From the NCBI GenBank assembly GCA_025558095.1, contig JAIVFI010000029.1, positions 1 to 64,000 of the forward strand: 64,000 bases of DNA, given 5' to 3'. A program made the translations under genes and the position numbers. This document shows, in pieces, positions 1 to 64,000 of the stretch (position 1 is the first letter of the stretch; every line of letters begins with the position of its first letter). The notes beneath the pieces are model-generated. The model did not search any database and was not told where the DNA came from. It saw only the letters and a program-made list of their open reading frames with translations. The DNA is from Hyaloraphidium curvatum SAG 235-1. Taxonomy: Eukaryota > Fungi > Monoblepharomycota.

Positions 1-40
1 TCCCCGTCCCCCACCCTCATCGCCACAAAAAACCGCCGCG

Positions 41-1223
41 ATGGTCCGCATGCTCCCCTTCGCCGACATCTCCGTGCCCGCCCCGGGCTTCGGGTGCGTC
101 GCTCCGCGCCCGTCTCCCGCGCGAATGCCGACGTCTGCCACCCACCCGCAGCGGCATGTCGCTCTCCTCCGTCTGGGGCAAGGCCGAGGACGCCGAGTCG
201 CTCGCCCTCCTGATGCGTGCCGTCGAAATCGGCTGCACGTTCTGGGACACGGCCGCTATTTACGGATCGGGCCACAACGAGAAGTTGATAGGTGCCTTCT
301 TCAAGGAGAACCCGGGGGCGAGGGACAAGGTGTTCGTGGCGAGCAAGTGCGGCTTCGTCGTCGACTTTTCCGGCACCGGCACGCGCCCGGCGCAGGTCAC
401 CAACTCGAAGGAGCACATCGAGGAGTACATCGAGGGGTCCATCGAGCGGCTCGGGACCAAGCCGGACCTGTACTACCTGCACCGCATCGAGCCCGGGCGG
501 GACCTGAACGAGAGCATCGGCGCGCTGGACGGGATCAGGAAGAAGGGGAGGTGCAAGTACATCGGGCTTTCCGAGTGCTCGGCCGAGACGCTCCGCAAGG
601 CCTGCAAGAGTACGCCGGCCGCACCGCATGTCTCCCGTTCTTCCGCCGACTCCTCCCCCCCCCTCCGTGGCAGTCGCCAAGATCGACGCCCTCCAGATCG
701 AGTACTCCCCGTGGTATATCGACCACGAGCGCAACGACCTCCTCAAGGCGGCGCGGGACAACGGCGTCGCCGTGATCGCCTACTCCCCCCTCGGCAAGGG
801 CGTCCTCACCGGCACCTTTGCCTCCCCTTCCGACTTCCCCGAGGGCGACCTGCGGCGCAACACCCCCCGGTTCCAGGGCGAGAACTTCGCGGCCAACATG
901 CGGCTCGTGGAGGGGATCAAGGCCATGGCGGAGAAGAAGGGGTGCACGCCGGGGCAGCTCGCGCTGGCGTGGGTGATGGCGCAGGGGGCGATTCCGATCC
1001 CCGGGACGAGGAGGGTGGCGAGGATGGAGGAGAACTTTGCGGCGGGGGAAGTGGAGCTTTCGGACGGGGATCTGGGGGAGCTGAGGAAGCTGATCGACGA
1101 GGCCGAGCCGGTCGGGGCCAGGTGCGTGGTGCTTGGGACGAGTCGGCGGGGGTCGTTGACCGAGTGCCCTTCGCGCGTGCGCACAGGTACCCGGAGGCGA
1201 TGATGAAGATGGTCGGCAACTGA
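41..1223 (+). CDS. Aldo-keto reductase, 4 exons
   Basis: Motifs GFG|[48 protein letters not shown] and IPIPGT are spread over three frames and joined by GT..AG introns (about 94-151, 610-673, 1122-1186). Confidence 0.95.
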
Positions 1224-1572
1224 GCAATTCCCCTCGGCATCATCTTGAAAAGATCGAGTCGCGTCAGCAAACTCCCTCTTACTCGCGTACGCCCCGTCCC
1301 GCTGTGACGTTCGACGACAGAATAGTACGAGTGCCCGACTCCGCCCGATCGCTCCGCGTACCAGTCGGGACTCCCGGGGGCGCGCTTCCCCCGCTGGAAT
1401 CCTGATGGGTCCCGGCGTCCTCTAGAGCATCCATCGGCGTCACCCCGTTGCCGCAAACGGGAAGCGCGGCTTCCGAAACGGAAGTGCGGCCGCTCCAGAC
1501 GTGGGGTGGGCAGTTCACGGGTGCAGTGACAGCCAAAGCGATCCAACCGCAAAACCCCACCGACCTTCCACC

Positions 1573-1933
1573 ATGGCCGCCGCCCTCTCCCGTGCGGCGC
1601 TGCTCCTGGCGCTGGTGATCGCGGCGTGCCCAGCGCCCGCGGTCGCTGCCGAGGGCCGCGGCCGCGCCAACGGGCTCGTGGCAAAACCAGGCCAGACCAG
1701 CGGGCTCGTCTGCGTCGCAACGACCCTCGCCGCACAGGCGGTCTCCCCGGCGACGCTGCTGCCGAACCGCATTGTCAACAACCGCGACCGCAGCATCGCG
1801 CCCGAATGGTATTTCGCCCTCGGGCCCGACTCCGGTAAGGGCAAGTTCGGCTCGGTGCGCGTCGCTGCGCTGCGGGCCTCGGTGCGGGGCCCGCTGGACC
1901 CCGCCGACAGCCCCGGCCGCGTGTTCGCGATCA
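1573..1933 (+). pseudogene. 5' part of a secreted-protein gene truncated at the retrotransposon junction
   Basis: Signal-peptide-like start (MAAALSRAALLLALVIAACPAPAVA) with GC3-rich codons. The frame runs into the element's 3' end and stops at 1998. Confidence 0.5.
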
Positions 1934-2501
1934 GATCTCTATCACAGGCGCTGAGCGCCCCCCAACCCCGATACATCACGTCACGCCATATACATTGAAT
2001 TCGGGGAAGAGGGGAGGGGTTAGATGTCCGCCTAACTGCCGGGTACAGGCTTCCTTGAACCTGTTCATTTGGCAACCCAGTACGCGCCCCCGCTGAACAA
2101 CGGCGCGCAGACGGCCGGTCTGGCGGGCCATGAGACCATCGACATCCCAGTCTTTGCCGTCGGATTTGGTGCGCGGGGGAGAGATCTCTCGAGACCAAAC
2201 ACGGAGCTGTTCGTCCGCCGCGTCGTGCAGGCGGCCGAAGGTCGAGACCGCAAACCAAACGAGGTTGTGCACGGGGGGATCGGGAACGTAGAACTGGTTG
2301 GCAAGGGCCGTCGCCTTCTTCTGAACAGCGCGGCGCAGGAGCGAGGTCTCGTTGCGGGAGTCCGTCGAGCGCGAGGCCGTGACGCTGGGGGTAACAACGG
2401 TGACGTCGACGAGGTCAGAACGAGCGCCCACGCGGCGGATGACGATGTCGGTCGAGGTTTTCCCGATGTCCAGGGCTCGTGCAAGTGTGGTGTCTTTAGG
2501 C

Positions 2502-2665
2502 ACGAACCCATTCTCGAGGTAACCACGATGACGACGGTCGACGACCACGCCACGGGAGGCGAGCTTGTCCTTGAGCTCATCCGCCAACGCAGATTCAAGC
2601 GCGTTGTGCCGCGCAACCTTGCCCATTATCGGGCACGTGAAGGCGTGCAGGAAGTCGGCTCCCCG
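2502..2665. repeat. 164-bp direct repeat, copy 1 (inside the RLE domain)
   Basis: Matches 4555-4718 (acgaacccattctcgagg...gaagtcggctccccg), offset 2053. Confidence 0.95.
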
Positions 2666-4554
2666 CGGCGCAAGGATGCGTGTGACCTGCCTGCCACTGC
2701 CATCGTCGACAGTGCACCCGAGCGGGCAGAGCATCTGCGATGGTAGGGCCGAGAGCCAAGGGGCAGGGAGACCGAGGTCGGTACAGATGTTCAGCTGCAA
2801 CGCCTCGTCGTCCAGGCCGGTGTCCTTCTCCAAGCACTGCGCACCCAGGCAGGCACCCGAGTGGCCGGCCTTGACGCTAAGCCAGATGGCGCGCTGCTGG
2901 GAGCCCGCGGGAAGGTCCGCCAGAATGGCCTGGTGGATCCAGGCCAGCTGTGCCCGGTACAACTCGTGCTGCAGGCCTTTGGCGCCGATGGAATCCATCC
3001 ACAGCTCGATGCCCGACGCGGAGAGCGAGGCAAGCACGGGCTCGGCAAGCCCAGCGCCACGGACCGCGGTGAGCGCAAAGTCCAGGTCCGCGGTGAGCCG
3101 GCCAAGCACGTCCGCCGCGATGGTGTAGGAGTCACCGGCCCGGCGCAGCCCAATGAGGCGGCGTAACCGCACGCCAGAGAGCGCGTGGGCGCCGACGAAC
3201 GCAAAGGGTGCGAGCCGGGCCAGTTCCAAGAAACCGATGCCGCCGCCATCGAGCCAGAGGAAGATGCGGCGGCGGAGCTGGCGGAGCAGGCCGTGAGACT
3301 GCCAACGCGCGTTGGGCAGGGCGGCGAGCTCTCCATGGCCCGCAAGAAGAAGCAGGCCCCGCATGGTGCACCAGTCGACAGCGTCCACGTGGGGGATGGT
3401 CAACCGCGGAGGGAGACCGCGGACAACGTGGATGAGGCGGCTGGCCACGCAGAGGCGAAGCACGGTGTAAAGACCGTGGCGTTTTGGGAAGCCCACCTCG
3501 AGCGGCCACTCCTCGCACTTGTTCACCACGGTCCGAACCAGATCCATGGTCGAGTCGCATGCCTGCTTGAGAAACGATTCGACGTACTCAGGGGAGCCGA
3601 CGGGGAGTCCACCAGCAAGGAACCCGCGCTCGACGGGGTTGGCAGCCTCGTTAACGCATGGGATGCCCGTGGCCGAGGCCCAGGCAGCCAGCGAGGCGTG
3701 GCCTTCGACCGGGGTGAGAAGCGAGGCGATGTCGGCCACGTACAGCGCGGATTTGCCGGGCTGGACAGCCAGCTGGTTTTCCTCCAGGACTTCAAGCAGC
3801 GAGACGTACGCGGCAACGACGGCTGCCGGGAGGCCCAGGATGTAGGTGTCGTCGTGCAGGGTGAGGATCCGTGTCGCCGGGTGCGCAGGCACGCACCGCT
3901 GCCAACAGGAAACTGTAGACCACGTCGAAGACGACCCCGCTCTCCGACATGCCCTGGATCACGCCCTCGGCCGAAACGGCGAAGAACACTGCCTTGCCCA
4001 GGATGACACGGTAGATGATCCGGCATGGCCCACCGTAGAAGGTCCGGAAGAAGGGAATCAGCGAGGGGAACTGGCGAACCCAACGGAAGACCAGACGCCG
4101 CGGCAGGCAGTTGAACGCGTTTCTCAGGTCCAGCTTGAGCGCCACCAGCTCCGGGTCCATCGCCAGCAAGGCCTGGATCGTGCGATAGAGGAGTGCCGGA
4201 CCATCGGGGACGTAGGAGCCCTGGTCGTCGGCATGGAGGAGCCAGCGCAAGCCGTCCGAGTTGGCAGAGTCGGGTGAGACGTGTTCCTTCAAGTAGTCCA
4301 CAATCCACGATCCCGCCAGGCGGACCAGACAGAGGGCAATCCCGATGGGGCGCCCAGTTCCCGGCCGGCCTGGTTTCGAGAGCGCGACGCCGTTCATCGT
4401 GGAGATCCAACTCCGCAGGGAGGGTGCGAGGAAGGTGCCAGAAAAGACCAACTCGATGAACTTCACTGGCGTGTGGAAGCGTACCCGAGAGGCGTCCGCA
4501 CGGCAGTTGAATTGGCGGAGGAGCCGGCGGTAGGACACACCGTCGACGCCTTTG

Positions 4555-4718
4555 ACGAACCCATTCTCGAGGTAACCACGATGACGACGGTCGACGACCA
4601 CGCCACGGGAGGCGAGCTTGTCCTTGAGCTCATCCGCCAACGCAGATTCAAGCGCGTTGTGCCGCGCAACCTTGCCCATTATCGGGCACGTGAAGGCGTG
4701 CAGGAAGTCGGCTCCCCG
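4555..4718. repeat. 164-bp direct repeat, copy 2 (5' end of the retroelement)
   Basis: Matches 2502-2665. Confidence 0.95.
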
Positions 4719-4747
4719 ACGATCAACGCCGCCCGCAGCAGCCCGCC

Positions 4748-6591
4748 ATGCGCGCCCTCCTTGCGTGCCTCCTCCTCGCCGTGGCGGGCACCGCGCACGG
4801 TTCGACGTGGGTCGCGTGGTCCCCGTCGCTGCCGCGCGACAACCCGGACAACCTCGCCGCGCCGTTCGAGTTCCGCCGGACGGCCGTGATGGGCCCCGAC
4901 CGCCGCGCCGGGCTGCGCGAGCTCGACGACGCGCCGGCGACGCGCACGGGCGCCGCCGGCGCGCTGATCATCCACCAGCGCGAGGACGAGACCACGTACA
5001 GGCAGCCGGCCGGGTCCGACAAGCCGGCCATCTCGGTGCTGCACAAGTACCTGCGCGTGGTCGAGTTCAACGCCCCGTTCGACGCCGCGGCAAAGCTCAA
5101 GGAGGCGAACCCGCGGCTCGAGCTCGTCTGCATCCGGCTCGAGCTCCGAGCAAAGAAGAACTGCCCGGGAGACACCCACCTCATGCTCATCTGCACCGAC
5201 AACCAGGCCCTGCAGACGTACCTCGCCGACGTCGGCATCAAGATCCGCGAGGGCACCGCGCGCAGCGGCGTCACGTGGGACCATGCCTTCGACCGCTTCT
5301 CGGAGCCCTTCAACTCGCCCTCGCAATTCGACGGCTGCCGCGACGTGCTCTACGCGGCGTGCAGCGGCCCCGACTACGTCGGCCGTAGGCGGGCGACAAA
5401 CATCCCGGACAACATGGCGGACGCCCCCGCCGGAGGCTACAAGGTCGGCACGTGCACCAAGATGCTCGCCTGCGGCAGCGAGTTTGCCCGCGACCAGGAG
5501 GCCCGGATCGTCGGGTACGGAACCAAGATCCACGGAAACACCGCACTCGGGATGGTGGTACGCAAGAATGACCGCGGCCAGGTCACGGGCGTCGCCGTCG
5601 CTTTCCCCGGCACGAAATCGGGGACCGAGGCCTGGGGGGCGCGTTTCCCATCCGTGCGACATGACATCCGCATCTCGCGCTGATCGCCCCGTTGCAGGAC
5701 GTGAACTTCCTCGCCACCGCCTTCCTCGACCGCTGGAAGGTCCTCCACCTCGGCAAAGGCCTCCCCGACACCCTCTGGGCCGCGTACGGCATCCTCAAGT
5801 CCCTCTCGGAGAACAACCGCCTCTTCCTCCGCTTCATCGGCGCCTTTGTCGAGAACGAGCTGCTCCCGCAGCTCAAGGACGCCCGCGGCGCGCTCAGGCC
5901 CGACGTCCCCGTGCTGCTCGTCGGCATCTCCCTGGGCGGCTTCCTATCGCAGTTTGTCGGGCTGCACCTGCTCGCGCTGGGCCACCGCAACGTCAACGTC
6001 GCCTCGGGCAGCGGGCCCGGCGCCGTGCGCGCGTACGCCGAGCTCGCCGGGACCGTGTTCGGCCGCGCGGTCCCCGCTCCCCGGTGGCCCGCGGACCCGA
6101 TGCGCTTCGTCAACCTGCACCAGTGGCAGGACTGGATCCCCCGGCTGGGCCGGCAGCCCGGCTTCACGTGCTTTTCCAACGGCCCCTCGGTCGAGGTCAA
6201 CGACGACGGCGAGACCGCGCTGGACAAGTGCGGGAAGTGGAGCAACCTCCAGGTCACGGGCGTGCTGCAGCTCGCCAACGGCGCCTGCATGGCCAAGGTG
6301 CACAACAGCCCCACCCCCGCGGCCGAGACGGCGTGCTGCCAGGCCGGCGCGTCGTGGTGCGGCTTGTACGTGCCCGCGGAGGGGGACCCGGAGGAGGCGG
6401 CGAGGAGGGCCGAGATGGAGAGGCTGAGGGAGGAGCAGCTGGCGCGGGAGAGGGCCGAGGCGGCGGCGTTCAGGAAGAAGATGCAGGAGCAGAACAGGCT
6501 CGAGAGGGAGAACAGGAACAGGAAGAAGAAGCTGGCGGGGGGGAGGGTGCGGCGCGACGAGATATTCGGCGGGCGGATGCGGGCAAAGTGA
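4748..6591 (+). CDS. Secreted class-3-lipase-like alpha/beta hydrolase, 2 exons
   Basis: Signal peptide, VAVAFPGT, VHxG-like VLHLG, nucleophile elbow LLVGISLGG and DWIPRL. Intron ends at ttgcag 5697. Cys-rich segment and charged coiled-coil tail. Confidence 0.75.
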
Positions 6592-6721
6592 AGATGGCGA
6601 GATCTGGTGTGAGTGGATGGAGAGCGGCGTGAAGAGAGTCGTAGTGCGCGGAGTGTTTCTTTCGTTGGCGATAAGCGATCGTGCGAGGAATGTAGTGTAG
6701 TCGCTCTTGATGCACATCCAG

Positions 6722-8275
6722 TCACGCAAACGCCGCCGCCACCCGTTGGAGCACCTCCAATCTGCCCTCCGCAGCGGCCCTGACTACCTCCGGCACCCCC
6801 TTCCACCCCGGATCCGCGATCGCATCCCCCGCAGCCTCCACCTCCACCGCCACGAGCGCCCGCAGGCCGTCCCTCGCCGCCGACACAATCTCGGCGTCCG
6901 ACTCGAGGGCAGCAAGCAGCGCCGGGAGGTCCCCCGGCGTGCGGAAAGCTCCGTGGCCCGGGATCGTCACCGCCGGCGGGGAGATATCGACCTCGCTGCC
7001 CCGCGCGCCGGTGAGCAGCCCATGGATGAGCAGCGCCGCGGCGCGGTGCGCCGGATCGGGGAACACCGCCGCCAGCAGGTCGCCCCCCGATCCCGCGGCG
7101 GGGGCATCGGCGCGGACCACCCCCCGCCCCTTGATCTCCAGGATGCCGAGCAGTGCAGGGAGTTCGGAGGGTAGGTCCGCGTCGAGCGAAGGGGGGATGA
7201 GCTGGATTGCGGCAGACATTGCCGGGGAGGAGGAGGCGGGGATGCCGTGGGCGAAGAGGAGCTCCTCCTCGGCGGCGGCGGCGAGGTGACGAGCTTTCCA
7301 GGGCTCGTCGTCGGCGGAGCCATCGGCAGGCGGGGAGGAAGCCGCGGTGGCGTAGCTGATGGTGACCTCCTCCCCCTCCTCCAGCCCCCTCGCAGCGACC
7401 AGCTCAACGAAAACCTCGCGGCCCTCCAGCGCCGGCCTCCACCTGGCGTTGGCCTCCCCCGCGGGCGCATGGTTGGCAAAGTCCAGCAGCGGGACCATGT
7501 GGTACCTGTCCACGTCCTCCATGACCCGCACGGAAGCCCACGCGCGGGGGTCGCCGTCCTCCGTCACCCCTGGGGCGAGCTGGATGGCTTCGATGGCGTC
7601 GCCGAGGGCCAGCGCACGCGTCACGTACAGCAGGTCCGCGGCGAGCCAGTCGGCAAATGCGGGCTCGGCGGACGAGGGGAGGAGGTGCGCGGCGAAGATG
7701 GCGGCGGCGGAGGCGTGTTCGCGGGCCAGAGTGCGGAGCTTGGAGGAGAGGGCGGTGTGGAGCGGCGGGTGGGCGCGTTCCAGAAGGGATGCGGGGGAAT
7801 TGGATTGGGGTTCGGCGCGTTCCTCCGATTCACTCCCGCCGCTGGCGCCGAGCTGGGAGGCGAGCCAGGCGGCCGGGTGCGCCGCTAAATCAACCGGCAT
7901 CGCGTCGACGTACGCGCCGTACGTTCTCTCCAGCGGGTCCTCGGCGTCCCCACTCGCCCTCAGTGCCCTCAGGCGAAGCAGCGCCACGGCGACGACGGTC
8001 CTCTCGCTGAGCCGCCAGCCGGCGTCCTCCTGCAGATACGCCAGCGTGCGCTCGACTTCCGGCGACGCCTCGAGGATGTTCGACGTGCTCAGCGTGGCTT
8101 TGGCCGGGATGCGGAGGAGGACGGCGCCTTTCGCGTGCGCCGAGGCGGCAAAGAGGCCGAGGCCGCCGCGGGGGCTGGCCGCCGCGAGCAGAGCGCCCCT
8201 CCCCACAACCGCAGTCGGGAAAGACGATTCTAGGAAAGATGCCAGCGCGGCGGGCGCGTCATCGGGCGCGGCCAT
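6722..8275 (-). CDS. SET-domain protein-lysine methyltransferase (Rubisco LSMT/SETD-like)
   Basis: GGLGLFA, MVPLLDFANH and GEEVTISY SET motifs in a 517-aa ORF. Confidence 0.88.
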   Translation of the reverse strand: MAAPDDAPAALASFLESSFPTAVVGRGALLAAASPRGGLGLFAASAHAKGAVLLRIPAKATLSTSNILEASPEVERTLAYLQEDAGWRLSERTVVAVALLRLRALRASGDAEDPLERTYGAYVDAMPVDLAAHPAAWLASQLGASGGSESEERAEPQSNSPASLLERAHPPLHTALSSKLRTLAREHASAAAIFAAHLLPSSAEPAFADWLAADLLYVTRALALGDAIEAIQLAPGVTEDGDPRAWASVRVMEDVDRYHMVPLLDFANHAPAGEANARWRPALEGREVFVELVAARGLEEGEEVTISYATAASSPPADGSADDEPWKARHLAAAAEEELLFAHGIPASSSPAMSAAIQLIPPSLDADLPSELPALLGILEIKGRGVVRADAPAAGSGGDLLAAVFPDPAHRAAALLIHGLLTGARGSEVDISPPAVTIPGHGAFRTPGDLPALLAALESDAEIVSAARDGLRALVAVEVEAAGDAIADPGWKGVPEVVRAAAEGRLEVLQRVAAAFA

Positions 8276-8806
8276 CGCGGCTCAGGCGGAATCAGAGTGG
8301 AAAGACGAGGTCGGTCAAGCAAGTAAACAAATACGCGAGCTCCCTGATCCGTTCGCGGTGCTGGCGAAGGTGCCCGGCGGCATCGACGTGCGGGGGTTCG
8401 AGGAGACGCTGGATCCGGTTCACGATGGGTTCTTTGGAGGGCTGGCGAATTTCAGGTTCGGGAGGTGCGTGGGATACCCGCACCCGGAGAACGAGATCTC
8501 GTTCCTGTTAGAGTTGCCGGCCCGCATGCTAGACGAAGTGCTGGGGTCCGAGGGGGGGAAGCTGGAGGGGACGGCGGTGGACGCGCCTGCGGCGACGGGC
8601 GGGCACGCCGTGGAGGAGGCACCCGTGGCGGGCAACTCGAACGCCTCGGCAGGCCGCTCCCGCGGACATGGGGAGCTGGGACATCAAGCCTCTTTACGAG
8701 TCGTTCTCGACCAGGCACATCTTCAAGTAGACGAGCGGCTCCGGCCTGGGCATTCAACTTCTCTCTTTCCGCTTTCGGCACTGTACATTACCAATGTCGG
8801 ACGTGA

Positions 8807-9922
8807 TCACCTCACGAAACGCCAGCAGACCGGGAACTCGGCGTCCTCCCACCAGTTGGGCCGGTCCTTGCCCGCGTACCGCCCGAACGCAAACACGGCC
8901 GCCGGCGTCAGGTCCAGCCCCTGGTTCGGGCACCCCGCGCACCGGTCCACCACCGTCAATCTCCGCGCGGTGCCCCGCTCGACGTCCAACACGTCCACCT
9001 GCATGCGCGTGGCGCATTGCGTGTAGTTGTACTGGAAGGCGTTGACGGCGACGCCGGGGGTGTAGTCGTCCATGGGGTTGTCGCACGAGCCGATGCCCGC
9101 GTAGCCGTGGTTCTGTGCGGGATCCACGACGTTGTACCACGAAGCCCTCCCGCAAAAAGTCCAATTCCCGGTAGTCGGCACCGCGAGCACAGGGATCGTC
9201 GTGGTGGTCCGGGTGCGAGTAGCCGTCGCTCCGGACGGGAGGGTGGCCGTGGTCTGCGGCGTCACCGACGTCGTCGATGTGGTCGGCGGGCGGCCACCGC
9301 CGTTGCAGGGTCCCAAGTCGCAAATGCCGTAGCCATCCTGACACCCCACGGCGCACCACAGGTCCCCGAAACCGCAGTAGCCGTACTGCGAGCAGCACAG
9401 GCCCGGCGTGCAGCTGGTGTTGACGCCAGAGCCGCAGCGTCCATCGGCCGAGATCGGGTAGGTGGGGCACAGGTTTGATCCGGGCGGAGGAGGGGTCGGA
9501 GGTGGCGGAGGAGGAGGAGGGGGGGCGGGCGGCGGCGCTGGCGGGGGTGTGACCGTCGTGGTCGGCGGTGGAGCGGTTGTCAGCCGGCGCTTGGTCGTCT
9601 TTACGCGGCGAGAAGTTGTCTTCCGGCGGGTTGTAGTCTTTCGCCTGCTGGTCGTCTTACGCTTCTTGGTCGTCTTCTTGACAGGTGCCCGTTCGCGGGC
9701 CGGGGATGCCCAGTCCCCGCCGGAATCGGAATCGTCGGGGGCCAAATCGCCGACAGCGAGCACCGCATAGTCCAACTGTGCTGGAGGGCCGTCATCGGGC
9801 AGCGCCCTGTGAATCACCGAGCTTGTGGCCGCCGGAATTGCGGAGGCACGGCCGAGGATCAGGGATCCCAAGACCAGCGCTGCGAGCGCCCATTCCGGCC
9901 GCGGGCTCGCGGGGCGTTTCAT
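8807..9922 (-). CDS. Secreted hevein (CBM18) plus DPBB (expansin/loosenin/barwin-like) protein
   Basis: Signal peptide; K/T/R-rich and poly-Pro linkers; CG...C...CCSQYGYCG...C...GCQ..YG.C; ASWY...GSC...VAVN...VVDRCAGC...LDLT. Confidence 0.88.
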   Translation of the reverse strand: MKRPASPRPEWALAALVLGSLILGRASAIPAATSSVIHRALPDDGPPAQLDYAVLAVGDLAPDDSDSGGDWASPARERAPVKKTTKKRKTTSRRKTTTRRKTTSRRVKTTKRRLTTAPPPTTTVTPPPAPPPAPPPPPPPPPTPPPPGSNLCPTYPISADGRCGSGVNTSCTPGLCCSQYGYCGFGDLWCAVGCQDGYGICDLGPCNGGGRPPTTSTTSVTPQTTATLPSGATATRTRTTTTIPVLAVPTTGNWTFCGRASWYNVVDPAQNHGYAGIGSCDNPMDDYTPGVAVNAFQYNYTQCATRMQVDVLDVERGTARRLTVVDRCAGCPNQGLDLTPAAVFAFGRYAGKDRPNWWEDAEFPVCWRFVR

Positions 9923-10187
9923 GAGTGGGGTCGCCGTAAGGGGTCACAGGGTCTGCGGCCGTCAGCGGCATTGCGGGGGGATCGGGCTGGGCGGGTCGGA
10001 TTCGGGAGGCGCCGCAGCTGCGGCGGTGCGGCGTGCTCATCGGACCCTTCGTCTGCACCACAGCCCGCCCTCTTCGCCGAACTGCCCTTGCTAAATTCCA
10101 AGGGAGCAACATCTGTCCTGGCTCTCGCATTCACAGCTCCTCCCGCGCCCTTCCTTCGACCCGTTGCTAGCCCCGGTCCGCCGTCGA

Positions 10188-11093
10188 TCACTTGGGAGCG
10201 CAGACGGTCTTGTGCTCCGGCCAGTCCGCCTTCTGGCACTCGGCAGAGCAGTATCGAATTGCCTTGCACCGTCCGCAGCGCTGCATCCCGCGAGTACCAT
10301 CGGTCGATGACGAGGGGCACCGGGCGCAGATGCTCCCCTAGGCAAAGGCGTCTGGTCGGCCGCCCGCGAGCACCTCGGCCGCCGCGACGGCGATTTTGCG
10401 GCACTTGTCGTCCTCGCAGTAAGGCCACACATAGGAGTTCCAGCTGACTTCGTCGGGACCCTCAGGCACTGTTTTCGTCACGGCGAGAGAGTAGGCCGAC
10501 GCGATCTGGCCGCATGAGGCGCAGACGAAGGACCCAATGCGGCGCCCCGACGACATGTCAACGTTGTAGGAGCCGAGAATCTGCTGGAAAGCCATGACCG
10601 TGTGACTCAGCGGCATCTCGTCGGGCGGTGTCATGAACCCCTCATGAGTTTCCCGCCGGCCGTGCACCCCCAACAGGGTGACCGTGACAGGTTCCAGAAC
10701 CTCCGGTGCGTTAAAGGTGGTATCATTGAGGCTGTCCATTCCCTTTCTTATCCGCTCGACCTCCCGCTTCGTCTTTTCGATGCAGACAGACTTGGCGCAC
10801 CGCGGATGGCAAGTGAGGAAGAGACGGATCGTGCCATCCCTTCCAGGAATGTTCGGCAGAGCCACCGACGTGAAGACTTCCACCTCTTTCGAGCCGCCAC
10901 AGGCGAAGCACCTCCATCTCCTGGCATCCACGGCGGCCCTCTTGAAAGCCCGCAGATCCGGCAGGTCCAGGAGCGCCGTGCCGGCCTCGACCGCCCTCTT
11001 CACGTCCGCGGAGACCATTCGCAAGGTCCGCTCGCACAGCATGGGCCGCTCGCCGAAGCGGTGCACTGCCAGCGTCGTCGAATAGTCCTCCAT
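10188..11093 (-). pseudogene. MYND zinc-finger family gene with a premature stop
   Basis: Paralog of 14415-15323. An in-frame TAG at 10338-10340 (FA*GS versus FAEGS) precedes an otherwise intact MYND (QRCGRCKAIRYCSAECQKADWPEHK). Confidence 0.85.
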
Positions 11094-11364
11094 GGTTGAC
11101 GTGGCGGTCGGACCCGCGCGACACCAGAAGCGTGCGGCGTCGGAGGTATCCGAGCTCTGGCGGAGATTCCGCAGGCCCACAGAAATGATTTCCGGAGTTA
11201 GCCAGCGAGCTGAGGAGCGACGATGGCGGCTGTTTCGTGGCGGCGCCTCCTCCTCTGAGACGGACCTGCGGGCCGCGAAAAGAACCGACCGGCCCCTTCC
11301 TTGGATACTTCTTTACCTCCTCCGTCTTCTTCCCTACGCTCTCCTTGCTCTTCCCGTTGCCGCG

Positions 11365-12785
11365 ATGTCCGCCGCCCCGGCCACCATGAAGGCCGCGGTC
11401 CTCTCGCCCCCCGACGACGCCAAGAACCCCGACTACGCCGTTGCCGCCATCACCGACGTGCCGACCCCGAAAATCGGCAAGGACGACGACGTGCTGATCA
11501 AGCTCCATGCGGCGGCGCTGAACCATCGCGGTCGGTGGCCTTTTGGGGTGTGGGAGGCAGGTCCTGACGCGTCCCCAAACCGAACCGGCGCGTGGGACGG
11601 CGAAAAGACCACTGGATCCGGAAGCTCGTGTACACCCGCGCCGCGACCAAGTTTGGGAGCATCCTCGCCGCCGACGGTACCCGTTCCCTCCCTCCGTCTC
11701 CGTTCCCGGGTGACACCGCGCCCGACAGGCATGGGCACCGTCCACTCCGCCGGTGCCTCCCCCGCCACCCAATCCCTCGTCGGCAAGCGGGTCATGGTCA
11801 ACTGCTCCTTCGGTTGGGAAAAGGACCTGAAGGGTCCCGAGGCGGGGGACAAGTACGGCCTGCTCGGCTATTTGCCGCTGCCGGGGACGCTGGCCGAGTA
11901 CCTGGTGGTGCCGGCGGGGCAGTGCAAGGTGGTGCCGGAGTGGATGTCGGACGAGGAGGCGGCGGCAATACCCCTTGCGGCGTGGGTTTCGTCCGCAAGC
12001 ACCTCGCCGGGGGAGTGACACTCACCGGCTCCGAAGCCTGACTGCCTGGCGGGCGCTCTTCACAAAAGGCGGCCTCGCCCCAACCCCGACTGCCGGCCCT
12101 AAGCCGCGGGTGCTGATCTGCGGGATCGGCGGCGGCGTCGCGCTGTTTGCGCTGCAGTTTGCCGTGGCGGCGGGGGCCGAGGTGTACGTGACCAGCTCGT
12201 CCGAGGACAAGATCGCCAAGGCCAAGGGGCTGGGCGCCAAGGGCGGTGTGAACTACACCAAGAGTAGGCCGCGCAGCATGTCGGGCTTGACGGCAGCATC
12301 TTACGCGGACGTCCGTGCTTCACAGCCTCGTGGCCGCAGGACCTCCTCGCCGCCATATCCGCGCAGGGCAGCTCGCGCAGACCGGGCGTCGAAATCATCA
12401 TCGACGGTGCCGGGTTCGACGTGGACGGGATGGAGGCGGTCTGCACGACGGGGGCGTCCATCGTGACCTGTGCGTAGGCGTGCCGGGCCCCCTGTCAACC
12501 GCTGACGCTCCCTTCCCGGCAGACGGCGCGACCGCGGGGCAAAAGCAGAGCATCTCCATCACCCCCCACTTCATCAAGCAGATCGAGTGGAAGGGCACCG
12601 CGATGGGGTCCAACCTCGAATGGGACGCGTGCGTCGACTTCATCGCGCAGCACAAGATCCGCCCCGTGGTCGCTGCGGTGTTCAAGGGGCTCGAGCAGAC
12701 GGATGCCGCGTTCGCGGAGATGGCAGCGGGGAGGCAGTTTGGCAAGCTGGTGGTGACGATCGGGGGCGGGGCGGCGTCGCTGTAG
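11365..12785 (+). CDS. Medium-chain dehydrogenase/reductase (NADPH:quinone oxidoreductase-like), multi-exon
   Basis: VLIKLHAAALNHR, GTLAEY, AAAIPLA|LTAWRAL, VLICGIGGGVA and GRQFGKLVV, with several short introns. Confidence 0.92.
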
Positions 12786-13125
12786 CTGTTTGGAGGACAT
12801 TCCATCTCCTCTGCAGATCATGGTTTTCCGTGTCCCCGGTGTACCCGGATGTCACTCGGGATCGGCACCCGAAGCGCATCGGCTGTGACGTGGTTATTCG
12901 AAGGGCCCACCGGCGACCGTCCCTACAGCTCGATCCCCTGTTTCTCGCATCGCGCGCCGGCGGCCTCCTGCCCGCGCCGGCAACTCTGCCTTCTTCCTGC
13001 GGCCCCTGCCGCTCAATCGGGCGCGCCCTGCCGGCGCCCGGACCGCGCTGCGGGTGGACACCGCGGCCGACCCGCCCCGACCCCGATAGCGCCCCTCCGG
13101 CCGCCTCCCTCCCCGCCCCGCCGCG

Positions 13126-14186
13126 ATGGCCGGCATCCCCACCTGGGACGAAATGACGAGGTCCGTCAGCGCTGCGAGCCCGCGGCAGCTCATGGTCGGC
13201 GCGGCCACAGCCCTCGACGCGCGTGGGTACATGGCACCCCGCCTTGAATCGCTACAAGCACCCCTAACCGAATCTCTTCCGCCGTCAAGTGTTCCTGATA
13301 TTCATGGCGTTTGCCGCCTCAGGCCCGCTGGGGCTCCGTTCCGTGTACTGGGGGATGTACACCGAGGCGCAGGTGGGACGGCCCCGCTCTCCCTTCCGGA
13401 CACATCTGACCCCGCCGCGCGATCGCCAGCTGGGTAGAGACCCCCGCCGCGGCACCTTTTATGCCGGCGTGTGGGGCAACTGCCGCCGCACCGGCGGCCT
13501 GCGCCTTCAGCAGGTCACCTGCTCCTTCTGGACCTCGGACCCCTCCGTGGTCCCCGACATCCTCCCCGCCGCCTTTTTCGACTCCCTCACCGCGCTGCAG
13601 GTTCTGTCGGGGGCGGCGGCGGTGCTGGGGTTCGTGCTGCTGGCCTACAGGTTCGACAGGGTGCCGCTGCTGGCGTGCACGGCCGCGTGCCTGGCAATGT
13701 ACCTCGTCGTCTTTGCGATGACGACGTGGGCGACCCTCGACCTGGGCAACCACCTCAACTCGTACGACTCCTACTCCTCCGGGCCGGGCATGGCACGTGG
13801 GTTCCTTTCCGGCGGCACATGGCGTCTTCGTGCTCACTCACCCGTGCCGCGTCTCGCGATCAGTCGGCTCCGTCGCCCTCATCCTCATCGTCGCCTCCAC
13901 CGTCCTCCGTGCCCTCTCCCTCCGCGCATCGGACGGCGCTCCCCACGCGCGGCTGGACGACGAGGCGCGCGTGCCGATGGCCGAGACCTCCTCGCCGGGC
14001 GACCACCTCCCGGCTGCCGGGCCGGTCGCCCCGCCGTCGGCCGAGTTCGACGCGGATGCGGTCAAGGGCAAGATTGCCGCGCAGATGGCTGCCATTTCGG
14101 CCTCCAAGCTGCCCTCGGGGAACGTGTTTGCCGAGGGGGAGGGGGAGGCGGAAGAGGAGGAGGAGGGGAAGCCGATGATGGGCTAG
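13126..14186 (+). CDS. SUR7/PalI/claudin-like four-TM membrane protein, copy 1
   Basis: FLIFMAFAASGPL...YWG...GVWGNC motif, hydrophobic helices, and intron positions shared with three paralogs. Confidence 0.65.
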
Positions 14187-14414
14187 GCGAGCGGCGGCTG
14201 CAGGAGACGGGCTCGATGCCGGTGTGCCGCTCTGCTTGGGGTATGAACTACGTGGCGCACTAGATGGATGTCTCTTCCGTCCGCCCGAGATCGCACATCT
14301 CCGTCCGGGGGCGCTCTGGGACGACGTTGCAACGAAGAATCGTGTTTAGCGCGGCGCACGGTAGCTCGGACGCCTATGCGTAGGTCTTGTCGCGGCGCCC
14401 GCAGCACGTCAACG

Positions 14415-15323
14415 ATGGAGGACTACGTCGCCAGGCTGGCCGTGCTCCGCTTCGGCGAGAGACCCATGACGTGCGAGAGGAGCTTTCAGTTCCTTGCGGA
14501 GGACGTAAGGAGTGCCGTCGCGGCCGACAGGGCGCTGGAGGAGCTGCCGGAGCTGCGTGCTTTCAAGGAGTCCGTTGTCGATTCCAGAAAGTGGGACTGC
14601 TTCGTCTGCGGCGGACTCCATGGCGTGGAGAACGTCACGTGGATCGCTCTGCCGGAGCTTCCCAAAGGCGACACCAAGATCTCGCTTTTCGTTATGTGCT
14701 ATCCCCGTTGCGGAAACCCCGCATGCGTTGAGGAGACCGCAGACGCTATTGAGCGAGGGAAGCAAGCGATCGCCAAGAGTACCGTTGGGGTGGCTCTTGG
14801 GACGAAGGAACGCGTCCGCGTCTCGTTCTGGGGTGCGCAAGGCGTCGCGCACACCCACCGGCCGCTGATAACGACGGGGGACCTCTCCTCGAGGATCAGG
14901 GCGATTTTGACATTCCAACACCTTGTGGACTCGTGGCATGTGGCCCCATCAGGACGCAGGGAAAGCCGCTGGGATTGCGCCTCATGCGGCGCCGCGGCAT
15001 CCGCCTACTCGCTGGCTGTTTCCGAGGACCAGGCCGACGAGGGACCCGACCCGATCCGATGGGCAGTTGACGTGTTTCCCTACTGTGAGGACGACCAGTG
15101 CCGCCAGCGGGCCGTGGCGGCGGCGAGGGAGCTGGCTGGCGACGGCCCCGAGGGTTTTGCAGAGGGAAGCGTGTGTGCATGGTGCCCGTCCTTCTCGACC
15201 GACGGGACGCGCGGCATGCAGCGTTGCGGACGGTGCAAGCCCATTCGATACTGCTCTGCCGAGTGCCAGCGGGCGCACTGGCCGGAGAACAAGGCCGCCT
15301 GCGCGCCGAAGGACGGCAAGTGA
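14415..15323 (+). CDS. MYND zinc-finger protein with two N-terminal Cys4 repeats
   Basis: Intronless ORF ending in CAWC...RCGRCKPIRYCSAECQRAHW. Confidence 0.88.
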   Translation: MEDYVARLAVLRFGERPMTCERSFQFLAEDVRSAVAADRALEELPELRAFKESVVDSRKWDCFVCGGLHGVENVTWIALPELPKGDTKISLFVMCYPRCGNPACVEETADAIERGKQAIAKSTVGVALGTKERVRVSFWGAQGVAHTHRPLITTGDLSSRIRAILTFQHLVDSWHVAPSGRRESRWDCASCGAAASAYSLAVSEDQADEGPDPIRWAVDVFPYCEDDQCRQRAVAAARELAGDGPEGFAEGSVCAWCPSFSTDGTRGMQRCGRCKPIRYCSAECQRAHWPENKAACAPKDGK

Positions 15324-15564
15324 CGATCGGGCGGGGAAGGCAAGGGGATCGCGGGGAATCAAGCGCAGGTCCGAATGGAATGACCAATCAGCTGTCTGTC
15401 GCAGAAGTCAAGTTAGACCGTGTCCCCCGATTCCGGTGTGACCGAGAGCCTCCGAACCTCCGAGAGCGAGGGGGGCAGGCACCGGTCCGCGGGCCCAATC
15501 GCGCCATCTGCTGGCCACCGTCTCCCACTCTCTTCCCCGCCCCCGCCCCGTCCTGCGCCCCGCC

Positions 15565-16902
15565 ATGGCCACATCCATCGACGCCGAAGCAGCGGCGCTC
15601 GGCCTGCGCTGGGCGCCGCTCGAGACCGTCTCGCTCGCCGCGCCGCCCGCCGAGGCCGCGGCGGCGCTGCTCCGCGCGTGCACGACCGCCGGCTTCTTCT
15701 ACCTCGTGGACCACGGCGTGCCGGCCGAGGAAGTGAAGGAGCTGTACGGCCTTGCGCAAAAAGTGCACGAGGAGGTGCCGCTGGAGGAGCACGTCAGGTA
15801 CAAGAGCTCGGCCGCGGTGGACGGCAACTACGCCGGCTACGTGGGGAGCGACACCTCGGATTCGGGCGTGGCTGGTCTGTGCCTTGCACTTCCAGCAAGT
15901 CTCATTGCTCACCGCTGGGAGCAGCCTACTACAACATGGCGAAACCTGGAACCGGCCTCGAGAAGCCCCTCCCCGCCGTCCTGGAGCGCCGCGCCGAGCT
16001 CCTGACGCGGTTCCAGCAGCGCTGCCTCGAGGTCAACGACCGCGTGCTGCGGCTGCTCAGCCTGGCGCTCCAGCTGCCGGAGGACTACCTGTCGCGGATG
16101 CACGCGGGGGTGTCGGGGAGCCACCTGAGGCTCATGTGGTGGGTTGTCCCCGTCCGCCACCGATAGTCGACGGTGGTGCTGATGGGGTGCGGCAGGTACC
16201 CGGCCAGGGAGGAGGCGCGCGACGCGGAACTCGGCAACGTGCGCGTGTCGGGCCACACCGACTGTGGGTTCTTCCTTGCCGTCAACCCCGCCGAGCTCAA
16301 GCTGACGGGCATCCCCATCGTGGCAGACGGTTCGATCACCATGATGTTCTCGCCCGAGGTCGTCGCCCTGCAGGTGCTCGACAATGCCGACGGCGAGACG
16401 TGGCGCTTCGTCAAGCCGCTCCCGGGCGCGCTCGTCTGCAACATCGGGTGAGCGACCCAGATCCCGCGCCCTCTGCCGCAACCCCGTTCTCACCACCCTT
16501 TCCCCCCTTTCCAGCGACACGCTGCAGTTCGTCACCGGCTCCGTCGTCAAATCCACGCAGCACCGCGTCGTCCGCCCCCCCCTCCCCTCGCAATCCTCCC
16601 GCCCGCGGTACAACGTCCTGTACTTCCTCCGCGCCGACGACGCCTGCCCGCTGCACCCCGTCCCATCCCCCCTCGTCCCCGCCTCCGCGCGGGAGGCCGA
16701 GGGGGTGGGGATGAAGGCGGGGGAGTGGGTCGCGGCGAGGGTCAAGGCGACGGTGCGGATGCGGGGGTACGGGGGCAAGGTGGACGGCGGGGACAAGGCG
16801 GCGGAGGAGTACAACCGGCTGCAGAGGGTGGTGAACAAGGGGCAGGGCAGGGAGGCGTTGCCCGACTCCTACCCCGCCGTGGGGCCGGGGAGCAGGCTCT
16901 AG
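15565..16902 (+). CDS. 2-oxoglutarate/Fe(II) dioxygenase (IPNS/clavaminate-synthase-like), multi-exon
   Basis: ACTTAGFFYLVDHGV, LRLM|YP, GHTD, LVCNIG|DTLQ, HRVV and RYNV. Confidence 0.92.
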
Positions 16903-17097
16903 ATCCGCGTATCCTGCCTGCCAAAGTGTACCGGGCATGTCGGTACCGCGAATCCATGCCATATGTGTGTCAGAATGGCCGGCCGCCAGTAGTCCCGCCC
17001 GTAGTCGGGGTCCAGCCCCCCAGCGCGCGTGCCCAAACACCCGACCCCGAATCCCGCCCTCCCTCCCCCCCGCGCGCTTCCTCCCGCGCCACCAGAG

Positions 17098-18157
17098 ATG
17101 GACCACCAAAAATCCATCGTCTCCTTCGAGCTCCGCGCGCCCCGGGCGAAGGTGCTCCTCGCGGCGGCGGTGCTCGACGTCGGTGGGCCGCGGCCAAACA
17201 CGGGCGCGCGCGCGGGCTGACGGGCTCCCCTGCTTTTGCCTTGCCCGCATTCCGTGCATTCAATGCGCGCGATGCTGCGGCGGCGGTCCTCGGCGGACGG
17301 CGGGCGGAATGCGCGGCAGCGTTCCTGGTGCTCATGGCGGTTTCGGGCGCGGGGCCACTCGGGAACCAGTGCGTCTCTTCCGGGCCGGAAAGCCGGCGGA
17401 ATCTGACCGCAACGGTCCCCGTAGATCGCTCTACTGGGGCCACTACTCGAACGCGCGGGTGGGCGGCACCGCGGGCCCCGCTCCGGCCTGTGCGCTGACA
17501 GATGCCCCCCGCCCAGATACCCAACAACCTGGCCGCGACGGACCTCTGGACGGGCATCTGGGGCACCGTCCGCGAGAACAGCATGATGATCGTGTCGAGC
17601 AACTGGTGGAACGACCCGTACTTTTCGCCCATCTACGGTACCCTTCCCCTCAATCCCCCTCCTCGGACGCTGCTAACCACGAGAGACAGGCAACGCGTAC
17701 TTCTACGCCATGGTCACGCTGCAGGTCGTCGCCGGCACGACGCTGTGCTTCGGCGCGCTGACGCTGGTGCTGATGAACCCCGTGCCGCTGATGCTCGCCA
17801 GCGTGTTCTCCACCGCCGTGTACATCCCCGTCTTCGGTACCCCGCGCCCGCCCCGCACTTCCGCCGCCCAATCGTGCTGACCCCGCTCGAATCCCCGAAG
17901 GAATGATGGCCTGGCTCAACGCGGACGTCGGCACCAAGATCGCACCGTACTCCTCGTACTCCTCCGGCCCCGGGCTGGCCTGCGGCGCCGCCGCCCTGGG
18001 CTGCGCGCTGCTCTCGACGGGGATCAAGTTCCTCGTCACGCGGATGCCGCCCGCCGCCGTGAGCTCCGCGGAGAGGGAGAAGGAGGCGCTGGAGAGGGGG
18101 CCGCCGTCTCCCAAGGGGGAAGTGGCGGAGGGGCTGCAGAAGCCGGTGCAGCTCTGA
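17098..18157 (+). CDS. SUR7/PalI/claudin-like membrane protein, copy 2
   Basis: FLVLMAVSGAGPL, YWG, GIWG and YSSYSSGPG shared with the paralogs; multi-exon. Confidence 0.65.
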
Positions 18158-18280
18158 GCGGAATCGGGGGATGCGGCGACGTGGAGGCCGCGGTTGCGAT
18201 TTGGATACCCGGGATTCCGTGCAGCGTGTATGTCTGCTGTTGTCGCGATACGACGGCCTTCTACTCGACGACGCCTGCGA

Positions 18281-18348
18281 TCATTTGCCCTCCCGCAGGC
18301 GCGCAGGCGGTCTGTGCTCCGGGCCCTCTGGCACTCGGCCGAGCAGTA
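18281..18348 (-). pseudogene. Relic 3' end of a MYND-family gene
   Basis: Reads YCSAECQRA. The DNA matches the end of 14415-15323 with a short deletion. Confidence 0.6.
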
Positions 18349-18478
18349 ACGTTCGGTTCCCAAGAGTCTCTTTGGCGTCCGTGACCAGGAGGATCGGCCC
18401 GGTCGAATGGGGTGTCGGTGCCGCGCCCGGGGCTATCCTAGCCATCACTCACGTCGGCTTGGCGCAATCTTCCCCTGC

Positions 18479-20527
18479 TCAATGCGTCGCGTCCAACGCC
18501 CTACTTCCCTTCCCCCCGCGGCCGCCGCCCTCCGCCGCCTTGGCATCCGGCCCGCTCCGTCCAAAACCCTCGGCCAGCATCCTGTCCGACAGCATCATCG
18601 TCTCCGTGAAGGCCTTGCCCAGGTCGTCCGCCGCGTCGGCCGCCGGAGCCGGTGAGTCCCGCGGGGGCGAGAACTCGGCGGGGTCGACGCCAGTCCCGGA
18701 AAGCAGCGCGACGAGGGATTCGTATATCCTCATGCCTGCCGTCACGGATCGAGGCGATTGTCAGCAGCGCACACCTGAGAGGCCGCGCGAGGCGCACGTA
18801 CCCGCGGGCTGGATCTCGAAGAAGGCCTTGTTGAACCGCAGCCCGATCCGAATGTTGTCCAGCACCGCCCCCGCGCTCCCCGCCCTGGCCACCGCCGCCT
18901 GCAAGCTCACGACCCTGAGCGCCGCGACGCAGACGACCTGGTTGCACCGGTGCAGCGTCGGGTCCCTCTCTAGCAGGGCCTCCATCAGCCTCGTGGCGAC
19001 GATGCCGGCTTCCAGGGCCGCGTGCAGGGGCTGGGAAGTGAACAAGGCCGGGGTGGCGGCAGCGGTGTTGCCCTGCACCCACGAGGAGATGGCGAGGGCC
19101 TGCAGGGAGATGAGCATCGACAGGACGGCCTCGGCGGCGCCGTCGCTGCCAAAGTAGGTCGCGGCGCCGGCGAAGAAGGCCGCCGTGTCGCCGATGGCCA
19201 GCTCGGTACCGATGGGATCGGGCATCGCGAGGTGGATCTCTGCGACGAGGCGGCGGACGAGCTCGATCCGCGCGCGGTGCTCCGCCTCGGAGGGCGTATC
19301 GACCGAGGGGTCTTGGGCGGCGAGGGCGAGCAGGTCGAGGCCCTCCTTGGCGGCGAGCTCCCTCGCGCGGGTTTGGAGCCCCGTGAGGAGGTCGAACAGG
19401 TAGACGAACACGGCCCGCCCGGCGCGCAGGGAGAAGAACGCCCCCACGAGCCCGCGCACCACCTCCGCGCACGGCTCAAACTCGGGCCGGAGGGCGAGCA
19501 ACGGCGTCGGATCCGCCATGATGCGCTCCCCCGGCCCCGCCCGGAACAGGGCAAACGCCCTCCCCGCATCGGGCACGTCGAAGAATGATTCGTGGCACGG
19601 CAACGGCACCTTCCCGCCGTGGTAATCGAACGGCGGCCTCTCCGACGCCCGGTTGAGCATGGAGGCGATGTTGGACTCGCTGTGGCCGACGAGGACCGCG
19701 CAGCGGATGGCCATCTCGGAGGAGATCCACGAAACAGCGTCCGTGGGGGCGAAGGCGCCCGAAAAAGGGATGCCGTCCGGGCCCGTGACGCTCCGGAACA
19801 CGCGGTCCAGGAGCTCCCGCGCCCTGCTCCGCGCGGCGGGGAGCTCCGCCACCATGCCGTAGCCGAGGTAGTGCCTCAGCAGGTATGTGGACACCTGCGC
19901 CGCTTCCAAGACGGTCGTGTCCGGCGCGTCCGTGCCGTCGAACGCGGCCCGGAGCAGGTTCTCGGCCTGGGTGAAATAACGCTTTACCAGCTTCCACCGC
20001 CGTTCGCGCGTCAGGCTAGGGTCCCGCAGGAACGACCCGCCGTTGGCCGCCAGCACGCACATGAGCGCCGCGGGCTTGTCGGCGCCGTAGACTGGCGAGG
20101 GCGATTGCAGAAAGGCGGATTCGAATGTGCCGCGGTGCACGATGCAGCCGGGGTAGTGTGTGGAGTCCCAGTGCAGCGCGATGCAGGCAAAGAGGAAGTC
20201 GGGGCGGGCCAACGGGAGCTCCGTTGTGGCGGGAACCGCGTCCGATGCCGGCGATAAGTCGCCCGACGTCCCCGACGACGAGGTCGCGGCCGGCGTCGGG
20301 GGCGCCTGCGGCCGGGCCCGTTCGGCGCCCTGCTCCTCGCAGACGCGGCCCAGGCGGGCGCATCGTTCGCACGGAGTCCCGGGCGCGGCCGATTTCCACA
20401 CGCAGCGTTTTTTGTGCGTATGGCAGGATAAGCAGGCCGGCCGCGAAGAAGTGGGAGCTCGCGGCCCCGTCGGAGACGCGTCCGCCGGCGAGGCCCGCGG
20501 GGCCCCGGCGGGCAGCTGGCCTGACAT
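18479..20527 (-). CDS. Zn(II)2Cys6 fungal transcription factor
   Basis: ACLSCHTHKKRC...PCERCARLGRVC plus a middle homology-like region (IVHRGTF, LPCHE). One intron near 18750-18800. Confidence 0.88.
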
Positions 20528-20963
20528 CGAGGGAGAAGCGCTTCCGGCGACGCGGCGGTACGTCCGGACGGCCGCGATTGGGCGAAGCTGGGGCGAAAAA
20601 CGGGCGGGCTAATCCGGTAAGAGCCGGCCACCGACTAGGTCACGAAAATCTGGGGCGTTGCAACGAATCGCGGGCGACGATACTGATCGGTCGGTCTCAC
20701 TGCGTAGCACCATTTTCGAAACAGCGGAGGCCCACCACGGAAAGCAAGCTGTTTGGGCGCCGAAGGAGGTCAGGTGAGTCCCAGATCCTGGTCGCAGGCA
20801 GGAACGCGGATAGTTCACTATAAAGCGCCGATGCTCATGGAGGTGATAGCTGGCTGTCGGTTCCGGAAGTTGAAGTCTGCCGTACATACGATGCCGGCGT
20901 GGAGGTAAACACGGCGACGCTACCAGCGACACGTCACACGCGGCCTCCCCGCACGGAGCGACG

Positions 20964-21890
20964 ATGCAGACCACCACGGTCGAGCTCATCGTTCTGCGCG
21001 GCAACGATGCGCCCACCGTTTTCGAGCGCGACGTCGCGGTGCCGGCCGACGCGGTGCCGCGGTGGCCGCACCCCCCCGTGAAGGGCTGGTCGCGCGGGAC
21101 GGCCGGCGTCCGCCGCTTCCGCGACGAGACGGTCGGGGCGCGCGCGTTCAGGTGCCTGCGCTGCGGTGCGCGCGCGGCCGATGCGGCGGAGCTCGCCGTG
21201 GCGACGCCCTTCGGCGCGCACGTCATCGTGCTGCTCGCCCCGCACTGCGGCGCACGCGCGTGCGCCGACAACTCCTCGGGCTTCCTCGACTTCTACTGGG
21301 AGGAGAAGCGCAAGGAGCTGCTCGACTCCCCCGGGGTGCCGACTCGGGCCGTCTTCACGCTGTGGGCAAACGACGGCGCCGTCCGCTCGGAGTGCTCGGA
21401 TAGTGCCGTCTTCTCCCAGGGCGATCACGGGCAGTCGGAGAAGGCGGCGAGGGCCTTGCAGAATCACATTCCTTGGCTGCGGCAGCAGCGCACTGTGGAC
21501 TTCGGGGGCACATGGACCTGCGCGGGATACGCCCGGGAAACCAGCGCCTACGTCCTGGCAGCCGCCTCGGATCGGGACAGATCCGGCGTGTGGACTGCAG
21601 ACATCTTTCCCCGCTGTGATGGCGGTTCCTGCCGGACCCTCACCGCATCCCTGGCCGATGCCCGTGCCGGAGACGCGGGTTCGACGGTCGAGGGGTGTTT
21701 CTGCGCCGCCCCCGGCTGCCGCTCGCTCGCGAACGACAGGGGAAAAGGGATGCAGCGCTGCGGGAGGTGCAAGGCGGTGCGGTATTGTGCGGCAGCGTGC
21801 CAGAAGGCCCATTGGCCGCAGCACAAGGCGGTGTGCGTGCCGAGGGAGTCGGGCGATAGGACCGAGGAGGTGGCGCCGGCACCGATGTGA
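20964..21890 (+). CDS. MYND zinc-finger family protein
   Basis: CAAPGC...QRCGRCKAVRYCAAACQKAHWPQHK, with the same N-terminal repeats as its paralogs. Confidence 0.88.
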   Translation: MQTTTVELIVLRGNDAPTVFERDVAVPADAVPRWPHPPVKGWSRGTAGVRRFRDETVGARAFRCLRCGARAADAAELAVATPFGAHVIVLLAPHCGARACADNSSGFLDFYWEEKRKELLDSPGVPTRAVFTLWANDGAVRSECSDSAVFSQGDHGQSEKAARALQNHIPWLRQQRTVDFGGTWTCAGYARETSAYVLAAASDRDRSGVWTADIFPRCDGGSCRTLTASLADARAGDAGSTVEGCFCAAPGCRSLANDRGKGMQRCGRCKAVRYCAAACQKAHWPQHKAVCVPRESGDRTEEVAPAPM

Positions 21891-21948
21891 TTCGATGTAC
21901 TACGCACGACCTTCTATGGACGAACCGTACTCTGATCTGCAGATTCCA

Positions 21949-23789
21949 CTACGGCCTGTACCCTCCCTGCTGCTGCTGCCCCCCCAGCAGACCCGACAGG
22001 GAACCCCCCTGGAGCAGCGACCCGAACAGGCTGCCGAGCCCTCCCTGCTGCTGCTGCTGCGGCTGGCCACCGAAGCCCTGCTGCGGCTGGCCGAACCCTT
22101 GCTGCTGCTGACCGAAGCCTTGCTGCGGCTGGCCGAACGCACCGCCCTGCTGCATCCCCGGCGGCGCAGGGTTGGCCACCACGCCCTGGCCGGGCCCGCC
22201 GGCGACCTGGTCATGCCTTACTGGTACGCAATCAGGACAGAAGTCGTAGTTGCTCGTGACGGGGCTCGCGTCAGCGACAGCGGAGCGCGGGAGGCGACTA
22301 CGCCACTCACCACTGCCCGCACCGCGCGTGGATCTCGCCCTCGGGCCTCTTGCGCCCACACTTGTCGCACGAGTAGTACGTTTTGATCATAGCGTGCGCC
22401 ATCTGGTGCCCGCGGGGGCAGATCGGCAGCCCGCCCGGGATCCCGCCGGGCATCCCGCCGCCGGGCATCCCGCCGGGCATGCCCGGGTTCATCCCCCCGG
22501 GTCCGACGGGGCGGCAGTTATTGCAAAAGTCCACATTGTCGGCATCGCAGCGGTCTTCCGGGCGCCATCATCAGCCGGGCCCGAGCGGAGCATCGAGAAG
22601 GGAACCAACAGTGCGGCTCGCCGACCTGCATCCTCTGCGCCCCGCACCCGTCGCACGAGTAAGGGGTGTTGACGCTCCTCACTGCCATCTGGTGCATCGC
22701 GTTCTTGGGGCACTGGGTGGGGTTCATCCCGCCCTGCTGTCCGCCCGGGAACCCGCCCGACGTGAACTGCACGGGCTGGTTGAAGTTCTGGTTGAACTGG
22801 TTGGGCTGGTTGAACTGGTTCGGCTGGTTGAAGTTCTGCTGCTGCTGGGGCTGGAAGACGCCTTGGTTGAAGTTGGGGCCCGAGGGCTGGCCCGGGAAGC
22901 CGCCCTGGTTGAACTGATTCTGCTGGTTGAACTGGTTCGGCGGGGGCTGGTTCCACTGGTTGCCGCCCTGGTTGTTCCACTGGTTGCCGCCCTGGTTGGA
23001 GTTCCACTGGTTGCCGTGCTGCTGGTTGGCCGCGGCGCTGCCGAGCATGCCGCCCAGCAGCGCGCCGATCCCCGAGCTCGACCCCGTCGAGGCCGCCGAC
23101 GACCCGCCGAGCAGCGACGACAGCAGGTTCGACCCGCTGCTCTGCTGCGGCTTCTGTTGCGAGGAGCCGAGGCTGCCGAGCAGGGAAGAGAGCATGTTGG
23201 ATCCGCTCTGCTGGGCCTGGGGGGTGGTGCCGCCGCCGAGAAGCGCAGCGAGGGGGTTGGACTGCTGGTTCTGCTGCTGGGGCTTGGAGCCGCCCATGAG
23301 GGCCATCAGCGGGCCGAGCATGTCCTGCAAACGATGGGAGAGGCGTCATCCGATGACTAACGATTGACTTGTACGATGGAGACCCACCAACGAAGAGGAC
23401 CCTCCCGACGAGGACTGCGACCCCATGCCCATGGTCGGGCCTCCGAAATTGGGCGCGCCGCGCGTGCTCGCAATCGACACGCCGCCCTCCTCGGCAGCAG
23501 GTGCAGCGGCAGCACCGGTGGCAGCGGCCGGCGACGCACCGGCCTCGACGGCCTTCTTGCGGAGCTCGGCCACGATGGTGTTGAGCTGCTCGATCTCGGC
23601 GTAAGCCGCGGGGTTTTTCTCCTTGAGCTCCTTGAGGAACGCCGCGGCCTCCTCCTCGGACACCGTGCCGTCCTTGTTGGCGTCGGCGCCGGCGAGCAGC
23701 GCTTCCATCGAGGGCGGCGCTGCGCCAGGGGCGGGGGCCGCGGCGGCGGGCGCGGGGGCCGCGGCGGGCGCAGGCTGCGCGGAAGACAT
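21949..23789 (-). CDS. EF-hand, Q/N/G-rich low-complexity region and two Cys/His zinc-finger (C1/ZZ-like) modules
   Basis: DANKDGTVSEEE loop; NQPNQF and GNQWN repeats; two CPxxH...CDxC...CxxC modules; three probable introns. Confidence 0.7.
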
Positions 23790-24033
23790 CGTCGGCCTAA
23801 AGGAAAGCGCGATTCGGCGGGCCGGAAGGTCGATGCGGTCGCGGCGGGTCCGGAATGCAGTGTGGACGGCAGACGGCAGGGACCGCGTGGACCCGTTCAG
23901 GGACGCCGTGCTTTTCGAATCTGCTGAGCCTGCGCTAGTCGTTTTTGCCACTCGAAAGCCTACAATCCTGATTTCTTGATCATCCAGGGAAGACATTTCC
24001 GCACTGAGCTGCCCGACGGGAAGCAGCCGAGCC

Positions 24034-24999
24034 TCAAGAGTGGAAGCCACACGATCCCTTGTCCTCCCCGGGCACGCAGGACGCCTTGTGCTTCGGCCAG
24101 TGAGCCTTCTGGCATTCGGTGGAGCAGTATTTCACCGACTGGCACCTCCCGCAGCGCTGCATCCCGCGGCCCCGATCGGTAGATGAGGAAAAGCAGACCG
24201 CACAGAAGCTTCCCTCGGCGAAACCCTTCGGGTCGTTCCCAGCCCGCCGCTTGGCCTCCGCGGACGCCGTCGCTCGGCGCGCAGGTGAGTCGCAGTGAGG
24301 GAAGATGTCCGCGATCCATCGCTCCTTCAGATCCGGGCGGGGCGGGGCCTCGGTGACGGCGAGGTAGTACGAGCAGGCCTTTCTGCCGCACGAAAAGCAG
24401 GGCCAATCGCGGATCCCATGTGTGCGCAAGATCCAGATTTCCGATTGAACGGAGGACAATGCATGGCTCTTCGGCGTCATCGTCGTGGTGCCGAACTGGA
24501 ATACGTCGAGCTGGCGGCTCAGCGTGCAGGCCGCGCCCGAATCCGACCAGACGGAAACCTTGGCGAGCTCGAACGTGGCTTCCGAGGTCGAGACGGAAGG
24601 TTTCTTCCGCTCTCTCACATCCTTTTTCTCCATTTCCCGGATGGTGGAGACCACCGCATTGTTGCAAAGATCCGAGGCGCAGCGCGCCATGCCCACTGCC
24701 GTGATCCTGTGCGGCCAAATGCGGGAGGCAGGCGCCGGATCCAGCGATGCCGCCATCGGAACGTCGACTGCGCGCGTGCCGCATACGAAGCACTTCCAGC
24801 GTCGGGAGTCCACCGCTTCGTGTTTGAAAGCCCGCACGGCTGGGAGGTCTAGAAGTGCCGAGCTGGAGGCCGATGCTCTCTCCAAGGCGTCGGCCGGAAG
24901 AGTGAGCTTGCGCTCCAAGACCGGCGGGATGTCCGGTTCCTGCAGCATGACGGAAAGGACGACGACGCACTCCTCCATTGCTGAGCTGGCGTTCCCCAT
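24034..24999 (-). CDS. MYND zinc-finger family protein
   Basis: CAVC...QRCGRCQSVKYCSTECQKAHWPKHK; paralog of 14415-15323. Confidence 0.88.
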   Translation of the reverse strand: MGNASSAMEECVVVLSVMLQEPDIPPVLERKLTLPADALERASASSSALLDLPAVRAFKHEAVDSRRWKCFVCGTRAVDVPMAASLDPAPASRIWPHRITAVGMARCASDLCNNAVVSTIREMEKKDVRERKKPSVSTSEATFELAKVSVWSDSGAACTLSRQLDVFQFGTTTMTPKSHALSSVQSEIWILRTHGIRDWPCFSCGRKACSYYLAVTEAPPRPDLKERWIADIFPHCDSPARRATASAEAKRRAGNDPKGFAEGSFCAVCFSSSTDRGRGMQRCGRCQSVKYCSTECQKAHWPKHKASCVPGEDKGSCGFHS

Positions 25000-25793
25000 C
25001 GCGGCGGCTCTGCCTTCGCCGTGCCTGCCCGTCGGTGCACGCGGAGCCCGGAACGAGAGAAAGAAAGAGCAAAGTGTTAGGTCGCGGCTACGGACGGAGA
25101 CACGGTGGGCTGCGGCTTTTCCGCGTTGCTTGCGAGCGATTCGGTCGCAGCCGAGCGCCGGGACGGGTTGCAGAACGCTCGACAAAAATGAAGATCTACG
25201 GCATCAGACATTTCTGTTCGCCATCGAACAGATTGTACACGATGGAAATGGAGGAGCCTGTCTGCTCGAAAGCTGTTGTGCCGAGTTCGACATCTAAGCA
25301 CGGCCACGGTGGGACAGCGGATGTCCCTGCAGGTGCATGCACAGCCTACCGGCCGTTTTTGGGCATGAGGAAGCGATGTCGGGCTCCAATGTTGCTGGCT
25401 TCTGTTCGGTGTTTCGATCGCGCCTGCGGCCGTGGGAGACGTTCGTTCACCACGCACCGGAACCGAGGGGGACCCATGTCGGGCTTCGTCGACCACTTCC
25501 CCAGCATGATAGAGCTCAAGGATTCTCCTGTCACGCTTCGGAGTAGTCGTGAATGCGTGGTTTGCGGACTGTGGCGGGGTGATGTCATTGGGGGGCGTTT
25601 CGGAAACGTCGATAGAAGTGTGCCAATGTTCTCCGACCGCAAGGCCAGGTTCCCAGGAACACGGCCTGGGGGACAGCCCGCATTAAAGCGACACACAGCG
25701 CCCGTCCTTCCCTCCAGCAGCTAGCCTTTCGTGCTATCCACCCGAGCAGGGCCCCTCCGAGAACCAGCCCTCGACCCGCCGCGCGCCCCTGCC

Positions 25794-27589
25794 ATGCTCT
25801 CCCTCCCCGTGCTCGCCGCGCTCGGCGTCGGCGGCGTTTTTCTCCTCGTTGAGCTTTATCGCCGCGTGTTCCTCGACTTTGGCGACGACGACACAGTCAT
25901 GACCGTGCTCGAAGTCTTGTGCGTTCCTCCCGCCGCGGCAACGCCCGGCCCGGAATCCGACCGCCTATCCCCCCTTCCAGCGGCGTCAACCGCCCCGACT
26001 TCAAGAACCTGGACAAGCTCTTCGGCTGCGACAACGAGTACGTGATCAAGGCCCGCGCGCAGGGCAAGCGCGTCGTGCGGTTCGTCAGCATCTTCCAGCC
26101 GTGGCGCCGCACCGTGGTCATCGCGGACCCGAACCTGCTGCGCGAGGTCATGGTGGGAAAAGATTGGACCAAGTTCGAGGTTCGAGGAACGTCGTACAAA
26201 ACGACGAAGCCGTACTGACCGAGCTCCCGGTGCAGAGGATCCACCCGAACTTCGAGTACCTCAAGGACTTTGCAAACATGGCGGTGATGCCCAACGGCAA
26301 GGAGTGGCGCGAGACCCGGAGCCTCTTCGACAAGGCCTTCAGCACCTCGGCCGTCCGGAGCTATGTCCCGATCGTGAACAACATGCGCGACACCTTCATC
26401 GGAGAGCTCGAGAAAGAGTCCCGTTCCCCCGCGAACCGCAAGGACGGCTTCGACATCCAGGAGCTGCTGTCCAAATTCACCTTCGACGTCATCCTGCGGC
26501 TCGCGTTCGGCAGGGACGAGGACTGCCAGCGCACGCAGAGGGGCCACCGGTTCTACGAGGCCTGGCTCAAGTGGTGCGTCGTCTGCGCCGGCTCCCGCGC
26601 CTTCGCACGCGCTGACTTGGGCTCCCGCCGCCGGCAGGGGCCAGTCCTGCATGCCACTCGTCCTCATGAACTTCCTCATCCACCAATCCGCCTGGAAGGT
26701 CATCGGCGGCCCCTTCCTCAAGGTCTTCAACGAGTGCAGGGCGATCATCTGGGGCCTCGTGGACGAGAACGTAGAGCGCATCCGCAGCGGCGCCGACAAG
26801 GGCACCTGGTCGATCATGGGGACGGTGCTGGAGGACGAGAGCAAGCTGCCCGAGTACATCCGCAAGGATGAGACGGGGGACGAGCTCCGCAAGCAGGCCA
26901 CGACGATCCTGTTTGCCGGGCAGGACACGGTGGGTGACCGCGGCCGCCGCGTCCCTCCCCTCTCGTCTGACGCGCGGGGGCCGCAGACGGCGCACTCGAC
27001 GGCCTTTGCGATGCACTACCTGGCGCAGAACCCCGAATGGCAGGACAAGATCCGCGCCGAGGTCAAGGACCTCGTGCCCCCCGGCGAACACCTCTCGCTC
27101 GAGCAGCTCGAATCGCTGCCTGCGCTCAACGCCGTGATCAAGGAGATCCTCCGCATGCACCCGGTCGCGCCGCAGATCGCCACGCGCGCCATCTTCGAGG
27201 GCTTCACCATGCAGTACGACGACGCCGTCACCTCGGCCCCCCGCAAGGTCGTCTTTTCCGCCGGCGACTACGTGCTCCCCTTCGTCTACGCCGCGCATTT
27301 CGACCAGGCCTTCTGGCGCGACGACGTGCACGAGTTCAACCCGGAGCGCTGGCTCAAGGACCCCGCCGGCGGTTGCTCGCACCTGTACGCCTTTGCGCCC
27401 TTCGGCAACGGCGCGCGGCGGTGCCTTGGGGAGCGGCTGGCCATGGGGGAGATGCGGCTGCTGGTGGCCAGCATCCTCCGCAAGTGGCTCGTGGTGCCGG
27501 GCAACTACGAGTTTGCGGTGCAGCAGATGGGCTCCACGATGCGGTGCAAGTATGGCGTCAACATCAAGCTCGCGGAGCTCAAGGCGTAG
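25794..27589 (+). CDS. Cytochrome P450, multi-exon
   Basis: N-terminal anchor, AGQDT|T, KEILR, PERW and the heme motif FGNGARRCLG. Confidence 0.95.
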
Positions 27590-28271
27590 GGCGGATCGAC
27601 GGCTTGGCATTGGATGAGCGCGTGTATGGTGTCAAGAGTGTACAAGAGACGCCCATCTTTTCCGTCTTCCGGTTCGGGAACTCGCACGCAGCCAGGCGGT
27701 CCAGGTCCTCCGCGGTCTCGACGCCGGCCGCGAGCAGCTCCAGCGAGGATGTGCACGCCGCGACCACGCCCAGCCGCACGGCCAGCGCGCACGTCTCGCG
27801 GGGGAGCACCAGCCGCCGCACCGCGCGGAACTTGCCGGCGCCCAGCGAGTCGCCGGCGAGCGTGCGGAACGCGGCGGGGTCGCGCAGGCCCTTCGGCATC
27901 CGCCAGGCCCGGGCCGCCCAGCCGTCCAGGCAAAGGCAGTAAAGCGCTGCTGTGGGTTGATGCAGCGCATCGGTACGCTCTGGGCGGACGGACGGACCGG
28001 CTCGGATGGACAAGATACACCGGACCTGGTGGCCAACTTCAACCCGCCATCGCATCACTTGGATCAATTATCAATAACCCAAAACCCGAGCGATCTCGGA
28101 CGCAGCAAGTCCTGCGGCTCGGCCGGGAGTCAAGTCTGCCGGCAAAGCCTTCCGGATCCGCGCGCCCGCCACCAAAGCTCCCAATGCCGCCGCCGGCTCC
28201 TTTCGGGAGGAGTTCCGTCCGTTGTCAAGACCCGCCTGCCGGGCGTCCCAATTGCGATCCCCCCCGGGCGA

Positions 28272-28895
28272 TCACTCCGCGCCGAGGATGACGAACCTCC
28301 CCGGCACGCACAGCAGCCTGTAGTCCGCCACGGCGCCCCCGTACGGCCCGCGCCCGTCGTTGGGGTGCCAGTACACCCCGCACGCCTTGCCCGAACCGCT
28401 CGGCACCTCGGTGCCGAAGTATGCCGTGCGCCCGCCGCGCGCGGTGCAGATCGTGCGCGGGTCGGGGAGGTAGCCCTCGGGGCACCGCTCCCCGGGCGCG
28501 ATCCACGCTGCGTCTGCGGCGGCGCCATCGCCGCAGTCGCCTTCCCGGGGGGGCAGGCAGCCGCAGAACCCGCCGGGCACCGCGGCGATGCGGGGCGAAC
28601 CGCCGCGGCGGTGGAAGGCCGCCTCGCATGTCGGCTGCCCGCCCTCGGTCGCCGGGGGGCGCATGGTGCCCTCGAGCAGCGAGCCGTCGTCGGCGCGGAT
28701 GGCGCACAGCTCGCCGCGGGCGCCCCGGGGGGCGTCGGGGTGCAGCACGGGGAGGAGGCCGGCGCGGCGGCACGGGGCCAGGCAGCCCGCGTCGGCGCCG
28801 TGCGGCGGGACGAACACGGCGCGGGGGCGGCTGGCGGCCGCGGGGGCGAGGAGGGCGAGGAAGGAGAGGAGGGCGAGGAGGGCGGGGCGGGGCAT
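28272..28895 (-). CDS. Small secreted Cys-rich protein, tandem copy 1
   Basis: Signal peptide; 11 Cys positions shared with 29210-29824. Confidence 0.8.
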   Translation of the reverse strand: MPRPALLALLSFLALLAPAAASRPRAVFVPPHGADAGCLAPCRRAGLLPVLHPDAPRGARGELCAIRADDGSLLEGTMRPPATEGGQPTCEAAFHRRGGSPRIAAVPGGFCGCLPPREGDCGDGAAADAAWIAPGERCPEGYLPDPRTICTARGGRTAYFGTEVPSGSGKACGVYWHPNDGRGPYGGAVADYRLLCVPGRFVILGAE

Positions 28896-29209
28896 GCTGA
28901 CGGTGCGTGATGTGATGCGGAGCGTTTTGCGCCGGTGCGGCGTCGGCGGGTGCAGCCAGGGCCGCCGGGCGGGGTTCCCTGCGATCGATCAGGCCGCATG
29001 GTCTACTCGTCACGGGCAGGATGGCTGTTGGGAGCAAGAGGGGTAAGGCGGTTATGTATGTCCAACATAGGCACACGTAGCGAGACACGTGGCTCGGAAG
29101 TAAAGAACGCGACGCCCGCCCGACCTCTTTCCAGCAGAAGCAACCGAGAGCAGGCGCGCCGTCCGACGGCCCACGTCCCGGATCCGACCTGCCGCAAGAA
29201 GACCGCCCG

Positions 29210-29824
29210 TCACTCCGCCAGCACGATGAACCTCCCCGGCACGCACAGCATCCGGTACGGCCTCATCGCCGCGCCGTAGGCGTCCCCGTTCTTTGGCTGG
29301 AAGTACACCCCGCACGCGCCCGACCCGCCGCTCTCGGTCTCGGAGCCAAAGTACGCGTTGCGCCCCTGCTTCGCGGTGCAGATGCGGCGGGGGTCGAGGA
29401 TGTATCCCGAGGGGCAGCCGGTGCCGGGCTCTGTCCAGACGAGGTCGGCGTCCGCGTCGTCGCCGCACGAGCCGTCCTTGGGGGGCAGGCAGCCGCACCA
29501 GGCGCCGATGAAGGCTGAGGCGCGGGGCGAGCCGCGGTTGTACCACGCGACCTGGCAGAAGGGCGGGGCGCCGTCGGCGGGCGGGGGGCGCATCGCCCCC
29601 GCGGCGAGGTTGCCGTCGACGGTGTGGGCGCACAGCGAGCCGGAGTCGGGCGAGTCGGGGTTTGTGATGGGCGCGAGGCCGGCGCGGCGGCAGGCGGCGC
29701 GGCAGCCGGGGTCGGACGGGTGCGGTAGGAGGAACAGCGCGCGCGGGCGGGTGGCGGCCGCCGGGCGGGCGACTACGAGGAGGGCGAGCGCGAGGAGGAC
29801 GATGGGGAGGCAGAGGCGGGCCAT
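29210..29824 (-). CDS. Small secreted Cys-rich protein, tandem copy 2
   Basis: Signal peptide MARLCLPIVLLALALL; ends LCVPGRFIVLAE like its neighbour. Confidence 0.8.
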   Translation of the reverse strand: MARLCLPIVLLALALLVVARPAAATRPRALFLLPHPSDPGCRAACRRAGLAPITNPDSPDSGSLCAHTVDGNLAAGAMRPPPADGAPPFCQVAWYNRGSPRASAFIGAWCGCLPPKDGSCGDDADADLVWTEPGTGCPSGYILDPRRICTAKQGRNAYFGSETESGGSGACGVYFQPKNGDAYGAAMRPYRMLCVPGRFIVLAE

Positions 29825-30431
29825 CGCTGCGGGGGGCAGTGGGGGCGGTCTCGGGTGCGGGGCCTCGACGGGTGCCCGGGCGGGTTCGATCGGCCGGCCG
29901 GTCCCCATCAGCACCGGCCGCGATCCCGCCGCTCTCCCACCGGGGACCGCTGTGGAACATCTCAGGATGAAGCAGGATGATGGATGCCGCCGCCGGGCCC
30001 CGGATCCGGCCGGGGCTGTTCAGCCTCCGCTTTGCCGCGGGTCTCTCGGCACCCTCTGGGTCCGGTACCGCCGATCCGGGGCGACAACCGCCGCGATTCC
30101 ATGCCGTCCACCTACCAACCTGTTCTATAGGCCGCTTGTCGATGCCGGATGGGTGCCTGTTCGCCGATCCCCGCGGTCTCCGGGGGGGCGACGGGACCCT
30201 GCCCGGCCCCCGTTCGGGGCGCAGCGCGGAGCAAAGCCGATCCCGTCCCCCAACCGCACCGCCCCGCGCCGCCCCGCGCCCCGCTCAGCAACCACCGCGC
30301 GCCTCAACGCCCGCTTAAACCGCCTCCCGTGCGCCGCCGCGTCGCCCGCAGAGACCGCCGGGAAGCCGACGTCCCGACCCCCAAACACAGACCGGACCCG
30401 TCCCCTCCTCCCCCAGCGACCCGAAAACGCG

Positions 30432-31423
30432 ATGGGCGCCCTCGCGAACCTCAAGAAGAACCTCGGCGCCGCCTCGCCGCGCTCGAAGCTGCTGCTCCCC
30501 GCCATCATCATGGACATCCGTGGGCATTGCACGCCGGCGGACGCTCGCTCGCGCTGACCCGGCCCGCTCCCCGACAAAGTGTTCCTGATCTTCATGGCCG
30601 TCTCCGCCGCCGGCCCGCTGGCAAACAAGGACATCTACTGGGGCAAGTGAGTGTTGCTGGCCTCCCCGTCTCCAGGGACGGCCCGCTGATCCCGGCGCTG
30701 GACAGGTACGCCGACGCCAACATCCCCCAGATCACCTCCCCCGCGGACTTCCTCACGGGGATCTGGGGCAACTGCATCGTCATCTCGGGCGGCCCCCTGG
30801 CCGGCTCGGCGAGTGGGTCCCCTCCCCTGCCCCCGCCAAGACCGGCCCACTGATCTCCCTGCTTTGCCCCACCCGCACCGCCCCCCCACCCCTTCAAAGA
30901 CTGCGCTCAATGGGCCAACTCGCCCGCCTTCGTCCGCGCCTACGGCTCCGCGTACTTCGGCGCCCTCGCGGCCATGCAGGTCCTCGCCGGCTCCGTCGTC
31001 TTTTTCGGCTGCATCATGGTGGCCTTTACCTTCAACCCCGTCCCCTTGCTGGTCTCGGGGATCGCGGCGACGCTGTTTTACGTCCCCAGTGGGTTCCGGC
31101 CCCGTTGCCGCGGGAGATCGTCGTTTGGCTGACAGGGGCGGTGGGGGCGACAGCGTTCTCGATGATGCAGTGGGTCAACACCGACCTCGCCAAGCTCGTC
31201 TCGCCGTACCAGTCCTACTCCAACGGCCCCGCCCTCGGACGTGGGTCCCTCCCCCCGCTTTGCCGGCCCGCGTTGCTGACCGCCCCGTTTGCCGGCAGTC
31301 GGCGCCACCGCGCTCGCGCTGACCTGCCTGTCGCTGGTGCTCAAGGTGCTGGCGATGCGGGCGTCGGCGGAGGACAGGTACCCGGTGACGGAGGAGGCGC
31401 AGGGGATGAAGTCGTACGCGTGA
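30432..31423 (+). CDS. SUR7/PalI/claudin-like membrane protein, copy 3
   Basis: FLIFMAVSAAGPL, IYWG|YA, GIWGNC and YSNGPAL; six exons. Confidence 0.7.
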
Positions 31424-31818
31424 AGCTGGCGCCGCGGCCGGGGTGCGTTCGTGGTAATTTGTACAGCCGGATGGAGGATCCACACGATCGGATTCCGCTC
31501 GACGTGGGCGTCAGCTCCCGTTTGCCCGGGCTCGGGTGCCGATCCGAGGATCCAGATCTGAAGGTTGAAGGGTGCAGTCCGGGCTCTGCGCCCGGTCGGG
31601 GCTTCGCACGAGGGTCCGACCGGCCGCAGATCCCGACGCCCGCGAACACCAAGTACTCCACTTGCTCCCAACACCGCCGCTCCCGCCACCTCCCCGCAAC
31701 ACCTCCCGCCTCTTCCGGCCGCCGCCGCCCCGCAGGTGCGACCCCCCGCGCCGCGCACCGCGGTGTCTCCCTCACCCCTCCGTCGCCCGGGCCGCACGCC
31801 AACCCCCGCAGAAGCAAC

Positions 31819-32775
31819 ATGGGCGCCATGGACAACCTGCGCAACAACCTCGGCGCGTCCAGCACGCGCAGCAAGCTGCTGCTCGTGTGCCTGGTGTGCG
31901 ACGTCCGTGGGTTGCCCTCCCCCCGCGATGGCGGGACCGACACTGATTCGCCCGCCCGGGAAAAGTGTTCCTGATCTTCATGGCGACCTCCGCCGCCGGC
32001 CCGCTGGCGAACCAGAACATCTACTGGGGCAAGTGGGTCCCCCTTGGCTCCCGGGAGCGCGGGATCACGGGCTGATCCCCCCGCGTGACAGGTACGCCAA
32101 CGCCGACATCCCGAGCGTGCAGGCCGACGGAGACGTGCTCACGGGGATCTGGGGCAACTGCATCGTGTTCACCACCGGCGCGCTCTCGGGCACATCGAGT
32201 CGGTGCCCCCAACCTTCCCACCCGCGCGGGGTCTGACCGTCCCCCGCTCCCCGACACAGACTGCGCCCGCTGGATCGACTCCCCCGGCTTCGTCGCCGCC
32301 TACGGCTCCGCCTACTGGAACGGGATCGCCGCCATGCAGGTGCTCGCCGGCTCGTTCGCCTTCTTCGGCTGCGTCATGGTGGCCTTCACCTTCAACCCCG
32401 CCCCCCTGCTGGCGTCCGGGGTCGCGTGCACGCTGACCTACATTCCCTGTGGGTGCCTCTGCGATCTGAAGAGGTAGAGATGGCTGATTGCGCTCCCCGG
32501 GGCAGGCTTCGCCATGATGCAGTGGGCAAACACCGACATGGCGAGGCTGCTCACGCCCTACTCGTCCTACTCCAACGGCCCCGCCCTCGGACGTACGTCT
32601 CCTCCCCTCCATCCTCCGATCGCATCGTTGCTGACCGCCCCCCGTTCGACCAGTCGGCGCCACCGCGCTCGCGCTCACCTGCCTCTCGCTGGTCCTCAAG
32701 GTGCTCTCGACGAGGGCGTCGACGGCGGAGAGGTTCGCGGACGAGCAGGGGCAGCCGATGAAGGCCGTGGTCTAG
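31819..32775 (+). CDS. SUR7/PalI/claudin-like membrane protein, copy 4
   Basis: Close tandem paralog of 30432-31423 with the same intron layout. Confidence 0.7.
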
Positions 32776-33044
32776 GTGTCTCCGGGTGTCGGTCTTGTCG
32801 GACGGCGGGGTGTATATAGGCTGCTTCGTTCGATGTAGTGTCGGAAGCCTTCCCGGGTTTTCCGAATCCATGGCTGGAAGCTCCTCCGAATCGTCCGTTG
32901 CGGCCGTTCGGATGCTTCCGGAGAGAGACAGCCCCGTCGTTTGCGGAGCACGGGTGTACGGTGATCGGATTCCGTCCAGGGGTGTCGTTCGCCCCATCGA
33001 CCCGCTCCGGCGAAGCCGTACGAGCTGCCCCGCCGCTGCCAGCG

Positions 33045-33300
33045 ATGCACGCCTATATTGTCCACAGCCTCCTCAATGCCACGCCTCTGCCTCCGCTGCT
33101 CGCCCGAAAGGCTCTGCGCTGAGTGTCTGAACAACGACGTGAAGCTCGCTCTGGACTGCTGGTACTGGGATCTGGAACGAGTGGAGGGAGGGCAAAGCGA
33201 GCGAGTGCCAGATGATCCGGAAGGCTTTGGACGGGAAGGGTGGAAGGGTGCTGTAAGGCACGACGGCTTGCCCAACGCTATACACGGTCACCACAAGCAA
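33045..33300 (+). pseudogene. Degenerate fragment related to the SEL1-MYND gene at 49670-51586
   Basis: PRLCLRCSPERLCAEC and ALDCW versus PRRCLRCTRERLCSSC and ALDCW. Confidence 0.45.
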
Positions 33301-33373
33301 CTAGATATTGGCGGCTTGGCGACCCGCATGCTACAAGTCATCCAACGGCTACGTTTTCCCGTCCACGACGGCA

Positions 33374-35448
33374 TCACGGCGTAGTTGGCGCGCACAGGCT
33401 CGTGTACGACTGCGGCAGCACCATCCCACGCACCTTGCCCGGCAGCTCGTTGAAGCTGAAAGCCAGAGCCCCTTCGAGGTGCCACCCAATGTGGCAGTGG
33501 GACTGGCGCGGATGCGGCGGTCAGCGGTGAGCAAGGGGGCAACTCCGACGAGGTACCCACGAACCACACCCCGGGGTTGTCCATCACGAGCCTCAGCACC
33601 GCCCACCCGTTGGCCGGCACCGTCACCGTGTCCCTCCGCATCGGGTTCCCCGTCTCGAGCCTGCCCCTCATCGCCTCGGTGAAGTTGCCCGGCCCGGTCC
33701 CGAGGACGAAAAAGGTGTGCCCGTGGATGTGCCACGGGTGCGGCCAGCCGTCCCAGCTCTGGATGATGATCTCCATCGCCTTGCCCATGGGCCCGGGGAG
33801 GGTGTAGGCGGCGTCGGACGCGACGAGGGGGGTGCCCTGCGCGACCTTCTGGAGCAGGCTGGGGGCCGAGGGGACGTACTGCTTGTAGTTGATGCCCCAG
33901 GCCGGGGTGCCGGCCATGAAGAAGGCAAAGGTGTACTTTTGCCGGCCGACGGCGGCGGGGGCGCGCTGGGCGTAGTACGGGCGGAGCGAGTCGGGGACGA
34001 GATCCTTGTACCGCGCCGGGGCCTTGCTGTTGGGGTTGCCCGGAGCGGCCTTCTCGTAGGCCACGATGCCGTAGGTGAAGTTGGGCAGGATCGGGGCCGG
34101 CGAGAAGTAGTACGACTTGTCGACCTGCACGCGCATCCACCACTTGGACGTCGAAGGCTTGTTGGCGGTCACGATGACCGAGTAGCGCTGGGCGATGTCA
34201 ATCCACATGCGGTCAACCGACTGGGCCTTGGTGAAGGTGGCGTCGCCCTGGACGACCTTCATCGAGTGGCCGTCGATGGAGAACCAGTAGGCCGACGAGG
34301 TCGAGGTGTTGATGATGCGGAGCAGGTACTTCTTGCCCTTCGTAAACTTGAACTTGGCCCACTGGAGGTCAGGGAGAAGGGTGTGAGAGAACGATCTCGT
34401 CCTCGATGGCGGCGGAACCCACCGGCGCGTTCGGCTTGCAGGTCATTCCTTTCGGCACGCCCTTGGCACAGTCATACCGGCCGTACCCGTTGATGAGGAT
34501 GGAGTCCGGGTTGGTCGGGTCGCCCTTGGGGCCCCAGGCCGATTGATTGCCCGAGAGCACGTAGGCCTCCTCGGCAGGAATGTGCCACCTGCGGGGCCAT
34601 GATCGGACCACCGTCGTTGCCAGGCATTGGCCAAGACCCACCAGTCGGTGAGGGCGACGACAATTTCCTCGTCATACTGGCCCTTGTACGGGTTCATGGG
34701 GTCCTGGGCGTTGACGATTCCCCACAGGCCTGGCGGGAGAACGATGAGACCGCAGCACGACAATCGACCCCCATTGGGACCCACCGTCAGTGTACTGTGT
34801 CATCAAGTGCGAGTGGAACCAGGTCAGGCCGATTTCGTTGTTGGTCTGGCGCGTCGAGAGTTTGAGGTTGTAGGTGTAGGTCGAGTTGCCCGGGATGGGG
34901 CACTGCGTAATGTACGCCGGCCCGTCGCTGATCTGGAAGCCGGCGTAGTCCATCCCGTGGACGTGTATGGAGGTTGCCGGCCCCGTGGCGCCGTGGAGCG
35001 AGCGCCCGACGGGGCCGCCGAGCGAACGGGGGTTGGCCATGTTGCCGTGGACCTTGGCGCGGATTTCCGAGTACGTCAGGCCGGCCAGCTCGGAGGGGTC
35101 GACGGTCGTTGCCATGGGAGCGTCAGCGGAGCGCTCGATGGCGGCCATGCGCCTCGTGAACTCGGAGGCCTTGAGCGCGTTATCGACGACCAGGGTGACG
35201 CTGTCGCCGAGGGAGCCCGGGAGCACCGCGCCAAACGGACCGCGGAGCGTCTTGACGGAGGTCCATCCGGTGCGCTCGGCGGGCGAGCCGCGCTTGTAGG
35301 ACGCGTCCACGGCAATGATCGACCTCTCCACGCCGTCGGGGTTGAACGCCGCCTGCTTCACGCGGAAGCGCCAGTTCAGCGCGCCGGGGGTGTTGTTGGC
35401 CGCCGCGCCGCCGAGGAGGCAGAGCAGGAGGAGCGCGGCGAGCGCCAT
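33374..35448 (-). CDS. Secreted multicopper oxidase (laccase/ferroxidase-like), multi-exon
   Basis: Signal peptide and all four Cu motifs: SIHVHG, WFHSH, HPWHIHGH and HCHIGWHL. Also ITQCPIP, ILING and NPMRRDT. Confidence 0.93.
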
Positions 35449-35757
35449 CGTGGAATGGGGATACAGGGGATGTAGAGTGGGGGATAGGGGACACACGGCG
35501 AGGGATATTCGCCGCAGGCGGCTTGCACCCGTTGGGTTTTCGCGCCGGTTAGGCCTGCAATACGGCCAGAGTTGGCGTTGGAGGCGCAATCTATCCATCG
35601 CGTTAACATCGTCGGCGCCCGGACCGTCAGTGGCGGCGGCGTGGGGCACCGCCGCGTCCCCCGTTCTGCGCCACAGCCACCTTCGAGGGTCCCACTGCCC
35701 AGGTTCACCTCCTTTCCCATCCGCCAATCCGCAACCGCTATCGCGATGGCCTCACAA

Positions 35758-37221
35758 TCACGTTGGGCAAAAGCTCTCCAACGTGACGAAAACTCCGAGG
35801 GACCGGAACACGGTCCAGAGCGCGACGCCGACGGTCAGCCCCGTGACCAGCATCGTCCTCACCGTGCCGTACGAGACGACGAACCCAAATAGCCTAGCGC
35901 GGTGGTGCGAGATCTCGAGGAAGGACGAGATGGCGCCGATGTGCAGCGCGATTTCGGAGGCCATCTCGCCAGCGCCGGTGCGGAGCTGCAGCGCGCGGAG
36001 CTCGCGCTGCGCGTCGCGGTACACGCCCGCCACGGCATCGATGAGGGCGTTGCGGGAGGCAAGGGTGATGCCGTTGATGGTGAAGTAGTAGGCGGCGTGG
36101 GCGAGGATTGCGAGCTGCCAGGCAATGAGGCATCCGCCGACCGCCTGCCAAAAAGGAGCAGTCAGTACGCGGCCTTTGGCAGGTGAGCATCGAGGAGCAC
36201 GAACCACGGAAAGCACAACAAACAAGATCATGCCCGGCACCTCCACGAGTCCAAACAGCCTCGAAAAGAGAGTGTTTTCCTGTCTGCGCCTGAAGCGGCA
36301 CATGGCCGCAAAGCGGTAGTGCAGCCGCACGTAAAGCCAGGACTTGAGCACCGGAGGAGGCTCTCCGTTGGCGGCGGCAGCGCGAAAGCGGCCCATGCTG
36401 CTCCAGTGTGGTGTACGCGATGTTTCCGTAAAGTAAGGACCGAGACGTCGAGAGAATCACAGAGATTGCAAGTACGCTCGCAACATACAAAGCACTGATA
36501 AGGGCAAGGTACGAGGTGGTCCAGAAAGCTGCACCAAGGGTCACGAGCGGTGTGTAGGTAGCAAAGACGAAAGCACAAGGCAACGCAATCAGGCAGAGTA
36601 CCACATCCAGGATCGAAAACAACCCCGCAGAGTTCTGGACCCACTTGCAGCAGCTCGAGCATGCGCAAGACTCGTCACCGGCTACGTGTGCCGAAAGAGA
36701 CCCCCCCAAGCCCTTCCCGTCGTTGTTCGCATTGCGAAAAAGACGCAGCCATCGGCTCAGAGCACCGGGAGCGCTGAACTCGAGAACCCCGGTCCGGGCA
36801 TAGTCCGTGCCATGGAACGGCCGCGTGACGATGTAGATGGCGACGTTGGAGGCAAAGAAGAAGACGACGGCAGCCATGCCGATCCCGACATCCTTGGCAG
36901 CGAACTGGCTGCCCGCGAGGGGCACAGAGAGCCCGAGCAGCGCGAGCGCCGACGCTCCCGCCACCACGAAAGCGCCGGCGTTGAACCAGCGGCCGAACCA
37001 CCCAGTCGCCGGCAAAGCGAAGCGCAGAGCGGGCCATATGGCAATTTTGCGGCCCCGCCGAGGTCGTGGAGCATGCTGTCGGCCGTCAGCGGGTCCGCGG
37101 CGCGAGCTTCGTTGTCCGGCGTGGCGGGCTCGGCGTCGTCCCCGAAGGCCGGGAGAGACGGGGCGGGCGCGGGGAACAACGCCAACCATTCTGCGGACTG
37201 GAAATCGGCGTCGGCTTCCAT
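35758..37221 (-). pseudogene. 7-TM GRL/DUF3537-like protein, disabled copy A
   Basis: Close paralog of 52022-53526. It has a 1-nt deletion near 37047 and a roughly 40-nt deletion near 36397. Confidence 0.8.
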
Positions 37222-37567
37222 TGCAAAGTGGGATTCCGGTGTTCAGTTGGAAGGGAGAGATGCCATCCCTCATCCCCCGCAACTTGACGACCCCCGGCGG
37301 TCGCGCACCCCCATCTTCTGTCGCTCGAACTAATGGAGACTTCGAGATCTAGCCCTAGGTGCTTGTCCTCGATTGGAACGAGCTCGCTGGCTTTAGATTC
37401 GACTCCGCAAGGGATCGGATCCGATCGTACCGCGGTGGTTGGGGAGGGGTGGCAACGAGAGTCAAGTGGGGGCCGCGAATTGGTCAATTGGACCGTCGTT
37501 TTCCTACAATGAACGGCCGTCGGCCGCGCAACAAACGACCCTGCAGACACACCTCGGCCGTGCCGCG

Positions 37568-38641
37568 TCACGCCGGCAGGGTGACGTCCAGCATCTCCAG
37601 GTCCGCCGACGACCCCGCGAGCCGGTACCGCTCGCCGGCAGGCAGTGCGACGCTGTCCCCCGCTCGCAGCACCTCGGGCTTCTGCCCGTCGCGCTCCAGC
37701 GTCACGGTACCATCGAGCACCACGTGGAGGCACAGCTCGCCCGCGGCGACCAGCGGGGCGGACGCAGCACCAGCGGTGGGTCGGACCACCCGCGCCCCGG
37801 CGAGCCCGTCCGTCGCGGCACCGATGCCGAGATCGCGCGCCTCGAACCCAGGAGCGCGCCAGGGTGCCCATGCCGCGCCGTCCGCCACGTGGCGGACGAA
37901 CTTTTGGCCCCCGAACAACCGATCAGGATCCCCCACGCGGTTCGGCAGTTCGAGGGAATGGTCCGCCACGGTATCGTGCAGCGCGGGGCAGCCGATCTCG
38001 ATGACCTCCAGCCCCGCCGACGCCTCCAGCACGCGGTGCCGGATCTCGGGCGGCTGCAGCACGCAGTCCCCGGCGTTCATGACGAACGGCTCCCCCTGGT
38101 CCTCGTACACCACCTTGACCCAGCCGCGGTAGCAGAATATCATCTGGAACCGGATCTTGTGGAAGTGCACGTAGTCCGGCACCGGCCCGCCGCTGGGAAT
38201 GCGAATGTGCGAGGCGATGAAGCGGCCGTTCTGCCTGCTGGGGAGGAGGTCGCGGTACTGCATGCCGGCGCGGCCGACGCCAAAGTTGTCGCCACGGCGG
38301 ACCAGCTCGAAGGTTTGATGGATGGGCGGCACCACGACCGGCCGGTGGGCTGGAACGAGCTCGATGCGGGTGCCGTTGGGCGCGGTCAGCTCGAGGGCGC
38401 CGCCGGCCACGGCCTTCGGTTCGTCGCACACGAGCCGCAGTGCCGGCGGGGGCCCGGCGGCGTCGACCGACAGCAGCAGGGAAATCCCGTGGCCCGACAC
38501 CTCGGCGGCGCGCGGGCCGTCGGCGGGCGAGATGGCGTCGACGCGGAACCCCAGCCGGTCCGTGAAGAAGGCGAGCGTGCCGTCGAGCTCGGCGCACGGC
38601 ACGACGACCTGCGCGCGGGTGGGAGGGGCGGCGGCGGTCAT
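37568..38641 (-). CDS. Intronless VOC/glyoxalase-like plus cupin protein of bacterial type
   Basis: LAFFTDRLGFRV at the N-terminus; GRAGMQYRDL, HFH...FQMIFCYRGWV and GDCVLQPPEIRH, then a second degenerate cupin. Confidence 0.85.
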   Translation of the reverse strand: MTAAAPPTRAQVVVPCAELDGTLAFFTDRLGFRVDAISPADGPRAAEVSGHGISLLLSVDAAGPPPALRLVCDEPKAVAGGALELTAPNGTRIELVPAHRPVVVPPIHQTFELVRRGDNFGVGRAGMQYRDLLPSRQNGRFIASHIRIPSGGPVPDYVHFHKIRFQMIFCYRGWVKVVYEDQGEPFVMNAGDCVLQPPEIRHRVLEASAGLEVIEIGCPALHDTVADHSLELPNRVGDPDRLFGGQKFVRHVADGAAWAPWRAPGFEARDLGIGAATDGLAGARVVRPTAGAASAPLVAAGELCLHVVLDGTVTLERDGQKPEVLRAGDSVALPAGERYRLAGSSADLEMLDVTLPA

Positions 38642-38779
38642 GGCGCGATGTCGGGCGGAGGAACGGCCGGGTGGCGCTAGGGCTTGTTTGTTGTTTACTC
38701 GCGTTGTGACAAGGCGCCTGAATCTCCGCTCCGTAGCCCTCCTTGATTTCCGAATCGTCTTCCGCGCACCTGCGGGCCG

Positions 38780-39970
38780 ATGAGGCCGACCTGGGAAGAC
38801 TTCCGGCTCGGCGACTTCGCGGAGTTTGTCGCGGGCCGGCTCGCCTCCTTCGCCCGCGCAGTCACCGCTGCGCTCGATGCGACGGCCGGCGGGCCCCAGC
38901 TCGTTACTGCGGCCACGAGGAACTCGCTCGCGAGCGCCGCGTTTGCCGCGGAGACCGCCCGGATCGCCGTCGTGGCCCTCCTCGAGCCGGACGACGACCC
39001 GCGCTGCTTCGCCGCCCTCGCGCCGTTCTTCCTGCAGAATTCGACCGGGCTCCCCGCCGACGCCGACACGTCGCCTCTGTTCGGACGGGTGTTTTTGCAG
39101 CTCTTCCCGCGGCTGTACCCCGCGCTGCGGCGCATCGTCTGCGCCTGCTCGCACCCGGCGCGGCTGGAGGCCTGGGGCGTCCGTCCGGAGTCGACGGGCG
39201 GCACCGCAACGGACGTTCTCCCCGCGGCCGATCGCACCGGCGACCACACCCGACTCTTCGGCGCCCCCATGCGCGCCGCGAGCTTCTTCCTCAAGCAGAT
39301 GGCCATCGTCGTGCCCCTCGCGCAGCGCATCGGCGACGACCCGGACCTGGTCGACGCCTGGGCTTCTTCCGCGCTCCTCCTGCCGGCGCTCGCCGCGCTC
39401 CCGGGTGACGCCGGCCACCGGGCCGAGGAGGAAGCCGCACGCGACCTCGGCCCGGCGCTCGCGGGGATCTCGGCCGTCCTCGCGTGCAACTTCCGCCCCT
39501 TCCGCACCGCTTTCGGGGTGGCACGGACCGAGGGCCCCGCCGGCATCCCGACGGTCGTCATCCGGTCGCGAGACGAGGACCTCCCGGCCGTCATCAGGCT
39601 GGCGGCGGTGGCCGGCGCCATCGCCTGCACGGTCTCGCCGACGGGGCCGTACGACGCGTTCCCGTGCGTGGAGAGGATGGCCGGGTTCACAAACAGGCTC
39701 ATGTCGCAGCTGAGGGGGACGTTCAGGGAGGAGCACGGGAAGCGGCCCAGGGAGAACTCGGCCTTCATCCGGGTCCCGGACGCCTGCGACGGGTGCGGCA
39801 GGGACGTGGAGGAAGGGGGGAAGCTGCGCAAGTGCTCGAGGTGCAAGGTGGCGCACTTCTGCTCGGTCGAATGCCAGGTCGCCGCGTGGAAGAGGAAGGA
39901 AGGGGGGCACAGGGCGGATTGCTTCGCCAACGCGCGATCGGATGCGGGGGACCAGCCTCAAGGGGATTGA
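38780..39970 (+). CDS. MYND zinc-finger protein with a different N-terminus
   Basis: CDGC...KCSRCKVAHFCSVECQVAAW...H...C. Confidence 0.85.
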   Translation: MRPTWEDFRLGDFAEFVAGRLASFARAVTAALDATAGGPQLVTAATRNSLASAAFAAETARIAVVALLEPDDDPRCFAALAPFFLQNSTGLPADADTSPLFGRVFLQLFPRLYPALRRIVCACSHPARLEAWGVRPESTGGTATDVLPAADRTGDHTRLFGAPMRAASFFLKQMAIVVPLAQRIGDDPDLVDAWASSALLLPALAALPGDAGHRAEEEAARDLGPALAGISAVLACNFRPFRTAFGVARTEGPAGIPTVVIRSRDEDLPAVIRLAAVAGAIACTVSPTGPYDAFPCVERMAGFTNRLMSQLRGTFREEHGKRPRENSAFIRVPDACDGCGRDVEEGGKLRKCSRCKVAHFCSVECQVAAWKRKEGGHRADCFANARSDAGDQPQGD

Positions 39971-40053
39971 GGATTTGGCGAGAGGCTTCGCTCCGACCGG
40001 CCGGACCGCTTAGTCACCAACATCGAACGAACAAACCCCGCTCCGCGTTTGCG

Positions 40054-41142
40054 ATGGAGGCCGCCGATGCTCCCGCTCTTCCTCCCGAAATGCTCTACAG
40101 TGTCGCCGAGTTCCTCCCACGGCGGTCGCAGCTCGAGTTTGCGCGGGCGTCCCGCGGGACTTTCGACCTCCTAGCCCCGCTGGCTTTCTCCTGCTTCGGA
40201 TACCTCTACGGCGTGCGTCCGGTGCAGCTGGATCAGTGGCAGGCAAACGGCTGGCTCCGACACCTCCGCCGCGTGAACTTCCAGATCTCGGAAGCGGACA
40301 GGGAGGAGGAAGTCGGAGCGGCGAGGCGGGTCGTTCAGCACGCCTCGAGGTTGCGCTCCGTGGAGATCTATTTCGAGGAGCCTGAATCGTGGCCAACGCT
40401 GCTCCGGGAGCTTCCAAGCACCGTTCGGACGCTCGAAGTGCAAGATCTCGCGGGCACCATCGGTGGAACCGCCGGAAACGCATTCGACTTCAGCCTCCCT
40501 TCCGTCCGCCGGTTGCGGTACTCCGGATCAACTCGCGGTCTCAACCTGCCGGTGCTGAGGAAGCTGCTCGGCCTGTGCCCGGAGCTCGAAGAGCTGGAGC
40601 TGGACATCTCGACAGGCGACCGCTTCGACGTGGCTTCGTTCTTCGGACCGGCCCTGGTCCCCAGGATCGTCGGTTGGACCCTGCACCACGACCAGCTCGC
40701 GTTCCGGAAAGCCTGCGCCGGCGCCCTCTTCCGGCCGCGCCGCATCACCAACTCCTCGCTCGACGTCGCCGCGGCCGCCCCGGAGACCCTGCTCGCCATC
40801 TCCCGCCTGCCTTCCGTGCTGGCCCTTGAACTCGACGGCATGGAATCGAGGCACATCATAGAGATTGGTCTTCCCCTGGCTCTGCGGGAGCTCGAGCTTT
40901 CGGAGCTGCGGGTCAACGCGTGCACGGTCGAGAACGGAATCGGCAGGCTGATGGAGGTGCTCGGTTCCAGACCGCATCTGCGAGCCAGCATGGACAATAT
41001 CCTGTTCCCTGAAGGTGCTTCTGCAGCAGAGAGAGCGGAGTGTGAGAAGGAAGTGGAGATCTGGCAGCAGAGAATGAGCAGACCTGCATCGGTCCATCGA
41101 TCGGGAAACTACATATCTCGTGATGTTGATGATGAGCAGTAG
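40054..41142 (+). CDS. F-box-like/LRR (RNI-like) protein, copy 1
   Basis: LPPEMLYSVAEFL N-terminus and LxxLxL repeats. Confidence 0.7.
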   Translation: MEAADAPALPPEMLYSVAEFLPRRSQLEFARASRGTFDLLAPLAFSCFGYLYGVRPVQLDQWQANGWLRHLRRVNFQISEADREEEVGAARRVVQHASRLRSVEIYFEEPESWPTLLRELPSTVRTLEVQDLAGTIGGTAGNAFDFSLPSVRRLRYSGSTRGLNLPVLRKLLGLCPELEELELDISTGDRFDVASFFGPALVPRIVGWTLHHDQLAFRKACAGALFRPRRITNSSLDVAAAAPETLLAISRLPSVLALELDGMESRHIIEIGLPLALRELELSELRVNACTVENGIGRLMEVLGSRPHLRASMDNILFPEGASAAERAECEKEVEIWQQRMSRPASVHRSGNYISRDVDDEQ

Positions 41143-41253
41143 ATTCCTTGTCGACTGCAAAGCACCGAGTAGCTTCTGAGCCGGGGTCGGCTGGAGGCTT
41201 TCGTCCGGACCGCTCAGTCACCGCACTGCAACAACGAAGTGCTCCCGGTCGAC

Positions 41254-42363
41254 ATGGAGGCCGCCGACGTCCCCGAGCCGCCGCTCCCTCCCGAAATGCT
41301 CTACCGTGTCGCCGAGTTCCTCCCACGGCGGTCGCAGCTCGAGTTCGCGCGGGCGTCGCGCGGGACTTTCGACCTCGTCGGTCCCCTCCTGTTCCGGCGG
41401 CTGCCGACCAGGTGGTTCGGCGGCATGCGAGTGGTTCAGTTTGACCACTGGGAGGAGAATGGCTGGCTCGAACACCTCCGACACGTGGAGTTGGCCGTTA
41501 CCGATGCGGAGGAGTGGAGGCTCGCCCTTCGCATCTTCAACGTTGCTCCGCTGCTGCGCTCCGCGGATGTCTACATCGAATGCGATACTGCGGTGGCCAC
41601 GGTGCTCGCGGCAATCCCTCCTTCCATTCGAGAGCTCTCTGTGACGGAGAACTACATGGATATGCCCGACATCGTCCCGGACGGGGATACGGCGGTCGCC
41701 GAACTTCCTGGTCTGCGCTGCCTGAAGTACTCCACGATCAGCATAGCGGACAACGAGCCCGACATGTTGATGATGATCGTCGATCGCAGCCCCCATCTGG
41801 AGGAGCTCCACATAGACATTGGCAGTGACGACGCCTTCGACTTTGCCGACTACCTCGGGTTGCGGATCCTGCGCAAGGTGGTGGGTTGGACTCTGCAGAA
41901 CCAACCGGCTTTCCGACTACTCTGCACCGCCGCCGCCTTTCGGCCCCGCAAGATTGACATGGATTTCGGGTACTACCGATCCGGGGACCTTGCCATCGAG
42001 CCCGAAACGATGGCGGCGATCGCGCGTCTGCCGTCTGTCCGCACGCTCAGTCTCCGCAAGCTGGACTCGCGGATGCTGGTCGACTTTGGTCTCCCGCCGG
42101 CGCTGGAGGTGCTGGAGGTCTTGGAGCTGCGGCTGAACGCCGCGACGGTCGCGAACGGAATCAACCGGATTGTGGACCTCTTCAGCACCAGGCCGGATCT
42201 ACGGGTCTTCGTGGATGATCTGATGTTCCGCGAGAACGCCTCGACGAGTGAACAAGCCGAGTGCGAGAGGGAGTCGGAGATCTGGCAGCGGAGACTGAGC
42301 AGACCGGCATCGGTCCGTCGATCGGGCAACTTCATGTCTCATGCTGTCGATGATCAGCAGTAG
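41254..42363 (+). CDS. F-box-like/LRR protein, copy 2 (tandem)
   Basis: LPPEMLYRVAEFL; its 5' and 3' ends are nearly identical to copy 1. Confidence 0.7.
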   Translation: MEAADVPEPPLPPEMLYRVAEFLPRRSQLEFARASRGTFDLVGPLLFRRLPTRWFGGMRVVQFDHWEENGWLEHLRHVELAVTDAEEWRLALRIFNVAPLLRSADVYIECDTAVATVLAAIPPSIRELSVTENYMDMPDIVPDGDTAVAELPGLRCLKYSTISIADNEPDMLMMIVDRSPHLEELHIDIGSDDAFDFADYLGLRILRKVVGWTLQNQPAFRLLCTAAAFRPRKIDMDFGYYRSGDLAIEPETMAAIARLPSVRTLSLRKLDSRMLVDFGLPPALEVLEVLELRLNAATVANGINRIVDLFSTRPDLRVFVDDLMFRENASTSEQAECERESEIWQRRLSRPASVRRSGNFMSHAVDDQQ

Positions 42364-42520
42364 ATTCTTTTTCTGTTGCCAAGGGGCGAGTAGCTTCTGG
42401 AACCGGTTCAGCGTCCTTTGCCACTCGCCACTCACGACCGTCTCCCACAGCCTCGGAGCGACTCCTTCTGACGCGTCTTTCCGGGTCGCATTCCCTTCGA
42501 AAAAGGCGGAGGCGCCCGCA

Positions 42521-44555
42521 ATGGACGACGTCCACGCCACGGCGCGCCGCGTCGCCCGCGACCTCCTCGGCGTGCTGGGCTTCAACTCGCGGACGGACCC
42601 GGACCTCGACCGGCTCGTCGACGGCGTCGAGCTGACCGGCCCGCGGACGCCCATCCTCCCGTCACCGTGGCGGATCACGGACCTCATGGCCGGCACGCAG
42701 GTCGCGCTGGCGGTCGTCGCCCAGCTGGTGTCCAAATCGCGGCTCGGCGAGACGCAGCGGGCCTCGGTCGACACCGCGCACGCCACGATGTTCATCTTCC
42801 AGGGACACGCGATGCACTGGAGCGAGGCCGGCGGGACTGGCCGGCTCATCGAGCTGCTGCGGAAGATCACTGTCGTGCCTCCCCCCGAGGGCACATACCC
42901 GCAATTCCTGAACCTGACCGGCAACTCCTACATGTGCAAGGACCGCTGGATCTACGTCTTTTCCTCCTTCTCGCCCGCCGACGCGTTCCTGAAGATCTTT
43001 GGGTTTTCCGACGCCGAGGTCGCCCAGCTGCTCGACTACTCGCACTGCGTCCCGGACTACGTGGACCCCGACTGGCCGCGGACGTGGGAGCGGCAGCGCC
43101 GTGTGATCGCCGCGATCAAGGCCAAGTGCCTGGAGTGGAACTCGTGGGACCTGCAGGCCGCGTTCCATGCCGCCAAGGTCGGCGCGGTCTGCGTGCCGCT
43201 CTCTGGGGACGAGTTCGACGCGTCGGAGCAGGGCAAGGCGCTGAGGTCCGTTCCACCGATCGACGTGCTCAAAGTAGAGGGGTGGGATCGGGCACCGCTG
43301 GGGAAGCTGGACGCCGCGGGGAGAGAGAGGGGGCTGCTCTCGGGGATCAAAGTGCTTGAGCTGACGAGGGTGCTCATGGGACCCGTCGTGGGCCTGAACC
43401 TGGCCAACTACGGGGCAACATCCATCCGGGTAGCTTCGGCGACCGTCGCTGACGCCCCGATGTGTGGGTTTAAGGTCGTCTCGCAGTGTTGATCTATGCT
43501 GACCAGCATGTTCAGACTCCTTTGCCATGAACACCAACAAGCGCTCCGTCTTCCTTGACCTCAAGGACCCGGCCGACAAGCAGCGCTTCACCGAGCTGCT
43601 CATGGACGCGGACGTGCTGATCCAGAACAACGCGTACGGAGCCGTGGAGCGGCTGGGGTTCGGGTTTCAGGACGTGCTTAACATGGTGAAGAACCGCAAG
43701 AAGGGCATCATCTACGTCGAAGGCAACAGCTACGGATTCAACGGGCCGATGGCGGGAGGTGATTTGGTGGTCGTTGGGCTGCAATCAGCCTTTAGCTCAC
43801 CGCCGTCCAGCTTTGGGCTTCGAGCAGCTCGGCCAGATGCTTTCCGGCCTCTGCAAGGTCAACGGCGAGTACCAGATCTTCGAACCGGCCCCCGATCCGT
43901 CGACCGGCCCGCCGCCGGCCGTGCTCCCGTGCGCGAACTGCGACGTCAACACGGGCACCTTCGGAGCGCTGGGCGCGGTCGCCTGCCTGGTGCGGAGGGA
44001 GCGCGAGGGCGGGAGCTACCGCGTGCGGGTCAGCTTGACCCGGACCGCGATGGTCCTGCGGGATCTGGGGCCGTACGAGGACAAGGTGATTCTGGTGCAA
44101 TGGGGGAGCTCGCGGCCTTTGACCTTCCCCCTATTCAGGCCGCCCTGGCGAAGCTTATGGCGAGCTACCCCCCGTACGAGATCTCCTACGACCCGTCCTC
44201 GCCGCACCACGGCATCAACTTCATCAACCACTTCTACCTCAAGCTCCTGCAAGCCCGCCCGGAGTTCTTCGACCCGCGGAACGGGTTCTGGCAGTCGTTC
44301 AAGGATTCCCCCTTCGGTGGGTCCCGCCGTGGTCCGGGCGCCATTTCGAGCTTTTGACGGTCCGCAGGCGGCACGGTGACCAACATCCGGGCCCCGATCA
44401 CGTTCGGCACCACCCCGGCCAAGACGAGGATCGCGCCGCGGCCGCTCGGGCACGACACCTTGGCCGGAGGGTGGGAGGAGCCCACGGAGCTCGTCAAAGA
44501 GGAAGAAGGGTTCGTGTACAGGCCGATCGTGAGGGCGGGGGCGGAGAAGCTGTGA
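42521..44555 (+). CDS. CoA-transferase family III (CaiB/BaiF), multi-exon
   Basis: LSGIKVLELTRVLMGP, NTNKRSVFLDLK, ADVLIQN, YGFNGP and the catalytic-Asp-like NCDVNTG. Confidence 0.9.
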
Positions 44556-44856
44556 CGCAGTGGGTCCAAGTGGGTGTTTCGATGGGTCCTGGGATGGGGA
44601 CGGGCGGATGCAGAATGGGCCTTCGCAGGCTGTGGGCAATAGAACCGGAAGAGGCTCGCTGAGGTTTTCCGGCACTGGTCGAGTAGCGCCGGGGTCGAGG
44701 TCCGCCGAAATGGACATTGGGGATCCGAGACCCGGTGTTGGTGCGATCGGCACCCACGCGGGATGCACCAGCCCGCTCGCTTCCGACACCACCGTTTGCT
44801 CAGGCACCATTCGCCCCGCACGTCAGTGTCACCTCTGCCCCATCACGCTCGTCACT

Positions 44857-46542
44857 ATGCTTTCGCACGCCTCCCCCGACTCACACCCCGTGCCCCTTGC
44901 CGTCGTCGGCGCCGGGCCGCACGCGCTCACCCTCGTCCTCCGCCTGCTCTGCGCCGAGCCCGCGCACACAGATGCCGCCGACGAAGGGGATTCGGCGCGC
45001 GCGGCCTACTGGCGCCAGCGTTTTCCGGGGCGGACCGAGGTCAACGCGACCGGCCTGGGAGGCATAAAGGTGTTTGATCCGTCGGGCAGGTGGATGGCCA
45101 AGTGGACCGGCATGTTCTCCGCCCTCGAGATTCCGCACCTGCGCTCCCCGGCGTTCCTAAATCCGGACCCATCGGACCCCACCGGTGCCTTGTTTCGGCG
45201 GGCAGCCGAATGCGGCCTCGACGAAACTGATCACTTCGTTCCGCCGGACGCCATCTTTGACAAGAAAGTCACCGCGACACTGCGAAAAGCGGCGGGCAAG
45301 TCGGCCAAGTCTCTGGCGCTCAACGAAGCGACCAGGGAGGGCTTTGCTCTCCCATCGTCGGCCCTTTTCGAAGGTCTCTGCGCCGGGCTCGCCGCAGGTA
45401 AGGGTCTCGACAAGGCGGTCGTGCCAGCGGCAATCACGAGAGTGGTCCCCGTTCTTGGCTGCGACGGCAAGACCATGTTCTTCGACCTCCACGCGGACGA
45501 CGGATCCATCCACCGCGCGGAAAGGGTCGTCATTGCTACGGGCCCACAAGGACGCCCGCGAATCCCGTCTTGGGTACACGAAGCCTCAGCGTTTCTCCCA
45601 TCCCCGCCAGCGGTGGATGCCGCGCTGCTCTCGGCTTTTGGTCCCCACTTGCTGCACACCTGCCAGCTCGGTGATCTCGGTGCCCCTGAAGACAGAGGTA
45701 CCGCCCGCCGCGCGGCCCACGGCCCGCTCCGCGCCCTGCTCCGGGACAAGAAGGTGCTCATTATCGGCGGCGGCCTCACTTCGGGGCACCTCCTCGTGCT
45801 GGCTGCCGAAGCCGGCTGCGAAGTCACGCTCCTCTCCCGCCGCCAGCTTGCGAAGCGTCAGTTCGACCTCGACGCTGCCTGGATGACGAGGGCCAGGACG
45901 GCGCTGCTGAACGGTTACTACTCCATGCCTCCCCCCGAAAGGGCCGCGTTCGTGGCCAGGTGCAGGGGCGGCGGCACAATCACGCCCGAAGTGTGGGTTA
46001 AGCTCTGGGAGGCGGTAGAAATGAGTTGTGGGAAGGCCAACGTGATCCAAGGCGACGAAGTGGAACGGGCCGAGTTCGTCGAAGGCAACGGCTGGAACCT
46101 GCACCTCGCCCGATCGGCCCGCGTGCTCGACGCCGACATCGTGGTGCTCGCCACCGGCTGCGCCGCCGACGTCGCCTCCGACCCGCTTTTCGCCGACCTG
46201 CTCGCCGCCTTCCCGATTCCCATGCACAACGGGCTCCCCGAGCTGGACCACGACCTGCGCTGGGCGCCCGGGGTGCATGTGCACGTGATGGGATCCAAGG
46301 CGGCGCTGCAGCTGGGGCCGGATGCGCTGAACCTTGCCGGGGCCATGGGCGGGGCGAGAAGGCTTTGGCCTGTGCTGAGGCCGGTCCTCGAGGGTATTGA
46401 CGGACCTGAAGAGCGGAAAACAATGGCCGGGGGAAAGACGAAGAGTGGAAAGTCGGAAAGCATGACGAGGCTCATGGGCGGCGACGGCAACCTGTTTGCA
46501 GCCCTTTGCGACGAGTCGGCAAGCGAAGAGGAGGAAGACTGA
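44857..46542 (+). CDS. FAD/NAD(P)-binding oxidoreductase (Lys/Orn N-hydroxylase-like superfamily)
   Basis: VVGAGPHAL, HLRSP, VVIATG, IIGGGLTS, VVLATG and LQLGPDALNLAGA; intronless. Confidence 0.82.
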   Translation: MLSHASPDSHPVPLAVVGAGPHALTLVLRLLCAEPAHTDAADEGDSARAAYWRQRFPGRTEVNATGLGGIKVFDPSGRWMAKWTGMFSALEIPHLRSPAFLNPDPSDPTGALFRRAAECGLDETDHFVPPDAIFDKKVTATLRKAAGKSAKSLALNEATREGFALPSSALFEGLCAGLAAGKGLDKAVVPAAITRVVPVLGCDGKTMFFDLHADDGSIHRAERVVIATGPQGRPRIPSWVHEASAFLPSPPAVDAALLSAFGPHLLHTCQLGDLGAPEDRGTARRAAHGPLRALLRDKKVLIIGGGLTSGHLLVLAAEAGCEVTLLSRRQLAKRQFDLDAAWMTRARTALLNGYYSMPPPERAAFVARCRGGGTITPEVWVKLWEAVEMSCGKANVIQGDEVERAEFVEGNGWNLHLARSARVLDADIVVLATGCAADVASDPLFADLLAAFPIPMHNGLPELDHDLRWAPGVHVHVMGSKAALQLGPDALNLAGAMGGARRLWPVLRPVLEGIDGPEERKTMAGGKTKSGKSESMTRLMGGDGNLFAALCDESASEEEED

Positions 46543-46686
46543 AAGAGTTGAGGCAAAGCAAGCAGAGCATCAGCAAAGAAAGAAGATCAATCCATTGTAG
46601 AGATCCAAAAGCAAAGGATTAGCCCTGTCCACGAGCGCTAGTGAGCCACCCCGTGCGACCCTCTCGGCAGGGAGCGAAACCAACCC

Positions 46687-48315
46687 TCACTTCCCCTCCA
46701 GCGCCTCCTTCACCGCCTCCCCGAGCCTCCGCACCCCTTCCACCAGGTCCTCCTCCTTGTAGTACGTGAAGGCGATCCGGAAGCATTCCGCGCTGACCTT
46801 GCCGCCCAGCAGGCCCGGATCTTCGGGGCCGCCGGGGAAGTCGGGCAGCGGGGAGAACCTGCGCGGGACGGCGGTCAGTCGACAGGCGACGAGGAGGGGG
46901 GGAAGGCATACCAGACGCCGGGCGACATGGAGACGCCCTTGGAGATGCACCTCCGCCGCAGGTCCACGGTGTCCACGCCCGGCACCCTCAGGAACAGGAA
47001 GAAGCCTCCGAACCGCGGCGGCGAAACCAGGTACTCGTCCAGCCCCTCCTTCTCCAGCGAACCGAGCACCGCCGCCAGCCGCGCCGAGTACGCTTCCCTG
47101 GCCCTGGCGATGTGCCGCCGGAGGAGCGGGGTGCGGAGGAGGGGGAGGAGGAGGGAGGCGAGGAGGTGCTGCGGGGCGCCACCCGAGGCGAGGAGGCCGG
47201 AGCCGTTGAGGCGGGAGATGATGGCGGAGGAGGACTCGACCCAGCCCATTCGGGACTGCCGCGAACATGGTGAGAAGGAGGTGCCCAAAGACGAGGAAGA
47301 AACCAACCCCGGGGCCAAAGAGCTTCGAGAAAGAGCCGTTCGAGATGACCCGCCCGGATCGAGGCTCGGAGTTGCGCGTGGGGAGGTCGTAAGCCAAGAG
47401 GCGAGGAGGTTGAGGCTCGGGATCGGCACCCTTGGCCGGCGTGACGTTGGGATATGGCAGTAGGTCGTATACTGTGGGTGCATTGACCGTGACGGCGTCA
47501 GACGTGGTCGCAACCTCTGACGTCCGCGCCGCGCCCCCACCATCGTCGCAGACAACCAGAACGCCGTACTGGTACGCCAGCTCAACCACCCTTGCCCTCG
47601 AGTCGGACGGCATCGTCCCGCCCGTCGGGTTGTTGTAGGTCGGATTGCAGTACAGCATGAACGGGAACCGATCCTTTGCCGGGTCGAACTTGGCGCGGTC
47701 GTACTTCTTGGCCTCGGGCCTCGCGGCCAGGCCTGCAAGGGTCCGTTCGAGCTCGCCGACGTCGATGCCGCGTCCAGGCCGCTGACGAACGCCGTAGGCT
47801 TCGAAGCCGCCCAAGACTTCCTTGATCGAGGCCCAGGCGAGGAAGTAGGTGGGGTCCTCCATGAGCACGACTGACTGCTTGTCCAGGAAGAGGGCGCACA
47901 CGTTGAAGAGCGACTGCGAGGCACCGGCCGTGAGGGCCAGCGACGCCGCCGTGGTCGGGAGGAAGGGCGGGAGCGACGATGGCGCGCCGTCCTTGGCCGA
48001 CGGGTCGACCTTCGCGTACTCCTCGGCGAGGAACCCCGATAGCGCCTCCAGCACCGACGCGTGGCCCAGCTGCGGCCCGTACTGCGCAAAGTCCACCGCG
48101 CGCGTCTTTCCGGCGTCCGCATCGAGCTCGCCCGAGCCGTCCCACGCGGCGGCCCACGCGTCGCGGACCAGCGCGGCGGGGAGCAGGTCGTCCGACGGCG
48201 CGCCCACGGCGAGGTTGACCAAGCCCGCGGGGGTCACGCCCGAGAAGAGCGTGGTCGCCCGCGCTTCGGACAGCGCCGCGAGCGCGGTGAGCGACGAGGC
48301 TTCGGCCGCCGTCAT
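46687..48315 (-). CDS. PLP-dependent class I/II aminotransferase (aromatic/aminoadipate type)
   Basis: QYG, TAGASQ, EDPTY, PTYNNPTG, CDD|VYD, SFSKLFGPG|RMGW and FRIAF; short in-frame introns. Confidence 0.9.
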   Translation of the reverse strand: MTAAEASSLTALAALSEARATTLFSGVTPAGLVNLAVGAPSDDLLPAALVRDAWAAAWDGSGELDADAGKTRAVDFAQYGPQLGHASVLEALSGFLAEEYAKVDPSAKDGAPSSLPPFLPTTAASLALTAGASQSLFNVCALFLDKQSVVLMEDPTYFLAWASIKEVLGGFEAYGVRQRPGRGIDVGELERTLAGLAARPEAKKYDRAKFDPAKDRFPFMLYCNPTYNNPTGGTMPSDSRARVVELAYQYGVLVVCDDGGGAARTSEVATTSDAVTVNAPTVYDLLPYPNVTPAKGADPEPQPPRLLAYDLPTRNSEPRSGRVISNGSFSKLFGPGVGFFLVFGHLLLTMFAAVPNGLGRVLLRHHLPPQRLRPPRLGWRPAAPPRLPPPPPPPHPAPPAAHRQGQGSVLGAAGGGARFAGEGGAGRVPGFAAAVRRLLPVPEGAGRGHRGPAAEVHLQGRLHVARRLVCLPPLLVACRLTAVPRRFSPLPDFPGGPEDPGLLGGKVSAECFRIAFTYYKEEDLVEGVRRLGEAVKEALEGK

Positions 48316-48477
48316 CTCGGACTGGGCGGGAGACGCGTTGTTTGCCCTTTGTTTCCCTGCCTCCCGTTTTGACCGTTTGACGCTGCACGGACCTGGAAGC
48401 GTCCATTCTCTGTGACAAATCAATACGCTCTCACCTCTTTGGATACAAAGATCTGTCCACTCTTGGGCCTGTTGGCC

Positions 48478-49492
48478 TCAAAACTCGCCGCGTTCCGTTG
48501 CTCCCGCAGCCGGACCTCCCTCCGCGACTCCGATCGCATCGTTCATGTCTATTTCGGGTCTTGATTCGAGAACCTCCTCAAGTCGATCCAATCCGCCGTT
48601 AACAAAGCAGCTGTTCATCTTCAGGTCCCAGATGTCAAGCTCCTTGAGGTTCGGCGGGAAACCGTGGTCGGCTATGATGTTCGAAAAAATGACACCAATC
48701 TCGAGCTTCGCGACCGATTCCAACCCGACCATGGCGGCGTACGTCTCCGGCTCCGTCTCGGTCTCGTCCCCATCCCTCAGTCGTCGCGAACCAAATCCCG
48801 ACCTCGCGCGGTTGGAAGGAGTTATGTTCGCAGGCATTCCAGAAAGTTTCCTGGCTGTAAATGAACCAGGAGGTGATCTTGAGCACGAGATCGGGGCCCA
48901 GGTACGCGATCACGTCAAAATCGTCGCCGCCGTCCACGTTCAGGACCAGGTCCTCGAGCTCCGTGCTGCGAGCCACTATGTTCTTCAGGAAGAGAGTGAG
49001 GTAATCGGTGGTATCAGACCAGTGCTCCAGACGCTGGAGGTAAGGAAAGTCGAAGTCCGGCTACGGGTCTCCCCTAGTCTTCCGAATGTCGTCCCATATG
49101 CAGAGGTCCTGCACGGTCTGGCCAACAGCTTTCAGAAATGCGCACAGAGCCTCTTCGGACTTGAAATGAAGTTCCGCCGACCGCAGCTTCGGTGCATTCG
49201 AGAAGAACCTCACGAAGCTCGGAACGCATTAGTCCACCCAGCAATCCAAGCCGACTCGTGCGCGACGGACGTGTCCACTCCACCCTCGTTCCTTCCAATG
49301 CTCGAGGTTGCTCACCAGGGGGCGTCTCGAATCCGAGTCGGTTTACACGAACTCTGAGAAGGCGAGCGGCGCCAGCAGCTGCAGCGTGTCCCGCGAAGCC
49401 CGCGCGCAATCCAGCTCCCAGCGGCGGGGCAGGAACTCTGCAACGCGGTAGAGGATTTCGGGCGGGAGCTCGAAGGCCGCCGGCAGCTCCAT
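48478..49492 (-). pseudogene. F-box-like/LRR family pseudogene
   Basis: MELPAAFELPPEILYRVAEFLPRR...SEFV* followed by broken frames similar to 40054-41142. Confidence 0.75.
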
Positions 49493-49669
49493 GGCGGTGA
49501 GTCGTCGGACATAACGCCCTGGGCATCACCGCCGTCAAATCTTTCGCACTTCCTTCCTACCCTGAACATTGGATACCATTCACTGCACTATTGCAGCCGC
49601 CTAGACGCTCATCTTCGCTCAGCCGTGCGACTAGATACTTTGCCCGAACGAGCCGCGGGCATCACCCAT

Positions 49670-51586
49670 TCAGCCACCACCCCGAGCCCGCCGGATCATC
49701 TCGCACTCGGTCGCTTTCCCCTCCCTCCTCGCGCACCTGGCTCCATGGATCCCGTACGCGCCCTTGTGGTCCGCCTTCTGGCACTCCGCCGAGCAGTACG
49801 CCACCGCCGCCGACCTGCACGCCCCGCACCGCTTGAGCCTCTCGATCCCCGCCTGCTTCGCGGACTTGCCGCACGACAGGCAGCGGAGCTTGCTCCAGAA
49901 GGCCTCCTTCGGCCCGGCCTTAGCCAGTGGCTTCTCGTGGCCCCCGATCGCCTGGAAGTTGCTTGCGAGGAAGCCGTAGCGGCGCATGGCGCTCTCTACG
50001 CGAGCCTTGGTGACCGCGGGGTCCTGCGCGCTCTTCAAATCGTCGCCCAGGATCCAGCGCCCGTCGCCGAGGGGTTCCTTGGTGAGTTCGCGTTCGAAGA
50101 TCTGCTCCAGGACTCAGTTCCATCTTCTTGGGATCGGTGACCCCGGCGTGGTGCATCGACGACATGCATCCCTGCAGCGTGTCGGCGGCTTTCTAGCCCG
50201 CGCCGGTGGCCTCGGGGGCGGTCGACCCCCTGGCCAGAGTCTCGAGCTCGCCGAGAGCCATCATCATGCCACGGGCTCCCTTGGCGCTGCCCGAGGCGAT
50301 CATTGAGTCGTAGACGCGGAACAGATCCTCGCACGGCTCTACCCGGACGCCCTGGAGCACCTTCGCGACCTGCTCCACGGGGACACCAGTGTCCTTGGCC
50401 AGCAGACGCTTCTCGTAGCCGTGCAGCTCCGACCCGCTCGCGCGATCGAGGCCCAGTCCCTCGAGGTCCGTCAGCAGCTCGTCGATGTCCTCGACCTTGT
50501 TCAGTCCCGCGAGCCGCTTCTGCATCCATTCCTGCCACTTGGCCTCGTCGCGGGGGAGCCCGTTCCCGTCGTGGAAGCTTTTGGCGATGTTGTGGGCCGC
50601 CTCGGCGTGGCCATAGTCGTAGGCCCTGAACCAGAACTCGTTGGCCTTCTTGGGATCCGAGGGCTGGCCCTTGAAGCCGCTGGTGGGAGGCGAAGATCAG
50701 ATCGGCTGCATTCCGTGACCGGCGAAGATGTCATCACGTACTTTATGATCAAAACTCCCATGTTGTGCCACGCTTCGCCGACCGTGCCGCGGTCCTCGGG
50801 GTTCTGCGAGCCAAAGTCCGCGGCTCGCCCATAAGCTGCGAACGCCTCCGCCGAAGCTTGGTCCTCCGGTATGCCGACCTCGAGGCCGAACAGGGCTGAG
50901 CCGAGCAGCGACTCCCCGACGCACATGTAGTGCCGCACCCTCGCCCTCTCCCCGGCATAGTCGGCGACGTCGACACCCGGCGGGCCGAACCCGTTGCGGG
51001 CCCTCTCTTCGCTCCGCGCGAGGACCTTGGACGACTCGCCGAGCGCCTTCAGAAACCGCCGCACGAGGCCAATAAACTCCTTGCCGTCTTGGCCCTTGGT
51101 CTGAAGGTCCTTGGAGGCCACGAGCCAGCAGTCCAGCGCCTGCTGCGAATCCTTGTTCTCGTCGGGCCCATAATCGCCGCTCTCCAGCACCCTCAGCGCC
51201 ATCTCTGTGGCCTTGAGGGCAACGTCCTTGGCCATCACGAGATCCTTGGCGATGCCCAGCCGGCCGAAGAGCGTGAAGTAGGCCAGCGTCACCGCCGAAG
51301 GCACGCGGCGGGCCTTGATCCCGGCGTCGAGCGCGGTCCTCCCGAAGCGGACGGCCTCGGGCGACGTCGGGCTGGCAGCGAGCGGAAGCACGCTGACATG
51401 GACACCAGCGGGAACTGCGGGAGCGTATCCGATGTAATGGGCCAGACCGTGGAGCTCGAAGAGGTCCGAAGGGGCGTCGGTGGAGAGCACGCCGACGCCG
51501 GCCTGGCGCACGGGAGCGGCGCACGAAGAGCAGAGCCTTTCGCGCGTGCACCGTAGGCAGCGGCGCGGCAGGACGTAGCCGGGCAT
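49670..51586 (-). pseudogene. SEL1-repeat plus MYND gene, probably disabled
   Basis: SEL1-like units (AWHNMG, KANEFWFRAYDYGHAEAAHNIA..HDGNG) and a C-terminal MYND. An in-frame TAG lies at 50193-50195 and an apparent frameshift near 50115. Confidence 0.7.
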
Positions 51587-52021
51587 CGCGGGAGGCCGGG
51601 GTGGAGTTGTGATTGCGTGTCGGTCGTCTGGAGGAAAGCCGCTCGCCGCTCGAGTGAGCCACTCGACCTAGCCGGGGGACAATTGAAGGTCTCCCAAAGC
51701 ACCAAAGCACGAGAAATGAAGCGTTTGATGCCACATCTAAGCAACCTGGTCTTTCACAGCAGACTCCAACGTTTGCGTAACCCATCTCGAGTAGGACGTC
51801 GACATCCGCACTTCGGTTCTAGGACGCAGCTGTAGGCGCCGGATCGAAGGCCAGAATATTGAAGGCAGCCTAAAGGAGGATATTAGTGACGTGATTGGAA
51901 AGAGCGCGCTGGATGCACGCGAGGGTACAAAGCGGGTAGGGGAGTTCGTGTGTTCCGGCGAGGACGTCATGTGATCTGTCGACCTTTCGCCAACGTCTCC
52001 CGAACGAAATCCCAATTTGCA

Positions 52022-53526
52022 ATGGAAGCCGACGCCGATTTTCAGTCCGCGGAATGGCTGGCACTGTTCCCCGCGCCGGCCCCGTCTCTCCCGGCTTTCG
52101 GGGACGACGCCGCGCCGCCCGCCCCGGACGGCGCGGCGCGCGCCGCGGACCCGTTGACGGCGGACGGCATGCTGCGCGACCTCGGCGGGGCCGCGAGGAT
52201 TGCCGTGTGGCCCGCGCTGCGCGTTGGGTTCCCAGTGACGGGGTGGTTCGGCCGCTGGTTCGTCGTCGCCACGGTCGCCGTTGGAGAAGCCTTGGCGCTC
52301 GCGCTGCTCGGGCTCTCGATCCCGCTCGCGGGTGGCCAGTTCGCCGCCAAGGATATCGGAATCGGCATGGCGGCCGTCGCCTTCCTCTACGCCTCCAACT
52401 TCGGGATCTACACGGTTTCGCGCCCCATCTTTGGCACCGACTTTGCCGGGACAGGGGTCCTGGAGTCCAGCTCTCCCGGCGCCCTGTTCCGGTGGCTGCG
52501 TCTCGTTCGCGCTCCCGCCGACAAAGAGAAGGGATCGACGGGGTCGCTTTCGGCCCACGTGCCCGGCGACGAGGCATGCCCGTGCTGGAGCTGTTGCAAC
52601 TGGGTTCAGAACACCGCGGGTTTCCTTTCGATCCTGGATGCCGCGCTTTCCGTGCTGTCGGTGTCGTGTGCTCTCCTTTTGCCAACCTACACCCCGCTGG
52701 TGTCCTATAGTTCCACGTTCTGGACCACCTACCGTTCCTTCGTCGGTTCTTTGTACGTTGCGAGCGTACTTGCGTTCGACATGATGCTTCCGACGCGGGC
52801 CTTCCTTTACTGAAACATCGCCTACAGCACACTGGAGCAGCGCCTTCACTGCCGCGCTGTCAGTATCGCCATAGAAGACCTGCTGGGCCGGTTCCGAGCC
52901 GCCGCAGCCAACGGAGAGCCTCCTCCGGTGCTCAAGTCCTGGCTTTACGTGCGACTGCACTACCGCTTTGCGGCCATGTGCCGCTTCAGGCGCAGGCAGG
53001 ACTCGCTCCTTATCTCGCGTCTTCTGGGGCTTGTGCAAGTGCCCGGCATGGTCGTGTTTGTCGTTCTTTCCGTGGTTCGTGCTCCCCGACACCGCTTGGC
53101 GAAGATCCCTCACTGATTCGCCCCCTTTGGCAGGCCGTCGGCCGATGCCTAATTGCCTGGCAGCTCGTCTACCTCGCCTACTCCGCCTTCTACTTCACCT
53201 TTAACGGCATCACCCTCGCTTCCCGCAACGCCCTCATCGACGCCGTGGCAGGCGTGTACCGCGACGCGCAGCGCGATCTGCGCGCCCTGCAGCTCCGCAC
53301 CGGCGCGGGCGAGATGGCCTCCGAGATCGCACTGCACATAGGGGCCATCTCGTCCTTCCTCGAGATTTCGCACCACCGTGCGAGGCTTTTCGGGTTCGTC
53401 GTCTCGTACGGCACCGTCAGGACCATGCTGGTCACGGGCTTGACCGTCTGCGTCGCGCTCTGGACCGTGTTCCGGTCCCTCGGGGTTTTCGTAACCCTGG
53501 AGAGCTTTTGCCCCACGGGATTGTGA
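52022..53526 (+). pseudogene. 7-TM GRL/DUF3537-like protein, disabled copy B
   Basis: In-frame TGA at 52811-52813 where copy A has GGA; otherwise colinear. Confidence 0.8.
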
Positions 53527-53840
53527 GGCCGTCTCTTCCATCAGGCAGCGTGTTAGGGTGCGAGCGGATAGGAGATTGGCACGCGACCCGCGGGCCGGTC
53601 ACTCGCCGCCGGACGCCGGCGGCCGAAGCTATTGGGCACCTGTCCTCTCATCATTACGGAGCCCGCATAGAGCCAGAAACAGTCTTTGCTCCCTTCCGCA
53701 TCCGGTGACCCTGTAGCGTCCATCGGCCTCAAAGAATACCAGCAGTCTTGGCGGCCAGGAACCCCGCCCCGCCATCGATCAGGCCGACTGCGGCCACGGA
53801 GCCGGCGGGAACCTTTCCGCGCAGGTACTAAGTCGATTGC

Positions 53841-54910
53841 TCAATCTTCCAGGAGCTCCGTCAATACCGAGAAAGCATTTTTGGATCGGCTGCGCCAGAG
53901 CTCGAGCTCACTCCCATCCCCCGATACCTCCGGATCGGCAGTGACTTGCGCGGAACCTATGCGGATTCGGAGTCCAGGACGCGAATCGAGCAGCGCACGG
54001 AGCCTCTCCAAACCGCCGGCCACGGTGTCGGCATCCAGCTTGACCCGGTCCAGGTAAAGGTCCTCGAGCAGCGGCGGCAGACCGCTCTCCGTGAGCGAGA
54101 TGGATCCCAAGGGAAGCTCCAGGGATACGACGGAAGGAAGTGCCGCGCGACGGAAGCGAGTGTCTCGGGGTCCACAATCACATAGTCATCCTCGTCCGGT
54201 TGGAAGTCCAGGCCGAAGTCCATAGCAATCTTGCGAGGTCGGAAGGCACTGGTCGAACAAAATTCAACGAAATGGTCCTGGTTCCTCAGCGTCCACGTCG
54301 TGATCTTTCCCGCGACCTCTTCGAAAAAGAAGCCGTCGAAACCGTGGAGGAAGCCCGTTTCGAGGTTGAGCGAAACCGTCTCGAGGTTGCTACTGTTGCA
54401 CACGATCCTGTGCACGATATTGTCTTTATCGTCGTAAACGTTGGACGGGAACTCCAAGCGCCGCAGGTTGGGGAACGCCATTGGCTCTTCCTCCCACTGC
54501 TCCGGACAGTTGGTGATATCGTTCACCTGCAGCGCGACGATGCTGCGGGGCAGGGCAGCCAGAACAGTCTCCAGAATGTCGCGTTCGCCCTCAAAGTATA
54601 GCTTCGCGGTCTCCAGCTTCGACGCGTTTGCGAGCACGCGGAGAACCAGACCCATGCAGTCCTCGTTGACTTCCGCCTCGAAGCGCCGCACGTGGCGGAA
54701 CCACCTGAGCCGCTCCCACAGGTCAATGCGCAACGCCCAGGGCGGCGACCGGAAGTTAGTCCTTTTGAACGCCGAGAAGGCGAGTGGGGCAAGGAGCTCG
54801 AAGGAGCTACGCGATGCGCGCGCGAACTCGAGCTGCCGCCGCCGCGGAAGGAACTCAGCGATGCGATAGATGAGCTCGGCAGGCAGTTCGGGCGCGTCTT
54901 CGTTCTCCAT
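53841..54910 (-). pseudogene. F-box-like/LRR family gene, frameshifted
   Basis: LPAELIYRIAEFLPRR start. After about 54130 the paralog-like tail (GLPPLLEDLYL) is in another frame. Confidence 0.72.
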
Positions 54911-55070
54911 GGCGGCGCTCGGGGGCCGAATGTCGCAGAGAAGTGGTGGGACGCAAGGCCCAAGACTTGTCTTTTGTCAGGTTTGCTTGACTCCTCGTCG
55001 GGTCCGCGGGACTCGCGTCGCTCCATATCCATCCATGACGACTTTCGCTCGGTCTCGCCGTTCGGAGAGT

Positions 55071-55114
55071 TGCACGCTCAAGATCTGCGTGCTGCATGCT
55101 CAAGTTCTGCGTGC
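55071..55114. repeat. 2 x 22-bp imperfect tandem repeat
   Basis: tgcacgctcaagatctgcgtgc followed by tgcatgctcaagttctgcgtgc. Confidence 0.7.
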
Positions 55115-55646
55115 TCACCCCTCTGGACGCTGGGAGCAGCGGTGCTTCCTTTCGTGAGTCACGAGCTCCATCGCGGGGCCCTCGCAGATGCTGATCAGGT
55201 TCGTTCGCTCCAGGAGCCTACCCCCGATCGAGGTCCAAATCTCCTCCCAACGACTCCCCCTTCTGTTGCGGATGGCGCGAGGGTCCGCTGAGGCCGACTA
55301 GGGCGGAGGAAGTGACGGTTGTGTCGGGGCGGTCGCGGCGAGGGATTTGGTCGGGGGCGGTATCTTTGGAGAGTGGCTCTGAGCCTTGCGACATAGTCGC
55401 CCTTGTTTGTTGTATGACAATTGGACAGTCCACTCTTGGTGACTGGATCTATAGGTCCACACCGCCCGCTCAACTCATGTCGTCCTCTCCGTTGACCCGA
55501 TCGGTCTAACTCGGACAACGTGAGGCCACGGATGCACAAGTCATAGGTAAACTCCAACCCTACGGAACTAGCTTTGCCATACCCTCGCACCCCAGCAATA
55601 CGATCCAACAGCTCGGCCGCCAAACACAGCTCGACCCCGGAAACGC

Positions 55647-57734
55647 CTATGCGGTGTCAAGGTACGGCTCGGGCAGGATCCCCTCGAGTGCGCCCTTGAT
55701 CTGCAGCGCCAAAAACTTGGAGTAGTAGCGCTGCTGGCTCGTGAACCCGCCCATGACCCAGAAGTTGTCCACGTCGCGTTGCCGCTTCCAAAGCCCGCGG
55801 ACCTCGCCCTCGGCGTCGACGCACCAGGTCGCGTCCATCCGCTTCCCGATCTCCTCCCCGCCCTTGCCGAACGCCCGCGCGGCCACGTTCCGCGCGTTCT
55901 TGTCCGAGAACCCCGTGGCCCACAGGATCGCGTCGGTCTCGATCTCGGACCCGTCGTTCATCTTGAGCCCCTTGGCGGTGTAGGCGACGGGGAACACGCC
56001 GCTCTTCACGGCGACCTTGCCCTCGGCGATCATCTCGGTGGCGCCAGGCATCTGCACGTAGTGCCCCCCCGCGCGCTCCAGCAGGTTGTGCATGATGTCG
56101 CCGCCCACGTCGACGACCTGCAGCCCCTTCTCGCGGACGCTCTTGAACCGGTCGGGCTCGGCCGAGGCGAGCTGGTAGTGCAGGCCGTTGGCCAGCTGCG
56201 CGCCGACCGAGAGCGGACCGCCCATGGTGATCTTGTCGACCACGTCGGCGGGGAGGTGGTCGTACATCCCGAAGCCCTGCGGGTGGTCCAGGCTGCGGTC
56301 GGCGCGGGCGTGTGAGCTCCCGGCGCCAAGCAAGCGAGAAAGGGTCCACGCACTACTCGGCAGGGATGATGTAGGTCGGGGCCCTCTGCACCATCGTCGT
56401 CTGCAGCCCCGCGTGGGCGCAATCCTCCATGAGGTCGAAGCCGGTGTTGGCCGACCCCACCACAACGGCCGATTTGGCGCCCTTGGCGGCGATCTCCTTG
56501 GCGTTCTTGTACCCGCTCGAGTGCAGCTCGATCCTCTTGTAGGCGCCCTTGTTCTCGAGCTCGGGCACGTACGGCTCGCGCGAGCCGATCCCCGTCGCCT
56601 GGACGAGGTGCTTGGCGCGCACGGTCTTGGGCCCGACCGGGGTGTTGATCTGCATCACCCAGCGCTTAGATCCCTCGTCCCACGTGGTCGAGGCGACGGT
56701 GGTCGACAGCATGACGTTGATTCCTAGCTGCGTGGCGAGGATCTCGACCTGGTCCGCGAGGTGGTCGCGGGTCATCATGCGGGGGACGTCCTTGGAGTAG
56801 GAGATGTAGGGTGTGTCGACGAAGCCCTTGGAGATGTGGAAGCGCATCTGGTCGTAGCTGGCGACGCGCATCAGTGGCGGCCGCCCGCGGTGGGAGTTTC
56901 GTGCTCACCGAAGGCGCCAGTTGTCGCCGTGCCTGGCGTTCTGGTCGATCACGAGGTAGTCCACACCCAACTCCTTGAGGCGCGCGCCGAGAATGATTCC
57001 CCTGCGGACCAATGGTGAGTTCCGCGAGCTATCCTGTACTCGGAGCGACCCACGAGTTGCCACCGCCGACAATGAACACGTCCGTGTCAATCTCGGCGTC
57101 CTTGCCATAGTCCTTGGGTGCTGCCTTCATCCGCTCCGGGTCCCAGCCGTGGGACGAGAAAGCCTCGAGGAAAGTGCTAAAGGTCCAAATCTTCCACCGG
57201 AAGGAGCCGTCGGCCTGCTTCTCGGGCAGCAGCATGAACATCCCGCTGCACTGCGCGTCGGGCTTGGAGGTCGCGAAGCCGCAGAAGCCGTCGATCCAGG
57301 TCTGCGGGAGGATGAGCGCATGCAGACGACCGAGGAGGCTCACGAACCAGAGTCGGCATGGCAGGAACGCAGCGCACCGTGCCCGGAATGGGCTGGAAAC
57401 CCTTGGCACCCCTCTCACCGGCCATCTTGAGCAGATTCCTGGGCGCAGCCTCCTGATAAAACGTGCGGAAATGCGCCGTGAGGGCGACGTTGTCCTTCCA
57501 GAACGATTGCTCCTTGAGGAAGCACGACGCGAGCTTGGCCTCTTCGCCCGCGGCGATGGCGGCGTCGACGGTCGCGAGCAGCTCCGAGGCAATTCTCATG
57601 GCCTCCTCGCCCGAGACTAGGCCGGCGGGGGCATCCTCCACCGCGGGGAACGGCTTGTAGATGTCCTTCCGGAGATCCGCCCTGGGCGGGTACTCTGCGT
57701 CCGCGGCCGCAACGGGCATCGTCTTGGCGGGCAT
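55647..57734 (-). CDS. Flavin-containing monooxygenase (class B), multi-exon
   Basis: IVGGGNS, GDNWRLR|YD, VQATG, HSSGYKN, VVGSANT and ILWATGF. Confidence 0.9.
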
Positions 57735-58024
57735 GTCGGCGACGGGACGTGCGAGCTCTCGATCAACTGCTTGTGGCGTGGTGTCTCCCAAGCTTCGCTT
57801 CGGTCGGGCACGTTCCAGAAGTCGTCCGGCCTCTCACTCGCCACCCGGTGGACCGCCGCCTTGCCCCCGCGCTGCTGTCTACCCCGCGCGACTGCACTTT
57901 GGGTTCGACGGAAAAGCGGCCGAACTCGCAGGACCGTTCTCGGCCGCGAAGCGAGCACCTCGGCCAACCGCGTCCCGAGCGGCCGCCATCTTCGCCACAC
58001 TCGCTTCCACGAATCAAACGCGCG

Positions 58025-58994
58025 ATGCCCGACGGGGAGGCCCTTCCCACCGCCGCGGCCGCCGGCGCGAACGCGACCGCGCACTTCCGCGCCGACAAGG
58101 CCGCTGCCGGCACCGGCGCGTCGCCCGAACGCGTGTCGGCCATTGCGAAAGAGGTTCTCGCCGCCGTGCACGCCACAATCCGCAAGCACAACGTTACCTA
58201 CGATGAGGTGGGATTAAGTTCCAATGGCGATTGTGTCCGGCATCGTCTGACTGCATTGGTCACTTTCTTCGTGGCGTCGTCGCGTCCCTCGTGCTCTCTT
58301 CGCACCTGCCAACTTTCAGTACAACGCCCTCAAGGCCTGGCTCATCAGCGTCGGAGAGACGGGCGAATGGCCGCTCGCCCTGGACGTCTGGGTCGAGCAC
58401 GTCGTCGAGGAGGTCAACTATGCCCAGCGACCCGGCAGCACCGGCACCATCGAAGGCCCCTTCTACATCCCCAACGCGCCTACGCTCCCCTCCGACGCGA
58501 AGCTGCCGATGCGCGAGGGCGAAAAGGGCACCCCGCTCGTGCTCAAGGGCACGGTGACCGGCACCGACGGCAAGCCCATCCCCGGCGCCACCCTCGAGAT
58601 CTGGTCCGCCGACGCGGACGGGTACTACTCCTCCTTTGCCCCCTCCATGCCCGAGTTCAACCTCCGCGGCACCGTCTCCGCCGCCCCTGACGGAGCTTTC
58701 CGGATCCACACGATCCGGCCGGCCCCCTACCAGATCCCCACCGACGGCCCGTGCGGCGCGCTGATCCGCGCGGCCGGGTGGCACGCATGGCGACCCGCGC
58801 ACCTGCACCTCAAGGTGCACGCGCCTGGATACGGGGCGCTGACGACGCAGCTGTACTTCCCGGGGGACCCGCATAACGGTGACGACGTGGCGTCGGCCGT
58901 CAAGCCCGCGCTGATGCTCGACCCGAAGCCGGCCAAGGTGGACGGCGGGGAGGGGCTGGAGGCGCTGTACGATTTCGTGCTGCAGAAGCTGTAG
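58025..58994 (+). CDS. catA: Intradiol catechol 1,2-dioxygenase, 2 exons
   Basis: VTYDE|Y, GEWPL, IEGPFY, DADGYY, PAPYQIP, WRPAHLH and TTQLYF. Intron 58208-58319 (GT..AG) restores the frame. Confidence 0.92.
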
Positions 58995-59196
58995 CGGGGT
59001 CTTGGACTTTGACTTGGCTCGCTGGTCATGTTCGTGTGAAGGCAAAGCAGGCAATCTATGGTGGAATCTTTGCTGCAACCTCATCGGTGAAGGGCCCGTC
59101 CCTCAAGCCGCCACTCCATCATCCTGGTCGCCTCCCCGCTTGTCCGACGAAGTATCACCTTTCTCCGACTCGGCAAACTCGTTGCCCAGCAAAACC

Positions 59197-60272
59197 TCAC
59201 ACCTGCGCCATCTGGGTCATCGTCCTGTCCTTGTCCACCACGAACTGCGCCGGCACCGCGTAGTGCCTGATCCCCTTTGGCGGCCTCGGATCCATCGACC
59301 GGACGATCCACGAAAAGAAATCGACGGTGCTGGGCCAGCACCCGCGCTTCCTGCGCTTCATGCTCCGCGTCTCGGGCCTGGTGTCGAAGTCCGCGTGCCG
59401 CTTCGAGAGCCGGGCGATCACGTCGTCGCCGGGAAACGCGGATTCCGGATCCTCGGGGGAGTACTTGGAATTGCGGGTCGGGTTCGTGTGGGCATGCGCC
59501 ACGTCGGCGAGGGAAAAGGCGATCAGGTTCCTCCTGCGGTGGGGCGATCGGTGAGCGGGGGAATGGAGGATGGAAAGCGGCTTGTCGACCATGCCGACCC
59601 TACGACGGGCGGGTACTTTGTCGCAAAGTCGGCCAGAACGTCGACGGGCCATGCGAATAGCAGGGTCTCCTCCGAAGCAGATCGGGCCTCGAAGCCCTCC
59701 GAATAGAACCCCACTGGGATGGAGAACACGTTCACGAGCTTCAGGTCGAACATGTCCCCCGAGCCGAGCACGAAGCGGCTCGTCTCCTCGCGGCGCTCGT
59801 CCGTGGGCCGCCGCCGCCAATCCGTGATCGTGCACTCGACGGCGCCGTCCACGAGGATATAAAGATAACCCTCGGTCGGGAGCTGCTTGTCCCGTTCATA
59901 TACGTGCACCCACTCGCCGCGCCCGAGGATGTCGACAAAGTCGACTCGGCTGATCCCGGTCCGGAGGTTGAAGAAGCGGTACAGGGCTTCGTCGTTGGGC
60001 GCCGCGAAGGGCTTCATTGGCCATTCATCGAGGAACAGCCGAACCAGCGCCCACAGTTGGAGGGCGAGGGCGATGGAGGCCCACACGACAGAGTCGACAG
60101 CCGGGCCTCCGGAAGTGGTGATTTCTGGCCACACGGGGATGCCGGTGCCAAAGTGAACGACGAGGAACATGTTTGCCAGCACGAGGCATACGCGCAGCAG
60201 GAGGAGGTCGGTGAAGACGGCCGACATCACGAAGAAAAAGGACGCAAGTTGCGACCACAGATTCGCAGGCAT
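59197..60272 (-). CDS. Popeye-domain (POPDC)-like membrane protein, 3 TM plus a CNBD-like domain
   Basis: DLLLLRVCL, DSVVW, P...EALYRFF...F, LYILVDG and FAW...L..F...P...WRNLIA follow the POPDC pattern. One intron near 59535-59589. Confidence 0.7.
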
Positions 60273-60784
60273 GTCTGTAAGAAGGTAGATGCGGAGGCGG
60301 AGGGGCGGGCGGAGGGAAGGAAGGGCGGGGCGCGTCAGGAACGCCGCTCTATGCCCACCGGCCAAGGCAGCGTGCGCGGGGCAGCCGTGCACCGGCTCGG
60401 CACAGACACAGAACACTAGCGCCTATATAGAGGCGGAGAAGGAGGAGGGGTTGATCCTTCGGATGGCCAGCACGCCGGCCGGCCGCACAAACCCGCCCGC
60501 TCGCGCCGATAAGATTGCCACTTCGGACCCCGGCACACTCGAAGTTCATTACATGGCCGTATGAGGGCCACGATATCCAGTGGCCGTCCATCCTTTCTGC
60601 GGCGCGGCCAGATGTCACGCGTGGGGCCGACGCACCTGCAGAATCAGTGCCAAGGCGAGCCTCTCATACAAAGTTGGGACATGGTCGTGAAGGTTTTGGA
60701 ATTGAGGGTGGGTTTGAGTGGGACACGAACCGTGGGCACATGGACTTTCTCGGGCTCTCCAAGCATCTGCCGGGGACCACCACC

Positions 60785-61115
60785 ATGGAGCGTCTCTCGG
60801 TCCTCTTTGTTCTGGGCCTCGTGCTCACGGGCGCTCCGTCGGCTTCGGCCGGGACGGGCTGCGTCTTGCTCGTGGAGGATGGGAAACTTGACTGGTATAT
60901 CTCTTTGCAAGTACGTGTCCCTCCGACCCATTCTACCACGGGTTCAAAGAATAGTCGTTCCCGCCGGTCAAGCTGCAGGCAGAGCTCACGAACCTGCTTC
61001 AGCGACGTGCGATGGCCAAGCTCATCGACGACTCCGCGGACGACCCGCAGTGCCAGGCTGCGCTCCGCTCGTGCCCTCGGGCCACGCCATGGCATGGGCC
61101 CGCGCCTCCCCCCAT
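60785..61115 (+). pseudogene. 5' part of a secreted-protein gene interrupted by a retroelement relic
   Basis: Signal peptide MERLSVLFVLGLVL and one gtacgt intron, then the sequence changes to RLE-like. Confidence 0.4.
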
Positions 61116-61119
61116 TCCG

Positions 61120-61980
61120 TGCTCATCACATGCAGGATTCATTGGCTATTCATCGCTGCCGCCCACTGCTTCGGGCTTCCCCACCAGGCGCATCCGCCGC
61201 TGCAACATGCTGCAAGTGCAACCTGACGCTGGGCAACCACGTGGTCGCCCACGCACTCTCTTGCACCTCCGGCGAGTGGCTCCGGATCGGCAGCGCTTAC
61301 GGCCGCCACAACCGCTGCCGCGATGGTCTCGAACCATGATCGAGGAACCGCCCCGCGCCACTCTGTTCACCAAGCTCGAGCCCATCCTCGCTTCGGAGGT
61401 ATCCCACGGGCCCAGAACGCACCACCTGCAACCCCACGCGCTTCTGAACCCGCTAGCAGCCCTTCTTCGGCGGCGCAGAACCGGGCAGACCTCCTGATCG
61501 CCAACTCCGTCACCAACGAGCGCCTCTTCGTCGACGTCTCCATCACGCACCCAAAAAGGTCGATCCCCGAGTGCGGCACAATGCCGCTTCACGCCGCCCG
61601 GGAAGCTCGCCACCGGAAGGTGACGAAGAATTACCAGGATGGATGGCAACTCGCTCTGGTCGGACCCACGCGCCTTGTTCAGGCCATCATGGAGAGCTAC
61701 GGAGCTTTCACCGAGGACGCCGAGCGCCTCATCATTTCTACTCTCCCGGGGCTACACAACCCTCCGCCACATCAAGAAGATCGCGTAAACCAAGTACGCC
61801 GACGAGGACGATATCGATGGCCTGCGCGCACTCTTTACTTGTCGTGCCCGCCAACGCCTTTCGGTGGGCTGCATGAAGGGCAACTCGGCCATCTATACAG
61901 CTTTTAGGGAGAAAAGATACCGATTTCTGGTGGCCGCCGATGCCACCTAATGTACTGTAGACGTTCACGCGCATTAGATC
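61120..61980 (+). mobile_element. Degenerate 3' fragment of a second RLE non-LTR retrotransposon
   Basis: CKC...HALSC...RHN, RADLLI...FVDVSITHP...RKVTKNY...MESYG across shifted frames; lower GC than the flanks. Confidence 0.8.
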
Positions 61981-62017
61981 CGTCAGACTTGAAAGATGGT
62001 TCTGCCTAGCAGCAGTG

Positions 62018-63544
62018 TCAAGTAGAACTCAGCCTGCACGCGAGATCCAGCGTGACGTAAACCCCCGTCGCCCGCAGGATGGTCCACAAGCCCGCCGCAA
62101 CGGTGAAGCCAGCCACCACCACCCCCCGCACGGTCCCGAAGGTCACCGGCACGCCAAAGAACCCCGACTTGAACGCACTCAGATCGACGAACGACAGCAA
62201 GAGATCCCGGTGTGCCTTGACGGCCGCAAGCAGCCGGGGCCGGTCCGGGGGCACCTTTGCGGCGAGGTAGGACAGCGACTGCGCCGCAGACCGATACTGC
62301 GCCGCCACGCGCTCCGGTTGGAGGTTCTTGTAGGCGTTGCCGACGGCTTGGACGCCGAGCACCCACATCGTGACGACCAAGTTGCCGAGGTAAAAGGCGG
62401 GGAAGCAGGAGCCGACACCGATGTTGATGACCGCTCCGAGCACTTGGAAAAAGCAAACCGTGGCGACGATGCGGCGGGTGATCAAGCCGGCTTTGTTGAA
62501 ATTGCGCCAATCCGCCAGCATGCGCCCGTGCAGTCCGACGTACGGTTCGGCTTCCAAAACTGCGAGAGACGCGTCATCCGAGGGACCGCAATCCAGAGCG
62601 CGGGAAAGCCGTTGGTGAAGGCCCTGGAGACTGAGCGCAACAGCCCGATGGCGCAAGCGGAGTTCGATCACGAGAATGCCGGCATACCCCGAAGAGGGGA
62701 AGAAGGAAGCGGTGAAAATGAAGGGAACCCAGATGCAGATGCATAGAGCGCACATCACAGTAGACCACGGGGTGCTCCACACGGATCGCGCAAACGTAAC
62801 TGCGGGCCCGTAGAACGCGGCCACCCCAAAGGCAACGTGTGTGAGCAGCCCGTGAATGACGGTGTAAACAACCATAAAGGTTCTGGCGCGCAAGAGGGCG
62901 TGGCCCAGGCAGTCCGAGCGGCTGCACGGGCACAAATCGTCCGAATCGTCGTGGAAAAGGAACGACTCCGCGTCCGCGTTTCCGTGGGCCTCGAGGTCGG
63001 CCGCCGCTCGTCGCTCGTCCGTGCACAGCTGGAGGTATCGCGCGGCCAGCGCTAGCCAATTACTGTCCACGAGGGGATTCCGACGATCGGCAGGCTTGCC
63101 GGCAGCTCCGGTGTCCTTGGTGGGGCGCAGCCGCCGCCCGTAGAGGCCGAAGCCGAAGATTGCAAGGAACCAAGCCGCTTGAAGCAAAACCAACGCAACC
63201 AGGGCTGCGACCAGGTTGCTGATCCCAAAGACGTCGACCCCGAAGACCCAAGTCAGGGCGAAAAGCGCAAAAAGCGCGATGTCCCCGGTGACACGCGCCC
63301 ACGGCGACCTGTGGATTCGCCGGGCGGCACCCTCCCAGACTATAAGCGTTCCCATCGGTTTCACGTTGTCGAGCTCCTCACAGAGGGCACTCGCAGTGAG
63401 TGGGCGAGCCGCACGACCTGCCGCGGCTGCAGCGACGGCGTCCGCGGGCCAGAGCCAGGCAGGCACGTCGGGCGGCGGCCCCAAAACTGGTGCTGGAAAC
63501 AGGGCGAGCTGGAGGGCTGGCGACAGCCACAGCTGCGCGTCCAT
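62018..63544 (-). CDS. Intact 7-TM protein of the GRL/DUF3537 (7TMIC)-like family
   Basis: 508-aa intronless ORF, no signal peptide, seven hydrophobic segments, C-terminus LLSFVD...GFFGVPVTFGTVRGVVVAGFTVAAGLWTIL. Confidence 0.75.
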   Translation of the reverse strand: MDAQLWLSPALQLALFPAPVLGPPPDVPAWLWPADAVAAAAAGRAARPLTASALCEELDNVKPMGTLIVWEGAARRIHRSPWARVTGDIALFALFALTWVFGVDVFGISNLVAALVALVLLQAAWFLAIFGFGLYGRRLRPTKDTGAAGKPADRRNPLVDSNWLALAARYLQLCTDERRAAADLEAHGNADAESFLFHDDSDDLCPCSRSDCLGHALLRARTFMVVYTVIHGLLTHVAFGVAAFYGPAVTFARSVWSTPWSTVMCALCICIWVPFIFTASFFPSSGYAGILVIELRLRHRAVALSLQGLHQRLSRALDCGPSDDASLAVLEAEPYVGLHGRMLADWRNFNKAGLITRRIVATVCFFQVLGAVINIGVGSCFPAFYLGNLVVTMWVLGVQAVGNAYKNLQPERVAAQYRSAAQSLSYLAAKVPPDRPRLLAAVKAHRDLLLSFVDLSAFKSGFFGVPVTFGTVRGVVVAGFTVAAGLWTILRATGVYVTLDLACRLSST

Positions 63545-64000
63545 GGTTGTGGAGGTGCGCGGGACAGCTTCTCGACGGAAATCGTCCGTCTGCTAACCCG
63601 AGCTCGACGAGGGTTCGCTCGCTTCACTCGCGCCGGGGAGACCCGTACGGCCGGAGGGGCCGCTAAGGCAGTGGCGTCCTGTCCGGCAGAGGAATGATGG
63701 CCGTAGAAGGTTAGCCCTTCTTCAGCGGCGTAGAACCGGGCTAACCGTTTCGCCCCGCCCCCCCTCTCCGCCCACCCCCCTCACGGCGTCGTCAATCATG
63801 GCCAACAACAACGACAACCGCAATGCCCAACTGGTTGGCCTCCCGTTCGCGTGATCTTGTCCGGGGCTTGGTCTTCGGGGTCGCCGCCGCCACCGTCGGG
63901 CTGCCGAGGCACATCGGTACGTCCCGCTCCCCACTCCTGCAAAGTGCCGTCTTTGGGCCCTCGTCGGCCCGGCCCAGTCTGCCGTTGGGATGCACTGTTT

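Follow-up and report, generated by a model that had tools for sequence, protein, structure and literature searches.

We found that the open reading frame at 62018-63544, on the minus strand of the window (the 64,000-nt stretch of Hyaloraphidium curvatum DNA that was analysed), belongs to a family of several hundred paralogs for which the fold of the 7TMIC superfamily, as seen in insect ORs and GRs, is predicted. The explanation that best accounts for the evidence as a whole is a large H. curvatum paralog family that has this fold and serves as an array of ligand-gated sensors, a reading to which we give a probability of about 0.5. Taken on their own, membership of the superfamily by predicted fold is very probable, and a function as ligand-gated sensory channel, suggested by analogy with the insect receptors, falls just short of an even chance.

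The coding sequence is intronless, runs from ATG to stop and encodes 508 amino acids of a protein with a predicted 7TMIC fold. Its completeness is supported by the list of open reading frames, by a database match, by the alignment with paralogs and by an RNA contig that crosses it without a joint. Indeed, the identical 508-aa sequence is already present in the public protein collection, its closest named relatives are H. curvatum entries annotated as ‘hypothetical protein DFJ74DRAFT_...’, and the alignment of its N-terminal motif with those of the paralogs begins at residue 8. The fungal host that had been proposed from the letters is the correct one: H. curvatum is an atypical, non-flagellated monoblepharid fungus (PMC8371127). 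Its assembly comprises 31.9 Mb in 55 contigs, and the window lies on contig C29. A chitin synthase gene (cytochrome-b5 and CHS4 domains) is located upstream of the open reading frame on the same strand, outside the window; the open reading frame has no F-box/LRR gene as a neighbour. The comparison of the 5' flank with Rfam returned only an RNase P match, far below the threshold.

One public sequencing run covers the stretch. At a neighbouring gene on the minus strand, a contig from this run skips positions 59533-59588, with GT..AG ends, and thus the run is RNA. A single contig of 2,312 nt (61879-64000, no strand assigned, continuing for about 190 nt past the window end) spans the whole open reading frame unspliced and without any joint; its ends fall on the flanking repeats and are therefore assembly breaks rather than transcript ends. 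The intergenic region 60524-61443 is mostly without coverage from the run. The gene is intact and transcribed.

At the level of sequence, the family behaves as an orphan in the collections searched. Up to E = 10, the protein matched no Pfam family, including 7tm_6, 7tm_7/Trehalose_recp and DUF3537 (PF12056). The profile of 40 members gave only chance matches against all PDB sequences (VMA21 and nanofitin, E > 0.5), and a word-indexed protein search of limited sensitivity, run with the protein and with the alignment, found nothing apart from the query protein and a pair of paralogs from H. curvatum. Furthermore, the GR motif TYhhhhhQF is absent: from T481, the last helix reads T-V-A-A-G-L-W-T-I, in which at most one of the four positions fits. 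Since there was neither an HMM match nor this motif, the protein was not filed as a Gr.

The fold was assessed on structural models. AlphaFold2, run with the alignment of 40 paralogs, returned a model with a mean pLDDT of 91.6, a pTM of 0.90 and no segment below 50. Its helices, the extents of which were taken from the secondary structure of the model and not from its coordinates, are TM1 (81-106), TM2 (108-131), TM3 (216-250), TM4 (259-279, membrane part about 259-282, followed by a cytoplasmic helix at 288-319), TM5 (334-378, 45 residues, membrane part about 357-378), TM6 (383-430, 48 residues, membrane part about 383-402) and a TM7 divided into a helix at 436-451 (TM7a), a non-helical stretch at 452-468 and a helix at 469-492 (TM7b). 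The second model split TM7 in the same way, with helices at 448-468 and 484-507. The published hallmarks of 7TMICs are the same (PMC9998090): a TM7 in two pieces, and long TM4-6 helices that make up an ‘anchor’ beneath the membrane. The OR/GR-like fold that the sequence-only reading had put forward is thus the predicted one: the N-terminus is inside, TM4-6 are extended, TM7 consists of 7a and 7b, and the family is greatly expanded.

The comparison of the model with known structures gave the same picture. Among 350,542 PDB chains, the first 13 matches listed by Foldseek were all insect GRs or ORs, with probabilities of 0.57-0.99 and E-values of only 0.02-0.2. ORs and GRs were the top PDB matches by both Foldseek and VIA-align and for two models, both of which were built on one and the same family alignment. 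In VIA-align, the OR and GR rows cover 300-349 residues, collinear and nearly the whole target, whereas rows of unrelated proteins with a similar Z extend over no more than 129-265 residues. In general, the structural searches recovered essentially all OR and GR entries of the PDB and no other membrane family. A shape search of the ESM Atlas led to cnidarian and echinoderm clusters labelled ‘hypothetical protein’, aligned over 358-372 residues with TM values of 0.55-0.68, and language-model neighbours at 0.93-0.96 include clusters that carry 7tm_7, Trehalose_recp, DUF3537 and ‘GUR-5’. Candidates of other kinds in the Foldseek list (ALMT/FUSC, amino-acid transporters, TMEM16 and ABC transporters) had probabilities of at most 0.15 and TM values of at most 0.14, and were discarded.

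These results bear on the idea that the likeness to ORs and GRs is convergent, or an artefact of modelling, and that the proteins are an unrelated seven-helix family. We consider this improbable: the OR/GR alignments are long and in order where those of unrelated rows are short, two methods and two models concur on OR/GR entries alone among membrane families, and the search on sequence features independently leads to 7tm_7, Trehalose_recp and DUF3537. In its predicted topology, loop pattern and split TM7, moreover, the family conforms to the criteria in the literature (PMC9998090).

Seven hydrophobic segments, the absence of a signal peptide, long loops after TM4 and TM6 and a split last helix had all been read from the sequence beforehand, and each of these features was recovered. 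A Kyte-Doolittle scan with a window of 19 residues found seven segments (about 87-105, 108-133, 223-244, 258-282, 357-376, 381-401 and 465-490), and the AlphaFold2 model contains seven membrane-length helices. In the same scan, which stood in for a dedicated signal-peptide predictor, no hydrophobic segment precedes residue 83. TM4 is followed by about 75 residues and TM6 by about 65, most of which the model shows as helical extensions; the loop between TM2 and TM3 is also long, with 82 residues. Conversely, the outer loops have 1, 8 and 4 residues, so that the intracellular loops are the longer ones, as the 7TMIC criterion describes. The mean number of K and R residues over 40 members was 17.0 in the inner flanks (N-terminus, TM2-3, TM4-5 and TM6-7) and 2.8 in the outer ones (the TM1-2, TM3-4 and TM5-6 loops plus the C-terminal tail). 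By this positive-inside count, a computational inference, the N-terminus is predicted inside, as had been expected for a 7TMIC, and the C-terminus outside, which is the orientation of ORs and GRs and the opposite of that of GPCRs.

A GPCR-like receptor with an outer N-terminus, or an ALMT/FUSC-type transporter or anion channel, would also have seven hydrophobic segments, and AtALMT1 appears at Foldseek rank 16. Nevertheless, the match to ALMT1 has a probability of 0.08 and a TM value of 0.10-0.12, Pfam gave no match, the charge distribution places the N-terminus inside, and no GPCR is found in any of the structural matches listed. On this evidence, such an identity is hardly credible.

Once the topology is considered together with the alignments, the protein can be divided into parts, all encoded on the minus strand. 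The N-terminal domain (residues 1-80; 63305-63544) is predicted to be cytoplasmic, carries the conserved motif SPAxxLALFPA ... RPLT and contains model helices at 9-15, 34-46, 51-61 and 64-79 with pLDDT above 90. Its first 50 residues or so lie outside the range aligned with ORs and GRs, the VIA alignments starting at model residues 48-65. The TM1-TM2 hairpin (residues 81-133; 63146-63304), defined by hydropathy and by the two model helices, is joined on the outer side by one non-helical residue (107) and is variable between paralogs, with a mean pairwise identity of 0.22-0.23. Then follows intracellular loop 1 (residues 134-215, 82 aa; 62900-63145), with a helix at 165-187 and conserved Cys and His residues; the distribution of K and R places it on the cytoplasmic side. 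Hydropathy, model and K+R distribution agree on TM3, outer loop 2 (8 aa) and TM4 (residues 216-282; 62699-62899).

The next part (residues 283-356; 62477-62698) comprises the cytoplasmic extension of TM4, a loop and the cytoplasmic half of TM5, corresponding to the model helices 288-319 and 334-378. It contains the conserved motif ELRLRHRAV (R296, R300) and EPYVxLH ... W346, and is the counterpart of part of the ‘anchor’ domain of ORs. The membrane parts of TM5 and TM6 (residues 357-402; 62339-62476), supported by hydropathy, model and alignment, are connected by the outer loop EL3, the four residues of which include the invariant C380 (GSCxPA). The cytoplasmic extension of TM6, where N407 is invariant in the family alignments, and TM7a together form residues 403-451 (62192-62338; model helices 383-430 and 436-451). 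The non-helical linker (FFGVPVTFGT) and TM7b occupy residues 452-492 (62069-62191), a part delimited by the model, by identity and by a motif found in all three copies of the window. The gene ends with a short outer tail (residues 493-508 and stop; 62018-62068), in which C503 is at least 90% conserved across the family alignments. The C380 loop and the tail form a beta-bridge in the model (strands 380-382 and 496-498), and C380-C503 is a possible candidate for a disulfide on the outer face.

A cysteine cluster between TM2 and TM3 had been noticed in the sequence, and it is real, its full form being H-x6-C-x-C-x4-C (nt 62909-62953). C205, C207 and C212 (CPCSRSDC) are invariant in both the 40-member and the 43-member alignment, and H198, seven residues before C205, is at least 90% conserved in both. 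On the predicted cytoplasmic side, this cluster may be a metal site. As regards the conserved tail reported for all three window copies, the motif is indeed shared by the three but its spacing was miscounted: SF[LV][ED] and [LF]FG are separated by seven residues and not five, and accordingly the exact pattern first given matches none of the copies while the version with the seven-residue spacer matches all of them.

Conservation is unevenly distributed along the protein. The mean pairwise identity peaks in EL3 (0.58), and among the helices TM7b ranks first (0.44). Next come the tail (0.38), the linker between 7a and 7b (0.35) and the cytoplasmic portion of TM6 (0.33), and the lowest values are those of TM1-TM6 within the membrane (0.19-0.23). 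In ORs and GRs, the pore helix and the anchor are conserved and the helices of the pocket are variable; it is TM7b that lines the pore. The pattern thus supports, without proving it, the model of a channel with a variable pocket.

The sequence-only reading had also proposed that the repertoire is expanded and has a fast turnover. The expansion was found, and it amounts to several hundred copies. A tblastn-type search of the H. curvatum genome with the protein gave 660 first-look candidates and 86 scored matches among them. The family profile gave 883 first-look candidates, and all the 84 that were scored had E <= 1e-107, nearly all of them spanning profile positions of about 6-507; 78 of these 84 loci have no in-frame stop, and the other 6 have one. 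Since the weakest scored locus still reaches 1e-107, the true number of family members is well above 84, and with 84 such loci in the same genome the likeness of 62018-63544 to its paralogs is not due to chance. Coherently, a HMMER search of 1.84 billion representative proteins (50% clusters) retrieved 452 representatives at E <= 1e-3, 405 at <= 1e-10 and 284 at <= 1e-30; they are mostly from H. curvatum, to which 9 of 10 belonged in an unselected sample of the 452.

On turnover, the evidence is divided. Besides the intact gene, the window contains two family copies that are broken. The first, at 35761-37242 on the minus strand, was detected by tblastn and by the family HMM on the six-frame translation, in frames -1, -0 and -1; with its two reading frames, it is apparently a pseudogene or a copy interrupted by something else. 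The second, at 51890-53523 on the plus strand, was traced through HMM pieces in frame +1, again in +1 after a stop at about 52811, and then in +0, which corresponds to one in-frame stop and one frame change. Over its 3' 650 nt, it shares 87% identity with the first copy (35761-37242). The open reading frames adjoining the two broken copies had no F-box or LRR match in Pfam, only a MYND finger. The disruption of two of the three window copies and of 6 of the 84 top loci speaks for fast turnover and is compatible with birth-and-death evolution. Against it, the sampled intact pairs are old: the closest intact pairs in the sample (52-78% amino acid identity) have dN/dS values of 0.20-0.38 and dS values of 0.5-1.6, which points to purifying selection of a rather relaxed kind and, within the sample, to an absence of very recent duplications.

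The age of these pairs is also relevant to the possibility that the copy number mainly reflects the selfish spread of an intronless gene by mobile elements and not a repertoire selected by the host. The family coding sequences are indeed without introns in an intron-bearing genome, and a dispersed repeat of about 450 nt flanks the gene on both sides, in two directly oriented copies that are 94% alike, one downstream at 61503-61956 (plus strand) and one upstream at C29:64199-64636, just past the window end. The repeat also occurs at a distance of about 350 nt from another paralog (L015). However, the repeat was not found at the flanks of the other 48 family loci examined, the unit has no transposase or reverse-transcriptase domain, the paralogs are old (dS >= 0.5) and under purifying selection, and most of the top loci are open (78 of 84). 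We therefore regard selfish spread as a very improbable cause of the expansion.

Building on the computed fold, topology, conservation, copy number, constraint and transcription, we infer the oligomerisation, conduction, ligands and cellular location that a sensor array would involve. The protein would assemble into tetramers through its conserved cytoplasmic ‘anchor’ helices, and the conserved TM7b would line a central cation pore. Each paralog would have a ligand pocket of its own, built from the portions of TM1-TM6 within the membrane, which diverge fast, and with the several hundred genes together a planktonic, non-motile cell could detect dissolved compounds by means of a whole array of ligand-gated sensors. 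There is a precedent for such an assembly in BmGr9 and Gr43a, both of which form homotetrameric, ligand-gated cation channels (PMC11100771). Because H. curvatum is non-flagellated (PMC8371127), it is unlikely to use such an array for chemotaxis, the role that would first come to mind for chemoreceptors in a chytrid.

The proteins may also be true homologs with the 7TMIC fold that do not sense external compounds, and we give this reading a substantial minority chance. The array could then act in the recognition of self and non-self or of parasites and viruses, or its members could be organellar or vacuolar channels, or receptors or scaffolds that are not channels. The evidence on the fold applies equally to this case. 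To our knowledge, neither PHTF nor most of the other 7TMICs outside insects have a known or assigned function. Large, diverse and partly pseudogenised families are typical of recognition or immune-type repertoires, the conserved cytoplasmic additions (the N-terminal domain and the H/C/C/C loop) are not known from ORs and GRs, and the host is non-motile (PMC8371127). On the other side, the combination of variable TM1-6 with conserved TM7b and anchor is that of ligand-gated ORs and GRs, and favours the array of ligand-gated sensors.

A bolder form of the sensor-array reading is that H. curvatum holds the largest non-animal 7TMIC repertoire known, with hundreds of intact and expressed paralogs that work as a combinatorial, ligand-gated array for chemical sensing; we find this speculative and somewhat unlikely. 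If it were true, large 7TMIC expansions of the chemoreceptor type would have arisen independently of animals and nervous systems, and the H/C/C/C loop would make the channels responsive to metal or redox state, a form of control not known from the insect receptors.

Among known receptors, the structural relatives are the insect ORs and Orco (Pfam 7tm_6; AaegOR10 8V00, AgamOR28 8V3C, MhOR5 7LIC/7LID, Orco 6C70 and 8Z9A) and the insect GRs (7tm_7, Trehalose_recp; Gr43a 8JM9/8ZDZ, BmGr9 8VC1/8VC2, Gr64a 8JME). There is no sequence similarity to the ORs: the structural alignments have 8-11% identity, there is no Pfam match, and the H. curvatum family has no sign of a co-receptor arrangement. From the GRs, the protein differs in lacking the TM7 motif TYhhhhhQF and any HMM match, as well as in its loops and N-terminus. 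With respect to both groups, it has about 50 extra conserved N-terminal residues, the H/C/C/C cluster in its 82-residue intracellular loop 1, a conserved pair of outer cysteines (C380, C503) and a very short outer loop 2 (8 residues). In ORs, outer loop 2 is much longer.

The chytrid and protist GRLs and the plant DUF3537 proteins are, like the H. curvatum family, non-animal 7TMICs by the same criteria (PMC7746228, PMC9998090). They share with it a length of about 350-500 aa, seven transmembrane segments, an inner N-terminus, long inner loops and a TM7 motif that is weak or absent, and the chytrid GRLs also share its occurrence in early-diverging fungi. Judging from published descriptions, what sets the H. 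curvatum family apart is its hundreds of members in one fungus: Spizellomyces punctatus and S. palustris are reported to have a single GRL each, protist species to have no more than six, and plants to have 4-12 DUF3537 genes each (Benton et al. 2020, PMC7746228). For the structural criteria, the source is Benton and Himmel 2023 (PMC9998090). A broad screen that uses a division into Class A and Class B comes from Himmel et al. 2023 (bioRxiv 10.1101/2023.08.30.555482); in it, ‘Fungi’ stands for chytrids together with blastoclads, and the GRLs reported earlier from chytrids were not retrieved. In the papers of the library searched, whose coverage makes an absence no proof, none paired Hyaloraphidium with these receptors, and among papers after 2024 that use the term 7TMIC none was about fungi by title or abstract. 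The description of the locus as an undescribed system was therefore too strong, because the superfamily is known and single chytrid GRLs have been published (PMC7746228), but the family itself and its size appear undescribed. What appears to be new is a sequence-orphan family of known fold, with additions of its own and an exceptional copy number.

In searchable papers, non-animal 7TMICs number from one to a dozen per genome, compared with several hundred in H. curvatum, so that a receptor-type expansion of this fold occurs beyond animals. A culturable fungus with a small genome (32 Mb) also offers hundreds of intron-free natural variants for expression, ligand screening and structures. It raises the question of what use so many OR/GR-like proteins are to a planktonic cell that does not swim; if the members are ligand-gated channels, the ancestral function of the superfamily could be tested in a microbe.

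The known bulk of the family is in H. curvatum, but a few members were also traced to a metagenome and to at least one further genome of fungus-like character. Members from elsewhere were found by picking matches with a lower G+C composition. Several of them lie on long contigs of the Logan assembly SRR26194948; the contig examined has 55% G+C and no DNA match to the H. curvatum genome, and another one carries a gene for a fungal-type TRPY1/YVC1 channel near the family member. One further member was found on a 1.4-kb contig of the JGI metagenome 3300043314.

The H. curvatum genome assembly (G000) holds several family members arranged as close pairs, either tandem or inverted, with a spacing of 0.3-2 kb (C6:171199-174534, C9:734008-739157, C39:391481-395102, and C14:38285-41822). 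This arrangement suggests that local duplication is one route by which the family has expanded.

The target gene (window 62018-63544, minus strand) is itself bracketed by two copies of a dispersed repeat of ~450 nt, placed in direct orientation to each other at window 61503-61956 and at G000:C29:64199-64636 (L001:983-1436 and L001:3679-4116, respectively, on the stretch around the gene). The two copies are 94% alike, versus at most 89% when they are compared with ~12 other places in the genome. A partial copy of the same repeat is present at C25:557798-558021, ~350 nt upstream of the paralog L015. The bracketing of the target gene by this repeat could stem from local duplication or from relocation of the gene by an element.

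On the upstream side, the target gene's nearest recognised neighbour is a chitin synthase on the minus strand (L055:2331-5088, on the upstream stretch of C29; G000:C29 about 65830-68587), identified by a Chitin_synth_2 domain (E 7e-93) with Cyt-b5 and CHS4 domains upstream of it; the gene seemingly consists of two ORFs with an intron or a frame change between them. At window 59533-59588, a contig of the public run X1 leaves out 56 nt whose ends, read on the minus strand, are GT..AG. This is a short spliced intron of a gene neighbouring the target, and it shows X1 to be an RNA run. Window 63590-63617, 46-73 nt upstream of the target gene's ATG, is also matched, with a single mismatch, by two 31-nt X1 contigs whose depth is very high (4600 and 380). 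They fitted no Rfam family, and the 28-mer was not found in the other loci compared; the match is probably a chance one to an abundant RNA.

Elsewhere in the window, an ORF encoding a MYND zinc finger (38780-39970, plus strand, E 2.5e-8) adjoins the broken family copy at 35761-37242, and the large ORFs neighbouring it have no Pfam match.

The family is also found outside H. curvatum. Several members occur in a second, fungus-like organism (contigs L051, L052, and L053 of the Logan assembly SRR26194948; G+C 55% in the one contig checked), the member on L051 being split over two frames. The checked contig includes a cysteine-synthase-like gene with 74% identity to its H. curvatum counterpart, and the same organism carries a TRPY1/YVC1-type channel gene. 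One further family member lies on a short metagenome contig (L054, JGI 3300043314).
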